Assembly (NCBI RefSeq): GCF_006345805.1
Contig: NC_043000.1
Coordinates: 155,000,001-155,064,000, forward strand
Direction of reading: 5' to 3'
DNA: 64,000 nt
Source: Octopus sinensis
Taxonomy: Eukaryota
Shown here: one piece after another, positions 1-64,000 of the stretch
Layout: each line of letters starts with the position of its first letter
Position numbering within the stretch: position 1 is the first letter of the stretch
The notes under the pieces: model-generated
What the model was told of the DNA's origin: nothing
Databases searched by the model: none
Seen by the model: only the letters and a program-made list of their open reading frames with translations
Made by a program: the position numbers and the translations under genes

Positions 1-121
1 ATTTGTACTAAAAGTTTAACTTTTATTTGTTGTATTAGATAATTAAACAGACGATAAAAGCACGTCTGAGATTTTGGATGCAATAATACACACACACGTG
101 GACACACACACACACACACAC

Positions 122-164
<43 letters not shown>

Positions 165-228
165 GTCTATCCTTCCATCTATCTGCATGTTTGCCTGTCT
201 ATTTACTGATGCATATATACACACATGT

Positions 229-551
229 GAATGCATGTAGCTTAGTGGTTAGAGTAATCCGCTCGCGATCGTAAGGGCGTGATTTCGATTCCCGGCGGCA
301 CGTTGCTTCCTTGAGCAAGACACTTTATTTTACGCTGCTCTAGTCCACTCAGCTGGCAAAAACAAGCAGTACCTGTATTTCAAAAAGGCTGGCTTTGTTA
401 CATTATATGTCACGCTAAATCTCCCTGAAAACTACGTTAAGGCAATGCGTATCTGTGGAGTGCTCAGCCACTTGTACGTTAATTTTACGAGCAGGCTGTT
501 CCGTTGATCGGATCGAATGGAACCTTCGTTGTCGTAACCGATGGAGCACCA
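229..551 (+). mobile_element. tRNA-derived SINE, family 1
   Basis: Pol III A-box-like TAGCTTAGTGG and B-box-like GATTTCGATTCC. The 3' body (GGAGTGCTCAGCCACTT..CAGGCTGTTCCGTTGATC) is shared with the copy at 33051-33432. Confidence 0.8.
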
Positions 552-629
552 GTGCCATATACACACATATATACAAATATATATATATATATATTATATA
601 CATATATCTACCTATTTACATATATATTT

Positions 630-770
630 TTTTCTACTCTAGGTACAACGCTCGAATTTCTTTTTTGTTGGGGACAGTCAATTAGATCGAACCTAGTACG
701 TAAATGGTACTTAATTTATCGAACCCGAAAAGATTAAAGGCAAAGTCGACCTCAGCGGAATTTGAACTCA
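630..770 (-). mobile_element. SINE family 3 fragment (CORE/MIR-like body)
   Basis: Reverse complement of the GAGTTCAAATTCCGCTGAGGTCGACTTTGCCTTT..CGATAAATTAAGTACC segment found in many copies, e.g. 40937-41442. Confidence 0.75.
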
Positions 771-777
771 TATTTTG

Positions 778-859
778 CCTCGGGCCAGGCTAAGCCTTGT
801 GGGTGGATTTGGTAGACGGAAACTGAAAGAAGTTCGTCGTATATATGTATGCATATATT

Positions 860-899
<40 letters not shown>

Positions 900-1110
900 T
901 TCTGTGCTTGTCTCCCCACCATATCTTGACAACCGATGTTGGTATGTTTACGTCCCCGTAACATAGCGGTTCCGCAAAAGAACCGATAGAATAAGTACTA
1001 GGCTTACAAAGAATAAGTTCTGCTGTCGATTTCTTCAACTAAAGAAAAACCCTTTAAGGTGATGCTCCAGGATGGTTGCAGTCAAATGACAAACAAGTAA
1101 AAGTAAAATA
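778..1110 (+). mobile_element. SINE family 2 (internal TA/TG microsatellite), 5'-truncated
   Basis: GGATTTGGTAGACGGAAACTGAAAGAAG + microsatellite + GACAACCGATG..CCGATAGAATAAGTACTAGGCTTACAAAGAATAAG, as in the copies at 8066 and 39970. Confidence 0.8.
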
Positions 1111-1358
1111 AAAGAATATATATATATATATATAATGTTTCAGCCTTGAGGCAGCGACCATGCTGGGGCACCGCCAGTGTAATCATCTTTTAATTGGCCA
1201 ATTCTATTTGTTTGGCTTTTGGTGAAGGAGGGAGTTCGACACACGTGTGTGTGTGTGTGCAATCTTTTTAACCATTCATTAAATTATTGTTTATACTGTA
1301 CATTAGCTTATCTGACCATCAAATCAACGTTTCCCGAAAAGAGACAAATATTTCTTGT

Positions 1359-1400
<42 letters not shown>

Positions 1401-1465
1401 GTAATTATTCATACATGCGTATAAAACAATATATATGTGAGTGTGTGCAAACACACACGTAGAAG

Positions 1466-1519
<54 letters not shown>

Positions 1520-2210
1520 TACAAACATACACGCATATATTTAATCTATATGAAATATATATCGTTTATTATAGGCACAGCATGGAGGAGCGGTCAAGTA
1601 CGTCTCTTTGTAACCATTTAGTTTTTTCAACTTCATCGTTAAAAACATTTACTTTAAATACTAAGCTGGCTTCGTTCAAAATAATCCGGTGAATATTAGT
1701 TCTTATGATGCTATGAGAATGAAAGTGGTTGCTTTAACCAAAATCTGGTTTCCAGTTTACAAAAAGTTGAGAGTTATATATTTTTCAGTAAAAATAAATC
1801 TATTAAGAAATGGTTGTAAAATAGTGCACAATAGAACTCCGTCTAACGTGTGAACTTGTCAATTACTAAAATTCGATTCACCAGTTATTTGAATTCCTAA
1901 GTGACTTCAGCAAAGCATGGCTTTTTACTATTCAGGTGTATCGAAGAGTAATACAAGTGAGTCAGAACAACTAACTGAAAATACACAAGACAGTAATTTT
2001 TCTGTAAAATTATGGCTTTCTTTATCACTTTTGATTTTGCATGGATAATCTTAGCGAAGATCCGCATTGTATGACGCATGGCTGAAGAACAGTAACAAGA
2101 GATATTGTTAAAGAAATTACCCTGGCATAAAGATTCACTAAGATATATTATCACTATGGACTCCGTGTGGGCAGTCATCTAAAAGTTTTTGTTCGTCATG
2201 ATGCTGACAT

Positions 2211-2315
2211 AAGTTCCTTGTCTTTCCTGATGAGAAGGCGGCATAAATCACCCTTTGTTCCTTCGGAATTAGGAATATGCAGTCTTCGAAACATATGTCG
2301 AGAATAAAGGAATTT
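2211..2315 (+). ncRNA. Type I hammerhead ribozyme, canonical core
   Basis: Core CTGATGA at 2227-2233. Stem II GAAGGC-G-GCATA / TATGC-A-GTCTTC. GAAA at 2288-2291, palindromic stem III ACATATGT, GUC cleavage triplet with C at 2299. Stem I TTTC/GAGA, a 3x3 internal loop, then AAGTTCCTT/AAGGAATTT. Confidence 0.85.
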
Positions 2316-2532
2316 TGTTAAATCGTCGTTCAACTCCATTCTTTCATTTATTTATATAAAAAAAAAAAACATACAAATTTCCACACGAAAGCACGTGATC
2401 TCTGCCCTTGGCATGTAGCTTCAACCGTGTTTTCTGACGTGAATTTGCTACCCGGGTATCGGTTAACCGAATTATCCATACTAGGATAATTCATTCAACT
2501 ACTTATAAATATATATATATATATATATCATA

Positions 2533-2945
2533 ACATGGCTGTGTGGTAGGTAGCTTGCTTCCCAACCACTTGGTTCCGGGTTCAGTCCCATTGCATGACA
2601 TCTTGGGTAAGATGTAGGCTCGGACCGACCAAAGTCTTGTGAATGGATTTGGTAGACGGAAACTGAAAGAAGCCCGTCGTACATATGTATGTACGTATGT
2701 ATGTATATATGTATATCTATGTGTGTGTGTGTGTCTTCCTGTCTGTGTTTGTCCACCCGTCACCGCTCGACAACCGGTGTTGGTGTGTTTGCATCCCCGT
2801 AAATATGCGGTTCAGCAAAAGAGACCGATAGAGTAAGTGGCAGGATTAAAAAATACATAAGTCCTAGGGTCGATTCATTCGACTAAAATTTCAAGGTGGG
2901 ATCTCAGTATGGCCGCAGTCTAATTACTGAAACAAATAAAAAGAT
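2533..2945 (+). mobile_element. SINE family 2
   Basis: Head TGGCTGTGTGGTAGGTAGCTTGC..GGTTCAGTCCC, internal microsatellite and family tail. Confidence 0.85.
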
Positions 2946-3609
2946 AATATATATATATATACATACAATCATACTGCGAATACACACACACACATACATA
3001 CACACAGACACATAGACCGGTAAGCAGATATATGATACACCATTTGCGTATCATACTAAATGGATCATGGCACGGAATTATAACATTTCTTCAAATTCTT
3101 GTTTCTTGTTTTATATACAAACGCGCGCACACGTACATACGTATGTATGTATGTATGTATGTATGTATGTATGTATGTATGTATGTATGTATGTATGTAT
3201 GTATGTATGTATGTATGCATGCATGCATGTATGCATGTATGTATTAATGTATGTATGTATTTATGTATGTATGCATGTATGTGTGTATGCATGCATGTAT
3301 GCATGTATGTACGTACGTACATTCTTGACAGTGCCACCAATTTCAACGGAACCTTCGAAATGCACCAGTATAAAAGGAGAAATTAGAAAGTGTGGTGCAC
3401 CTTCTCAAAGATAGAAACACATGAAGGAGTCGACAATACTCTAGTAGATTTCCTGAGAAATGGAGGACAGTACTCATGAAAACTTTGAGAGCCACGTGTA
3501 AGGAGATTTTCAAACAATGAAATTGCCAAAAGAATAACCACTATGAGGTTCTGTATTTGTTAGCAAGTAAGAAAGAAGTCAAGATTCTGTCCGAATCTAC
3601 TACATTTTT

Positions 3610-3862
3610 CTCTTTCACCCTTTTGAAACCTAGCCAGGTTCATGTTCCCGGTTTCCCTGTTTCTGTGGCGTATGTGTCCCCATCCCAGCTGGACAGGACG
3701 CCAGTCCATCGCAGCGTTACTCAAGAAGCAGGAAGAGAGAGTGAGAGAAGGTTGTGGCGAAAGAGTACAACAGGGGTTGCCACCACCCCCTGCCGGAACC
3801 TCGTGGAGCTTTAGGTGTTTTCGCTCAATAAACACACACAACGCCAGATCTGGGAATCGAAA
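3610..3862 (-). mobile_element. tRNA-SINE fragment (family 1 group)
   Basis: Reverse complement of TTCGATTCCCAG..GTGTTTATTGAGCGAAAACACCTAAAGCTCCACGAGG, shared with 33051-33432 and 27623-27941. Confidence 0.75.
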
Positions 3863-4169
3863 TTTAGTAAAATAGTAAAATTTAATAGGATTTTTCACAT
3901 AAATAGACCCTAATACAAGTTGACCCTTTCCTCTTGGTTACAGCTGAGGGAGTGAATAGCGAATGCTCTCTCAGCTGCCCTATATGTCGCATGGAACTTT
4001 TTCTATCCAAGCGTTTTTTAATTCAATAGTGTTATATAATAGCATTATCTGCATCGAATTCCAGTTTTAAATCGTTAAAAGAATGATCTTAAACGCGCGT
4101 GCACACTCACACCCACCCACACACGACGCCTATAATATATATATATATAGTGAAAAACAGTGGTTTCAA

Positions 4170-4570
4170 TTTTGGCTCAAGGCCAGCAACTGGTACTTAT
4201 TTTATCGAACTCCGAAAGGACGAAGGCGAAGTCAATCTCGGCGGAATTTGACCTCGCAGAGTAAAGACAGACGAAATACCTATTTCTTTATTACCCACAA
4301 GGGGCTAAACACAGAGGGGACAAACTAGGACAGACATAGGTATTAAGTCGATTACATCGACTCCAGTGCGTAACTGGTACTTAATCTATCGACCCCGAAA
4401 AGATGAAAGGCAAAGTCGACCTCGGCGGAATTTGAACTCAGAACGTAGCGGCAGACGAAATACGGCTACGCATTTTTCGGCGTGCTAACGTTTCTGCCAG
4501 CTCGCCGCCCTACAGACGAAATACCGCTATGCATTTTAGCCGGTGTGAGCTAACGATTCTGCCAATTCCG
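4170..4570 (-). mobile_element. SINE family 3 with internal tandem duplications
   Basis: Same head and internally repeated body as the plus-strand copy at 40937-41442. Confidence 0.85.
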
Positions 4571-7524
4571 CTCTTTAATCTCTCTTTTGATTATTAATAC
4601 ATAGAGAACTCACCTTGATCGGCGTAAGGAGTTTTGAAGCAGAGTGGAAGAGTAACAAAAGAAGAGAAGCAGCATCTTTATTGCTACTCTGCATCTCGTC
4701 TGTTGGATGAGTCATTCGACGAAGTTACCTTTCTCCATCGCATAAAGAAGTCGCACGTTTAGCGATTTTTATCCGTAAGATGGCAATGCCTCAACCGTAA
4801 ACGACAAACCCATATCTGAAGATTATGAACACAATTTCCCATTGTAACGTTTAGAGTATTATGTCTAAATATCAACCACCTTTCAGACAACTTATGATGG
4901 AAAGAGCGTAAAAGAAATTGTTGCAAAACCCAGACTGTATATGCATAGTTTATTAATTAATTTATCATTCACACATGTATGTATGTTTGTATGGAAGCAT
5001 GTGCGTGTGTATGGCGCTGGTGCTTGTAGCATTGTTACGGTTGACGATTAAATAATCATAGCCTTTGGCACACGACACTCGTTATACTTATGAAAAATAG
5101 AGATTAATGGGTATAACGGCTGCAATACTTACGCAACACATTTTTATAATCATTGATGAGGTCGACATGAATGTCTTTCTTTGGCAAGCGATTCCAATAA
5201 TTGAGTCCCGTTCCAAATGAAATGCCATTAATGTATAAGTTGTTATTAATTGAAAATAATATAAGAAATGACTACTTTTGATATAAACTAGTCATTCAAA
5301 TGGAAATATGGTTGTTGGTAGTGAGAATGCAGAAATCTTGTTCCAATAAAGTGCTCGAGACTAGCTTTATTACATTGGCAACTATAAAAATAACTTTATA
5401 TTTGTGCCTTACATCAATAAATGCTTTCTTTCCTGCGGTGGTACACACTCTGTTTATTTATACAGAGTTTATTACTTAATATATATTTCTTTGATAATAG
5501 GACAAAAGTGTTGAATGGAAACATCACGTGAATAAGAAAGAATGACAATCATGAAGCGAGGTGGGGGTCTCCCTATTAAACAGTAGTTTTTTCTTTATAT
5601 GAGTGTATAGTTTGAGATATTTTTAGGAGACAAAAGCTGACTCCATATGTCACACACTCTTCTAGTCCATGAAGCTCAAATAAATTTTTTTACTGTTATT
5701 AAAGGGGTTATTTTTACAGCATTAGAGAATGTCTAAGGGAAATATTCGATCGATTGATTCGAGTGCGGCCAGTTGCTGAGTGAAAAGGCTAGCCGAGAGG
5801 TGGACGGATCATGTTGCATTCGTGGCCAAAGCACTTAAATCTTAGTTGACTCAATCCAATTCGATGCAATACGTGCTGCAGAGTAGGATGAACTTGTATC
5901 CCCACTCCAACATCAGCGAATAACTGTAAAATTGCCAAGTGATTTAATAGTTTATGGCATTGGCTGATGTGCCTAAGATGTACATGAAAGTGAAATTTTC
6001 TTTAGTACCCTTTCGACCTAATGCATCTTTACAACACTGGGGCCGTAGGGGCATTAGATAACACTGTGTATGTAACCAGTTTACAGTAAAAATATACGTT
6101 TTTGACATTGCTATGTCCATGGCTGGAGTTTGATTCGCAATTGAAGCAAGTCTGCTCCATGCACCACTCTTAACTCTGAGAATGAAATAAATATCAAAAC
6201 TACAATTTCCTTCCATACTAAAAAATAAATTGCATTTGTTTACAGCCAAAATATCTCAGTAAGAATTTGTGGCATAATGTCATAAGATTTAAAAAGAAAA
6301 TTGATTTTTTAAAGAGCAGACATTTAAAGAAGTCTGATAGAAAGCAACATTAAAACTGATGATACTCTAGATTTAAAGTTAAACCTGACTAGATATCTTC
6401 GAAACCGAGCATCAACTAAAAGATTTCGCTGCATCATTTTTAAATATAGATTAATTATCACATAAACACTATCTACGACGTGGATAACATTTTTCTCTAT
6501 GAACTTTATGAGAACAATTACCCGATTAAATTTATACGATTGAGATTTAAGAATGAAGATAGCAAAATATGTACATACTTCAGTATTTATAAACCATGGA
6601 CAGTATTTGTATACCATATCTTTTATTAAAAAAATCGAATATCTGTATCTATTATGTTTGTTCTTTATGACGTAAGTTGCTCCCTGAGGGAGACATTCAG
6701 TTTAATATTACGCTGATATCATTTAGCCAGTCACAATGCTATATTTGCAGAAGTGGGAAATAGTCAGCACTGTCACTGCACCGCCTTCCGTTCTAATATT
6801 TCTTTTATCGACCATTAAAGAGATAAAAGATGGTGTCATACACAATGGGAATCCACAATGGGATTCAAGAATGAAGAAATAATATATCAAGCATTCCTAT
6901 GCATTTATCCTGAATCACATTCACTCCTGCTAGTCCACTACAATACAATCCTAATACTGACTTCTAGATTTGACACATATTTATCAGCATTTACGCTGAT
7001 AATTTACGAATTAAAAGGAAGAGTTGAAAAGTTAAGTTGACTATGGCGGCAATCGAATAAAGAACATTTAAGGAACATTGCGAAATTCTACAAGGCATTT
7101 TCTTCGTCATTTTGCTGCCAATCAGCTTCTTTGCTATCTTATCATCGAATTTAACTAGCATACCCGTGTCGTCAAAAATACCGACAGTTTATTAATGATA
7201 GACAATGGCACATCAGCAGAATGGAGTAAAGCATTAATACATGTCAGTAATGAAGTTCATATACAGAAATGAAGCACTTGCAGAATCACATACGATTGTA
7301 ACATCTCGGTTGAAAATATCGCCCACATAATGTATGTACGTATACATACATATAAATAAATACAGGCGCCTATGATGAGAACCTAATAAGGTTCGAAAAT
7401 CAGTTAAGGTTGTTCATTATTTTTCAGTCTGTAAGGAACCGGATAAAGTTTGCCCTGTTTATAATTATACCATGTGTTACATATATATTTGGAGCAGGAT
7501 GAAGAGGCCAAATATACAGAGAGA

Positions 7525-7756
7525 GAGAGGAGAAATGGAAAGAAAGGAAGAGACGTAAACAAGAGACTATGGCACTACAACCAGCCAGGAACAGTCTTCT
7601 CTACATTTGCGGTACCTACCAGAGGGAGTGTTTGTGCAGGATAGGACTACACAGCCACAGCAGGAAATGTATCAAGACATGAAATATAAAAGCCGGACTA
7701 GGCTACTTCATGCGCAACTCCATTGTCTCCCGAGACAGAAAGGATGCCAATACCAA
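7525..7756 (+). mobile_element. RTE-clade LINE 3' end
   Basis: Translates ERKRRKQ..YICGTY.RECLCRIGLHSHSRKCIKT*, matching the RTE C-terminal C..C.R.C..RIGL.SH.R.C zinc motif. Followed by the RTE-type tail CCATTGTCTCCCGAGACAGAAAGGATGCC. Confidence 0.75.
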
Positions 7757-8065
7757 TACATATATATTATATCATACCTTGGTGCTGTGTGCACTAAGAT
7801 TCCCGTTGACAGACCGCTAGTATTTATACTGTGTTAAACACTTTCGATATGCAAATTAGGGACTCCTTCATAGAGTAACTGCTGCATTTGTTGAGTATAT
7901 ATACAGTTTGGCTGCTCGTTTCCCTTGAGACTGCCAGAATGATGAAGACGCCTTTGATTAGAACCCAATAAGGTTCAAAAATCGATTAAGGTTGTTCATA
8001 ATTTTTTCAATTTGCGGACGGGTAAAATGGACTAACACAAAAGAAAAAGAAATGAAAGTATACAT

Positions 8066-8420
8066 AGGCGCAGGAGTGGCTGTGTGGTAAGTAGCTTGCT
8101 AACCAACCACATGGTTCCGTGTTCAGTCCCACTGACCAATGCCTTGTGAGTGGATTTGGTAGACGGAAACTGAAAGAAGCCTGTCGTATATATGTATATA
8201 TATATGTGTGTGTGTGTATATATTTGTGTGTGTGTGTTTGTCCCCCTAGCATTGCTTGACAACCGATGCTGGTGTGTTTACGTCCCCGTCACTTAGCGGT
8301 TCGGCAAAAGAGACCGATAGAGTAAGTACTGGGCTTACAAAGAATAAGTCTCGGGGTCGATTTTCTCGACTAAAGGCGGTGCTCCAGCATGGCCGCAGTC
8401 AAATGACTGAAACAAGTAAA
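8066..8420 (+). mobile_element. SINE family 2
   Basis: GGCGCAGGAGTGGCTGTGTGGTAAGTAGC head through the GCAGTCAAATGACTGAAACAAGTAAAA tail. Confidence 0.9.
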
Positions 8421-9810
8421 AAAAAAAAAAACACACACACACATATATGTTTAAATTATCGTTCAGATAACTTTATATATATGTTATGTGAACGATAATA
8501 TTTTGAAAACAAAAGTGTTTAATATTTAATTTCATATATATATGTATATATTTGTGTGTGTGTATGTGAAACTGATAAAGTAAAAACCCTAACCCTAACC
8601 CTAAAATATCAGCGGCTTCAGAGCAAAGCCTTTGAATGCTGTTCGCCTGCTTTAGTATCCGTAACTGCCGCCTACTCCATGACTGTAATCTACTTTCACT
8701 TCCTTTAGTGCTTTACCTTTCTTTCCCTAGTGTGACCGATTCGATAGACATTGCTTTTTATTGTATGCAACATTAAAAGGGTTATTTCTGTTACAGAAGA
8801 AACCTCTTGTAAATGCTAAGCAACAGATACAAAAAAAAAAAAAGTGCCGGTAACGTCAATTCCAACGTCACAGCGGTGTTTTTAGTCACTTGAATGGCCA
8901 CGTGTGAAGAATAATAACGTAAAGTAAGCAAATTTTTTTCTCCAAGCCAGATTAGTAGGATTCGCCTTTCAAGCGTAATTGCATTATTCTCTGAGAAAAA
9001 TGGCAATTTCCATGACAAAAAGATTATTAAAATTATATTCATTTTTTAAAAAGATTTATAAATTTTATTATAATTTTGTTTTCAATTTTACTCGAGGTGA
9101 CACAATTTTCGTTGCTGACACCACTGATAAAGGCATGGAAACCGAAGTGGCACATATCATTTCTATGAGCATTTCGTCTTCTATTTACGTAAGAAATTCA
9201 ATAATGGTAATTCAGTATTGCTTCATTTGATAAACGTCAATTGAAGAGATTCTTGACGTAATATTTAAGGGGGAAAAAAAACTAGTTTATTTTCTAAAAG
9301 GACTATAGCAACAGAATGCTTCCAGATCTGTGTGATATCATATCTTCACACAGTACGTCTTTAAAGTGGGCCGAATGAAAGAGCTAAATTTAAAATATAG
9401 CTTTGTTTCAAATTGCCATGCTAAAATATCCCATTTCTTTCTGTGTGAGTACTTGTAGTTTTGTGTGTTTGAATATGTGTGTGCGCATGCGCCTAAGTGA
9501 GTGCGTGCCTGTGTATATGTATGTTTGTATGTATGCATGTACATGTGTATGCGTCAATATGAGTGAGATTGTAAATATTGACAAATTCATTATTAAAATT
9601 AGTCTCTTATTTGACCACGATGTAAACCATAAACACACGCATACAATAAAACTCACACATAGTCACACACACACTCGCACACACTTTCTCTCACTGTCTT
9701 TTTCATACACAGATGCACAAAATCATATACATACATCCATATATCCTTACATGCATGGCAATGTAGTCGATGGCGTTTAAACTTCAATGGAGATGTCTTG
9801 TTTTATCTAG

Positions 9811-9954
9811 GCTGGAGTCCAAGCTTTTCTCAGGCTCCATCCCATGGGCGAAAAATCTTTTTAAACCAGAAAAGCCATACTTGCCACAAACATACTGCTG
9901 AATACCCTGCCAGCTCGCAGCCTTCCGCATTTACTAGTCTTACTTTGACTACCA
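9811..9954 (+). CDS. Candidate 144-bp symmetric (phase 1) internal exon, unknown gene
   Basis: Acceptor TCTTGTTTTATCTAG, donor CCA|GTAAAT. Open frame (G)WSPSFSQAPSHGRKIFLNQKSHTCHKHTAEYPASSQPSAFTSLTLTT in unique sequence richer in GC than its flanks. No homology recognised. Confidence 0.3.
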
Positions 9955-9998
9955 GTAAATGATTGCAAATGAATTTTACATCATTCTAAACATGCTAA

Positions 9999-10200
9999 AG
10001 GCGGCGAGCTGGCAGAATTGTTAGCGCGTCGAGCAAAATGGTTAGCCGCATTTTTCCCCAGCTCAGAACGTTCTGAGTGCAAATTCAGCTGAAGGCGAAT
10101 TTACTTTTCATTCATTCGGAGTCGATAAAATATCGGTTGAGTACTGAGGTCGATATAATCCACTATCCCCTTTCCCTAAATTCCAAGCCTTGCGCCTTTC
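9999..10200 (+). mobile_element. SINE family 3, diverged
   Basis: AAGGCGGCGAGCTGGCAGAA head and CTTTTCATTCATTCGGAGTCGATAAA body. Confidence 0.75.
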
Positions 10201-10691
10201 CCAGAAACGATTGTAGTCATGCTAATTTAATGCATGGAATTATGTGTATAAGTCAATGAATTATTACTATTTAAACGTTAGACAGGTACAATACTCTTCA
10301 AATTCAATATATATATATCAAATCCAAAACCTGTTAATTCGACGAACCGTCAGTCAAACCGTATTAGATACAGCTGTAATGAAATCAGTCATTATTCTAC
10401 CTTCATTAAGTGTCATTATAAAGCCAGAAGTATACGTACACATCTGTTTTTGCTTCTACTGACTGAGTTAATTTTAGGAAACATTTTGTTTTGTGTGTGT
10501 ATACAAAATACTAATATTGAATATTTGTTTGCGTGAGTGTATGCGTTTTAGTGCGCCTTGTTGTATACATATAAGTATTTGTTTCTTTGTTTGCTTACAG
10601 CTTGCGTATGTATATAGCAACAATCTACTGTATGTGTTACATTTCAACAGATGTGTGCGTGAGTGTATATATGTGTTTATATGTGTGTTAA

Positions 10692-11258
10692 CATCATGGT
10701 GTTTCGATTGATCACTAGTGATGGCGAAGTTATGCCCCTATATATCTTCCGACAGGGCCTCACACTCAACACGGAGGCCTACATCAAGTACCTGGAGGAA
10801 GTAGTGCTGCCCTGGGTCAAGAGAGTGGCTGCTGGAAGATCCTATGTGTGGCAACAAGACTGCACTATGCTACACTAGCAGGAGAACCCAGTCATGACTG
10901 TCAGACAATTTCTACAACCACATAACCCCTAACATCTGGTTACCTAACTCCCCAGGCTGCAAACGCCTTGATTATTATGTAAGGGGCACAGATGAGCGAG
11001 AGACACCAAAGATGAACTGAAGGCAAGGATTATGGTAGCATTCACCAAGACAAGGAGATCGTCCAGAAGGGTTGCAGGAGATTCCGAAGTCGTCTGGAAG
11101 CCGTGGATGAAGACAATGGTGATTTTATTGAATAAATTTACGATTTAGTTTTTCAAGTTATATTTATGTAATTTTGATAAATATATCTGTTAAAATGAGC
11201 TGTCAGTGCTCTTTTCAGTTTTGTATAATTTTGACGGCAATCTATTTATCGCACCCTG
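10692..11258 (+). mobile_element. Tc1/mariner DD37D (maT-like) transposon, 3' remnant
   Basis: Degenerate ITSDGEVMP..YIKYLEEVVLPWVKRVAAGRSYVWQQD....H..IW.PNSP.C..LDY. Right terminus ..GCACCCTG followed by TA. Confidence 0.8.
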
Positions 11259-11265
11259 TATATAA

Positions 11266-11372
<107 letters not shown>

Positions 11373-11763
11373 TATGTATGTACCAACGCACAGACACACA
11401 CACACACATATACAGCAAGGTGTAGCATGCAGGTGTTTTGCCTATTATTTCTATCAGTGTATTGAAATTTGTCTCATACATGAATATATATATATACACA
11501 TACTAAGGAAGATATTTACCACACGGTACCCGTGTATGAGTTACGCGGATAAAGGCGTATAGGTGGTGTGTTTTCTCGTGTAAATTTCTGTGAAGCGAAG
11601 TAAATTTCTTTGAAACAATTTTCTGAGGAAAAGTACCAGCGTATGAATTCCTCGTTGGAATACTTATTTAGACTGAAGTTCTCAATTCCCGTTGTTGTTC
11701 ATATTTTTACAGACTAAAGGAGAGTTTTACACTTATTTCACTTTACGTCCCACTTGATAACTT

Positions 11764-12598
11764 TTGATGACATACAATTGCTTCAAACTAAACAATCCAT
11801 TCGCCTATCAGATTCTGTACATTGTCTGTGCATATAACAATAGCCCAACATGTGTATGTAAACAACAAAATGAAACTATCGATCATGCTATCTCCATTTG
11901 CAGTTTTCTTGCGCCTACAGAGTATCTCAAAAGGCATGATAGAGCAGCACAATATATTCACCGGGTAATTTGCAAAAACCTGGACCTGCCTTATGTTAAA
12001 AACTGGTGGGAACACAAACTACCCCCAGTGCTTGAAAATGACCACATCTCACTCCTCTGGAACTTCACCGCTCAAACTGACAGAAAGATAGATGCGAATA
12101 GACCAGACACTATATTGAGAGACTTCAGGTAAAAATCATACCTCCTCATTGATATGACTGTCCAGTTGACATAAATGTATCTGTCGAGACCTACCAAAAA
12201 CTGAGCAAGTATAAAGAACTTGAAATAGAAATTGGCAAAATATGGAATCTCAAGACTAAAACAATACCTGTTGTCATAGGTGCCCTCGGAATGATAGCAA
12301 AAGGGGCTGATTCCTACCTAGCTCCAATACCAGAAAACCCCAAAATTACAGAAATTCAAAAGTTAGTGCTTATGGGAACTGCCCATATCGTACGTAAAAT
12401 ACTGTCTATGTAATCTCAAATTTAAAAAAAAACATGATTTTCTTATTTTTCTTAAACATTCTCTAGAACAATACTATGTGCAAAACCAAATATATAACAT
12501 CTTAGGCATAGCACTAACTTGAACTTCTAACTTGTCTCTTGAAGTCACTGGGTGAGACTTGTAGTCAACTTTACAAATACAAAGCAAAAGTCAAGCAC
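11764..12598 (+). mobile_element. R4/Dong-like non-LTR retrotransposon 3' fragment (RLE endonuclease), subfamily A
   Basis: Cys/His knuckle (CVCK..ETIDH..SIC), RHD, RPD..LIDM and KLSKYKELEIEI..W..KTIPVVIGALG motifs. Stop at 12411-12413, then 3' UTR and a (CAC/CAA/TAA)n tail. Confidence 0.85.
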
Positions 12599-12640
12599 AC
12601 CTCCACCACCACCACCACCACCAACAACAACAACAATAAT

Positions 12641-13199
12641 AACTGCCCTGATGCTGTACCAGGCAGTGGCTCTCATGGCTTCTGATCTTAACTGATTGGA
12701 AGTGTTATCATGTACATTGTTTTGTCTTGGTATAAAAGATGGGCTACAGCAAATATTCTGCTCAATAACACAGATTTGCTCGTCAGTTGTTTGACCTTAA
12801 CCATTTGAGCATGTCCCTTAGTGGCTGATGATATGTGCATCTCTGATCACGAGCAGAAGTAGTGGGGAAACATCATAGTCATGTGTTGAAAGGAATTCTT
12901 TGGGGTTTGGATAATTCTCCTCAGGAAACATAGGTGTTTCATTCAACATCCTTAAACAACCCTTATTCAAGGACCTTTTGAGCGGGATGGGCTACTCGAC
13001 CTGACGAAAATTCTAACTGGGCCCCACTTGCAAGGTCATGCGCTGTTTATCTTGATATGAGATCACCATGTCGCACACATATGGATGTAATGCATGTGCC
13101 TAGTGTACCCTCATCAGACAGGTAGTCATGATGGGTATACTGAACTTTGTATATTTTATCCCAGTGTCACTTTGATGGCATGCACTGCTCTCTCATTCA
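12641..13199 (+). repeat. ~550-bp non-coding interspersed repeat ending in (AAT)n
   Basis: Collinear second copy at 34820-35335. No ORF. Terminates in a TAA/CAA microsatellite. Confidence 0.8.
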
Positions 13200-15190
13200 A
13201 TAATAATAATAATAATAATAATAATGATCTTTTCTACTAAAGGGCCTGAAATTTGTTGGGTGGGGTACTTTCTATAGTTTCCTTGGTACTTAATTTATCG
13301 ACACTGAAAGGATAAAAAGTAAAGTCGACCTCAGCCGAATTTAACAATGATACTAATAGACACTCACACATAAAACGGGTAAGATTGACAGAAAAAGATA
13401 TAGATATAGAGATATGAGGGGTGGGTGGGTAGAAGTCAAACACATAGAAAAACACACACGCACACACACACACACAAAATGTACTATTATGTGAAACAAA
13501 GAAAAGGTCTGTTAATCATTTACATGAGAAATATTCTCTCCTGAGCAAATGTTAATTCTATATAATATTTGAGAATGTCTTCATAGACAAAAGAAACATC
13601 TGCAACAGTAAGTAATGAATTTATAATGAAAAAATAGGTTTTAGCGTTTGTGACTTAGAAGTAACAAGTATGAAATTAGGAAATTAAATTAAACATTAAT
13701 AATTAACAGACAACAAACCAGCAAAACGCTAATTATTACTTTTCTAGTTGAAATTCCATTTTTTTTCTGTAGTCTTTAATTTTTGAAATGCTTTCACATT
13801 GTGTTATTCAAACAAAAAGTCCATGGTTTCACCACATTACAGTAAGCATTCCTTTATCAAATATCCCAAATATAATTCATTAAAAAAATAATTGAAATTT
13901 TGAAAAAGTTGATACATAATTATATACAAACAGCACACACACACACGCACACACACACTCACACGTGCAAACTTTGAAAAGGGTACTATAGAAAGGCGCA
14001 CAAGTCGTGTTGTATGTCAATCTTACTTCGCATATAGTTTGGTACGAGCGCCAAATGTACCTAAGCTTTATCTTTAAAATCTCAGAGTACAAAATACATG
14101 TAGAAACTATGAAAATGCATATTAAAACTGATACAATATACATTATAATCTTTGTCTGTCTATCTATCTATCTGTCTGTCTGTCTGTCTATCTTTCTGTC
14201 TATCTGTATGTTTGTCAGTCTGTCTGTCTATCTGCGTACAGACATACATATAATCCACACCGCACACACATTGTTACACAGACACACATATATATAATAA
14301 AAAGCTATATACATGACTAACTATATATATATATATATATACACACACACATAGATACATACATACCCCCCCACACACACACATATATTTAGCCATATAT
14401 ATTCAGGACTAGCGTCCTTTAATTAAATTGAGTTTAGTAGTATACAGATAAAGACAATACGGAGAATTTGGAACACAAATCTGGAGTAGTCTCGTTTGTA
14501 TGGAATTCTTTATAGTTAAAAGTTGAGATGCTAAACAATCAAATGAAGTGTAAGATGGGAATATAATTGTCTCCAACGGCGAGACAATGTATCACATAAT
14601 CTAAATGCATGATCAGAAGGTGGACTTATAAGCTGATGTTTCCTCGTTAACTTCCTTGTCCAAAGCAGATGTTATCGAAGGAATTGCTCTTTTCAAAGAA
14701 AACGATTTCAATTTTACCGAGGTTTTCGAAAGGAAGAGATCAATAGCATGTCCCTTATCACACCACTTCTTTTTTCTTTATTCTATTTTTGACATAAGGC
14801 ATATATACATTATAATATATATATGCATATACAAGTATCGGTCCCTTGTGCAATTGTCTATGACTGTATAGCCGTGTTGACAAACGCTTCGTGAGCGGAA
14901 TCTTGTAGACGTACCGTTATGTATGTGTATATATATATGTGTGTGTGTGTGACCTCGAACACACAAGTGCAAACAAGAGAGACAGAGAAAGGCAGAATGC
15001 CACTTATATTTGAACACTATACAAATATTCCTTTAAAAAAACATTTCTTTTAATTTTTCTAACTTTAATTATTTAATCGTTACAGTTGAAAAGGTCTCAA
15101 AATGACTGAAATGTTCTTTATAAAATTATTTTAGCATTTTCTATTTTGACTTATTTTTTCATATATATCGACTCGTGTGTTCCTTTTCAT

Positions 15191-15240
<50 letters not shown>

Positions 15241-15805
15241 GTGTGTGTGCGTGTATGTGGCTATTGGGTTGTTCCTAGCAATACTGGTGCTGATTAGTAC
15301 CCTTGTTCACTTTAGTGACGTATATATTTCTGTTTCAAGGTTGTAAAATTGCGAATTAGCCACCCTTATTAATTACACGCACACACACATAAACACACAC
15401 AAATACACAGACATATGTCTATATATATGAGTTTGCGTGTATGTGATTTTGTGTGAGTGTGTGGGTGCGCCTGTATGCATACGAGTGTGTATATTTAATT
15501 ATGTTGCATTTACCTGTGGCCTTTCAGATCAAAACTAAAGTTTTCCAATCGATCAATAGAGAACAATTGAATAAGTATAAGTCTGTAATAAGTTCTGGGA
15601 TCTGTATGATGGACTTCTGAAGGCAGTGCACTAAACATTACAATGAGGGAAACTAGTAGAACATAAAAAGCTAAAAGTATACCACTGCATACAAGCACAC
15701 TCACTCGTATGCTTGTATGTGAGCTTGTATAAGTGTGTGTTGCATTACATTCGTGTGTATTGTGCGCTCTTGTATAGGTATATGTGAATATGTTTGTAAA
15801 TAATA

Positions 15806-15946
15806 TTAGGTTGTCCCAAAAGTTCGTAAACACTTGCGAAAATTAAATTTTTACTCGCCAGGTACTAACAAAAACAACAAAAATTATTCCTCAAAATAAA
15901 GACCATTATTTTCCAAGACTTTCTACGAACTTTTGGGACAACCTTA
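15806..15946. mobile_element. 141-bp mariner-type MITE
   Basis: TIRs TTAGGTTGTCCCAAAAGTTCGTA / TACGAACTTTTGGGACAACCTTA, with TA on both sides (15804-05, 15947-48). Confidence 0.85.
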
Positions 15947-17799
15947 TATATGTAGGCTTTGACTTAAAAATGGACAACTCACCAAAAACATACCCTCTTT
16001 TTTCTATCTGCTCAGCAGGATATCTATTCACGTAAAAAAAGATGTTGATCATAATTTCTAATTTCCACTGGATTACAACCATTCTATTTAATCGCTGTTA
16101 CTTAGCGATTGATCACATTAAAATTTGGATTGAAAAAACAAACAAAAACAAAACGTCAAAACTTGTTTTTAAACATAGATTGGACTCACGTCATGTTGCT
16201 TTTAGACCATATCTGTATTGCTTCTAAACTCAACTTAATCCTCGGCGTGATTATTTGTGATTTCCTTCAACAAGAATATGGAAGTTAGACATTTGACTAT
16301 CATCAAAGATCCAGAAAGCTCGTGGGATCAATTCCATCGTCGCCCGCTGTTTTCATAACATCAATAGGATCCTAATCTGTTAAGTAAATACACATTCACC
16401 AGCAGCTGACATATTTCACTCTGCTACTGTATAACTTCCTTTGTTTACAATTGGTTTGCTTTATAGGTTTTTTTCTTTATTTTTACTTTTACTTTTATTT
16501 CTATATCTCTAGTCCAATGTTTTAGAATCTAACTTGACCTAGATGCTTGAGGAATTAAAATTAAAAAAAATATTTAAAAAAACTATTTCTATCCATTCAT
16601 TTCAATCGACATTAAATTTTCAGTCAGCATAATATAATACGAAACAATTTAATGATCGAGAACAGCCGGGCAGGTGAACGTTAAGCTAAATGCATCATAG
16701 TTTTCAGTCATTTTGGTTCCGAGCTCTAATCTAGCCAAGTTCAACTTCGTTTTCACATTCTTCACTGATCGATAGACAGCAGCCAATACGATACAGGAAT
16801 CGATTCAATAATACAATACAATTTTACAAAGAAAAACTGGATTTATGCTCAGTTGTAAAAAAAAATCAATGACAAAAATTAACGAAGAGAAATATATATT
16901 TTTAATCCTTAAATTTCGTAAGTCAAGAGTAGGTAACGGAGAGTTTCCGAAGAAACTAAATACATTAGAAATTTCATGTCAGGAAGTCATTAATGAATAG
17001 ATAACTGTTTCTTTAATTCTCTCCATTGTTTTTCATAGTTTCATGAGATTTCTTCCCATTATATCAGCATGCTGTCTTTTATTCGTTGTTCTTTCAATAC
17101 TTATTAAATCTGCTCTTCTTGTGTTAGGTTTCTGTCATCTTGACAACTGTTAGTTATCGTTTTCGAAGTCGGTTTGAAAGAATCTTTAATGATAAGAATC
17201 TTTAATGATAAGTAGAATCCGAAGAAAATAATAACAGTCTGCATCAACAAATAGGAAGTATCAAAAGTTCACAAAGTGGAATGAATTATTTTGATGTGAG
17301 GGTGACGAAGATCAGAAATCTAACATTATGGACAAGACCTCTTGTCGAAAGGAGAAGAAATATTTACTTGTAATACTGAATAAACTGGGACTAGTGAGAA
17401 TGAGGGAAAATATTAACTGGAAATGAGAGAAGTAGGGAAAAGAGGAAAGGATTTTTGTAAGAGGACATCAGTAAAGTCAGCTGGAATACGGGTAGATTTG
17501 AAAAATAGAGAATGGTGTTAAGGTTAAAGTTAGAAAAAATACATAAAATCCATTTATATGTATACCTAAATACACACACAAGCACAAATAAATAAACATA
17601 AGAGTTGGTAGCCAGATCGAACGCCTGGTAATATGCATAAAAAATATTGCAGTATCACCAAGCATCTCAAGACTGACTGAATACGATCGGCTGTTTTCGT
17701 TGATATGCATATTCAACAATTTGCTGTTACATGCACATACACAATTATATTTATTACCTGTATTATTTTATAAAATTCTCTATTGGTGAATTCATTATT

Positions 17800-18776
17800 G
17801 TTTTCTAAATAGTGACTGATCTTCTCCATGGTGAACACCTTCTCTAATTGATCCTATGTGACATATCCTTGGAAGTCTCTTCAGGTTTAAGAGCCGTCTG
17901 TTCTACAGTATTTAAAATGTTTAAAAAAGCAGAAGAGCTACCACACGACCCTGAGTAAAACTGGCTATGACTTGAATGCCATTGTCGGTTATCCTTTATT
18001 AATGAAACTGACAAACATGCCATCATAGAATCACGGTACCAAAGCACTAATCTTGGCAATGATTCTGCAGAGGCCTTTACGATTGAGAGTTAAATTCTTT
18101 TCTAAGATTGATAAAAGTGATGTAGAGATCATGTTATTGTTCAGAATATTTTTATCCTAAAGCTGGCATACTCCAAATACCATGTCGACTGTCTTGGGTT
18201 CTCTAATGTCGTATTACCGCTCAGGCAAAGTTGTGATGGTAACTAGTTGAACGTTACTCAGGTGAGGATCATTCTAACAACTGGGAGCAGAGACAAGCCT
18301 AGTAATTGTTGCATCACCGATCGCTGGGATAACCACCGTCTTTTAAAAGTGAATGGAAACCAGTGAGCTTTGAAACAAGGCTAGTATCTCCAGCCTTGTA
18401 GTCATGGTTGAAATGGTGTCAAATCAAGGGGCTTGGCACTGGATAGAGAACCTATGGTGTTCTTCACCTCGCCCTCAGCAAACGATATGTTGATCCCTAT
18501 ATGTGGCTAGCTGTTACTGCGGAGTGACAGTTGACATCACTGTGAAAATAATCGACTCATCTTTCAAATAGTAGCTGCGTGATTGTCACCAGTGTTCATC
18601 TGTCAGCAGTCATCAAGGAAGAGATGCTTACATGACAACTTGTTGATTGTACACATCCCACCAGGCTATTTACAGTCAATAAAGTGACAACAAGGTTACT
18701 TGCAAGCTACCTGGGATTGCTCTAACGATGCATAACCTTTGCAACTATAGTAATTTGCAAGGGGGGGGGGCTGTTA
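17800..18776 (+). mobile_element. Degraded Gypsy-like LTR retrotransposon integrase 3' region with PPT
   Basis: Frameshifted IVTD and P.HP.SNG.AE-like remnants. Polypurine tract AAGGGGGGGGGG directly before TGTTAC, a putative LTR start. Confidence 0.4.
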
Positions 18777-19715
18777 CTTTACAGTTTATTCGTAGCTGAC
18801 GATGAAATCACATCGTTCATTGTTCTTATGCTCACAAATACGCATAAAAATGCGCGCACCTACACACGCACATATGCATACATAAACACATACATACTCA
18901 TATACGCATTGTTTTATAGAGATTAAGATAGGCAGAAATGTGTTGCTGCTACTGTGTGGCTACGGGAGGAAAAATAGGCAGCTGAGGACAACGAAGGACT
19001 AGAGAAGTTAATACGGGCGAGGTGGAGTAAAAAAGAAAATAAGGTACTTTTCCTTGTTTTTGTGGATGTATGTCAAACTGTGGTGTAAGCTAATTCCATG
19101 CAGGGAGATGATTCACGAAGTAGCTTGAATTGAACTTTCGAGTTACTGTTTTGGAGAGTGATTACATGTTGTTTCGAATATTTGGACGATGCTCATGGAT
19201 TCAGTCACATAAAGAACGGCTGGCTTAACCAAAGTGTAGAGCTTTGCAGGACATACAGGTAATACAATATGGTTGGTACAAATACATGCAGTGAAATCTA
19301 CCAGTTGGAACCTTACTTGAGGTTGGTTACGGATGTAGGGTAACATATGACATAGAGAGCGGAGACATTTAAATGTGCCAGGATTTATATTACAGCGAAG
19401 GTAGATTCTAACCAAAATGTCACATTAAACTTTGCTTCCTCTGAAAAAGAGGGGAGAGATTGGGAAAGACAAGAACAAAGTGAGGATGGAAAGAAGGGAA
19501 TTGAAAGTAGTTCGGTGAAGTGGTAGAGTTGATGGATGAAAGGTAGTAGAACACAGGAACTACGGCTTCCGGTATTTGCGATAAGCGTTCTGAGACTGTG
19601 CCTGTTCCCTGAGCTCAGTAAAATAAGGTGATGACTATACAATCAAGGTAATCCTCTGCAAAAAAGAATTGGCGCATTTCATTAGATTTAGAAAGAAGAC
19701 TTAACATTGTACGCT

Positions 19716-20161
19716 TGTGGTTAGCCATGATAAGATGGCTTCTATACTTTACATTATCGAGCGATTACTGTTTCAATCTCATTCTGAGATTTAATTATGC
19801 TTACTGTTCGTTTTTCGACATCAGTGGCAGACGCCATTAGAAAAACTTATATCTATTTGCAAAGGAGCCTTCACTTTCATCGCTACCTGGTGGTTACCGC
19901 CCGTTGACGAGGGACAACCATCCCGAAACTAGTTCGAGCGTATCACTCAGGCTTGCGAGGAAGGGATGGCCTCCCTTTGCAAATACTCTAAGGACACAGA
20001 TATTGTGTCTAAAGCCAGCTAGAGACGAAGATCTCTTGGGGCTATAAAGCTACAGTAACAACCCCCTCCTCAATGTGGTTAGCCATGATAAGATGGCTTC
20101 TATACTTTACATTATCGAGCGATTACTGTTTCAATCTCATTCTGAGATTTAATTATGCTTA
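19716..20161 (+). mobile_element. Hammerhead-bearing 446-bp unit with exact 88-bp terminal direct repeats (retrozyme/pLTR-like)
   Basis: 19716-19803 is identical to 20074-20161. The 270-bp interior holds a hammerhead fold and several hairpins. No ORF. Confidence 0.6.
19898..19940 (+). ncRNA. Minimal type I hammerhead ribozyme, C3U variant
   Basis: Stem I CGCCCG/CGAGCG (5 of 6 bp), core TTGACGA, stem II GGGA-CAACCA-TCCC, GAAA, palindromic stem III ACTAGT, cleavage triplet GUU. Confidence 0.65.
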
Positions 20162-20690
20162 ATGTCAATGTATTGTTTCTAAATGGAATCATAATGGCCT
20201 CTCATTGATAATGATGAAGTGGATTTTTTTCCTTGAGAGACCTAATCAGCAGAGCGGCAGACGATTTGTGATAATTTGCTTACGCTCTTCCATAGTGTAA
20301 GTTCGAAATCATAGAGAGAACCGGCAAAGTACTGGGTGTCAATGTAATTAATTTGTTCCCTCACCACAAAATTTTTGGCACGATGTCAATAATAAAAATC
20401 AACTCATTTTAGACATGTTATCCCTTTAAGAGCAAGGACGCTAAATAGACATTGTATTTTTTTTCTTGCGTATACAGTAACGCCGCTACTTAAAAGAACA
20501 CTAAAAGACTATTGTTCTCTGTTTGACTAGCTTGTTTTAACATATTGGAAAGTTAACGTGGTAATCATAGTGGCAAAGGACGAGGTTGACTTAACTGATA
20601 CCTTGTAGCAATATATTCTTCAGGATTTATAGTAGAATAGTGCAGCCAGATAAGAGAGCGACGTAGTTAATGTTACAGCCATATCTATAA

Positions 20691-20978
20691 CTAGCAGTAT
20701 CGCCCGGCGTTGCTCGGGTTTGTAAGGGAAATAACTATATAAGCATTTTTAGAGAGTTACTTCCCTTATATAATAGCAAAAAAATGCATTAAAAATGGGA
20801 AAAAATGATGGTAATTTTTTTTTAATCGTAGACTCATCGTAGACGCGCGCTAATACCCAGAAGGGCTCGATATGAATGACGACTATAAGATACCCGGTTT
20901 TGGTTACACTGCACCACAAAATGTGGGAGTAGTTAGGAATCTAAATCGTAGGAGACAGACACACAACTTCACTTTTAT
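20691..20978 (+). mobile_element. Non-autonomous Helitron/Helentron-like (HINE/DINE-type) element
   Basis: Starts CTAGCAGTATCGCCCGGCGTTGCTCGGG (subterminal hairpin) and ends CTTCACTTTTAT, an architecture typical of DINE-1-like elements. Confidence 0.55.
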
Positions 20979-20999
20979 ATATCTATAATATACTTATTT

Positions 21000-22320
21000 T
21001 TGTGTTTTTCTAGATCAGATCGTAAAGACAATAAGATTAAAATGATGTTTAAAAATGGTTTCTATTGTTTTTTTAATAGGCCTATGCATTTATTTGAGAT
21101 CGCAGATGGCTTAGTAGATAGTTTAGTTGCATCCGTAGCCAAGAGACTTAGCTGCCGTACGACACAGTACATGAATTGGTAAATAGATACTTCAGAATCA
21201 ACAACAGTTAACGGATGTAAGCAACGATATTACCGTAAAATTGCTATTTCGCTAGGTAGGGATTGTGTATCTTGTGTAGTTTGCAAGGTGCGTTAAATGA
21301 TATAGTGTTGGGTGGTTATTGTGAGAGTTCGTGCTGTGTTGATTATATGTTAATATGAGTTCTGTGATTTGCTGTTGGTGCTCTTGTTGTCGTTGTTGTT
21401 GTTAAGCAACAAGACGGGCAAGGGTGATTAGGTGATGGTCTAGGGCTTAGGGGCGGGAGACCCCAGACCTTGGAAAACAAAAAAACTTTGGTCGTCTTGT
21501 TGTAGTCGAGAGCTCTTCGTTGTCGCCCGACACCACTGGAAGGCAGCCCTCGAAGTCGCTGGAAATGGAGATCTCCAGGTCCAAATTCTTGAACGGCTGC
21601 TGTTGGTGCGTCGGTTGTGGGTTGGCGCAGGAATAAGCAACATCAGGCATGGGGTTCAATTTACGTTGCATTATCGAAAAATGTCTTTTGCCCTACCCTC
21701 AATTTAACCCAAGTTTTGCGTTAAAAATCCCGTCGGAGCCGGGCGGATATATTGCAACCTGTATTTACACCCTTATCATGTATTCTACCACGCTGATTCA
21801 GCAAGAGAATTACATGTGTATGCAATAATTTACTACTTACAGATTTACGAGAATGTAGTTCAGTTCATTGAACACTCTAATGATAAAACCGACGAAGGAC
21901 TCATGTTATTGTCGGATGTTCTTTATTTAAGAGTATGTGTTGTGTTCTTATTTTATTGGGTGATGGTTGAGTAGAAAAAAGTATTGTTTGGGCTCTACTA
22001 AGGTTGAGGTTTGTCCATAATCTGTTTAGTAGTAAAAATTATGTTGTCAAATGGAAAGAGTCTTGCATAAGAAGTAGGTTGTGTTTAACAGGACTACATT
22101 TCTGACTTTGTTGTAAGCCCTAATACGGTTTTTATGATTTTGTTCGTTGCCTACCCTGATAGCTTCTCGATTTTATCCCGGCTGGTATTAACGTCAGAAG
22201 AGGTAGACATATCTTTAAGAATTCAAAGATTCTCATTTCTGTCTTTGAACTCAGAACGAAAGACGTCGGAAGAAATATTGCAAATTATTTTTCTGACGAT
22301 CTTACAATTCTCCTAGTCCA
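21000..22320 (-). mobile_element. Degraded Penelope-like element remnant
   Basis: Minus-strand frameshifted remnants resembling the PLE thumb (RRIVR), the GIY-YIG region (CNS..VV.YMI) and the terminal L.S.AP.GLN-like motif. Confidence 0.4.
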
Positions 22321-22329
22321 CGGCAACGA

Positions 22330-22366
<37 letters not shown>

Positions 22367-23334
22367 GGCAGCAGCAGCAGAAACAACATCAATAACAACA
22401 ACAACGACAATAACAACAACAATCATAATAATAATTTTACTTTTAGCATGGACACGGCTGATAAACTACATTCATTTTACTCGTGACTGTATCCGTTCGA
22501 TAAACATCACTGGCCAGCAACATTCGTATATGGAATGAATGCGTGCAACACGAGTTTCAGCGCGAGTCCTCGAAGTTGACGGTAGTATTGTATCTGTGCA
22601 GTTTACTTTGAACTGGTAATGTCCTACACGTCCTCGGAGGCAACGCCAGGGTAGAAATTTTTGGAAGTTATCTATTATCATAGTGTCGAAAATAATAAAA
22701 AACCACCAAACAAGTGGGTGTGTATAGTATGATTAGAACAAATATGGGACAAAATTCAAGTAGAAAAAAGGTCATGAGACCAAAATCGCAGGGATACCCC
22801 GAGAAAAACTTTGCTACATGAATGAGTGAATGCAATATTACGGATATTAATTAAAATGTGATTTCCTCTTTCACACACATATAATGTCATTAAATAAACT
22901 GTACTAACATTGTGTACAAGTTTCAATTAGTATTATCAATTAGTAAACTACTTTAAATAAATTACTTAATTACTTTTCTGTTTACGACATTTTTTTCACG
23001 ATTCTTTCCCAAGCCGCAATTATGAATTTATTTCTGTGAATCTTTTTTTTTTTGTTTTTGCTTTAACTATTTATATTCAACATTCGATCGACGGAATATT
23101 TGACCGATTTTATTGAAGCCCAAATAGAATGGTAATAGAATGGTTGTAGTTTAATCCAAAATGAAAAGCAATTCCATCTCTGAATATCCTCTCTTTTTCA
23201 TTTTTCCCAAATTGTGTATCTAGGTCCACATTATCATTTCTTTAATTACTGTATAAATGAGATTAGGCCCTTAATCCTAGTAAGTAAAGAGAGTAGACAA
23301 AGGTTTCCTGACTGGGTTATACTGAAAATATTTC

Positions 23335-23760
23335 GGATCTTTTCAGTTTGAACGGCAGTTTTTCCAAGTGGTGTCATAGGAAATTGTCACCCATAACTAT
23401 GACCCTAGAATCGATCTATTGCATTTCAATCTCTTTTAGGGTTTGGATTAATTAGGGTTAGAGGTGGGGGCAAAGGTGTCTTTTTTTCTTCACAAATGTA
23501 AATAAACCCAATCTGTTTCTTAAACGAGGGACATTTTCATACGGCACAGAATGATTTTTAACGCAATAGGCGTCACTGATTGGTTGAAATTGCAGAAATT
23601 AAAGAAAAAAAACCCAAATATCTTACAAACTATAAAATTTTCTCAATAAAGTCAAGAGAAAAAGATGTTTTATAAACACATTCTACCAGTATACGAAGTT
23701 AAAAATTTTTTAGTTACATAGAAATTATGTTAAAAACTGCCGTTCAAACCGAAAAGATCC
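23335..23760. mobile_element. 426-bp MITE with GG-starting TIRs and 8-bp TSD (Merlin-type)
   Basis: TIRs GGATCTTTTCAGTTTGAACGGCAGTTTTT / AAAAACTGCCGTTCAAACCGAAAAGATCC. AATATTTC duplicated at 23327-23334 and 23761-23768. Confidence 0.85.
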
Positions 23761-24499
23761 AATATTTCTTATTGTTGTTTAGCCTCAGTTCAGTTTGATA
23801 GATATAGATCCATAATCAATGGCGTACCATTTTACTTTCGATGAATACTATAACTGAGACTACATTTATATATCTGTTATGTCGTACTCGTTCAGATGAC
23901 CTCTACTCAACATAACTCTATTCTTCTCTGCTCGTGACGTCAGGGCTTTTCCCTCTATATCTATCTACGTATTGGGTTAGCCTACTTCATTGTCTGGGGG
24001 CGTCCACACAACAATGTCTTTATTTATTCAAAACAGTAGGGCTGATTTGACAGTTCAATTATCAGGTAGAAGTTCTTTATGGCCGCAAATTCATTTAACC
24101 CAGAAATATAAAATAGCTGCTAGGCCATAGGGGATCATTCGATTACAAAGATAAATTCCCTTTAGTGTATCTGTTTTCTTGGAAAAGCTTTAAAAACTAA
24201 CAGCTTCATAGTGGTTAGTAACTATTTACGACTTGGCGAAATGTGTCCATAAGTTGTGAGTTGTAATTTGTATTATGCTGTAAAGAATCTTACATCATTA
24301 TCAACAATGAAAATCCTAAAACAACTGATATGCATTACGTCAACAAAAGCAGCTGAGTGTATTGAAAGAAAGACTAAAATGGTGGAAGGCGATTTTATGG
24401 CGGAACCTTTATATGAGCAACCGCCTTTGAAATGTAGTCTATTGGAAACAATACAAAGACTAATGCATTCAGAAGCATGTCAATAAGTACAATACGTAC

Positions 24500-24896
24500 A
24501 TGTACACACACACACATACAGGCACGCATGCACATACACACGAATGTATGAATATGTATACGTATATGAACACATATATGCATATAATATCTATGTATAT
24601 GTGTATTTATGAATGCATGAGTTTGTATATGTATACACACATATATACATATATACATACATACATTCACACACACATACACGCACGCACATACGAATGT
24701 ATGAATATGTATATGTATATGAACACATATATGCATATAATATATGCTTATGTGTATTTATGAATGCATGAGTTTGTATATGTATACACACACACACACA
24801 CACATACATACATACATACATTCACACACACACATACATGCATGCACGTACGAATGTATGAATACGTATACGTATATGAACACATATATGCATATA

Positions 24897-24900
<4 letters not shown>
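24500..24900. repeat. About three tandem units (~130-150 bp) of a compound CA/TA minisatellite
   Basis: Recurrent ACGAATGTATGAATA..GAACACATATATGCATATAATAT motif. Confidence 0.8.
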
Positions 24901-24959
<59 letters not shown>

Positions 24960-25157
24960 TAAGTGTATTTTTACCTTGTTAACAATTAACACGGAAAAAA
25001 AAATAAATAGTTACCAGGGCAGCAAAAATCTCACAAGTAAAGATGTGGTAACTCCTTGTTTATAAAGGTAGAAACTTCGTGTTTACGTTGAATATTTTGA
25101 ATAATATGTGTCGAAAATAAAAATATTTGATTACACCTGCGTTAACTCTATTTTTTA

Positions 25158-25210
<53 letters not shown>

Positions 25211-25619
25211 ATTTATTAAGTATGAGTTTGTATTTGTACACACACATACACACATATATATATATACATACATACAATCCTATATATACATACATTCACA
25301 CACACACACACCACACACACACACACACATATATATTTATAGTTTTCGGCTAATAGTTTTATTACAAGGTATTATTGGTCCCGAGATTAGATTAAAAGAC
25401 ACTTGCCCATTAACTCATGCAGATGAATCGAACCAGAGGCAGCATGTTTGTGAATTGGATCTTATTACCGCCTATCCTTGGCTGCACCTATGTTGTAAGA
25501 GTAAATATAATAATCCATTCCTGGGTCTGTCTTTGAGAGTTTAAGTTCTGCTAGACGCTACATACAATGAGAATGCCTTCCGCGACATTCCTGTCCAATA
25601 TTTTCATGGAACATAAAGC

Positions 25620-25876
25620 ACAGGAATGGCTGTGTGGTAAGTAGCTTGCTTACCAACCACATGGTTTTGGGTTCATTCCCATTGCGTGGGACCTTGGGCA
25701 AGTGTTTTCTACTATAGCCTCGGGCCGACAAATACATATGTGTTCATATACATATACATATTCATACATTCGTATGTGCGTGCGTGTATGTGTGTGTGAA
25801 TGTATGTATGTATATATGTATATATGTGTGTGCCTTGTGAGTGGATTTGGTAGATGGAAACTGAAAGAAGCCCGTC

Positions 25877-25918
<42 letters not shown>

Positions 25919-26133
25919 ATGCGTGTATATGTTTGTGTGTCTGTGTTTATCCCCCGCACCATCGCTTGACAACCGATGCTGGTGTGTTTACGTCCCCGTA
26001 ACTTAGCGGTTCGGCACAAGAGACTGATAAAATAAGTACTAGGCTTACAAAGAATAAGTCCTGGGGTCGATTTGCTCGACTAAAAGGCGGTGCTCTAGCA
26101 TGGCCACAGTCAAATGACTGAAACCAGTAAAAG
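25620..26133 (+). mobile_element. SINE family 2 interrupted by a 96-bp inverted local insertion
   Basis: Family head and tail are intact. 25736-25831 is the reverse complement of 24635-24730. Confidence 0.85.
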
Positions 26134-27622
26134 AGCATACACTTGAGTGCGCGCACAAACGCACACACACACACAAACACTCACATATATACCGACATGT
26201 ATGCACTCATGTTCAAAAACATATACCCACACGCACAAACGACCTCACGCATATACGCCAAGGTGTAGTGTAGGCTTCTACTGTACGAGCCAAAAGGTAA
26301 TGATTAAATACTGCTGGAAGAGAATTTTCTCCGTTCTCTTTTAGTACATCATGTGAGCAATTTATGTAAATTTTATTTTCAGTGAAAGGAACAGAACACG
26401 AATTTAATTAGCAACTACCATTTAGATGTAATGCCAATAAATCGAAACAGTACAGCATAAGCGGAGCCATAAGAATGGTAGACTATGCTGCTTTCTGCAT
26501 CGGTTGACTTGACTTAATCTTGTTATTTGATGCTATTTCCTTTGGATGACTCTAATCTCCTCAAAGCTCTTACTTCATTTGGAAGTTTCAATTTCATGTT
26601 TAAATATTTTAATCCAAGAAAGCGATGCTGATCTATAGCCGAGTCAACAATTCATAGACGTGTTGCAGTTAGTCTAGTGCTGTTGTTGTTGTTGCTGTTG
26701 TTGTTGTTGAGTTTCGAGGGAGGTAGTGGAAGGGAGAGCGGTTCAAATGGATGTTGAGTGATGTAAAGGGTAATATTGGAAGATGAATTTAGTACAGGTT
26801 GTAGGAGCTGAGGGACTAAACAGATATTGCGAGGACAGAAGAAGGACAGAAGAGGGGTAGAAGAAGGACAGACCGTCTTAGTAATGATAGAGGTCAGTAA
26901 AATGATGCGATTCAATACTGTAGTTTTAATGAGTAATCATAAAAGTGCAAGATACAGTAGCATTAGTCAACATCAGCATGGAACATAAGCAAAAATATAT
27001 AAATTACTTTAGCCTGGAGCCACACGAGGAATGAATTATATCTTCACGGAAAATATTTGCCATAACAGGAATACTTCTTAATAGCAATTCCTTATACCAC
27101 CGAGGTCGTCTTTGTCTTTAGTTCTCTCGGGATCGATAAAATAAGTACTAGTTGAGAACCGGAGTCGATCTAATTGACTTATCCACTCCCGCGAAATTGC
27201 TGCCCTTGTTTCAAAATTTGAAACCAATATCGGAGCTATTTCTCTTTTACTTTTAAAGGTTTTGATTTTGCCTATTTATCTTTTGGCATATTTATATACA
27301 AACATATTAATTTATTTTACGAAAAAATAATCATGTCAAATACCAAAATGTGCAATACATTATAAATATAAAACAATAGAAAATTTAATATATACGAAAA
27401 TGCCAAGTGAATAGGGTATATGTACGCTTCCCAAACAGCATTTTAAACCTACTCCATATAATTGATTCTATGTAAAACACTTAATTCCATATTTCCTTAG
27501 GTGTTTTGAGTTGCTTTTATGCGTCTGTGGGAAAGATACCAACAATAGACTAACGGTATACATAGAAGATTCACCTTTGCATTGCTTCTCACTAACGTCA
27601 CACTAAGGATATTAGAGCTATG

Positions 27623-27941
27623 TGATCACGTGATCACGTGATCACGTGACCGACCAGACCATCAGATGTTGCTACACATCGCTGGTCACAATGCACTTCG
27701 CATTGTTTTAGCCTTCGAATGACGCCACCCCGCTGGCTAAGCGAGCAGGCCAACAGAAGAAAGAGTGAGAGAAAGAGTGGTGAAAGAGTACAGCAGGGAT
27801 CGCCACCACCCCCTGCCGGAGCCTCGTGGAGCTTATAAGTGTTTTCGTTCAATAAACACACACAACGCCCCGTCTGGGAATCGAAAACGCGATCCTCCGA
27901 CCGCGAGTCCGCTGCCCTAACCACTGGGCCATTGCGCCTCC
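27623..27941 (-). mobile_element. tRNA-SINE with (GTGATCAC)n tail
   Basis: Minus-strand head GGAGGCGCAATGGCCCAGTGGTTAGG matches the 33051 copy. A/B boxes present. Confidence 0.85.
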
Positions 27942-28544
27942 ACAAGTGCTATGTATGATCTTAAAAAGGTCCTTGTGATATGTGAATATATAATTTTAAC
28001 ATCTACATCCTTCAAATACCAATTCTCATAAATAAAATACAAATATTTTTTTCTGATGCAGTCGATTACTTTCAAAAAGTATATGTTTAACAAACTCGCC
28101 AGTCTGTAGTTAGCAAACCACCCACTCGCAAAACAAACCGGTTCTGAATTTGGTTTATATTTGGAATAATACTATAGATTATTTAGCTACAGAATAAAGA
28201 AAACTGCATTGTTTTCATACAGATTCCTACTAGACTGTGCTCCAGATGCCAAATATAGTCTGCTTTACTTTTGAATTTAAGGACCTTCTGAAACCTTCAT
28301 ATCAACATGGTCACCTATATCTGTTAATATATCCCCACCTCAATCTAAGTACAAATGTAAGTACAGACGTTGATAAAATAACGAAAGAATATGCGCAACT
28401 TAGTTCTTTCCAGTATTACCACACAACAACAACTGTCTATTCATTAATCAATATCAATAAACCTACAATATCCATCTCGCTCTCACTCTCTCACCCTCTC
28501 TCTTTCTCTTCTCACTCTGTCTTTATATATATATAATATATATA

Positions 28545-28715
28545 TATAATGTATATACACATCTATATCGATCCATCTGTTTATCTTTGTTTAAACTTAT
28601 AGAAAACATATATGTCGGTTTGCTTACACAGAACCACCTATACGCATATAATTACACATTCACCGACCGTTTTTACATACATACCCATAGATACGTCTAC
28701 ACGCATATATAAACA

Positions 28716-28781
<66 letters not shown>

Positions 28782-28987
28782 TATATATATATATATATTA
28801 TATATATATATATAATGTATATACACATCTATATCGATCCAACTGTTTATCTTTGTTTAAACTTATAGAAAGCATATATGTCGGTTTGCTTACACAGAAC
28901 CACCTATACGCATATAATTACACATTCACCGATCGTTTTTACATACATACCCATAGATACGTCTATACGCATATATAAACACACACG

Positions 28988-29030
<43 letters not shown>
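28545..29030. repeat. Tandem duplication (~266-bp period) bounded by (TA)n
   Basis: Two copies of TATAATGTATATACACATCTATATCGATCC..CATATATAAACACAC differing by a few substitutions. Confidence 0.85.
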
Positions 29031-29032
<2 letters not shown>

Positions 29033-29447
29033 CGCATATAGATGCACATGCAAACACATATATATATATGTAGGTTTGTATGTGTGAGAGAAAGGGAGAA
29101 AGAGGGTGAGAGAGGAAAAGAGGAAAGGGAGAGAGAGGGAGTGAAAGGGAGAAAGGGTGTAAGAGTGTATAACCTCGGCATATGTTATGTACTGAGTAGC
29201 TAAATTCTAATGAAATTGAAATAATCCGTGCATTTCGAAGACGATACTATGCATGTTCAAATCTAAAAATTGTAAGCATGGGAAGTAACTCCTACAACAA
29301 TCCAACCAATGAACTTCTTCACTTGACTTGTGGAGAGGTTCATGGACTTATATTATTCCTAATTAAATACACAAGGCTAATAAATAGATATGGAAAATTC
29401 ATATTAAAGATTGAGCATTTTCGTATTCTCATTGTCACATATAAACA

Positions 29448-29760
29448 GGTGAATGTGTATAGTTCAGTGGTTAGAGCGTCGGGGTAACAATCACGAAGTA
29501 GTGGGTTCGATTTCCGGACCGGGTTGTGTGTTGTACTCTTGAGCAAGATCCTATTTCAGATTGCTCCAGTTCACTCAGCCGTAAAAATGAGTTGCGACGT
29601 CACTGGTGCAAAGCTTATTGGCCTTTGTTTTCCCCTTGGATAACATTGACGGCGTGGAGAAGGGCGTCTGGTATGCATGGGTGACTGATGGTCTTCTATA
29701 AACAACCTTGCTCGGACTTGCACCTCGAAGGGGAACTTTCTAGGTGCAATCCCGTAATCA
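29448..29760 (+). mobile_element. tRNA-SINE
   Basis: AGTTCAGTGGTTAGAGC and GGGTTCGATTTCC boxes. Body shared with 37866-38197. Confidence 0.8.
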
Positions 29761-30726
29761 TCAGTTTGATGTCACATCCGTATGTATACACACAGTAGCT
29801 ATAGCATGTTATATCAAATGATGGAAGACGGTTGGTAGACTGTGTCTTTTTCAGTCAAAATGAGTCATTTTATTTCATTAATGACAGTAGTAGCTAATAC
29901 TTCACCTATAGCTCTGTACTCTCCATTGACTAAATAATTTTGAGTGAAAGACATGCACCCTCAACTTGCACTTTGTTCGTCATACTACATGCAGAAGAAA
30001 ATGTTTAGATTCATCTGTCCTCAATGATTCCACTATAATATAAGTATTCGTTGTTATTGTTAATTCTAGGTTAGCCCTAATTAACCATATCTATGATCAA
30101 AGGCATCATTCTATCTTTGACACCCAATTTATTTAAGTATTATTCACCTAAGACTAGATTATTCTATATTTGTTTCGTTTCTGAGGTACTAGAGTATGAT
30201 ATGAAAAGTATTTTACTACTATTTTTAGTAGGTCAAGTGACAACATAGAGGCTCTCACACAGACGCAAGAATATTCCATATTCCATCACATGTATACGTG
30301 TACGTATATAGCTAGTTCATTGTGCCGTAGGGTCATAAGTATAGGGGGAGGTTTTATCTAGTGTCTCTGTCACTACCAAAATGGAGTGATCATTTTACTA
30401 TCCATGTTCCATAAAAAAAAACAAGAAACAAAAAACAAAACGATGAGTTGGACACAACTAACAAAACCCTCGTCAATTGTATTGTACTGCTTTTGCTGCT
30501 AAAGCAGTGGGGCTTTCTCATTGTCATATGTATTTACATTTTTATAGCGAGGTGGATCGGGTTGTTAAGCCTCTTAGCTAAGAACACAATGCAGAAAAAA
30601 CTGTAGCCTGATATTGATGTTATAGCCATCTGCCACGTTTCTACCCCATACGTACATACATACATACATACATACATACATACATACATACATACATACA
30701 TACATACATACATACATACATACATG

Positions 30727-30950
30727 TGGAGACGCGTGTCTTAGTGGTTAGGATATTGGACTCATGATTGCAAGATTGTGGTTTCGTTTCCTAGACCGAG
30801 CGATACCTTGTGTTCTTGAACAAAGCACTTCATTTCACGTTGCTCCAGTCCACTCATCTGGCAAAAATGAGTAATTTTGCGACGGACCGGCGTCCCGTCC
30901 AGCTGGGAAATTTATACGCCATTGAAACCGGTAAACCGGCCCTTATGAAT
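30727..30950 (+). mobile_element. tRNA-SINE, diverged
   Basis: GTCTTAGTGGTTAGG head and CACTTCATTTCACGTTGCTCCAGTCCACTC core shared with the other tRNA-SINE copies. Confidence 0.7.
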
Positions 30951-31206
30951 TGGCATATAACTCACCTTTATATGCATACATACACACGCACGCACACATG
31001 CACGCACAAACACACATACACAACCATAATAATTGATACGCACATACACATTTATCCATGTTTCCAAACTGCTACATGTTCTTTTCTATATCAACTGGGT
31101 CAAGTACGATTGGTACATACATGCATTAGCGTATAATCTATGGAATCAATATATATATGCAGAAGTCCTCAGGAATGTAACTCTGTGCAAATTCATGCAT
31201 GTATAT

Positions 31207-31268
<62 letters not shown>

Positions 31269-31567
31269 TATAATTACATTTCTTCAATATGTTAGTATTT
31301 GCTTTTGCATGATCTTCGCTTATATATGTATTGACACACACATATGTATACATACGTATGTGTGTGGATACACACACTCTCTCATATAAGCATACGTATG
31401 CTTTCTTTTAGCTATGAGTATATTTCATAATATACAGTTGTTTGTATATGTAGGTTTGTATGTTTTAATTCTTGAACATCTGTGATACTAACATTAGTAT
31501 TCTCTTGCATTATTCTTGTACTGTTCTTCGTGCGTGTGTGTGTGAGTGTGTGTGTGAGAAAGAGAAA

Positions 31568-31609
<42 letters not shown>

Positions 31610-32493
31610 AATTTCAAACAGCATGCAGCATTTTAAAGATATCGTAATCAATAGAGAAATAGAAGGTGAGATGATTAAACATACTAAGTATTGAGTGGAG
31701 TTTTTCATGAGAAATTGATACAATAGAGAAAGAAATTTAAGTTATTATATGGATTCAGCAGTTATTTGTCTAATGCAATAATAACAACAACAACAACAAC
31801 ACTGATCTGCGAATCATTATCATTATCATCATCATCAGTAGCAGTAACAATCATAACAATATTGATTGCAACATTAATAATAATATTCAACAAAAACACT
31901 ATCAACGGTAAAACATCAAAGGCAAAAAGGGGACAATAAAAATAGTAATGCTATCTTAGGTGTGCACGAGGTCATACTTTGATTTAGGAAGTATACACTC
32001 AACTGAACCAATCCCTGGGTACATCTTATTGACCTCAAAATGGTAAAAGATAAAGTAGACCCACAACCAGATTTGGACTTTGAGCATTTAGGGAGAAAAT
32101 GACGAAATCTTTATCTGTTGCTTATTATGCGTTTCAGTCGCTACACTGTGGCCATGCTGGGGCACCGCCTTGGTGAATTTTAGTCGAACAAATCGCCCCA
32201 AGTCCTTATTTTTGCTTTTAAACCAGGTACTTATGTTATCGGTTTCTTTTGCCGAATCGCCAAGTTACGGGGATTAAGTACCGGCTGTCAAACACACGCA
32301 CATGTATATGTATATCTATACATGTATATCTATTTCTCTCTCACTCACTCTCTCTCTCCCTATATATATATATATACACACACACAGGGGTTGGACAAAA
32401 TAATGGATTTATTATTAGTGTTGCTGAATGTTTTGCTAAAATTGCTGTTTCTTTTCAGATATCATCAGAAAAAGGTAATTAAAATTCATTAAA

Positions 32494-33911
32494 ATGACAG
32501 ATCTATCGGACTTTCAAAGAAGTCAAATTGTTGGTACTCATAAGTAAGCCAGGCGCTAGCGCAAGAAAAACAACCGAAATGTTTGGTGTATCAAGAAGTA
32601 CTGTCTCGAAAGTAATGACAGCCTTTGAGAAAGAGGGAAAAACCTCCTGGTCGAAACAAATCTCAGGAAGAAAATCAAAACTTTCAGAGAGGGACTGTCG
32701 GACTCTTACGCAAATTGTTAGAAAGGATCACAAAAGTACAGCTCCTAAAATTACTGCACAGCTTAACGACCACCTCGAGAACCCACTTTCCACAAAATCT
32801 GTTCGACGGGAGCTGCACAAAGCCGGATTTCACGGGAAGGCTGCAATCAGAAAACTACTACTTTATAAAACAAACGTTGCAAAGCGTTTAGAGTGGAGTA
32901 AAAACCTACATAATTGGTCTCTAGAGCAGTGGAAGAATGTTATATTTTCGGACTAGTCACCCTTCACCTTATTTCCGAGTATACGTGTGGAGACAACCAA
33001 AAGAAGTATTTGAGCCAGACTGCCTTCTTCCAACTGTTAAACATGGAGGAGGAGGCGCAATGGCCCAGTGGTTAGGACAGCGGACTCGCGGTCGTAGAAT
33101 CGCGGTTTCGATTCCCAGACCGAGCGTTGTGAGTGTTTATTGAGCGAAAACACCTAAAGCTCCACGAGGCTCCGGCAGGGATGGTGGTGATCCCTGCTGT
33201 ACTCTTTCACCACAACTTTCTCTCACTCTTACTTCCTGTTTCTGTTGTACCTGTATTTCAAAGGGCCGGCCTTGTCACTCTCTGTGTCACGCTGAATATT
33301 CCCGAGAACTGCGTTAAGGGTACACGTGTCTGTGGAGTGCTCAGCCACTTACACGTTAATTTCACGAGTAGGCTGTTCCGTTGATTCGGATCAACCGGAA
33401 CCCTCGTCGTCGTAACCGACGGAGTGCTTCCCAAACATGGAGGAAGATCTGTGATGATCTAGTGGGGCTATATCTTGGAAATCCGCCGGCTCAGTGGTTT
33501 CCGTTCATGGCAATGTTATTAGTCAAAACTGTTTAAGCATTTTATCTGATCAAATTCATTTTATAGTTGCGCACTTTTCCGGAGGGAAACGCAATCTTTC
33601 AGGATGATAATGCACCGATTCACACAGCTAAATATGCTACTGAATGGCATGAGGAACATTCTAGTGAAGTTGAACATCTGATCTGGCCACCACGGTTCCC
33701 AGACCTCAGTATTATTGGACATTTATGGTGCATTTTAGAAAAACACGTAAGGAGTAGATATCCTCCACCATCATCACTACAAGATCCGGAAATTGTTTTA
33801 GCTGAAGAATGGACAAAAATTCCTTTGGAAACAATTCAAGCTTTGTACGAGTCCATACCTCGTAGAATTCAAGCTGTAATTACTGTCAAAGGCGGTCCTA
33901 TCCCATATTGA
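32494..33911 (+). pseudogene. Tc1 transposase pseudogene
   Basis: HTH region GVSRSTVSKV, WKNVIFSD, FQDDNAPIH, WPP..PDL.IIGHLW. Disrupted by a stop, frameshifts and a SINE insertion. Confidence 0.88.
33051..33432 (+). mobile_element. tRNA-SINE family 1, full length, 12-bp TSD
   Basis: AAACATGGAGGA duplicated at 33039-33050 and 33433-33444. A/B boxes present. Confidence 0.92.
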
Positions 33912-34160
33912 ACTAAATTTGCTTGAAATTTTAAGGTGTTTCCATTATTTTGTGCAACCCCTGTGTATATATATGATGGTCTTCTTTCAGTTACCAAATC
34001 CACTCGCAAAGCTTTGGTCGATCCGAGGCTATAGTAGAGGACATTTGCCTAAGGTTCCACACAGTGGGACCGAAACCAGAATCATGTGGTTGGGAAGCAA
34101 ACTTCTTACCACATATGGTAAAAGTGTCAGTCAACTTTCCCACTTATCACAATAATAATG

Positions 34161-34230
<70 letters not shown>

Positions 34231-34239
34231 TAAAAGTAA

Positions 34240-34815
34240 GACACAACAGAGTTGGGACCTAATAACACTGGAAGCTATGCTAACACTATGGAATAACAAC
34301 AGAAAAGATATGATGTAGGCACATCCCAGAAAAGATCACAGAAGATGAGAAAGCAACCATACTCTGGGATATGTCAATACACACAAATAGAAAAGTAAAG
34401 ACCAATAGGGCGGATATAGTTGTCAAAGTTTACTTAGAAAAATATGTTTTCTAATCGATGTATCAATACCAACAGATGACAATATTTCTCTAAAAGAAAC
34501 GGAGAAACTTTCAAAATACTTTCAAAATACAAAGATCTGGAAATAGAGGTAACTTGAATGTGGAATCTAAAGACAGAAATAATTCCTATCGCAGTAGGCG
34601 CATTAGGTATGATAAAACATATTCAGACAAATACATAACAAAAATACCAGGACTAACACGTATATATAGCATATAGAAAATAGAACTACTAGGCACTGCG
34701 CACATCCTACGTAAAACACATTCAATACAGTAAAAATAAGAGCGTCACAACAAACCACAGCACATAACCAAGGCAGAGAGAAATTTGGTCGGTAGTGCAG
34801 TGAAAGCACGTGATA
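34240..34815 (+). mobile_element. R4/Dong-like RLE LINE 3' fragment, subfamily B
   Basis: Follows an (AAT)n tract. Degenerate LIDVSIPTDDN..EKLSKYKDLEIEV..WNL..IP..VGALG. Confidence 0.8.
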
Positions 34816-34819
34816 AGTA

Positions 34820-35335
34820 TAAGATTACTGATTGAAAATGTTACCATGTACGTTGTTTTGACTTGGTATAAAAGATGGGCAACAGCAAATATTCTGCTCA
34901 GTACCACAGATTTGCTTGTCAGTTGTTTGACTTTATCCAGTTGAGCATGTCTCTTGGTGGCTGACGACATGTGCATCTCTGATCACGAGCAGAATTAGTG
35001 GGGAACATCATAGCCATGTGTTGAGAAGAATTCTTTGGGATTTGGATAAACCCCTTCTGGAAACATGGGTGTTTCGTTCAGCATTCTTAAACAACTCTTA
35101 TTCAGGGACCTATTGAGCGGGATAGGCTACTCGATCTGAAGAAAATTCTAACTGGGCCCCACTTGCGAGGTCATGCACTGTTTATCTTGATATGAAATCA
35201 CCATGTCGCGCACATATGGTTGTGATGCATGTGCCTGGTGTACCCTTATCAGACGGGTAGTCATGATGATTATACTGGACTTCGTATATTTTACCCCAGT
35301 GTCACATTGATGGCCTGCACTACTCTCTCACTCAT
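34820..35335 (+). repeat. Second copy of the ~550-bp repeat at 12641-13199
   Basis: Collinear similarity, ending CACTACTCTCTCACTCA followed by (AAC/AAT)n. Confidence 0.8.
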
Positions 35336-35599
35336 AGTAACAACAACAACAGCCACAATAATAGTTCTTTCTAATTTTGGCATAAAGTCAGTAACTTTTT
35401 GGCGGGTGGGGACGTAAGTCGATTGCATTGGCCCTGTTACTTGACCGGCACTTTATTGTATCAGTCATGAAATGATGAAAGGCAAAGTTGACCGCAGCAG
35501 TATTTGAATAGTGAATATGAAGAGCCGAAATACTCACTGAAAAGCACAAAGCGCAAACAATGCTGCCAATCCAGCGTTTGTTTACCATTAATTTTAATA

Positions 35600-36305
35600 A
35601 TATCTTTTCTACTCTAGACACAAAGCCCGAAATTTTTTGGTGGGGGTGGGGGGACCAGTCAATTAGATCGAACTCAGTATGCAACTGGAACTTAATTTAT
35701 CGACCCCGAAAGAATGAAAGGCAAGGTCGACCTCGCCGGAATTTGAGATCACAACGTAAAGACAGACGAAATACCTCTAAGCATTTGCCCGGCGTACCAA
35801 CAGTTCGGCCAGCTCGAAGCCCTAATTCTAATAATATCTAAGAATTGTAATAATAATCCTTTCTACTAAAGGCACAAGGCCTGAAATTTTGGGGGAGAGG
35901 TCCAGTCGATTACATCGACTCCAGTATCTTACTGATACTTAATTTATCGACCTCGAAAATATGAAAAGCAAAATCCACCTCGGTGGAATTTGAACTCAGA
36001 ATGTAAGGTAGGATGAAATGCTGCTAATCCTTTTGCTCGGCGTGCTAACGATTCTGCCAGCGAGCCGCCTTAATATTAATAGTAATAATCCTTTCTGGTA
36101 AAGTTACAAAGTCTGAAATTTGGCGGGTTGGGACTGGGCGATTACATTGACCCCAGTATATCACTGGTACTTAATTTATCGACTCTGAAAGGACGAAAGG
36201 CAAAGTAGATCTCGGCGGAATTTGAACTCAGGCATGAAGATCGATAAAATACTGCTAAGCATTTCGCCCGGCATGCTAACGAATTTTCCAGCTCGCCGCC
36301 TTAAT
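35600..36305 (-). mobile_element. Three stacked SINE family 3 copies separated by short AAT runs
   Basis: Each shows the reverse complement of GGCGGCGAGCTGG..GTCGACC..TCGATAAATTAAGT. Confidence 0.8.
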
Positions 36306-37089
36306 AATAGTAATAATAATAATAATAATTATAGTTTCAATAACAACCACTATCACCACCAGCACTAGTACCAATAGCGTCAGTACCACCAACACCACAA
36401 CTACCAACACCACAACTACTACTGCTGTGCTGCTGCAGCTGCCGGGCTCTTGGTTAAGTGTCTTAAAGACTCAATCCACTTAACAGTAAATGTGCAAGTA
36501 CATTCTATAGAATAAATATAACACACTCTAACGAAAAGCAAACAACGGCATTGTAAAAGCTAAGAAGAGAGCTTGTCTGTGTCCTGCTCTGAAGCAGCTT
36601 TAAAAAAAAGCTGGAGAATATTGAGATACTCAAGATATAATAAATATGAGTTACAATAAGAGAAATAGAAAGAAATATTAAGTGTGGTTTTTCCCGTAGA
36701 GTAGTCCCGTAGTTTTGCTTACTAATAGAATGGAAATAGAATGTTTAGACTAGCATCACCATCTCATCGTCCGTATATCGATAATTTTGTAGTTCGATGA
36801 TTAGTTCAATGATATTAAGTGACATCAAAATTGAATTTGGTTTGTTGTTATTGTTCAGTACCAGGTCAGTTCTGATAGAGAAGGTGAAGGTTTGTGATGA
36901 AGCACTTGATCATTCTTTTCTTTTTGTGTAACAAAGAACAACCCATCGCAAACTGCAGTTTGTGTAAAGAACAATTTCAGTTGTAAGAACTTGCAACCAA
37001 ATTCATGAAAAGCCGCTTGAAAGAAAAGTGTTTAAAGAGAAAACTGTGAATGTATGATTATTTGAGATTCAAGGGAGACTTCATGTAGA

Positions 37090-37810
37090 TAAGGAGTTAA
37101 CATATGCATAGTTTTTAAACTGAAGGGAAAAAGAAGAAACAAAGTTGCTTACTGAACAATGTTACAACCACAGATATTTCGATTCCACCGGACATGCTTA
37201 GTAAAGATGAAAGTAGAAGTACCGATGAACTACCCGTTCTGGAAGCAGGGATGGCTGTGTGAATTTGAAGTTCACTTTGCAGTTCCGTGCTTTCAGTTTT
37301 GATTTCACTGAACAGCATCTTGGGCAAATGTCTTCTATGATTGCTTAAAAGTGGTCAAAACCTCTAGAAGGAAACTGTTCTCAGTTTCTAGATGTCTTGC
37401 AAACAACTTGCACATGCAAGAGCAACATTCAAAAGCTCCGCATACCGGAAGCCAGCAAGTGTATGGGGTCATCAGGAGAGAATGCGTACCGTTTCGGGGC
37501 CTACCTCTTGACGGCATCAATGCACACCGGCCCCACTCACTGATCGAGGCCCCGCTTGCTAGATCAGCTGGTTATCAAATAAAGCTCAATATTCTTCTAG
37601 CCATCATACTATTTAAATGTCATACTATTTAGTACCATCATTATAGCTAAGTGGGACCTTAAGGGAAGTCTATTCTGTTGCAAGCATTTGAGCCAGCTCT
37701 CTAATCTGAGGATAACTTTCTCTCTTACATTGTCCAAAGGAGCACTGAAACGGTCACTAGGAATTGCATATCCTACTCTGACTAAGCCATTAAAAATGAG
37801 CACACAAATT
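37090..37810 (-). mobile_element. Possible L1/Tx1-like LINE remnant
   Basis: Minus-strand NVREKVILRLESW...RLPLRSH..I.MVLNSM resembles the post-RT K..RL..W..R.LS..G motif of L1/Tx1. Heavily degraded. Confidence 0.35.
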
Positions 37811-37865
37811 AGATTCTAGCTGGCCGGATAGTGATTAAATCAGTTGAATATCTACAAAGGCGTGA

Positions 37866-38197
37866 AGGCGCATGGCTCAGTGGTTAGAGTGTCGAGCTTA
37901 CGATCGTGGGGTTATGAGTTCGAATCCCGGACCGGGCTGCGTGTTGTGTTCTTGAGCAAGACATTTTATTTCTCGTTGTTCCAGTTCACTCAGCTGTAGA
38001 AAGGAGTTGCGACGTCACTGGTGCGAAGCTGTATCGGCCTTTGCCTTTCCCTTGGATAACATTGGTGGCGTGGAGAGGGAAGGCCGGTATGCATGGGCGA
38101 CTGCTGATCTTCCATAAACAGCCTTGGCCGGTCTTGTGCCTGGGAGGGTAACTTTCTAGGTGCAATCCCATGATCAATCATGACCGAAGGGGGTCTC
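37866..38197 (+). mobile_element. tRNA-SINE
   Basis: TGGCTCAGTGGTTAGAG and GAGTTCGAATCCC boxes. Confidence 0.85.
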
Positions 38198-38299
38198 AGC
38201 ATCTACAAAGGCATAATTGAGAGGCATGCTATCTGGAAGAATTCAGTACCAAATATAAGTGACATAACACTTATGTAAAAAATATTTCTTAACATAATT

Positions 38300-39180
38300 A
38301 AAACCATGTTAGTTAATTGAGAAGATATAGTAATCAACGAAAAACTGTGAAAAAGTTGATCTGAGCTCATGATTGTATTTTATCGAAAGATGAATAGTCA
38401 ATGGGTAAAATATAGAATTAAAAACAGGGACCTTAAATTCTTTGGTAAATCTTGTGTTACGAAAGGTAAAGAAAAAATAGCTCTGTACAGAATATAAAGC
38501 TGAAACTACCCTATATTTGATCACAAAACAAGACCAAAACGTAGAGTCGGAAATGAGCTTCTAAGTTTAGCACGTCTAAAGATGGAAGAAACACTGGCAA
38601 AATATCGATACAAGTAGGCAAGCTGCATCTTTAGAACATTTGAGAAATCGAATGGAATTGCAGTAATAGATATAAGGGATATTAGAAATAACGGAAAGCA
38701 TACAATAAAGCATATATAAAGCGATACTGCAGAATACGTGAAGTTTGCGAAGGAACTATCAATCACAACGTTACTAAATGATAGTGTTTAGCCAAACTAT
38801 AATTCATAAACAGACACGATTGATTTTGAGAGTTCATTGACAGAAACTGTGTGCATTGGAAATCATGGACAGTATGGATTGCTCATAGAAATAAAGATAC
38901 TACAGGCAGACACCATAATCGATCACAGAAAACGAAAAAGTGATCAAACACCGGGGTAAAAAGATTAAAAGGCAAACTGCCCAAATATTATCATCAAAAA
39001 AGAAATGAAGTGTTTATTCATATTTTCTCCAAAAACTTTCTTTCAATTGACATAGATTCTAACAGGCGTTGAAATAATGTTGAGAACATGAAGCGGAACC
39101 GATCCAAATATAAAGAATTGAAAACAGAGAAATCTAGTATGCAGAGAATGGAAACAGATACAATCGCAATAATAATAATG
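38300..39180 (+). mobile_element. Old R4/Dong-like LINE remnant ending in (AAT)n
   Basis: Degenerate RHD..IHW.LC and C..ID remnants with an AAT tail. Confidence 0.45.
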
Positions 39181-39189
39181 CACGCTTTG

Positions 39190-39410
39190 GGAATTTGGTT
39201 TGAAATTTTGGCACAAGGTCAGCTATTTCGGAGGAGGGGCTAAATCGATTACATCGACTCCAGTGTTCAACTGATACTTATTTTATCAACCCGAAAGGAT
39301 GAAAAGCAAAGCCGACCTCAGCGGAATTTGATCTCAGAACATAAAGACAGATGAAGTGCCGCTAAGCGTTTTTTCCAGTGTGCCAATGATTGTCAGCACC
39401 GCCTCCTTAC
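39190..39410 (-). mobile_element. SINE family 3
   Basis: Reverse complement of the family core. Confidence 0.75.
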
Positions 39411-39969
39411 GCTTTGGAAATATAACAAAATCCCTAGTAACTTCATTTATACAAAGCATACAAAAATAAGATGAACGTGATACAAACACATGACCCAAAG
39501 CATTTCGAGTATAAAGATATTTTCAAAACAAAGGCCAAAATCTGTGACCGAAGTAGTGATCAGGTAAGTAGCAAAAGGACGCAGTATCAACGAAAATATT
39601 GATGACTCCATATGTTGAAAGATACAGGTCACAAGTTTTGAGAGAGGGAGCAATTGATAATATTAACTTCAATATATGACACGTTCTTCTTTTATTATAT
39701 TATTGCAAACCACCGAAGGTTATATGACAAAGGAAGAGATCAGGGTCAAACTTTTAACCCAAGACGTTAAAAGAATTAACTAAACACCACAAAACAGACT
39801 TCTTTCTTTGCCGTTTTACAGAATCTTTCCTGACACGAGCTTCCTGTTCATGCTATTTTATAAAATGATTTGAGATCCTAGCGTCATAACTTTTTGAACC
39901 AAAAGAACAGGCATTCAAACAAACTGTCAAACAATCAAACAAATCTGACGGAGACAAAACAGAATAACT

Positions 39970-40130
39970 TGCAGGAGTGGCCGTGTGGTAAGTAGCTTGC
40001 TAACCAACCACATGGTTCCGGGTTCAGTCCCACTGCGTGGCATCTTGGGCGAGTGTCTTCTGCTGTAGCCCCGGGCCGACCAATGCCTTGTGAGTGGATT
40101 TGGTAGACGGAAACTGAAAGAAGCCTGTCG

Positions 40131-40184
<54 letters not shown>

Positions 40185-40392
40185 ATATGTTTGTGTGTCT
40201 GTGTTTGTACCCCCTAGCATTGCTTGACAACCGATGCTGGTGTGTTTACGTCCCCGTCACTTAGCGGTTCGGCAAAAGAGAGCGATAGAATAAGTACTGG
40301 GCTTACAAAGAATAAGTCCCGGGGTCGATTTGCTCGACTAAAGGCGGTGCTCCAGCATGGCTGCAGTCAAATGACTGAAACAAGTAAAAGAG
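39970..40392 (+). mobile_element. SINE family 2, full length
   Basis: Complete head, internal microsatellite and tail. Confidence 0.9.
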
Positions 40393-40936
40393 TAACGAAT
40401 ATTGGTTTCTTCCTTTTTGTTTCTATTAGTTTTATTAGTTCAGGATCGTCTCTTTTCTTGGCCAGAATTGATAATTAAACTAGTGATTATTTCTCCCCAT
40501 CGCGTGTGAAATTTTGAATTTAATAGTCTTTGGTTCAATGCATTAACTACGTTAGCACTTAGCGACTACTTCATCATTAGCTTGTATCTTGCACAGTAGA
40601 ACATACGGTTCTGATGCACATTGATAATAAAGATTCTGATTTTTCAACATAAGCACCCCAGGAGAAAAGAACACGCGATTCAATACCACAATAGATACAT
40701 TAAAAAAGTGGAAAATGACTTGTGACTTATTGAAACTTTAGTCTCATTTCAAGTATAAGACTATACTCATTTTTGTAAGTCAACATCTAGCAATGTACAA
40801 ACGAAGCAGAACAGCTAACCTTACTTTTTCCACTAATGTCTCTGAGGTAGAGATTGAACGTTGCAACCCATGATTTCCTCTCTCTTTTGTTCAGGTTTTC
40901 TTTGATTTATCTCAAATAGAAATATGTACCATTAGG

Positions 40937-41442
40937 AAGGCGGCGAGCTGGCAGAAACGTTAGCACGCCGGGCGAAATGCGTAGTCGTATTTCGTCCGCC
41001 ATTACGTTCTCAGTTCAAATTCCGCCGAGGTTGACTTTGCCTTTCATCCTTTGGGGGTCGATAAATTAAATACCAGTTATGCACTGGGGTCCATGTAATC
41101 GGCTTAATCCCTTTGTCTGTCTTTGTTTGTCTTCTCTGTGTGTAGCCCTTTGTAGGCAGTAAAGAAATAAGTATTTCGTCTGCTATTACGTTCTGAGTTC
41201 AAATTCCGGCGAGGTCGACTTTACCTTTCATCTTTTGGGATCGATAAATTAAGTACCAGTTACGCACTGGAGTCGATATAATCGACTTAATCCGTGTGTC
41301 TGTCCTTGTTTGTCCTCTCTGTGTTTAGCCCCTTGTGAGTAGTAAAGAAGTAGGTATTTCGTCTTTCCGGCTCGATAAATTAAGTACCAATTGCGTGCTG
41401 GGGTCCCCCAAAATTTCGGGCTTTGTGCCTAGACTAGAAAAG
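40937..41442 (+). mobile_element. SINE family 3 with internal tandem duplications and 16-bp TSD
   Basis: AATATGTACCATTAGG duplicated at 40921-40936 and 41443-41458. Confidence 0.92.
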
Positions 41443-41898
41443 AATATGTACCATTAGGTAAGTTCAGAAGGGTAAAAATTGTAACTGTGAATTTCCCCAA
41501 AAGGATTCCTAACTTAAATGAAATGAAATACTTCTAAAAGTGCTTCGAAATCAAGTTGCGATATCCATTTGTTAGATCGTTAGCTCTGTTATATTCTACT
41601 TGCTTATTGTACTTCACATAATTCTAAGCTTAGGGGTACTCTTTCAGAGGAAACGCGGAGAATGGCGATAATTACGCCATAATTATTATTATAAGTAAAA
41701 CTGGAAGATAATATATAATCTTATAGTATAAAAGACAAACGGATTTCTGTGTCTCTCTGTCCATCACATCTATAAAAGGGAGGGAAAAAAGGGAAAAATT
41801 AAAATATATCACAGTGTATTTTTAGAAAGGGAGATAAAAGTCGTTGATAGAGAAATAGAGAGTGAGAGATAAGAAGAAAGAAAGAAAGAAAGAGAGAG

Positions 41899-41929
<31 letters not shown>

Positions 41930-42156
41930 TACTGTGTGAAAGATGGATAGATAAGCAAATTGTAGTCAGCATCGTAACTAACAAGTTTTGAAAGATATAA
42001 TTATGTTTTTGGTTGTTTGTTTGTTCGTGTTTGTGTGTGTGTGTGTGTTTCTGTGTCTTTCAACATATAGAAAACGCACTACAGACTTTAAAAAAGACTT
42101 CTACTTTGAATAAAAGAAGGGGGGAGGTAAAAGATTGTCGTTGAGAGAGAAATACA

Positions 42157-42199
<43 letters not shown>

Positions 42200-42569
42200 A
42201 AGAGTGTGAGTGTGTGTGAAAGATAGATAGGTATTATTGTCACCATAGTAGCTAATAGGATTTGACTTAAAATGCGGTAATACAATGGAACACAAACTTA
42301 AAAAACAACTATGTTATATAGATATATATAGTGGCTCTTAATTTTGTTTCTGTGTGTATTGTGTGTGGGTTTCTGTATATCTTTCAGCAAAGCAACATAG
42401 ACTTCAAAAAATAATTAATGTATGTATGTATATGTCATTGTTCAGTGATACTTCAAGATTTCTTGGCTTTAGAGAAAGGGCCGGTTTCTAAACAAGATTC
42501 AAGGCCCCTTCATTAGAATTTCAGCATCAACAACAGGGTATTTGTGTATGTATGTATAAATGTATGTAC

Positions 42570-42628
<59 letters not shown>

Positions 42629-42649
42629 CACACACACCACACACACGCC

Positions 42650-42680
<31 letters not shown>

Positions 42681-42722
42681 GTATATAGATAAGAAAGTTT
42701 GTTTAGTAAAGCACGTGGGTGA

Positions 42723-43394
42723 ATATATAAGAAAATAGTAAAGTGTGAAAAAACGACAGAAGGCTTAAATGTTAAAAAATATATATATTGTGTCAAAATG
42801 TCTGGAGAATATTGGAAAAATTTTTTCCTTTCCTTAAAATGACATAATTTTAAAATTTTTAAAGAAATTACCGGTTTCGCGTGTGTAGCTTTTCAAATTT
42901 CTTGTGACGTTATGTTTATATTGTATGGAATTATCATTGTTTTTATTTCCAGGAGATTCTAAATAAGGGGAGGTAGTGAGTGATTTTTTCCGGTGTAGGG
43001 GAGATAATCGCTTAAAAAATTTTTTTTCCCATTTCCTTGTTAATTTCTCTGTGTCAGTATGTCGGATGGTTGAGTCTGGGTTTGTACTTTTCAATGAAGA
43101 ATGTTTCCTTGTTCAGTCTCATTTGTGTTGATGATCCGAAAGCACATTGTAAAATGGGAAGATTAAAAATTGTGGCAGTAGTTGCTTTGCGCATTTCTCG
43201 ATGTGCTCACTAAAAGGTATCATTCTATATTCTGGGAATGCAATCTGTTGTCGATGCAGTGTGCATCTGCGCCTGAGTGATAGTCCCGTGGAACCCACGT
43301 AGTCTTGGTGGCAGCCCGAGCATTTAATAACATAAATTATGTTTTCAGAGGCACAAGTAAAGTTAGATTTGATCTTAAATTTCTGTCCCTCTTT
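42723..43394 (-). repeat. 672-bp inverted pseudo-LTR of the PLE
   Basis: Near-identical to 45165-45836. The differences I saw are small indels. Confidence 0.92.
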
Positions 43395-45520
43395 TGCAGA
43401 AAATTAAGACTAGCAGAAGCATCAAACAGTTTCAATACTGAAGATGAATCACTTGTCAAGAACAAAAGTGAACACATCCCACACAGAGGAAGAAATAAAG
43501 ATCTTGACGAATTCTGTAACCACATTGAGAACTTCCCCTACCATACTATATAAACAGAAAGCTAACCCAAATTTTAACAATACACAATGGAAAGAACTGA
43601 TAGAACTCCAAAATGATGAATATAACCATTAAGGAAGCGGACAAGGGAAATGCAGTTGTAATAATGGATACATCATACTACAGAAATCTTGTAATTTCCT
43701 TGCTTGATGAAGACCTACATTATGAAAAAATTACCAACTACACCCCACAAAAAAATGAAAACTCTATCTTCACTAATTAAAACCCATGAAAAGGAACTGA
43801 CAACCAAAGAGATTGATTTCCTAACAAACTTTAAATGCAAACCTAACCTTTTCTATGGTCTGCCAAAAATTCATAAAAGTCAAATTATAAATGAAACCAT
43901 TAAAAAATCACCAAAGACATACATACACACACCTAATCCGGGGGACCTAAAACTACGACCCATTGTAGCTGGCCCAACCTGTGAAACACCAGACTAAGTC
44001 TACTTATGGACATCCTCTTGAAACCCTTCCTTAAACATATCGATAGCCATATCAGAGATGACTTAGATATGTTAAACCACCTTCCAAAAAAAACCAAGGA
44101 AGAAACAATCCTGGGTTCATTTGATGTAGTCAACTTGTATACCAGTATACCTCATAATTATGGACTGGAGGCAATACAATTCTGGTTAGACCAATTTCCG
44201 GAAGAAATACCAAAAAGGATCAGTAAGGAATTCATTACTAAATCAATTGAATCATCCTACACAATAACCACTTCATGTTTGACAATACATTTTACCGTCA
44301 AAAATCCGGAATTGCTATGGGTACAAGGGCAGCACCAGTCATTGCGAACTTAACAATGGGATACATGGAAATAATCATTTACAGGAATCTCTATCAATCT
44401 TTGGAAACTCCCTCTCTCAATACATAAAAGAGAATTGGAAACGATTCCTAGACGATTGTTTCATTCTCTGAATGAAAACATAGATAAACTCCTAAAATTT
44501 AAAAACCTATTGAACAGCATAAACCCAAATATACAGTTCACAATGGAATACAACCAAAAGGAGCTCCCGTTCTTGGATATACTAATAAAAAAATTAACCT
44601 TAAAATAGAAACAGACATTTTTTACAAAGCCACAGACGCAAACAATACCTTCTTTTTATTCATGCCACCCAAGACACACTAAAACAAACATCCCCTTCAA
44701 CCTTGCCAAGAAGGATATGCGCACAATAGTGTCAGAACAAAATACCAGGAACTTTAGACTGCAAGAACTCAAAAAACCCCTAATTGACAGACATTACCCA
44801 GCTCAACTCATAGAGGATGGGATCAGACGTGCAACAGAAATCAACATAGAAACTTTAAGAAAAGTTCAACACAACAACACACCTTCCCCGAAAATACTAC
44901 CTTACATATCTACAATACAACCCCAGAAACAAGAAGCCTTCACCATCATCACCCAGAATTTACCAATACTTCATAAAAACCCAAAATTAAAGAAAATTCT
45001 AAACATACACCAAATCATTAAAAGCTACAAACAGCCTAAATCACTTAAAAAGATTCTCACAAAGGCAAAATTGTCTTCTAAATTACGGATGCAAAAGTTA
45101 AAAAATGTGGTAGATCGAACTGTGCAACATGTCCTAACCTATTGAAGGATCAGAATTCTTCTTTAAAGAGGGACAGAAATTTAAGATCAAATCTAACTTA
45201 CTTGTGCCTCTGAAAACATAATTTATGTTATTAAATGCTCGGGCTGCCACCAAGACTACGTGGGTTCCACGGGACTATCACTCAGGCGCAGATGCACACT
45301 GCATCGACAACAGATTGCATTCCCAGAATATAGAATGATACCTTTTAGTGAGCACATCGAGAAATGCGCAAAGCAACTACTGCCACAATTTTTAATCTTC
45401 CCATTTTACCAATGTGCTTTCGGATCATCAACACAAATGAGACTGAACAAGGAAACATTCTTCATTGAAAAGTACAAACCCAGACTCAACCATCCGAACA
45501 TACTGACACAGAGAAATTAA
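43395..45520 (+). pseudogene. PLE reverse transcriptase/GIY-YIG ORF, 5'-truncated and frameshifted
   Basis: Motifs KEADKGNAVV, FYGLPKIHK, LRPIVAG, SFDVVNLYTSIP, GIAMGT, RFLDDCF, PFLDI. Cys-rich linker CGRSNCATC, then NIIYVIKCSGC..YVGST. Confidence 0.9.
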
Positions 45521-45829
45521 CAAGGAAATGGGAAAAAAAATTTTTTAAGCGATTATCTCCCCTACACCGGAAAAAAATCACTCACTACCTCCCCTTATTT
45601 AGAAATCTCTGGAAATAAAAACAATGATAATTCCATACAATATAAACATAACGTCACAAGAAATTTGAAAAGCTACACGCGAAACCGGTAATTTCTTTAA
45701 AAATTTTAAAATTATGTCATTTTAAGGAAAGGAAAAAAATTTTTCCAATATTCTCCAGACATTTTGACACAAATATATATTTTTTAACATTTAAGCCTTC
45801 TGTCGTTTTTTCACACTTTACTATTTTCT

Positions 45830-45885
<56 letters not shown>

Positions 45886-46475
45886 CATATTCTGTTGTGT
45901 CTAGAAAGAGTCATTCATAGAGATATGTGCGCATACACATATATGTATGTATGTATGTGTGCATGCATACATACATACATGTGTATGCGTACACACACAA
46001 GCACACAAACAAACAAAAAGAATGCAGTTTAAATAACGGACAGAGTCAACAACTATAGAAAAAGTTGCAAGACAAAATGAAAATTTAGAAAAATAAATAA
46101 GGAAATGAGTGGAAATTTTACCGGTGAGTGTGTTGAATTATAAGACACTAAAAGAGAACGACTCTCCCTAGACATAACAGAATATGCTTCAACACACGCA
46201 CTCACATAAAGAATCTTGCGAACCAAATCCAAACACGAAATATATATAGTGATGGTTTGTTGCCAACTTAATGTGGCACTCCCAAGAAAGGGGAGAATGC
46301 TATTGTTATTTAGCCCCAGGAAATATAATTTCTAGTTGGCTATGTGACATAAGCGTTCTGTGTCCTTAATTTATCAAACAAGCGAGATAAGCACCTCCAC
46401 CCAGCACAGCTAGCATCCAGAAATTAGTTTCGGAGTTATTGCTCTTCATCATTCTGGAGTAGCTTGGCTTGCTAG

Positions 46476-46579
46476 CTGTCGACGCTTATTCGCCTTTGAA
46501 ATCGTATAGAATTTCAAGCGAAATAAATTCACTGATCTACAAAATTTATAAGTTTTCAAAGGCGAATAAGCATCGACAG
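46476..46579. other. 104-bp hairpin (26-bp stem, one mismatch)
   Basis: CTGTCGACGCTTATTCGCCTTTGAAA / TTTCAAAGGCGAATAAGCATCGACAG. Confidence 0.8.
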
Positions 46580-47302
46580 TCACATTAAATTGGCAACAAA
46601 TCATCATTCTATCGTGATGTATAAGTCTCTCAGAGATTAAGAAGTGCAATATTTCGATATATATATATATGTATTTATTTATTTATTTATTACATTATAA
46701 AATAAGACCAGGAAAATCACATCAAAAAAATCATCAGAGAAGATATACGTCCAAAATAACATTGTAATAAAGACAGATGTATAGATATATAAAGTATGAT
46801 TATTTAAAAAGTTTCAAATATCTTACGATCGTTTCATGAATATATTACCCTTCGAAACGCAATCTAAAATTGATAATCATTATTAGGTACTGCATCCACT
46901 CGCCAGAGAGAAGGAGTGTGAATTTCCGTGTAGTCAATCTAATGCTATTTAAAAATATATAAAAAAAAGATTTTTAAAGATGTTTAAAAAGTTACTGGCA
47001 TAGATATGCGTTTGTGCAATTTTGTGCAAAAAATCTTGAAAAAATAATATCTATGGTAAAATCCTCTGCGGTAATCCATAATGGCTGTATGCAAATATAA
47101 ATCCCATAATTCTCTTCTCTTCAATGTGTGATCCATAAATGCAGAAAATAAAAGCAGTTATATTTTTGCCTTTTATAGTTGTATATACAGTATCACCCTT
47201 ATTAAATGTATAAATACCTTTAATGTTTTAGACGTTTCCCTACCAAGAGGGCACTTATTAGAAATTCAGTATATTGTATTCTCATTGAATGTATTTGATT
47301 AA

Positions 47303-47356
<54 letters not shown>

Positions 47357-47366
47357 TATATATATC

Positions 47367-47402
<36 letters not shown>

Positions 47403-47464
47403 GTCAATCCAAACAAGAACAAGCCAGAAAAATAACAACGCGAGGACGTGGTACAAGTACTGCG

Positions 47465-47966
47465 TTAAGGAATAAACATTTAAGGAGAAAAAAAATTGAA
47501 GAGAAAAAGATGCAAATAAAAATTACGAATAACGAATTGCAAATAAATAAATACGAAATAAAAATAAAATAATAATGATGAAATAATAATGAAATAAAAA
47601 TAGAGACGAAAATAAAGCGAGTGTTAACTTATCTTTTCTTTCCTCGGCGAAAATTAGACAAATAAGGTAAAATCCGCGTTTGACAATACCTATGTTTAGG
47701 AGGTACTACAAATAAATAAATGTGTCAGAAAGTTCTACTGGTGTATCTATTCCTTTGTATAGTACTGTCAGGAGAACCGGAAATAAATGCATCACGGAAA
47801 GAAGTCACTTTTATTTTCGTCTCTATTTTTATTTCATTATTATTTCATCATTATTATTTCATTTTTATTTCGTATTTGTTTATTCGCAATTCTTTATTCG
47901 TTATTCGTAACTTTTACTCGTATTTTTTTCTCTTCAAATGTTTTTCCATAAATGTTTATTCCTTAA
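47465..47966. repeat. Imperfect ~155-bp inverted repeat with 190-bp spacer
   Basis: A-rich arm 47465-47617 pairs with T-rich arm 47808-47966. Confidence 0.75.
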
Positions 47967-48466
47967 ATTTTTACTCCTTAAATTTTTAATATTCACTTAT
48001 TATTTTAATTTATTATTTGTATTTCTATTCATTTGTATATGTTAAGTAAGATTATATTGAAGATATAGAGTATGATGGAGGTATATAAGAGGTTGGGGTA
48101 GTGAAAAATGCTGAGGAATCCAGACCTGAAGATTGGGAGTATGTCGACCCGATTAAGTATTGAAACTAGATACCTCGTATCTAATCAATGCCGACGTACT
48201 TTCATGAAACACGTGTAGTCTTATAAACGGAACATACAAGATTCAGAATAGATATAGTTAGTATAAGATTTAATATTTAACATTTTATGGAATGGTCGAG
48301 TATAAAATCTTTCAGTGTTGATTGAGTTGAAGGTGGTTCTGTCTCTAAAACATTGAGAGATGTTCATTTTAGTACATCTAATTTGAATGTCTTTTCCTGT
48401 GTACTCGGAAGTAATATTCCCTAATAATAATAATAATAATATAATAATAATAATAAAATAATAATA

Positions 48467-48499
<33 letters not shown>

Positions 48500-48505
48500 A
48501 TATTA

Positions 48506-48620
48506 TAGTGGGATCTTGGCAAGTGTCTTCTACTACAGCCTCAGGCCGACCGAAGCCTTGTGAGTGGATTTGGTAGACGGAAACTGAAAGAAGTCTATCG
48601 AGTATATATACATATATTAT

Positions 48621-48668
<48 letters not shown>

Positions 48669-48776
48669 GGATCTTGGGCAAGTGTCTTCTACTACAGCCT
48701 CAGGCCGACCGAAGCCTTGTGAGTGGATTTGGTAGACGGAAACTGAAAGAAGTCTATCGAGTATATATACATATAT

Positions 48777-48859
<83 letters not shown>

Positions 48860-49010
48860 TATGTGTCCCACCCACCACCAGCGCTTGACAACCGTGTGTT
48901 TATGTCCCCATAACGGCAAATGATACCGATAGAATAAGTACTAGGCTCACAAAGAATAAGTACTGGGGTTGATTTCTTCGACTAAAACCTTTTAAGGCGG
49001 TACTCCAGTA
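48506..49010 (+). mobile_element. SINE family 2 fragment with a tandemly duplicated segment
   Basis: TAGTGGGATCTT..GAAGTCTATCGAGTATATATAC occurs twice, separated by (TA)n. Confidence 0.8.
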
Positions 49011-51777
49011 TGAAGCTCCGCTTTAAATATGTAAAAATATAAAAGATTATATAAGATGCCTAATCATATTTTCTTATCTTATGTTCGACATACATGAGAA
49101 CTTTATTCTGAATTTAACATGTCTGTTCTGTAAGCTTTAACCTGCATACATTTGTAAAGTAAAACGGTATCGAGGCGGAAAACAATTATTTCAGATGGAT
49201 ATCAAAAATAAACAGGAACTTGTTTAATCTTCGGTGTTCACTTCATAAAACGTCATATATATGTCAGAAATGTGTGTAAACTGCTTCGTTAACGTCTTTT
49301 CCAAAAAGGTTTCATCGCATCTGTCTGACGAATGGGAACCTGAAACTCTGAGTAACAGTCTTTGTAATAATTCTGCAGCTTTAATAAAAGCATATTACCC
49401 AATCTTTGACATTCGAGTACTATTTTTTCCACCTCATTTTTCACTTATGTGCTCACCTGTGTGTGTATGCGTGTGTGTGTGTGTATGTATTTCTGGCTTT
49501 TGGCGAGCTAAATTGTCTCATAGCAAAATATTAGAAATCTCTTAAGGCAGCAAAATAGTTCCAGACCATCTTCATCCAAGTGGTCCAAAATAGTTCTGGA
49601 TCATCTTGATCCAAGTGGTCTGTGATCAAAGGCACTCTCTTCGTGACCATATTTCTTTTTCCTTTTTGTCAATGTATCTTGGATACGTATATTCATTATT
49701 GAATATGTCGTTACTATTTTAAGACCCTAGGGAATGATTTGAGGTAACTTTGGCTGTGATTACTAGCTCTCAAACGATGACTAAATACTACCTTGTTGGC
49801 TCGTTTTTTCCTTCGTGTGATAATCAATAATATAGAATTTTGTAGAGAATACATGATATTCTCATTGAGTGAATTTTTTCATGTGCATTCGTATTTACAT
49901 AATCAGTTACTCATTATATTTACATAGATGAGTGTACGCACACATGCTGTGAAAAAGTGTCAGTGACCTGACTGTAGATGGAAGTCGAATTGGTTAGATA
50001 TTTCCTTGTATATGATTTTATTACAAAATTAAAACAAAAGTGAATGTATATGTTTTAAATCGCTGTCACGAGTCTTACACGATGTATTCTGGTTAGGATT
50101 AAATTCTCTCAACGTTTATTTCAATATGTAGATCAAAGAATTGTAGCCATGCGTAAATTAAAATTCGAAATACACAGGAGTTACATAAAAATAGAGAACA
50201 GGTCGAAAATTGTCCCCAGAAGAATATATTTTCTTAAATAAGCTGTCAGTTATTAGTGTTTAGCCCAGGACGGCCCTAACCAAACATACATACTAACAAA
50301 AACAATTCTTCTGGCCTACATTATGAAATGTGTAATTTAAAATGGGTTGCATATGTCTGGTATTTCTTTGAAACCGGTGAAAAGTCTCGATCAAGTGCTA
50401 CATGTTCATTTATCAGAAGATACGATTTAGTTTCAATACTCAGAAACATATATGTATGTATATAATATTTTTACAATTCAAAACCATGCGCATTGTAACG
50501 ATCTAGGTCAATCAATGTTCTGTTTACACAGGATTATATTCCAACATCAATAACTAGAGAAATATCCGTAATATTACTCGCAATTCTCAAAAAATCCTTC
50601 AAATATATGTTGGTTTCGATTCAGAGCATTCTCTCGGAGCACTTATCATTCTATTTATCGAGTTAATCCGATTAACAAATTCACCTATTAATTCTTGCCT
50701 TCACTATTCCAAGTTTGATGGCTAATTTTGAGGTCATTAACTTAAGAATCAGAGATTTGTTCAGGATTATTCGTTTAAAGCTTCATATAATGAATTATCC
50801 TCGTGGGAAAAATTAATCTAACTTCACGCTAGGATTAAATATTATATTTCAAGTTACAAGAAATATGAAATTAACAAGCTGTTTTTTAGTTTCCTTTTTA
50901 TTTAATACAAGGAAATTTTCCTGTTCAGTCATACAAGCAGAGTAACATCAACCTAATTAGACATTTAGAAGAGACCATATGTATACTTTTAAAACATTAT
51001 TCTTTGACTGTTATAATGGATAAGGGAGCTGCTAAAAGTACTGTTACATTTTAAGAGTACATATTCCTTAGTTATATCTAAGTGCACCATCTGACATCTA
51101 ATGGAATACTTGTGGTTAAAGAGTAATTACCTTTACGTACGAGTTGAGATGATGATTGCTTTTTTCATTTCGTTTCTTCAGCTATATGTTATATATAATG
51201 TTAAATTGATATTTTGAAATACTATACACATTTCACAGAGAAATTTCACTTTAATAAGATATAATGTAATTAGTGACTGCAGTGGAGTTGAGAGAAATTC
51301 ACATTAACACCCGATTGCAACTATTTTATCTTTCGTGAGATCGCTTGAACGTTTCAACCTCTTTTTCTTCATATAGTACATAAAAAAGACTTGTAACTAT
51401 CGCCGAGAAGGGTGTCGGCATTTACAAATACATAAGCAGGAAATACAGACATTTGGCATTCAAAATTTTTACTTTACCAATCTATTAAATATATAGTAAA
51501 ACAACGAGGGAATCTCTCTGTGGTCGCTCTACTAGCAACAAATAACTGCTACGTTTCCCTCTAAATACACTCTAAAATCTCAGAAAAGAAGGAAACGCCG
51601 TAAATGTATTCTTAGTCGTATGAACATCACAACAGAAACAGCTCAGAGCATAGGTGTCTTCAAGCAATGCTGACCTGGAACTAAACAAGAGCAAAAGATA
51701 TCAATTTTCATTTTATAATTTATATCCACATTAATATTTTTGCTCTAAAATAATTTCTCTCTATATGTATATATTTC

Positions 51778-51935
51778 AAGGCCTGCATCGACCCCCAGTG
51801 CTCAGCTGGTACTCATTTTATTGACCCCAAGAGGATGACAGGCAGAATCGAACTCTGTGAAAACTGAACTCAGAACATAAAGACGGACGAAATACCGCTA
51901 AGTTTGGTTGCCCGGCGTGCTAACGATTCTGCCAG
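51778..51935 (-). mobile_element. SINE family 3 fragment
   Basis: Reverse complement of GCTGGCAGAATCGTTAGCACGCCGGGC..TTCTGAGTTC. Confidence 0.7.
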
Positions 51936-52991
51936 CTTTATATATTCTTTATATATCTAGATATTATATATGGTTGATTTTACAAACTAAATTACACAAC
52001 ATTGATTGTCTTGTGTATAATGTTTAAGAATAACAGCCGTTAAGTCATAAGATTAACAAAAGAGTATACAACTCGTTGTGTATTTGAGGGCAGACAATAC
52101 ATCAAAGATAAGATATTTCTTTCTAGATTATTCCTTGAACGTTCAACCAAAGTAATTCCCATAACATTTACTTGGGTTATTTTAAAACTGAACAAAGTGT
52201 TCTCCTTTTGCTGAAGTAAATAAAATAAAATCCTCTGGATGTATTCCGTAACATATTAATATTCTCTACAAAGGAATAGTTTCATATTGTATTTTGCATA
52301 AACAGTATCAGCCAAGAAGAAAGAACCAATCCTTATATAATCGTTATAGTTTGAGTGAAAACACCTAAAGTCCTGGGAATTATTTCGCTACCAGTGAAAC
52401 GATTTCCTATGAAAGTATGAATCAGAGTTGTTAGTCTACTGACATATTCAAACATGTAATGTATATGTTCATATATTGGAAAATTACAAGTATAGCGCAG
52501 GTCCCGTCATGTCTATGCGTCGATAGTTTAAAAAACAAAAATGTATGACATCGATCCAATATTTTTCTTCCTCGTTTTCATTTTCTAATCAATGATAGAT
52601 TGGTAACGGATCAACATTTCCCATCAAATAAACAAAAGATAGAAAACATAAATCAAGAAAACAAAAGCTCTTTAATAATTCGGCCCGGTGGTTAGCATTA
52701 GCAACTTGTCAGTTTTGCCAGTATCGATATTGGTTCAATATGCTTATTTCCGGGTGTTGTAGCTCGTAGCTTTATCTTTCTCATCTATATTCTCTGTACC
52801 CACCTCTTGATAGACATTGCTCTCTTTCTCTACGATTAGTTTTTTTCTACAATAACGGCTTTTTTAATAGATGAAAATAAAAAAAGTAGAAGAATAAGAT
52901 ATAAAACAACATCTTGAAATGGTAGATGGTATATACGTAATATACTCATCAAATCAACTATTATCTATGCAATGCAATTAACTTTCCCCTA

Positions 52992-53042
<51 letters not shown>

Positions 53043-53932
53043 TCCTACTTACATATATACATACATACAAACACGTACGCACTCTCTCTCTCTCCCCCTC
53101 TCTCTCTCTCCCCCCTCTCTCTCTCTCACACACACATATCAAGCGATGTCTTGTACCAAGGCGGAAAGTAGCTTTAGCATAACCTCGGAAGTATTACATA
53201 ATTTTAAAGGAACATTTTCTCTCACTTCATAAAATAAACTCACTTGAACAAATCAAAATAAGCGAAAGGCATACACATGCCACTTTATGCCCTCATCCTG
53301 CCCTTAACCTGAAAGCAAGTCTCTGCATTCGTTCTATATGATGAGTGCTTTAATTTGATTTAAGCTTAAAGAGTTATATTGATGGTTGGCTTTGCATGCA
53401 GTGAATCGAATGTTTTTAACATTTGGAGCAGACACATCTATAAATACGCAGATCGTTGTAGGTTACCAGAGATACTTTCTGTATATATTTACACACAAAA
53501 TCTGAAACTCTGACTCACTCTCACACACCTGTCATACCAGTATAACTAAAGAAAGCAATATTCAAGCAAATTCGCATGATATTTCCAATCTCCCGCTCTG
53601 TTGTCCGCGCTCTTACTTTCATTTTCTCTCTCTTCATGTATGTATGTATGTATGTATGTATGTATGTATGTATGTATGTATGTATGTATGTATGTATGTA
53701 TGTATGTATGAATGTATGTATGAATGTATGTATATATCTATCAGTCTGTGTGTGTGTGTGTGTGTATACTTACAGACACACACAGACGCACACACATACT
53801 TGTATGAGAGAAACAAGGATAAAGACAAAAATGAGAGAAGGATGCATAAATGTGTATATTATTTTTTTTTCTCTCCTTTTTTTTTCTCTCCTTTTTTTTT
53901 CTCTCCTTCTTTCTGTGTTTCCTCTCTGTGTA

Positions 53933-53970
53933 TCTTTCTGTTGAAGAGCGTAGGCTCGAAACGTTAAAGA
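53933..53970 (+). ncRNA. Minimal type I hammerhead-like motif, A6U core variant, in a probable solo PLE terminus
   Basis: Stem I TCTTT/AAAGA, core CTGTTGA plus A, stem II GAGC-GTAG-GCTC, GAAA, palindromic ACGT, triplet GUU. The flank runs into (TA)n near 54070. Confidence 0.6.
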
Positions 53971-54222
53971 CTTGTTTTATTTATATTTCCTGAGCGCCAT
54001 ACCAATACAATTGTTTGTTTGTATTCCACCTGCCTTCGTCTTTTGTTTATTTTCATAAAGCTTCCCGTTATATATATATATGGAATGCATCCTCTTCAAC
54101 GCTCCAACGATTCTACCAGCTCGTCGTCGTCGTCGTAGTAGTAGTAAGGATAATAATAATCCTTTCTACTATAGGCACAAGACCTGAAAGTTTGGGGGAA
54201 TGGGGTAGTCGATTACATCGAT

Positions 54223-54796
54223 CCATTCACAGACACGACAGAGTCGGGACCTACATACTCCGGAAGCTATGCCAACACAATGGAATAACAACAGAAAAAA
54301 TATAGCATACACACACGTCAGAAAAGGTTACAGAAAATGAGAAAGCAACAATACCATGGGATATAGAGAAATTAAGGCCAATAGGCCAAATATAGTTGTC
54401 AGAGATCATGAAGAATAAATGCTTTCTAATTGATGTATCAACACAAACAGATGAGAACGTTTTTCTAAAAGAAATCGAGAAACTTTCAAAATACAAATAT
54501 CTGGAAATAGAGGTAACGCGAATGTGGAGTCTAAAAACAAAAACAATTCCTATCATAGTAAGTGCATTAGGCATGATAAAAAAATATTCAGACAAATACA
54601 TAACAAAATCACCAGGGCTAAAAAATATATATAACATACAGAAAATAGAACTACTAGGCATTGCACACATTCTACATAAAACACTTTCAATACAGTAATC
54701 ATAAGAGCATCACTGAAAACCGCAGCACATAACCCAGGCACACAGAGCTGCGCTCGATAGTGCAGTGGAAGTACGTTATAAAAATAAGACTATTGA
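54223..54796 (+). mobile_element. R4/Dong-like LINE 3' fragment, subfamily B
   Basis: HRHDRVG..LC, CFLIDVS..DEN..KEIEKLSKYK.LEIEVTRMW..IPIIVSALG*. Followed by (AAT)n. Confidence 0.85.
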
Positions 54797-54813
54797 ATAA
54801 TAATAATAATATA

Positions 54814-54862
<49 letters not shown>

Positions 54863-54865
<3 letters not shown>

Positions 54866-55305
54866 CACAGATAGAGAAATTAAGGCCAACAGACCAGATA
54901 TAGTTGTCAGAGATCATGAAGGAAAAAAATGCTTTCTAATTGATGTATCAATACCGGCAGATGACAACGTGTCTCTAAAGAAATGGAGAACTCTCAAAAT
55001 ACAAAGACCTGGAAATAGAGGTAACTAGAATGTGGAATCTGAAAACAGAAACAATTCCTATCATAGTAGGTGCATTAGGCATGATAAAAAAATATTCAGA
55101 CAAATACATAACAAAAACACCAGGACTTACAAACACATATAACATACAGAAAATTGCACTACTAGGCACTGCACACATCCTACGCAGAACACTTTCCATA
55201 CAATAACCATCAGAACATCACAACAAATCACAGCACATACCCAAGGCACACAGAGCTGCGCTCGGTAGTGAAGTGAAAGCACGCTATAAAAATAAAACTA
55301 CTGAA
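54863..55305 (+). mobile_element. R4/Dong-like LINE 3' fragment, subfamily B, tandem copy
   Basis: RPDIVVRD..CFLIDVSIPADDN..KYKDLEIEVTRMW. Flanked by (AAT)n on both sides. Confidence 0.88.
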
Positions 55306-55402
55306 TAATGATAATAATAATAATAATTGAAACATTTGGTTATTCGTAAAGAAAAACCGGTAATTAAGAACTTTCCGAGAGTAGTAGTAATAATGATAAT
55401 AA

Positions 55403-55960
55403 TACATGCCTCCTCTTCGATATGACTGTCCCAATCGACATAAATGTATCTATCAAGACCTACCAAAAACTGAGCAAGTATAAAGATCTTGAAATAGAAA
55501 TTCGCAAAATGTGGAACCTCATGACTAAAATAGTACCTGTTGCCATAGGTGTCCTAGGAATGATAGCAAAAGGGCTGATTGCTACTTATCTCAGATACCA
55601 GGAAGTCCAAAAATGGAAGAAATTAAAAAAATAGTGCTCATAGGAACTGTTCATATCCTTCGAAAAATATTGTCTATGGAATCACCAAAGCATTTTAATC
55701 TGTAAGCATTGTGAAAGGTACTTTTAAATGTACATAATAGCAAACATCTTTTAGTGTCACACTATCATCATAAAATTACTTTTAAAACAAACTTATCATT
55801 TTCTCATGTTTTGACAGGCATTCTCTAGAAAAATACTCTGCGCAGAAGCAAAAATATGGCACTCTAGTCATAACACCAACTTGAACTTCTGACTTGTCTC
55901 TTGAGGTCTCTGGGTGAGTCTTGGAGTCAACTTGTACAAATACCAAGCAAAAGCCAAGCA
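55403..55960 (+). mobile_element. R4/Dong-like LINE 3' fragment, subfamily A
   Basis: DMTVPIDINVSIKTYQKLSKYKDLEIEIRKMW. 3' UTR shared with 11764-12598. AAT tail. Confidence 0.85.
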
Positions 55961-56652
55961 TATAATAATAATAGTAATAGTTTTCACCCTATCGGAATAG
56001 GTAATTTAGGAAAAACACGGTCTTATACTTCATTATATATAATATATATATATATTAATATATATACATATACATAAGGCACTGTCATGCCTTTGGGTTC
56101 AAAAAGTGAAAGTAGAGAAATCTGACGTCAGACGTCAACTTCGTGTATTTACGTCGTCTTTCGTTTATTTACGGGCCGTTTATTTACGTACCACTGAAAT
56201 GCAAGTAAAAGCTTGTATGTATGTATGTATATTATATATACATACATACACACATATATAATATACATGTATATATACATATATATATATATTTAATACA
56301 TACATATATATAATATATACATGTATTTTTAATCGGTCTTTTTCTTAACCACTACATTATATACATACATACAGATAGATATATATACGACACACACACA
56401 TATAATAGATATAAAATGTGTACGTGTGTACATTTTTCAGAAAAAAATTCATACATTTTAAATATCAATAGCATTTCTCTTATTTTTTACATGAAGTTTT
56501 CGAAAAATGAATTAGAATGTAAAAATCAAATATATCAATTAATAAACGCAAATTATTTTCAAATATCATTTTCAACGGTGAGATTATCAAAATATAAACT
56601 TGAAGTTAAGTTTAAAATAAATGCGATACTCATTCTGTCTTGATACTTATGC

Positions 56653-57557
56653 TCAAATACATGGATATAGCTGTCGAATTTGTTCTATCAACTTCCCGAA
56701 TATATCATCCTTAAATTCATAGCGCCACATGAATTCGATGAGATGGGTCTGAAGTAAATTTCTGGCTGTTCCACATTCTCTCCTATTTCGAGTCTTTACG
56801 TTTTTCATAAACATTCTATGTGGTTGGTTGTGGCAAATGTTACCGGATCAACAAAATTTATAGAATGATTCACGGTCAAATGTCTGTATCCTAGCTGACT
56901 GAGTGTATTATACGAACGCCAAAGGTCGGATATTATTGTTGTACCAGGCAATATACGCTCGCGTATAATCTGTATATAGTGTCCGCTGTTCGATCTTCAA
57001 CTGCCACTAAAACACATCTTCTACTATCTCTTTCTAATGCACCAAAAACACCATTGTTGCGTTTTAACCCGATGGCCACATGATATTTTCTCTTAACAAA
57101 CGCAGTTTCATCTATTTCACAACGATTCTATTGGGTCCTCCAGTTTAATATTCTGTGGCAACATAATATTCTGCACATACATCGCGGCAAAAATTCCTCC
57201 AATCGTTACCGCTACATTTGCTAAATGACATTCCTGTCCTATTCCTTTTGCTAAATCTTCTTTGGCCCAGTAAAAAAATATCTATGATCTGTGACACTTC
57301 AATTTGCTATTTTCTAAAAATGTTCCTTTTCTAATTGACACGGATTTTCTACAAGGTCTTCCACACGACCATATTATTTCATCAGATATATTTTTTTTCG
57401 TTACTTCTCTCATGGGAGCTCCACACGATGTACATATTTTCTGGGTATTCAAAAGGCCATGTCTCTTAAGCCAATTAATGCTATCTGCTGTTGTAGCAGT
57501 GGAGACGGCAATATCGCGGTGACTAATTCCTCTTAAACTTGGATATGCAAAAGCCAT
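56653..57557 (-). pseudogene. Merlin transposase, left-arm copy (apparent frameshifts)
   Basis: Reverse complement of the right-arm ORF. ATG at 57557, TGA at 56653. Several 1-3-nt indels. Confidence 0.88.
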
Positions 57558-57958
57558 ATTAAAATTGTTTAGCACGTGTTGATATCACACTGAAAGTTTC
57601 TAACTGAATAAATTTCAAAGTTTGAATTACGCACGCACGTGGTGGTCAGTGGTCATTCTGATTGGTGTATGTAATCGCGGTGATGGTCATGGGGGTTCAT
57701 TTGTGCAGATTTTGGTGTGATTTCTTTTAAAAACAATAATGAATAATGCAAGAATAAATATATTCTTGCATTATTCATTATTGTTTTTAAAAAAGAATCA
57801 CACCAAAATCTGCACAAATGAACCCCCATGACCATCACCGCGATTACATACATACAATCAGAATGACCACTGACCACCACGTGCGTAATTCAAACTTTGA
57901 AATTTATTCAGTTAGAAACTTTCAGTGTGATATCAACACGTGCTAAACAATTTTAAAT

Positions 57959-58862
57959 ATGGCTTTTGCATATCCAAGTTTAAGAGGAATTAGTCACCGC
58001 GATATTGCCGTCTCCACTGCTACAACAGCAGATAGCATTAATTGGCTTAAGAGACATGGCCTTTTGAATACCCAGAAAATATGTACATCGTGTGGAGCTC
58101 CCATGAGAGAAGTAACGAAAAAAATATATCTGATGAAATAATATGGTCGTGTGGAAGACCTTGTAGAAAATCCGTGTCAATTAGAAAAGGAACATTTTTA
58201 GAAAATAGCAAATTGAAGTGTCAACAGATCATAGATATTTTGTTTTACTGGGCCAAAGAAGATTTAGCAAAAGAATAGGACAGGAATGTCATTTAGCAAA
58301 TGTAGCGGTAACCGATTGGAGGAATTTTTGCCGCGATGTATGTGCAGAATATTATGTTGCACAGAATATTAAACTGGGAGGACCCAATAGAATCGTTGAA
58401 ATAGATGAAACTGCGTTTGTTAAGAGAAAATATCATGTTGGCCATCGGGTTAAAACGCAATGGGTGTTTGGTGCATTAGAAAGAGATAGTAGAAGATGTA
58501 TTTTAGTGGCAGTTGAAGATCGAACAGCGGACACTCTATTACAGATTATACGCGAGCGTATATTGCCTGGTACAACAATAATATCCGACCTTTGGCGTTC
58601 GTATAATACACTCAGTCAGCTAGGATACAGACATTTGACCGTGAATCATTCTATAAATTTTGTTGATCCGGTAACATTTGCCACAACCAACCACATAGAA
58701 TGTTTATGGAAACACGTAAAGACTCGAAATAGGAGAGAATGTGGAACAGCCAGAAATTTACTTCAGACCCATCTCATCGAATTCATGTGGCGCTATGAAT
58801 TTAAGGATGATATATTCGGGAAGTTGATAGAACAAATTCGACAGCTATATCCATGTATTTGA
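57959..58862 (+). CDS. Merlin/ISXO2-family DDE transposase, right-arm copy (two single-base gaps; 301-aa consensus)
   Basis: N-terminal zinc ribbon CTSC..WSCGRPC. Catalytic motifs VEIDET, IISDLWRSY, TNHIECLW and terminal EFMWR. The left arm supplies the two missing bases. Confidence 0.88.
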
Positions 58863-61159
58863 GCATAAGTATCAAGACAGAATGAGTATCGCATTTATTT
58901 TTAAACTTAACTTCAAGTTTATATTTTGATAATCTCACCGTTGAAAATGATATTTGAAAATAATTTGCGTTTATTAATTTGATATATTTGATTTTTACAT
59001 TCTAAATTCATTTTTCGAAAACTTCATGTAAAAAATAAGAGAAATGCTATTGATATTTAAAATGTATGAATTTTTTTCTGAAAAATGTACACACGTACAC
59101 ATTTTATATCTATTATATGTGTGTGTGTGTATCTATCTATCTATCTGTATGTATGTATATAATGTATAGTGGTTAAGAAAAAGACCGATTAAAAATACAT
59201 GTATATATTATATATATGTATGTATTAAATATATATATATATGTATATATACATGTATATTATATATATGTGTGTATGTATGTATATATATATAATACTA
59301 CATACATACAAGCTTTTACTTGCATTTCAGTGGTACGTAAATAAACGGCGTAAATAAACGAAAGACGACGTAAATACACGAAGTTGACGTCTGACGTCAG
59401 ATTTCTCTACTTTCACTTTTGACACCCAAAGGCATGACAGTGCCATACATAATTTTATAAAGTATGTATTGCACACGTATCATCTGCTACATATTTTGTG
59501 GTTCTAAACTTTACCCATTAGCTAAAATACATTTTGATTGCAGACCAGTAGATATTTAACCGGTGATTTTGTGTCAAACATATATACAAACACAAGGCTT
59601 ATCTAGCACCAGCCGACAGCACTGAATAATGGCGTCTTATACGTGGTAACGGCTCGGGGTTTACAGGGAATGTCTTTTTAAGCAGGAAAGCAATAGTGGT
59701 TCAAGTTCGTTGGTTACAATCCTCGATAGACTGAAGACCTGGCAATATAAATTCTGCGGATTATTTTCAATGAGAAATATTTGAGGGAGAAAATTCTCAC
59801 CTGCAAAATGTCTGGTAGCTTTTAATCTGACAGTCAACCTTACAGAAATAGCAGTCAAATATCAGTCAAATCACATACCAGCGCATTAAATAGAGAATGC
59901 ACAAAACAATGAAATGCTCACTTTAGGACACCTTAAATCATAGAGCTGTCTTGTCAGAGATGAACTCGTGTTAATCAACAGCAACAAGTGGATTTATTAC
60001 TTGCCAATCAAGCAACTGCTACGTGCTTCTTGTCTTGCACGAAACAGCATTTAAATGTGTCAGAAAACGTATTTATCCTGGTAAAAATAATTGGAAATGT
60101 CATAGATTTATTAGTTCCAGATGTTTCTAAAGTGCAAGAGGAAAACGGCAAGAAAGACGTTTACATGAAAAGTACTGACCCTGAGTTATATAAAAACAAC
60201 CAGATTTATTTATCTAAATTCAATTGTAATTTATCGTATGCTATCACTAATCAATAATGCCTTTGCATTTTAGCATTATATATTTGAATCATTGTTGGAA
60301 TAATTTTATTATATAGGAGTACCATAGGTGTGTTCGATCGATTAAGCAGCAGAAAATGGGAAAGCTGTATGAGAGGTAACTTTAAAATGTTGATTGATAG
60401 CACAATTGCAAATATACAAGAGTAGCGACTGTTGTTTTGCTTCTCTGAAGAAAAAAGTCTTTTAATATCAATATAAGAAGCGTGTGTAGACAATACGTTA
60501 TTCGAGCAATAGACTACATTATTTGTTTAGTATCTGACAATGTTATGTACAATCTGTTTGATAAATTATGTAAACATTGCTCATGAGGATATCCTCTTCC
60601 GTCGATGAATAGTCGATATAAATCATCAGAATTGTGGAATGAACGTTACTGAGAGGCAGCAGTTAGACTAAGAATTACTAGCATACAGCTATCGAGTCAT
60701 TTGGTGTTACAGTTTCCATTAACACAATTTAACTCGCTGATTTATTATAATCATAAATATATTTCTCCCTAGGAAACATGTAGCTGTAACACTGAAAATA
60801 ACCAGATTCATATTTATCATAAGTAGATGTATAATAACGTCATTTTAATTAAGTAACCTATATTAGTAAAAGCAGGGCTCGTGCTTCGTAAAATCGGTTA
60901 TCAACAATATACGGTGGAAATAAGATTAAAAACAATTGAAGATGACAGACAACTGTAGTGTCAATAAGATGCAACACAGTAGCAGCTGCAACAGAGACAG
61001 CAACATAATAGTACTTGTGACAACATTGAAAAATTAATAACTGTGGTAGAATTATTTTAGAAAGAAAACAACATTAGTATAGTACTAGTAACCGCTATGG
61101 CAAGGGCAACACATTAACAGTAACATCAACAGTTGGTGTAATTCTTTCCCTCTTACTGT

Positions 61160-61411
61160 GTATGCCTGTCTGTTTATCTGTCTGTCTGTTTCACGTACGT
61201 ACGTATATATGTATGTATGTATTAATGTATGTATGTATGTATGCATGTATTAATGTATGTATATGTGTGTGTGTGTGTGTGTCTGTATGTGTGTATGTAT
61301 GTATGTATGTATGTGTGTATGTATGTATGTATGTATGTATATATGTATGTATGTATATACGTATGTATGTATGTATGTATGTATGTATGTATGTATATAT
61401 GTATGTATGTC

Positions 61412-61443
<32 letters not shown>

Positions 61444-61467
61444 TGTATGTATATATGTATGTATGTC

Positions 61468-61499
<32 letters not shown>

Positions 61500-61583
61500 T
61501 GTATGTATGTATATATGTATGTATGTATATACGTATGTATGTATGTATGTATGTATGTATGTATGTATATATGTATGTATGTC

Positions 61584-61615
<32 letters not shown>

Positions 61616-61814
61616 TGTATGAATGTATGAATGTATGTGTGTATGTGTGTATGTATGTATGTATGTATGTATGTATGTATGTATGTATTGTGTATGTGTA
61701 TGTGTGTGTATGTGTATATGTTTGTATGTATGTATGTATTAATGTATGTATGTATGTATATATTATGTATGTATGTATTATGTATGTATGTATTAATGTA
61801 TATGTATGTATGTC

Positions 61815-61846
<32 letters not shown>

Positions 61847-62160
61847 TGTATGAATGTATGAATGTATGTGTGGATGTATGGTGTGTATGTATGTATGTAT
61901 GTATGTATGTATTATGTATGTATTGTGTATGTGTATGTGTGTGTATGTGTATATGTTTGTGTATTATGTATGTATTAATGTATGTAGTAGTATATATTAT
62001 GTATGTATTTATTATGTATGTATGTATTAATGTATGTATGTAATGTATGTATGTATGTATGTATGTACGTATGTATGTATGTATGTATGTATGTATCATG
62101 TATGTATGTGTGTGTGTGCGTATGTGTGTGTGTATGTGTGTATGTGTGTAGGGACGTAGG
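61160..62160. repeat. ~1-kb compound (ATGT)n microsatellite
   Basis: Degenerate ATGT/GT/AT array. Confidence 0.95.
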
Positions 62161-62394
62161 TAGATATTCATTCAGCTTTAATGAATATATTGTTTTGCTT
62201 AATTATATTTCACCAGCGTGACACCAACAACCACACACGGACACGCACATATGTGTACGTACGTATGTACAATTATGTACAGACACATATATGTATACAC
62301 ACACACACATATACATATATATATACGCATTATACGTTTATGTATGTATATGTGTGTTTGTATGTGTGTGTGTATGTGTGTGTGTATATATATC

Positions 62395-62428
<34 letters not shown>

Positions 62429-62559
62429 TATATATACAAACACATATCTATACAACACATAATATATATACACACATATATATATACACACATGTGTACA
62501 CACACGCACGCACGCACACACATAGGGGTAGGAAGAGTTGTAAGAGGCACGGTGGTCGT

Positions 62560-62940
62560 GTTTTCGGCAACAACAGCAACAACAAACAACAAAAAGGAAA
62601 ACAATGGTAACAGTAACAGCTGCGGCAACAAGACAGTGGCAGGGGTAGCAGAACTGAAACAAAGTAGTAGTAGTAGTAGTAGTAGTAGCGGTGGTAGTAG
62701 TAGTAGTAGTAATGGTAGTGGTGGTGGCAGAGTGTTGGTAGTGGTGATTGCTGTAGAGGTGGCGGTAGTGATTGTTGTGACGATGAGTGGTGGTGCTGGT
62801 GATGATGGTGATGATGATGGTGGTGGTAGTTGTGGTGGTTGTGGTGAGAGCAGCAGCTGTAGCAGTAGCGGTAAAAATTATCTGCAGCAGCAGCAACATC
62901 AACAGCAGCAGCAGCAGCAACAGTGGCAGCAGTAATGGCC
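62560..62940. repeat. Mosaic of trinucleotide repeats (AAC, TAG, TGG, TGA, CAG)
   Basis: Directly visible low-complexity runs. Confidence 0.85.
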
Positions 62941-63407
62941 GCTAAAGCCATCAATCGATAAATCATAGCGAACGAACCGAGAAACGAAAGAACGAACGAA
63001 CGAACGAACGAACGAACAATGAAAGCGAACAAAAGGAGTTGCTAGAGAGACTAGTACACGAGTGACGAGAGTATACTGGGTACAATTAAATCAGGGTATA
63101 CTGAATCAGTTAAATTGCATAGACTCTGCGCAGCGAATTGTCACCTCGATAGATATTACAGGAGAGGTCTTGGTCATAAGACAGGTTGTTCCATCGAAAG
63201 ACAGACAGACTGACTGACCAAGAAGGCTGTTAGTGAGTCTGTTGGATTGCATGACGTCAATGACACACTGGCACATATCAGTACACTGTTTTCTCGACAG
63301 CTATTTACACTATTTCACACTTATCAAACCGACAACAGTCATTCGAATTGACGACATGCTCAACAGCGATTCACTGATTTACTGAAACCTACCTACACAC
63401 ACACACA

Positions 63408-63473
<66 letters not shown>

Positions 63474-63563
63474 CCTTATATAATTCCTTCACAATATTAA
63501 GAAAAAAAAAACTACGCCCCTACTTAGATACATACATTTATGCATACATGCATACGTGCGCAC

Positions 63564-63612
<49 letters not shown>

Positions 63613-63722
63613 CCTATCTATCTATCTACCTACCTACCTATCTATCTATCTATCTATATATCTATCTATCTACCTATCTATCTATCTATCTATCTATCTA
63701 TCTGTCTGTCTGTCTGTCTGTC

Positions 63723-63799
<77 letters not shown>

Positions 63800-63802
<3 letters not shown>

Positions 63803-64000
63803 AGAAGCCCGTCGTATATATACACACACACACATATATGTTTGCGTGACTGTGTGTCGTTTAACAACCGACGTTAGCGTGCTTACGTTTTCGTAAACAA
63901 GCGGTTCGGCAAAAGGAACCGATAGAATAAGTTCTAGGCTTACAAAGAATAAGTCCTACAGTCAATTTGTTCGACTAAAGGCGGTCCTCCAGCACGTGTA
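63800..64000 (+). mobile_element. SINE family 2 3' half, running to the window edge
   Basis: AGAAGCCCGTCG(TA/CA)n..CGGTTCGGCAAAAGGAACCGATAGAATAAG..GACTAAAGGCGG. Confidence 0.8.

What the first reader, a model, noticed from the sequence alone, without database searches (positions are those of the whole stretch)
56070..59452. A transposon that is one 3.4-kb palindrome: double-armed Merlin element with two transposase genes and a true 8-bp TSD
Seen: 56078-57756 pairs with 57761-59444 around a 4-nt loop (AATA). Each arm carries the whole DDE transposase gene, pointing outward. Both ends are GGCACTGTCATGCC, the direct repeat ATACATAA flanks it, and the sequence beyond is unrelated on the two sides. 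Established: Merlin/IS1016-type elements have GG termini, 8-9-bp TSDs and this DDE motif spacing; the usual layout is one ORF between TIRs. Inference: the unit excised and inserted as a hairpin dimer built from two copies of the same (3') end. That would make it a foldback element whose TIRs contain the transposase itself. I do not know of a description of this architecture.
Basis: partly seen in the sequence, partly recalled or inferred. Interest (0 to 1): 0.92.

Follow-up and report, generated by a model that had tools for sequence, protein, structure and literature searches.

The report
Palindromic two-gene Merlin transposon copy
An octopus Merlin-type jumping gene sits here as a 3.4-kb mirror-image double copy, most likely a very recent one-off product of fold-back DNA repair rather than proof of a new kind of transposon that moves as a hairpin dimer.

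Summary
Arms 56078-57756 and 57761-59444 pair around the loop AATA. Both termini are GGCACTGTCATGCC, an 8-bp direct repeat ATACATAA flanks the unit, and the outer flanks are unrelated. Each arm carries an outward-pointing IS1595/Merlin DDE transposase gene.

Three corrections:
- Neither gene is intact as assembled. The arms differ by 7 mismatches and 30 indel events. An unrelated inverted repeat in the same window shows 0 mismatches and 9 indels, so this is assembly noise. Merging the arms gives an intact 301-aa protein.
- The termini are not "3' ends". They match the 5' (left) end of canonical Octopus sinensis copies, and the canonical 3' terminus is absent.
- The two relatives with definable ends are ordinary single-ORF elements with their own 8-bp TSDs.

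The centre is fully templated by canonical sequence: a natural 4-bp inverted repeat with a 4-nt loop, 232 bp inside the canonical 5' end. That is the signature of snap-back-primed repair synthesis.

Re-annealing in the long terminal repeat would keep the original TSD, so the TSD does not show that the palindrome itself transposed. An assembly artefact is unlikely but not excluded. Moderate interest: a new variant of a known kind.

The parts
56070..56077 (.). Left copy of the 8-bp target-site duplication, ATACATAA
   Evidence: Chance identity of two window 8-mers is 2e-4.
56078..56215 (+). Left terminal repeat ('L'). It starts GGCACTGTCATGCC and is homologous to the canonical 5' end (L004 element positions 1-111 and 128-147).
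   Evidence: 84% identity to the L004 left end; for L001.
56216..56527 (-). Left copy of segment 'm'. It is microsatellite-rich and has no counterpart in canonical O. sinensis copies.
   Evidence: m 58990-59330 matches 56527-56194 at 96.5%; no canonical homology.
56528..57756 (-). Left arm body, equal to canonical positions 1496 to 233 in reverse complement. It contains the left transposase gene 57557-56653 (- strand), which has about 10 frameshifting indels as assembled.
   Evidence: 87.6% to L004.
57757..57760 (+). Central 4-nt loop, AATA. On the + strand it reads as in the canonical sequence. It is flanked by the natural 4-bp inverted repeat AATA (57753-57756) / TATT (57761-57764).
57761..58989 (+). 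Right arm body, equal to canonical positions 233-1496. It contains the right transposase gene 57959-58862 (+), which has 2 frameshifts as assembled (a poly-A run near 58117 and a missing G near 58272).
   Evidence: 89% to L004.
58990..59308 (+). Right copy of segment 'm'
59309..59444 (-). Right terminal repeat, an inverted copy of 'L' ending ...GGCATGACAGTGCC
   Evidence: 87% to the L004 LEFT end over 114 bp, against 80% to the right end over only the outer 56 bp.
59445..59452 (.). Right copy of the 8-bp target-site duplication, ATACATAA

Best explanation
This is a real, very young structural derivative of an autonomous Merlin (eukaryotic IS1595/IS1016-like DDE) transposon in an octopus genome.

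Inferred sequence of events:
1. An ordinary one-gene progenitor with long (~138-bp) left-type terminal repeats at both ends inserted here and made the ATACATAA duplication.
2. Later, during repair of a break or of an excision gap, a nascent strand copying the element leftwards stopped 232 bp short of the canonical 5' end.
3. That strand folded back on a natural 4-bp inverted repeat (AATA..TATT, 4-nt loop) and primed synthesis on itself. It copied the gene, the 3' region and the terminal repeat in inverted orientation.
4. The newly made terminal repeat annealed to the surviving left terminal repeat. That sealed the break and preserved the flank and the TSD.

The result is a head-to-head palindrome with two divergent transposase genes.

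The many frameshifts are assembly indel errors. The true arms are probably more than 99.5% identical and both genes are probably intact.

Shown: the structure, the family, the canonical layout in relatives, the templated centre, and the indel noise. Inferred: the order of events, and that the palindrome formed at this locus.
For: Structure and TSD.

Family: PF12762 at 1.6e-18 and NF033547 at 86 bits. The protein merged from the two arms is 301 aa, and is 90% identical without gaps to the intact 301-aa O. sinensis XP_036354748.1.

Canonical single-ORF copies with their own 8-bp TSDs: L004, 1620 bp, AAATTCAC; L001, AAACAAAG.

Centre: homology of each arm to the canonical sequence starts at position 233 and runs 4 nt past the loop into the other arm. 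There are no untemplated bases, and the loop has the canonical orientation on the + strand.

Indel noise: a second, unrelated inverted repeat (42722-43394 vs 45165-45836) has 0 mismatches and 9 indels. With an O. sinensis copy as outgroup, about 13 of the resolvable changes are private to the left arm and about 3 to the right. None is shared.

Mechanistic precedent: fold-back priming at breaks (PMC10622511), snap-back synthesis in gap repair (PMC2943611), and recruitment of internal sequence into longer TIRs in Galileo (PMC3573991).
Against: - No progenitor-type copy (single ORF, segment 'm', left-type repeat at both ends) was found. The only relatives available, from O. sinensis and O. bimaculoides, have a different right end.
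- No raw reads, no other individuals and no empty or ordinary-filled allele could be examined.
- Nothing in the sequence separates formation at this locus from formation elsewhere followed by transposition.
- A near-perfect 1.7-kb-arm palindrome with a 4-nt spacer is expected to be unstable in vivo, which makes an artefact worth excluding.
Confidence: 0.45

Rival explanations
1. The palindrome formed elsewhere, by the same fold-back chemistry, and then excised and integrated here as one unit using its two identical left-type ends. That integration made the ATACATAA duplication. It would be a mobile foldback-Merlin whose TIRs contain the transposase gene.
For: A perfect 8-bp TSD directly abuts two identical GG termini, with unrelated flanks. 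Both ends are the same (left) type, so the pair is a plausible substrate. The underlying ORF is intact, so the family looks recently active.
Against: It needs one more event than formation at this locus, and the TSD is equally explained by the progenitor's insertion. There is no second palindromic copy: none in the window, and none of the four related octopus loci is palindromic (L001 and L004 are complete single-ORF copies; L002 is 5'-truncated and L003 rearranged). The centre-spanning ORF is absent from the 15-billion-protein collection. Whether two left ends suffice for Merlin transposase is unknown.
Confidence: 0.25
2. Assembly or library artefact. The true locus holds an ordinary single-gene element, and a fold-back (snap-back) chimeric long read was built into the consensus.
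For: The assembly is visibly noisy, with indel-only differences between repeat copies. The left arm carries about four times more private errors than the right, as if it were less well supported. Fold-back artefacts make up about 0.55-0.6% of ONT genomic reads (PMC12338684). Perfect long palindromes are rare in vivo.
Against: A fold-back read is symmetric through its flanks. Here the left arm ends exactly at the element terminus and continues into a different flank that carries the matching TSD. Joining a true read to a fold-back read would have to happen within only ~138 bp of shared terminal repeat. The asymmetric 4-nt loop excludes a simple unsplit template/complement read, which would give a perfectly symmetric centre. 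The second inverted repeat shows that the indel noise is general, not special to this locus.
Confidence: 0.15
3. Two separate insertions: one copy nested in or next to another in inverted orientation, as in double-Ds or a composite IS pair.
For: There are two inverted gene copies, and such arrangements are known for Ac/Ds and for Tn5/Tn10.
Against: The centre lies at canonical position 233 in both arms. There are no inner termini, no inner TSD and no asymmetry, and the symmetry is exact to the base.
Confidence: 0.02

Closest known systems
Canonical Merlin elements (Feschotte 2004; PMC8101967), here represented by the Octopus sinensis copies L004 (VCDQ01006077.1) and L001 (VCDQ01004827.1)
   Same: DDE_Tnp_IS1595 transposase of 301 aa, termini starting GG, an 8-bp TSD, and 89-91% nucleotide identity over canonical positions 233-1496.
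   Different: Canonical copies are about 1.6 kb, with one ORF and imperfect 56-66-bp TIRs whose left and right ends differ further in. The window copy is 3.4 kb and has two inverted genes. It lacks canonical positions ~148-232 apart from the short block repeated in each arm's 3' UTR, and it lacks the canonical right end. It carries an extra ~320-bp segment and has a left-type end on both sides.
Mu killer (maize MuDR derivative; PMC3440606) and Ac killer 1 (PMC13635294)
   Same: A natural inverted duplication of a transposase gene, with two copies of the same terminal repeat. It is a rearranged derivative of an autonomous DNA transposon.
   Different: Mu killer duplicates only part of mudrA and acts through a read-through hairpin RNA. 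Here the whole gene and its upstream region are duplicated head-to-head with a 4-nt spacer and the genes diverge. No RNA or silencing data exist for this copy.
Galileo (P superfamily) copies with extended TIRs, and Foldback-like elements (PMC3573991, PMC4168063)
   Same: Internal, originally single-copy sequence is recruited in inverted orientation, so the TIRs grow inward.
   Different: Galileo extensions cover spacer regions, and no intact transposase lies inside the TIR. Classic FB TIRs are built of tandem subrepeats. Here the TIR is the whole half-element including the ORF.
Composite bacterial transposons (Tn5, Tn10; own knowledge)
   Same: Two inverted copies of a transposase-bearing unit are mobilised through their outer ends.
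   Different: Each IS in a composite keeps both of its own ends and cargo lies between them. Here the inner ends are missing and there is no cargo.
Fold-back inverted duplications formed at double-strand breaks (PMC10622511, PMC3907307, PMC2943611)
   Same: A short natural inverted repeat (4 bp here) primes self-templated synthesis and leaves a small asymmetric spacer at the centre.
   Different: Those events are usually chromosomal, large, and resolved through dicentric chromosomes. Here the event is confined to one transposon and closed by homology in its terminal repeat.

Membership tests
Merlin superfamily (eukaryotic IS1595/IS1016-like DNA transposons) | Transposase with a DDE_Tnp_IS1595 domain | tested here: met
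   PF12762 at 1.6e-18, 67.6 bits against a cut-off of 27. NF033547 IS1595-family at 86.4 bits against a cut-off of 75. The query was the 301-aa protein merged from the two arms.
Merlin superfamily (eukaryotic IS1595/IS1016-like DNA transposons) | Conserved D..D..E catalytic triad | tested here: met
   D150 (VEIDE), D211 (IISDLW) and E248 (NHIECLW). D211 is invariant and D150 and E248 are at least 90% conserved in a 20-sequence alignment. The 60-residue D-D spacing lies within the 50-70 aa reported between the first two conserved blocks around the triad (PMC8101967).
Merlin superfamily (eukaryotic IS1595/IS1016-like DNA transposons) | TIRs with a conserved terminal 5'-GG | tested here: met
   GGCACTGTCATGCC at both ends. 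The same holds in L004, and similarly in L001.
Merlin superfamily (eukaryotic IS1595/IS1016-like DNA transposons) | 8- or 9-bp target-site duplication | tested here: met
   ATACATAA on both sides, with chance 2e-4. L004 has AAATTCAC and L001 has AAACAAAG.
Merlin superfamily (eukaryotic IS1595/IS1016-like DNA transposons) | Usual layout: a single transposase ORF between short-to-moderate TIRs (24-462 bp) | tested here: not met
   The window copy has two inverted genes and effective TIRs of about 1.68 kb. Relatives L001 and L004 do have the usual layout. The layout is typical of the family rather than defining.
Foldback (FB) elements in the strict sense | Very long TIRs made of tandem subrepeats, with little or no coding sequence in the TIR | tested here: not met
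   The arms are a unique-sequence gene plus UTRs. The only repeats are ordinary microsatellites in segment 'm'.
Composite (Tn5/Tn10-type) transposon | Two complete inverted IS copies, each with both of its ends, flanking a central segment | tested here: not met
   There are no inner termini. Both arms break at canonical position 233 and are joined by a 4-nt loop.
Inverted-duplication derivative of an autonomous DNA transposon (Mu killer type) | Two copies of the same terminal repeat plus an inverted duplication of transposase sequence | tested here: met
   Both ends are left-type and the full gene is duplicated in inverted orientation.
Inverted-duplication derivative of an autonomous DNA transposon (Mu killer type) | Produces hairpin RNA or small RNAs that silence the family | not testable with these tools
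   No transcript or small-RNA data are available.
Long-read fold-back artefact | Mirror symmetry continues through the flanks, and the centre is either symmetric or holds adapter sequence | tested here: not met
   The flanks are unrelated and carry a TSD. The centre is an asymmetric loop that is fully canonical in sequence. Raw reads were not available, so an artefact is not formally excluded.

The most novel reading that the evidence does not exclude
The palindrome is itself a mobile, autonomous unit: a Merlin 'foldback' whose ~1.7-kb TIRs each contain a complete, probably intact transposase gene. It would move on two identical left-type ends, and other copies with their own 8-bp TSDs would exist in this octopus genome.

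That would show three things. A DDE cut-and-paste transposase can mobilise a perfect hairpin-forming dimer. Two identical ends suffice. Such a family persists despite palindrome instability and its potential to form dsRNA, which would be a substrate for ADAR or small-RNA pathways in cephalopods.
Probability: 0.2. Interest if true: 0.6.

Novelty: new variant of a known kind. Interest (0 to 1): 0.32.

Why it matters
If real, this copy preserves a usually invisible step: how DNA-transposon families acquire long or foldback TIRs and inverted-duplication derivatives. The junction is still intact and can be read base by base.

Such head-to-head copies are also the kind of structure that triggered heritable silencing of Mutator and Ac in maize. 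In a cephalopod, any read-through transcript would fold into a 1.7-kb dsRNA, so the copy could matter for small-RNA or RNA-editing responses to the family.

There is a practical point as well. Indel-only differences between repeat copies flag consensus noise in this assembly, so apparent pseudogenes in its repeats should not be trusted.

On present evidence this is a single rearranged copy, not a new class of element.

Tried and rejected
1. Other copies in the window: none. Only microsatellite hits appeared.

2. Independent support from exact ORFs that span the centre, both junctions and the flanks: none of the 9 is in the 15-billion-protein collection. This says little, because random ORFs are seldom called as genes.

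3. Exact 31-nt centre-adjacent pattern in the metagenome and prokaryote genome collections: 0 hits, as expected.

4. More octopus copies through cluster members: one extra locus, L004 via P0121. The other O. bimaculoides proteins have no contig on record.

5. Survey of 80 Merlin-like metagenome loci for inverted repeats covering the gene: 0 of 80. I give this little weight. Half the contigs are under 3 kb, and short-read graph assemblers collapse perfect palindromes.

6. Orthologous empty site through a host gene: the window has no recognisable host exon. It holds only Tc1/mariner remnants, retroelement-like ORFs and microsatellites. Flank A is itself a repeat.

7. Nested or double insertion: rejected, because the centre has no termini.

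8. Unsplit duplex read: rejected, because the loop is asymmetric.

9. Real mutational decay of the genes: rejected. The differences are 30 indel events against 7 mismatches, none is shared between the arms, and the merged ORF is intact.
Full report
**1. The observation**

- Arms 56078-57756 and 57761-59444 are reverse complements around the loop AATA at 57757-57760.
- A global alignment of the arms gives 1654 matches, 7 mismatches and 43 gap positions in 30 gap events.
- Both termini read GGCACTGTCATGCC.
- ATACATAA occurs immediately outside each terminus, at 56070-56077 and 59445-59452.
- Two random 8-mers of this AT-rich window are identical with probability 2e-4. At this exact spacing only 10 of 60,617 positions match, this one included.
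- The outer flanks are unrelated. Flank A is part of a dispersed repeat also present at 12201-12597, and flank B is unique in the window.

**2. The genes**

Each arm carries an outward-pointing gene: right 57959-58862 on the + strand, left 57557-56653 on the - strand. Neither is open as assembled. The right copy has two frameshifts and the left about ten.

The frameshifts are never shared between the arms. Taking at each difference the arm that keeps the frame yields a 301-aa protein, and that protein has these properties:
- It hits PF12762 (DDE_Tnp_IS1595) at 1.6e-18 and NCBIfam IS1595-family transposase at 86 bits, above both curated cut-offs.
- It is 90% identical, without a single gap, to an intact 301-aa Octopus sinensis protein, XP_036354748.1.
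- The catalytic residues are D150, D211 and E248.

The best database relatives are all from Octopus sinensis and O. bimaculoides, so the window comes from an octopus.

**3. The arm differences are assembly noise**

- Thirty indel events against seven mismatches is not how sequences diverge.
- With an O. sinensis copy as outgroup, about 13 of the resolvable changes are private to the left arm and about 3 to the right. Nearly all are 1-4-bp indels or a mismatch next to a deletion.
- A second, unrelated inverted repeat in the same window (about 42722-43394 against 45165-45836) differs by 0 mismatches and 9 indels over 677 columns.
- The assembly therefore carries indel-only consensus errors of roughly 0.7-0.9% per base in repeated sequence.
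- The true arms are probably more than 99.5% identical and both genes are probably intact. The duplication is very young.

**4. What an ordinary family member looks like**

Four related octopus loci could be fetched.
- L004 (O. sinensis VCDQ01006077.1, 7557-9176) is a complete 1620-bp element. It has termini GGCACTGTCATGCC / GACATGACAGTGCC, the 8-bp TSD AAATTCAC, TIRs of only about 56 bp at 82% identity, and one intact ORF.
- L001 is a second canonical copy with the TSD AAACAAAG and a nested MITE.
- L002 is 5'-truncated and L003 is old and rearranged.
- None of the four is palindromic.

Merlin elements are defined by the IS1595-type DDE domain, TIRs of 24-462 bp starting GG, and 8-9-bp TSDs (PMC8101967). 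The window element meets all of these except the usual single-ORF layout.

**5. Anatomy of an arm against the canonical element**

- Canonical positions 233-1496 are present in each arm at 88-89% identity.
- Canonical positions ~148-232 are missing from the centre, apart from a short block (172-199) that also occurs as an inverted repeat in each arm's 3' UTR. Positions 1-147 reappear at the outer termini (see below).
- Canonical positions 1497-1620, the right terminus, are absent altogether.
- In their place each arm has about 320 bp of microsatellite-rich sequence with no canonical counterpart (58990-59308 and its mirror).
- Beyond that lies a terminal 114-138 bp that matches the canonical LEFT end at 84-87%. 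The match runs well beyond the 56-66 bp that the canonical left and right ends share.

So both termini are left-type. The immediate progenitor was therefore probably a one-gene element that already had a left-type repeat at both ends. I could not find such a copy, because no search of the source genome is available.

**6. The centre**

Three canonical copies share ...CTGTTTAAACTTTATAAATAAATATATTCTTGCATTATTC.... This stretch contains a natural 4-bp inverted repeat, AATA..TATT, with a 4-nt spacer.

In the window the canonical homology of the right arm runs leftwards through the loop and 4 nt into the left arm, to 57753. The left arm does the mirror image. On the + strand the loop has the canonical orientation.

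The sequence GCAAG-AATA-AATA-TATT-CTTGC is exactly what results from this sequence of steps:
- a strand being synthesised leftwards stops at canonical position 233;
- it folds back so that its last four bases pair with the nearby complement;
- it is then extended on itself.

No untemplated base is needed. This is the classical fold-back or snap-back priming signature (PMC10622511, PMC3907307, PMC2943611). Any palindrome with a small loop can be described in this way. The informative points are that the loop and stem are entirely canonical sequence and that the loop is asymmetric.

**7. How the left flank and TSD are kept**

After self-templated synthesis has copied the gene, the 3' region and the right terminal repeat, the new 3' end is complementary to the left terminal repeat still attached to flank A. 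Annealing there closes the break, as in synthesis-dependent strand annealing.

The product is flank A - TSD - L - m - gene(reversed) - loop - gene - m' - L' - TSD - flank B, which is what is observed.

The TSD therefore does not show that the palindrome transposed. It may simply be the progenitor's. Formation elsewhere followed by transposition needs the same chemistry plus one more step. It stays possible because the ends form a matched pair and the family looks active.

My estimates are:

| Explanation | Probability |
|---|---|
| Formed at this locus | about 0.45 |
| Formed elsewhere, then moved here as a unit | about 0.25 |
| Assembly or library artefact | about 0.15 |
| Two separate insertions (nested or adjacent) | about 0.02 |
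| Remainder, unassigned | about 0.13 |

**8. The artefact hypothesis**

Fold-back chimeric reads are real, at about 0.55-0.6% of ONT genomic reads (PMC12338684), and this assembly is noisy.

Three points argue against an artefact:
- Such reads are symmetric through their flanks. Here the left arm stops exactly at the element terminus and continues into a different flank with the matching TSD.
- Splicing a true read to a fold-back read would have to occur within about 138 bp of shared repeat.
- The asymmetric loop also rules out an unsplit template/complement read.

A snap-back made in vitro during library preparation cannot be told from one made in vivo by sequence alone. Spanning raw reads remain the decisive test.

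**9. Comparison with known systems**

- The element is a member of the Merlin superfamily.
- Its architecture is closest to naturally occurring inverted-duplication derivatives of autonomous transposons. Mu killer has two copies of TIRA plus an inverted partial mudrA (PMC3440606), and Ac killer 1 is similar.
- It also resembles Galileo copies whose TIRs grew by recruiting internal sequence in inverted orientation (PMC3573991).
- It resembles a Tn5/Tn10-type composite without cargo, but it lacks inner ends.
- It is not a Foldback element in the strict sense.
- I found no description of a Merlin copy, or of any natural cut-and-paste element, in which the whole transposase gene lies inside each TIR. 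With a single copy in hand this is a new variant of a known kind of rearrangement, not a new class.

**10. Limits**

- No eukaryotic genome search was available. Relatives came only through annotated proteins, giving four loci.
- The survey of 80 Merlin-like metagenome loci found no inverted repeat over the gene. It is weak evidence because short-read assemblers collapse palindromes.
- Exact-ORF and exact-pattern look-ups found nothing.

Noticed in passing
window 42722-45836: A second element bounded by ~670-bp inverted repeats (42722-43394 and 45165-45836). The repeats differ by 0 mismatches and 9 small indels. They enclose about 1.8 kb with retroelement-like ORFs (44006-44353, 44717-45145) that have no Pfam hit. 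It may be a DIRS- or Penelope-like element. I used it as the baseline for assembly indel noise.
   Followed up: partly
window 32528-33911: A Tc1/mariner remnant. One ORF has HTH_Tnp_Tc3_2 (1.2e-13) and another has DDE_3 (9e-8), in separate frames.
   Followed up: partly
window 55470-55960 and 12201-12597: The left flank of the Merlin copy belongs to a dispersed repeat with a second copy in the window at 81-84% identity. The repeat ends about 110 bp before the insertion site.
   Followed up: no
L001 6778-7250; L003 7190-7605: A ~470-bp MITE with 44-bp perfect TIRs is nested inside the transposase gene of the O. sinensis Merlin copy L001. A related MITE lies just downstream of the Merlin copy in L003.
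   Followed up: no
L003 5620-5850; L001 5784-5800; L004 7775-7797: The palindrome centre falls in the motif TTTATAAATAAATATATT. L003 repeats this motif about four times in its 5' subterminal region, and it is conserved in all three canonical copies. It could be a subterminal binding repeat or a preferred pause or break site.
   Followed up: no
L001 5736-5781 vs 7436-7391; L004 7710-7755 vs 8991-8947: Canonical copies have a second, internal inverted repeat of about 46 bp (81-89% identical). One copy lies between the left end and the 5' UTR, the other just after the stop codon.
   Followed up: no
merged transposase residues 42-68 (window 58082-58162 region): A conserved N-terminal cysteine motif, CxxC...C(x3)C. 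C42 and C65 are invariant and C45 is at least 90% conserved across 20 Merlin-like proteins. [quoted passage not shown]
   Followed up: no
window 61160-63030: Nearly 2 kb of (TGTA/TATG/TG)n-type microsatellite arrays and low-complexity sequence produce long spurious ORFs on both strands. Similar microsatellites make up much of segment 'm' inside the Merlin arms.
   Followed up: no
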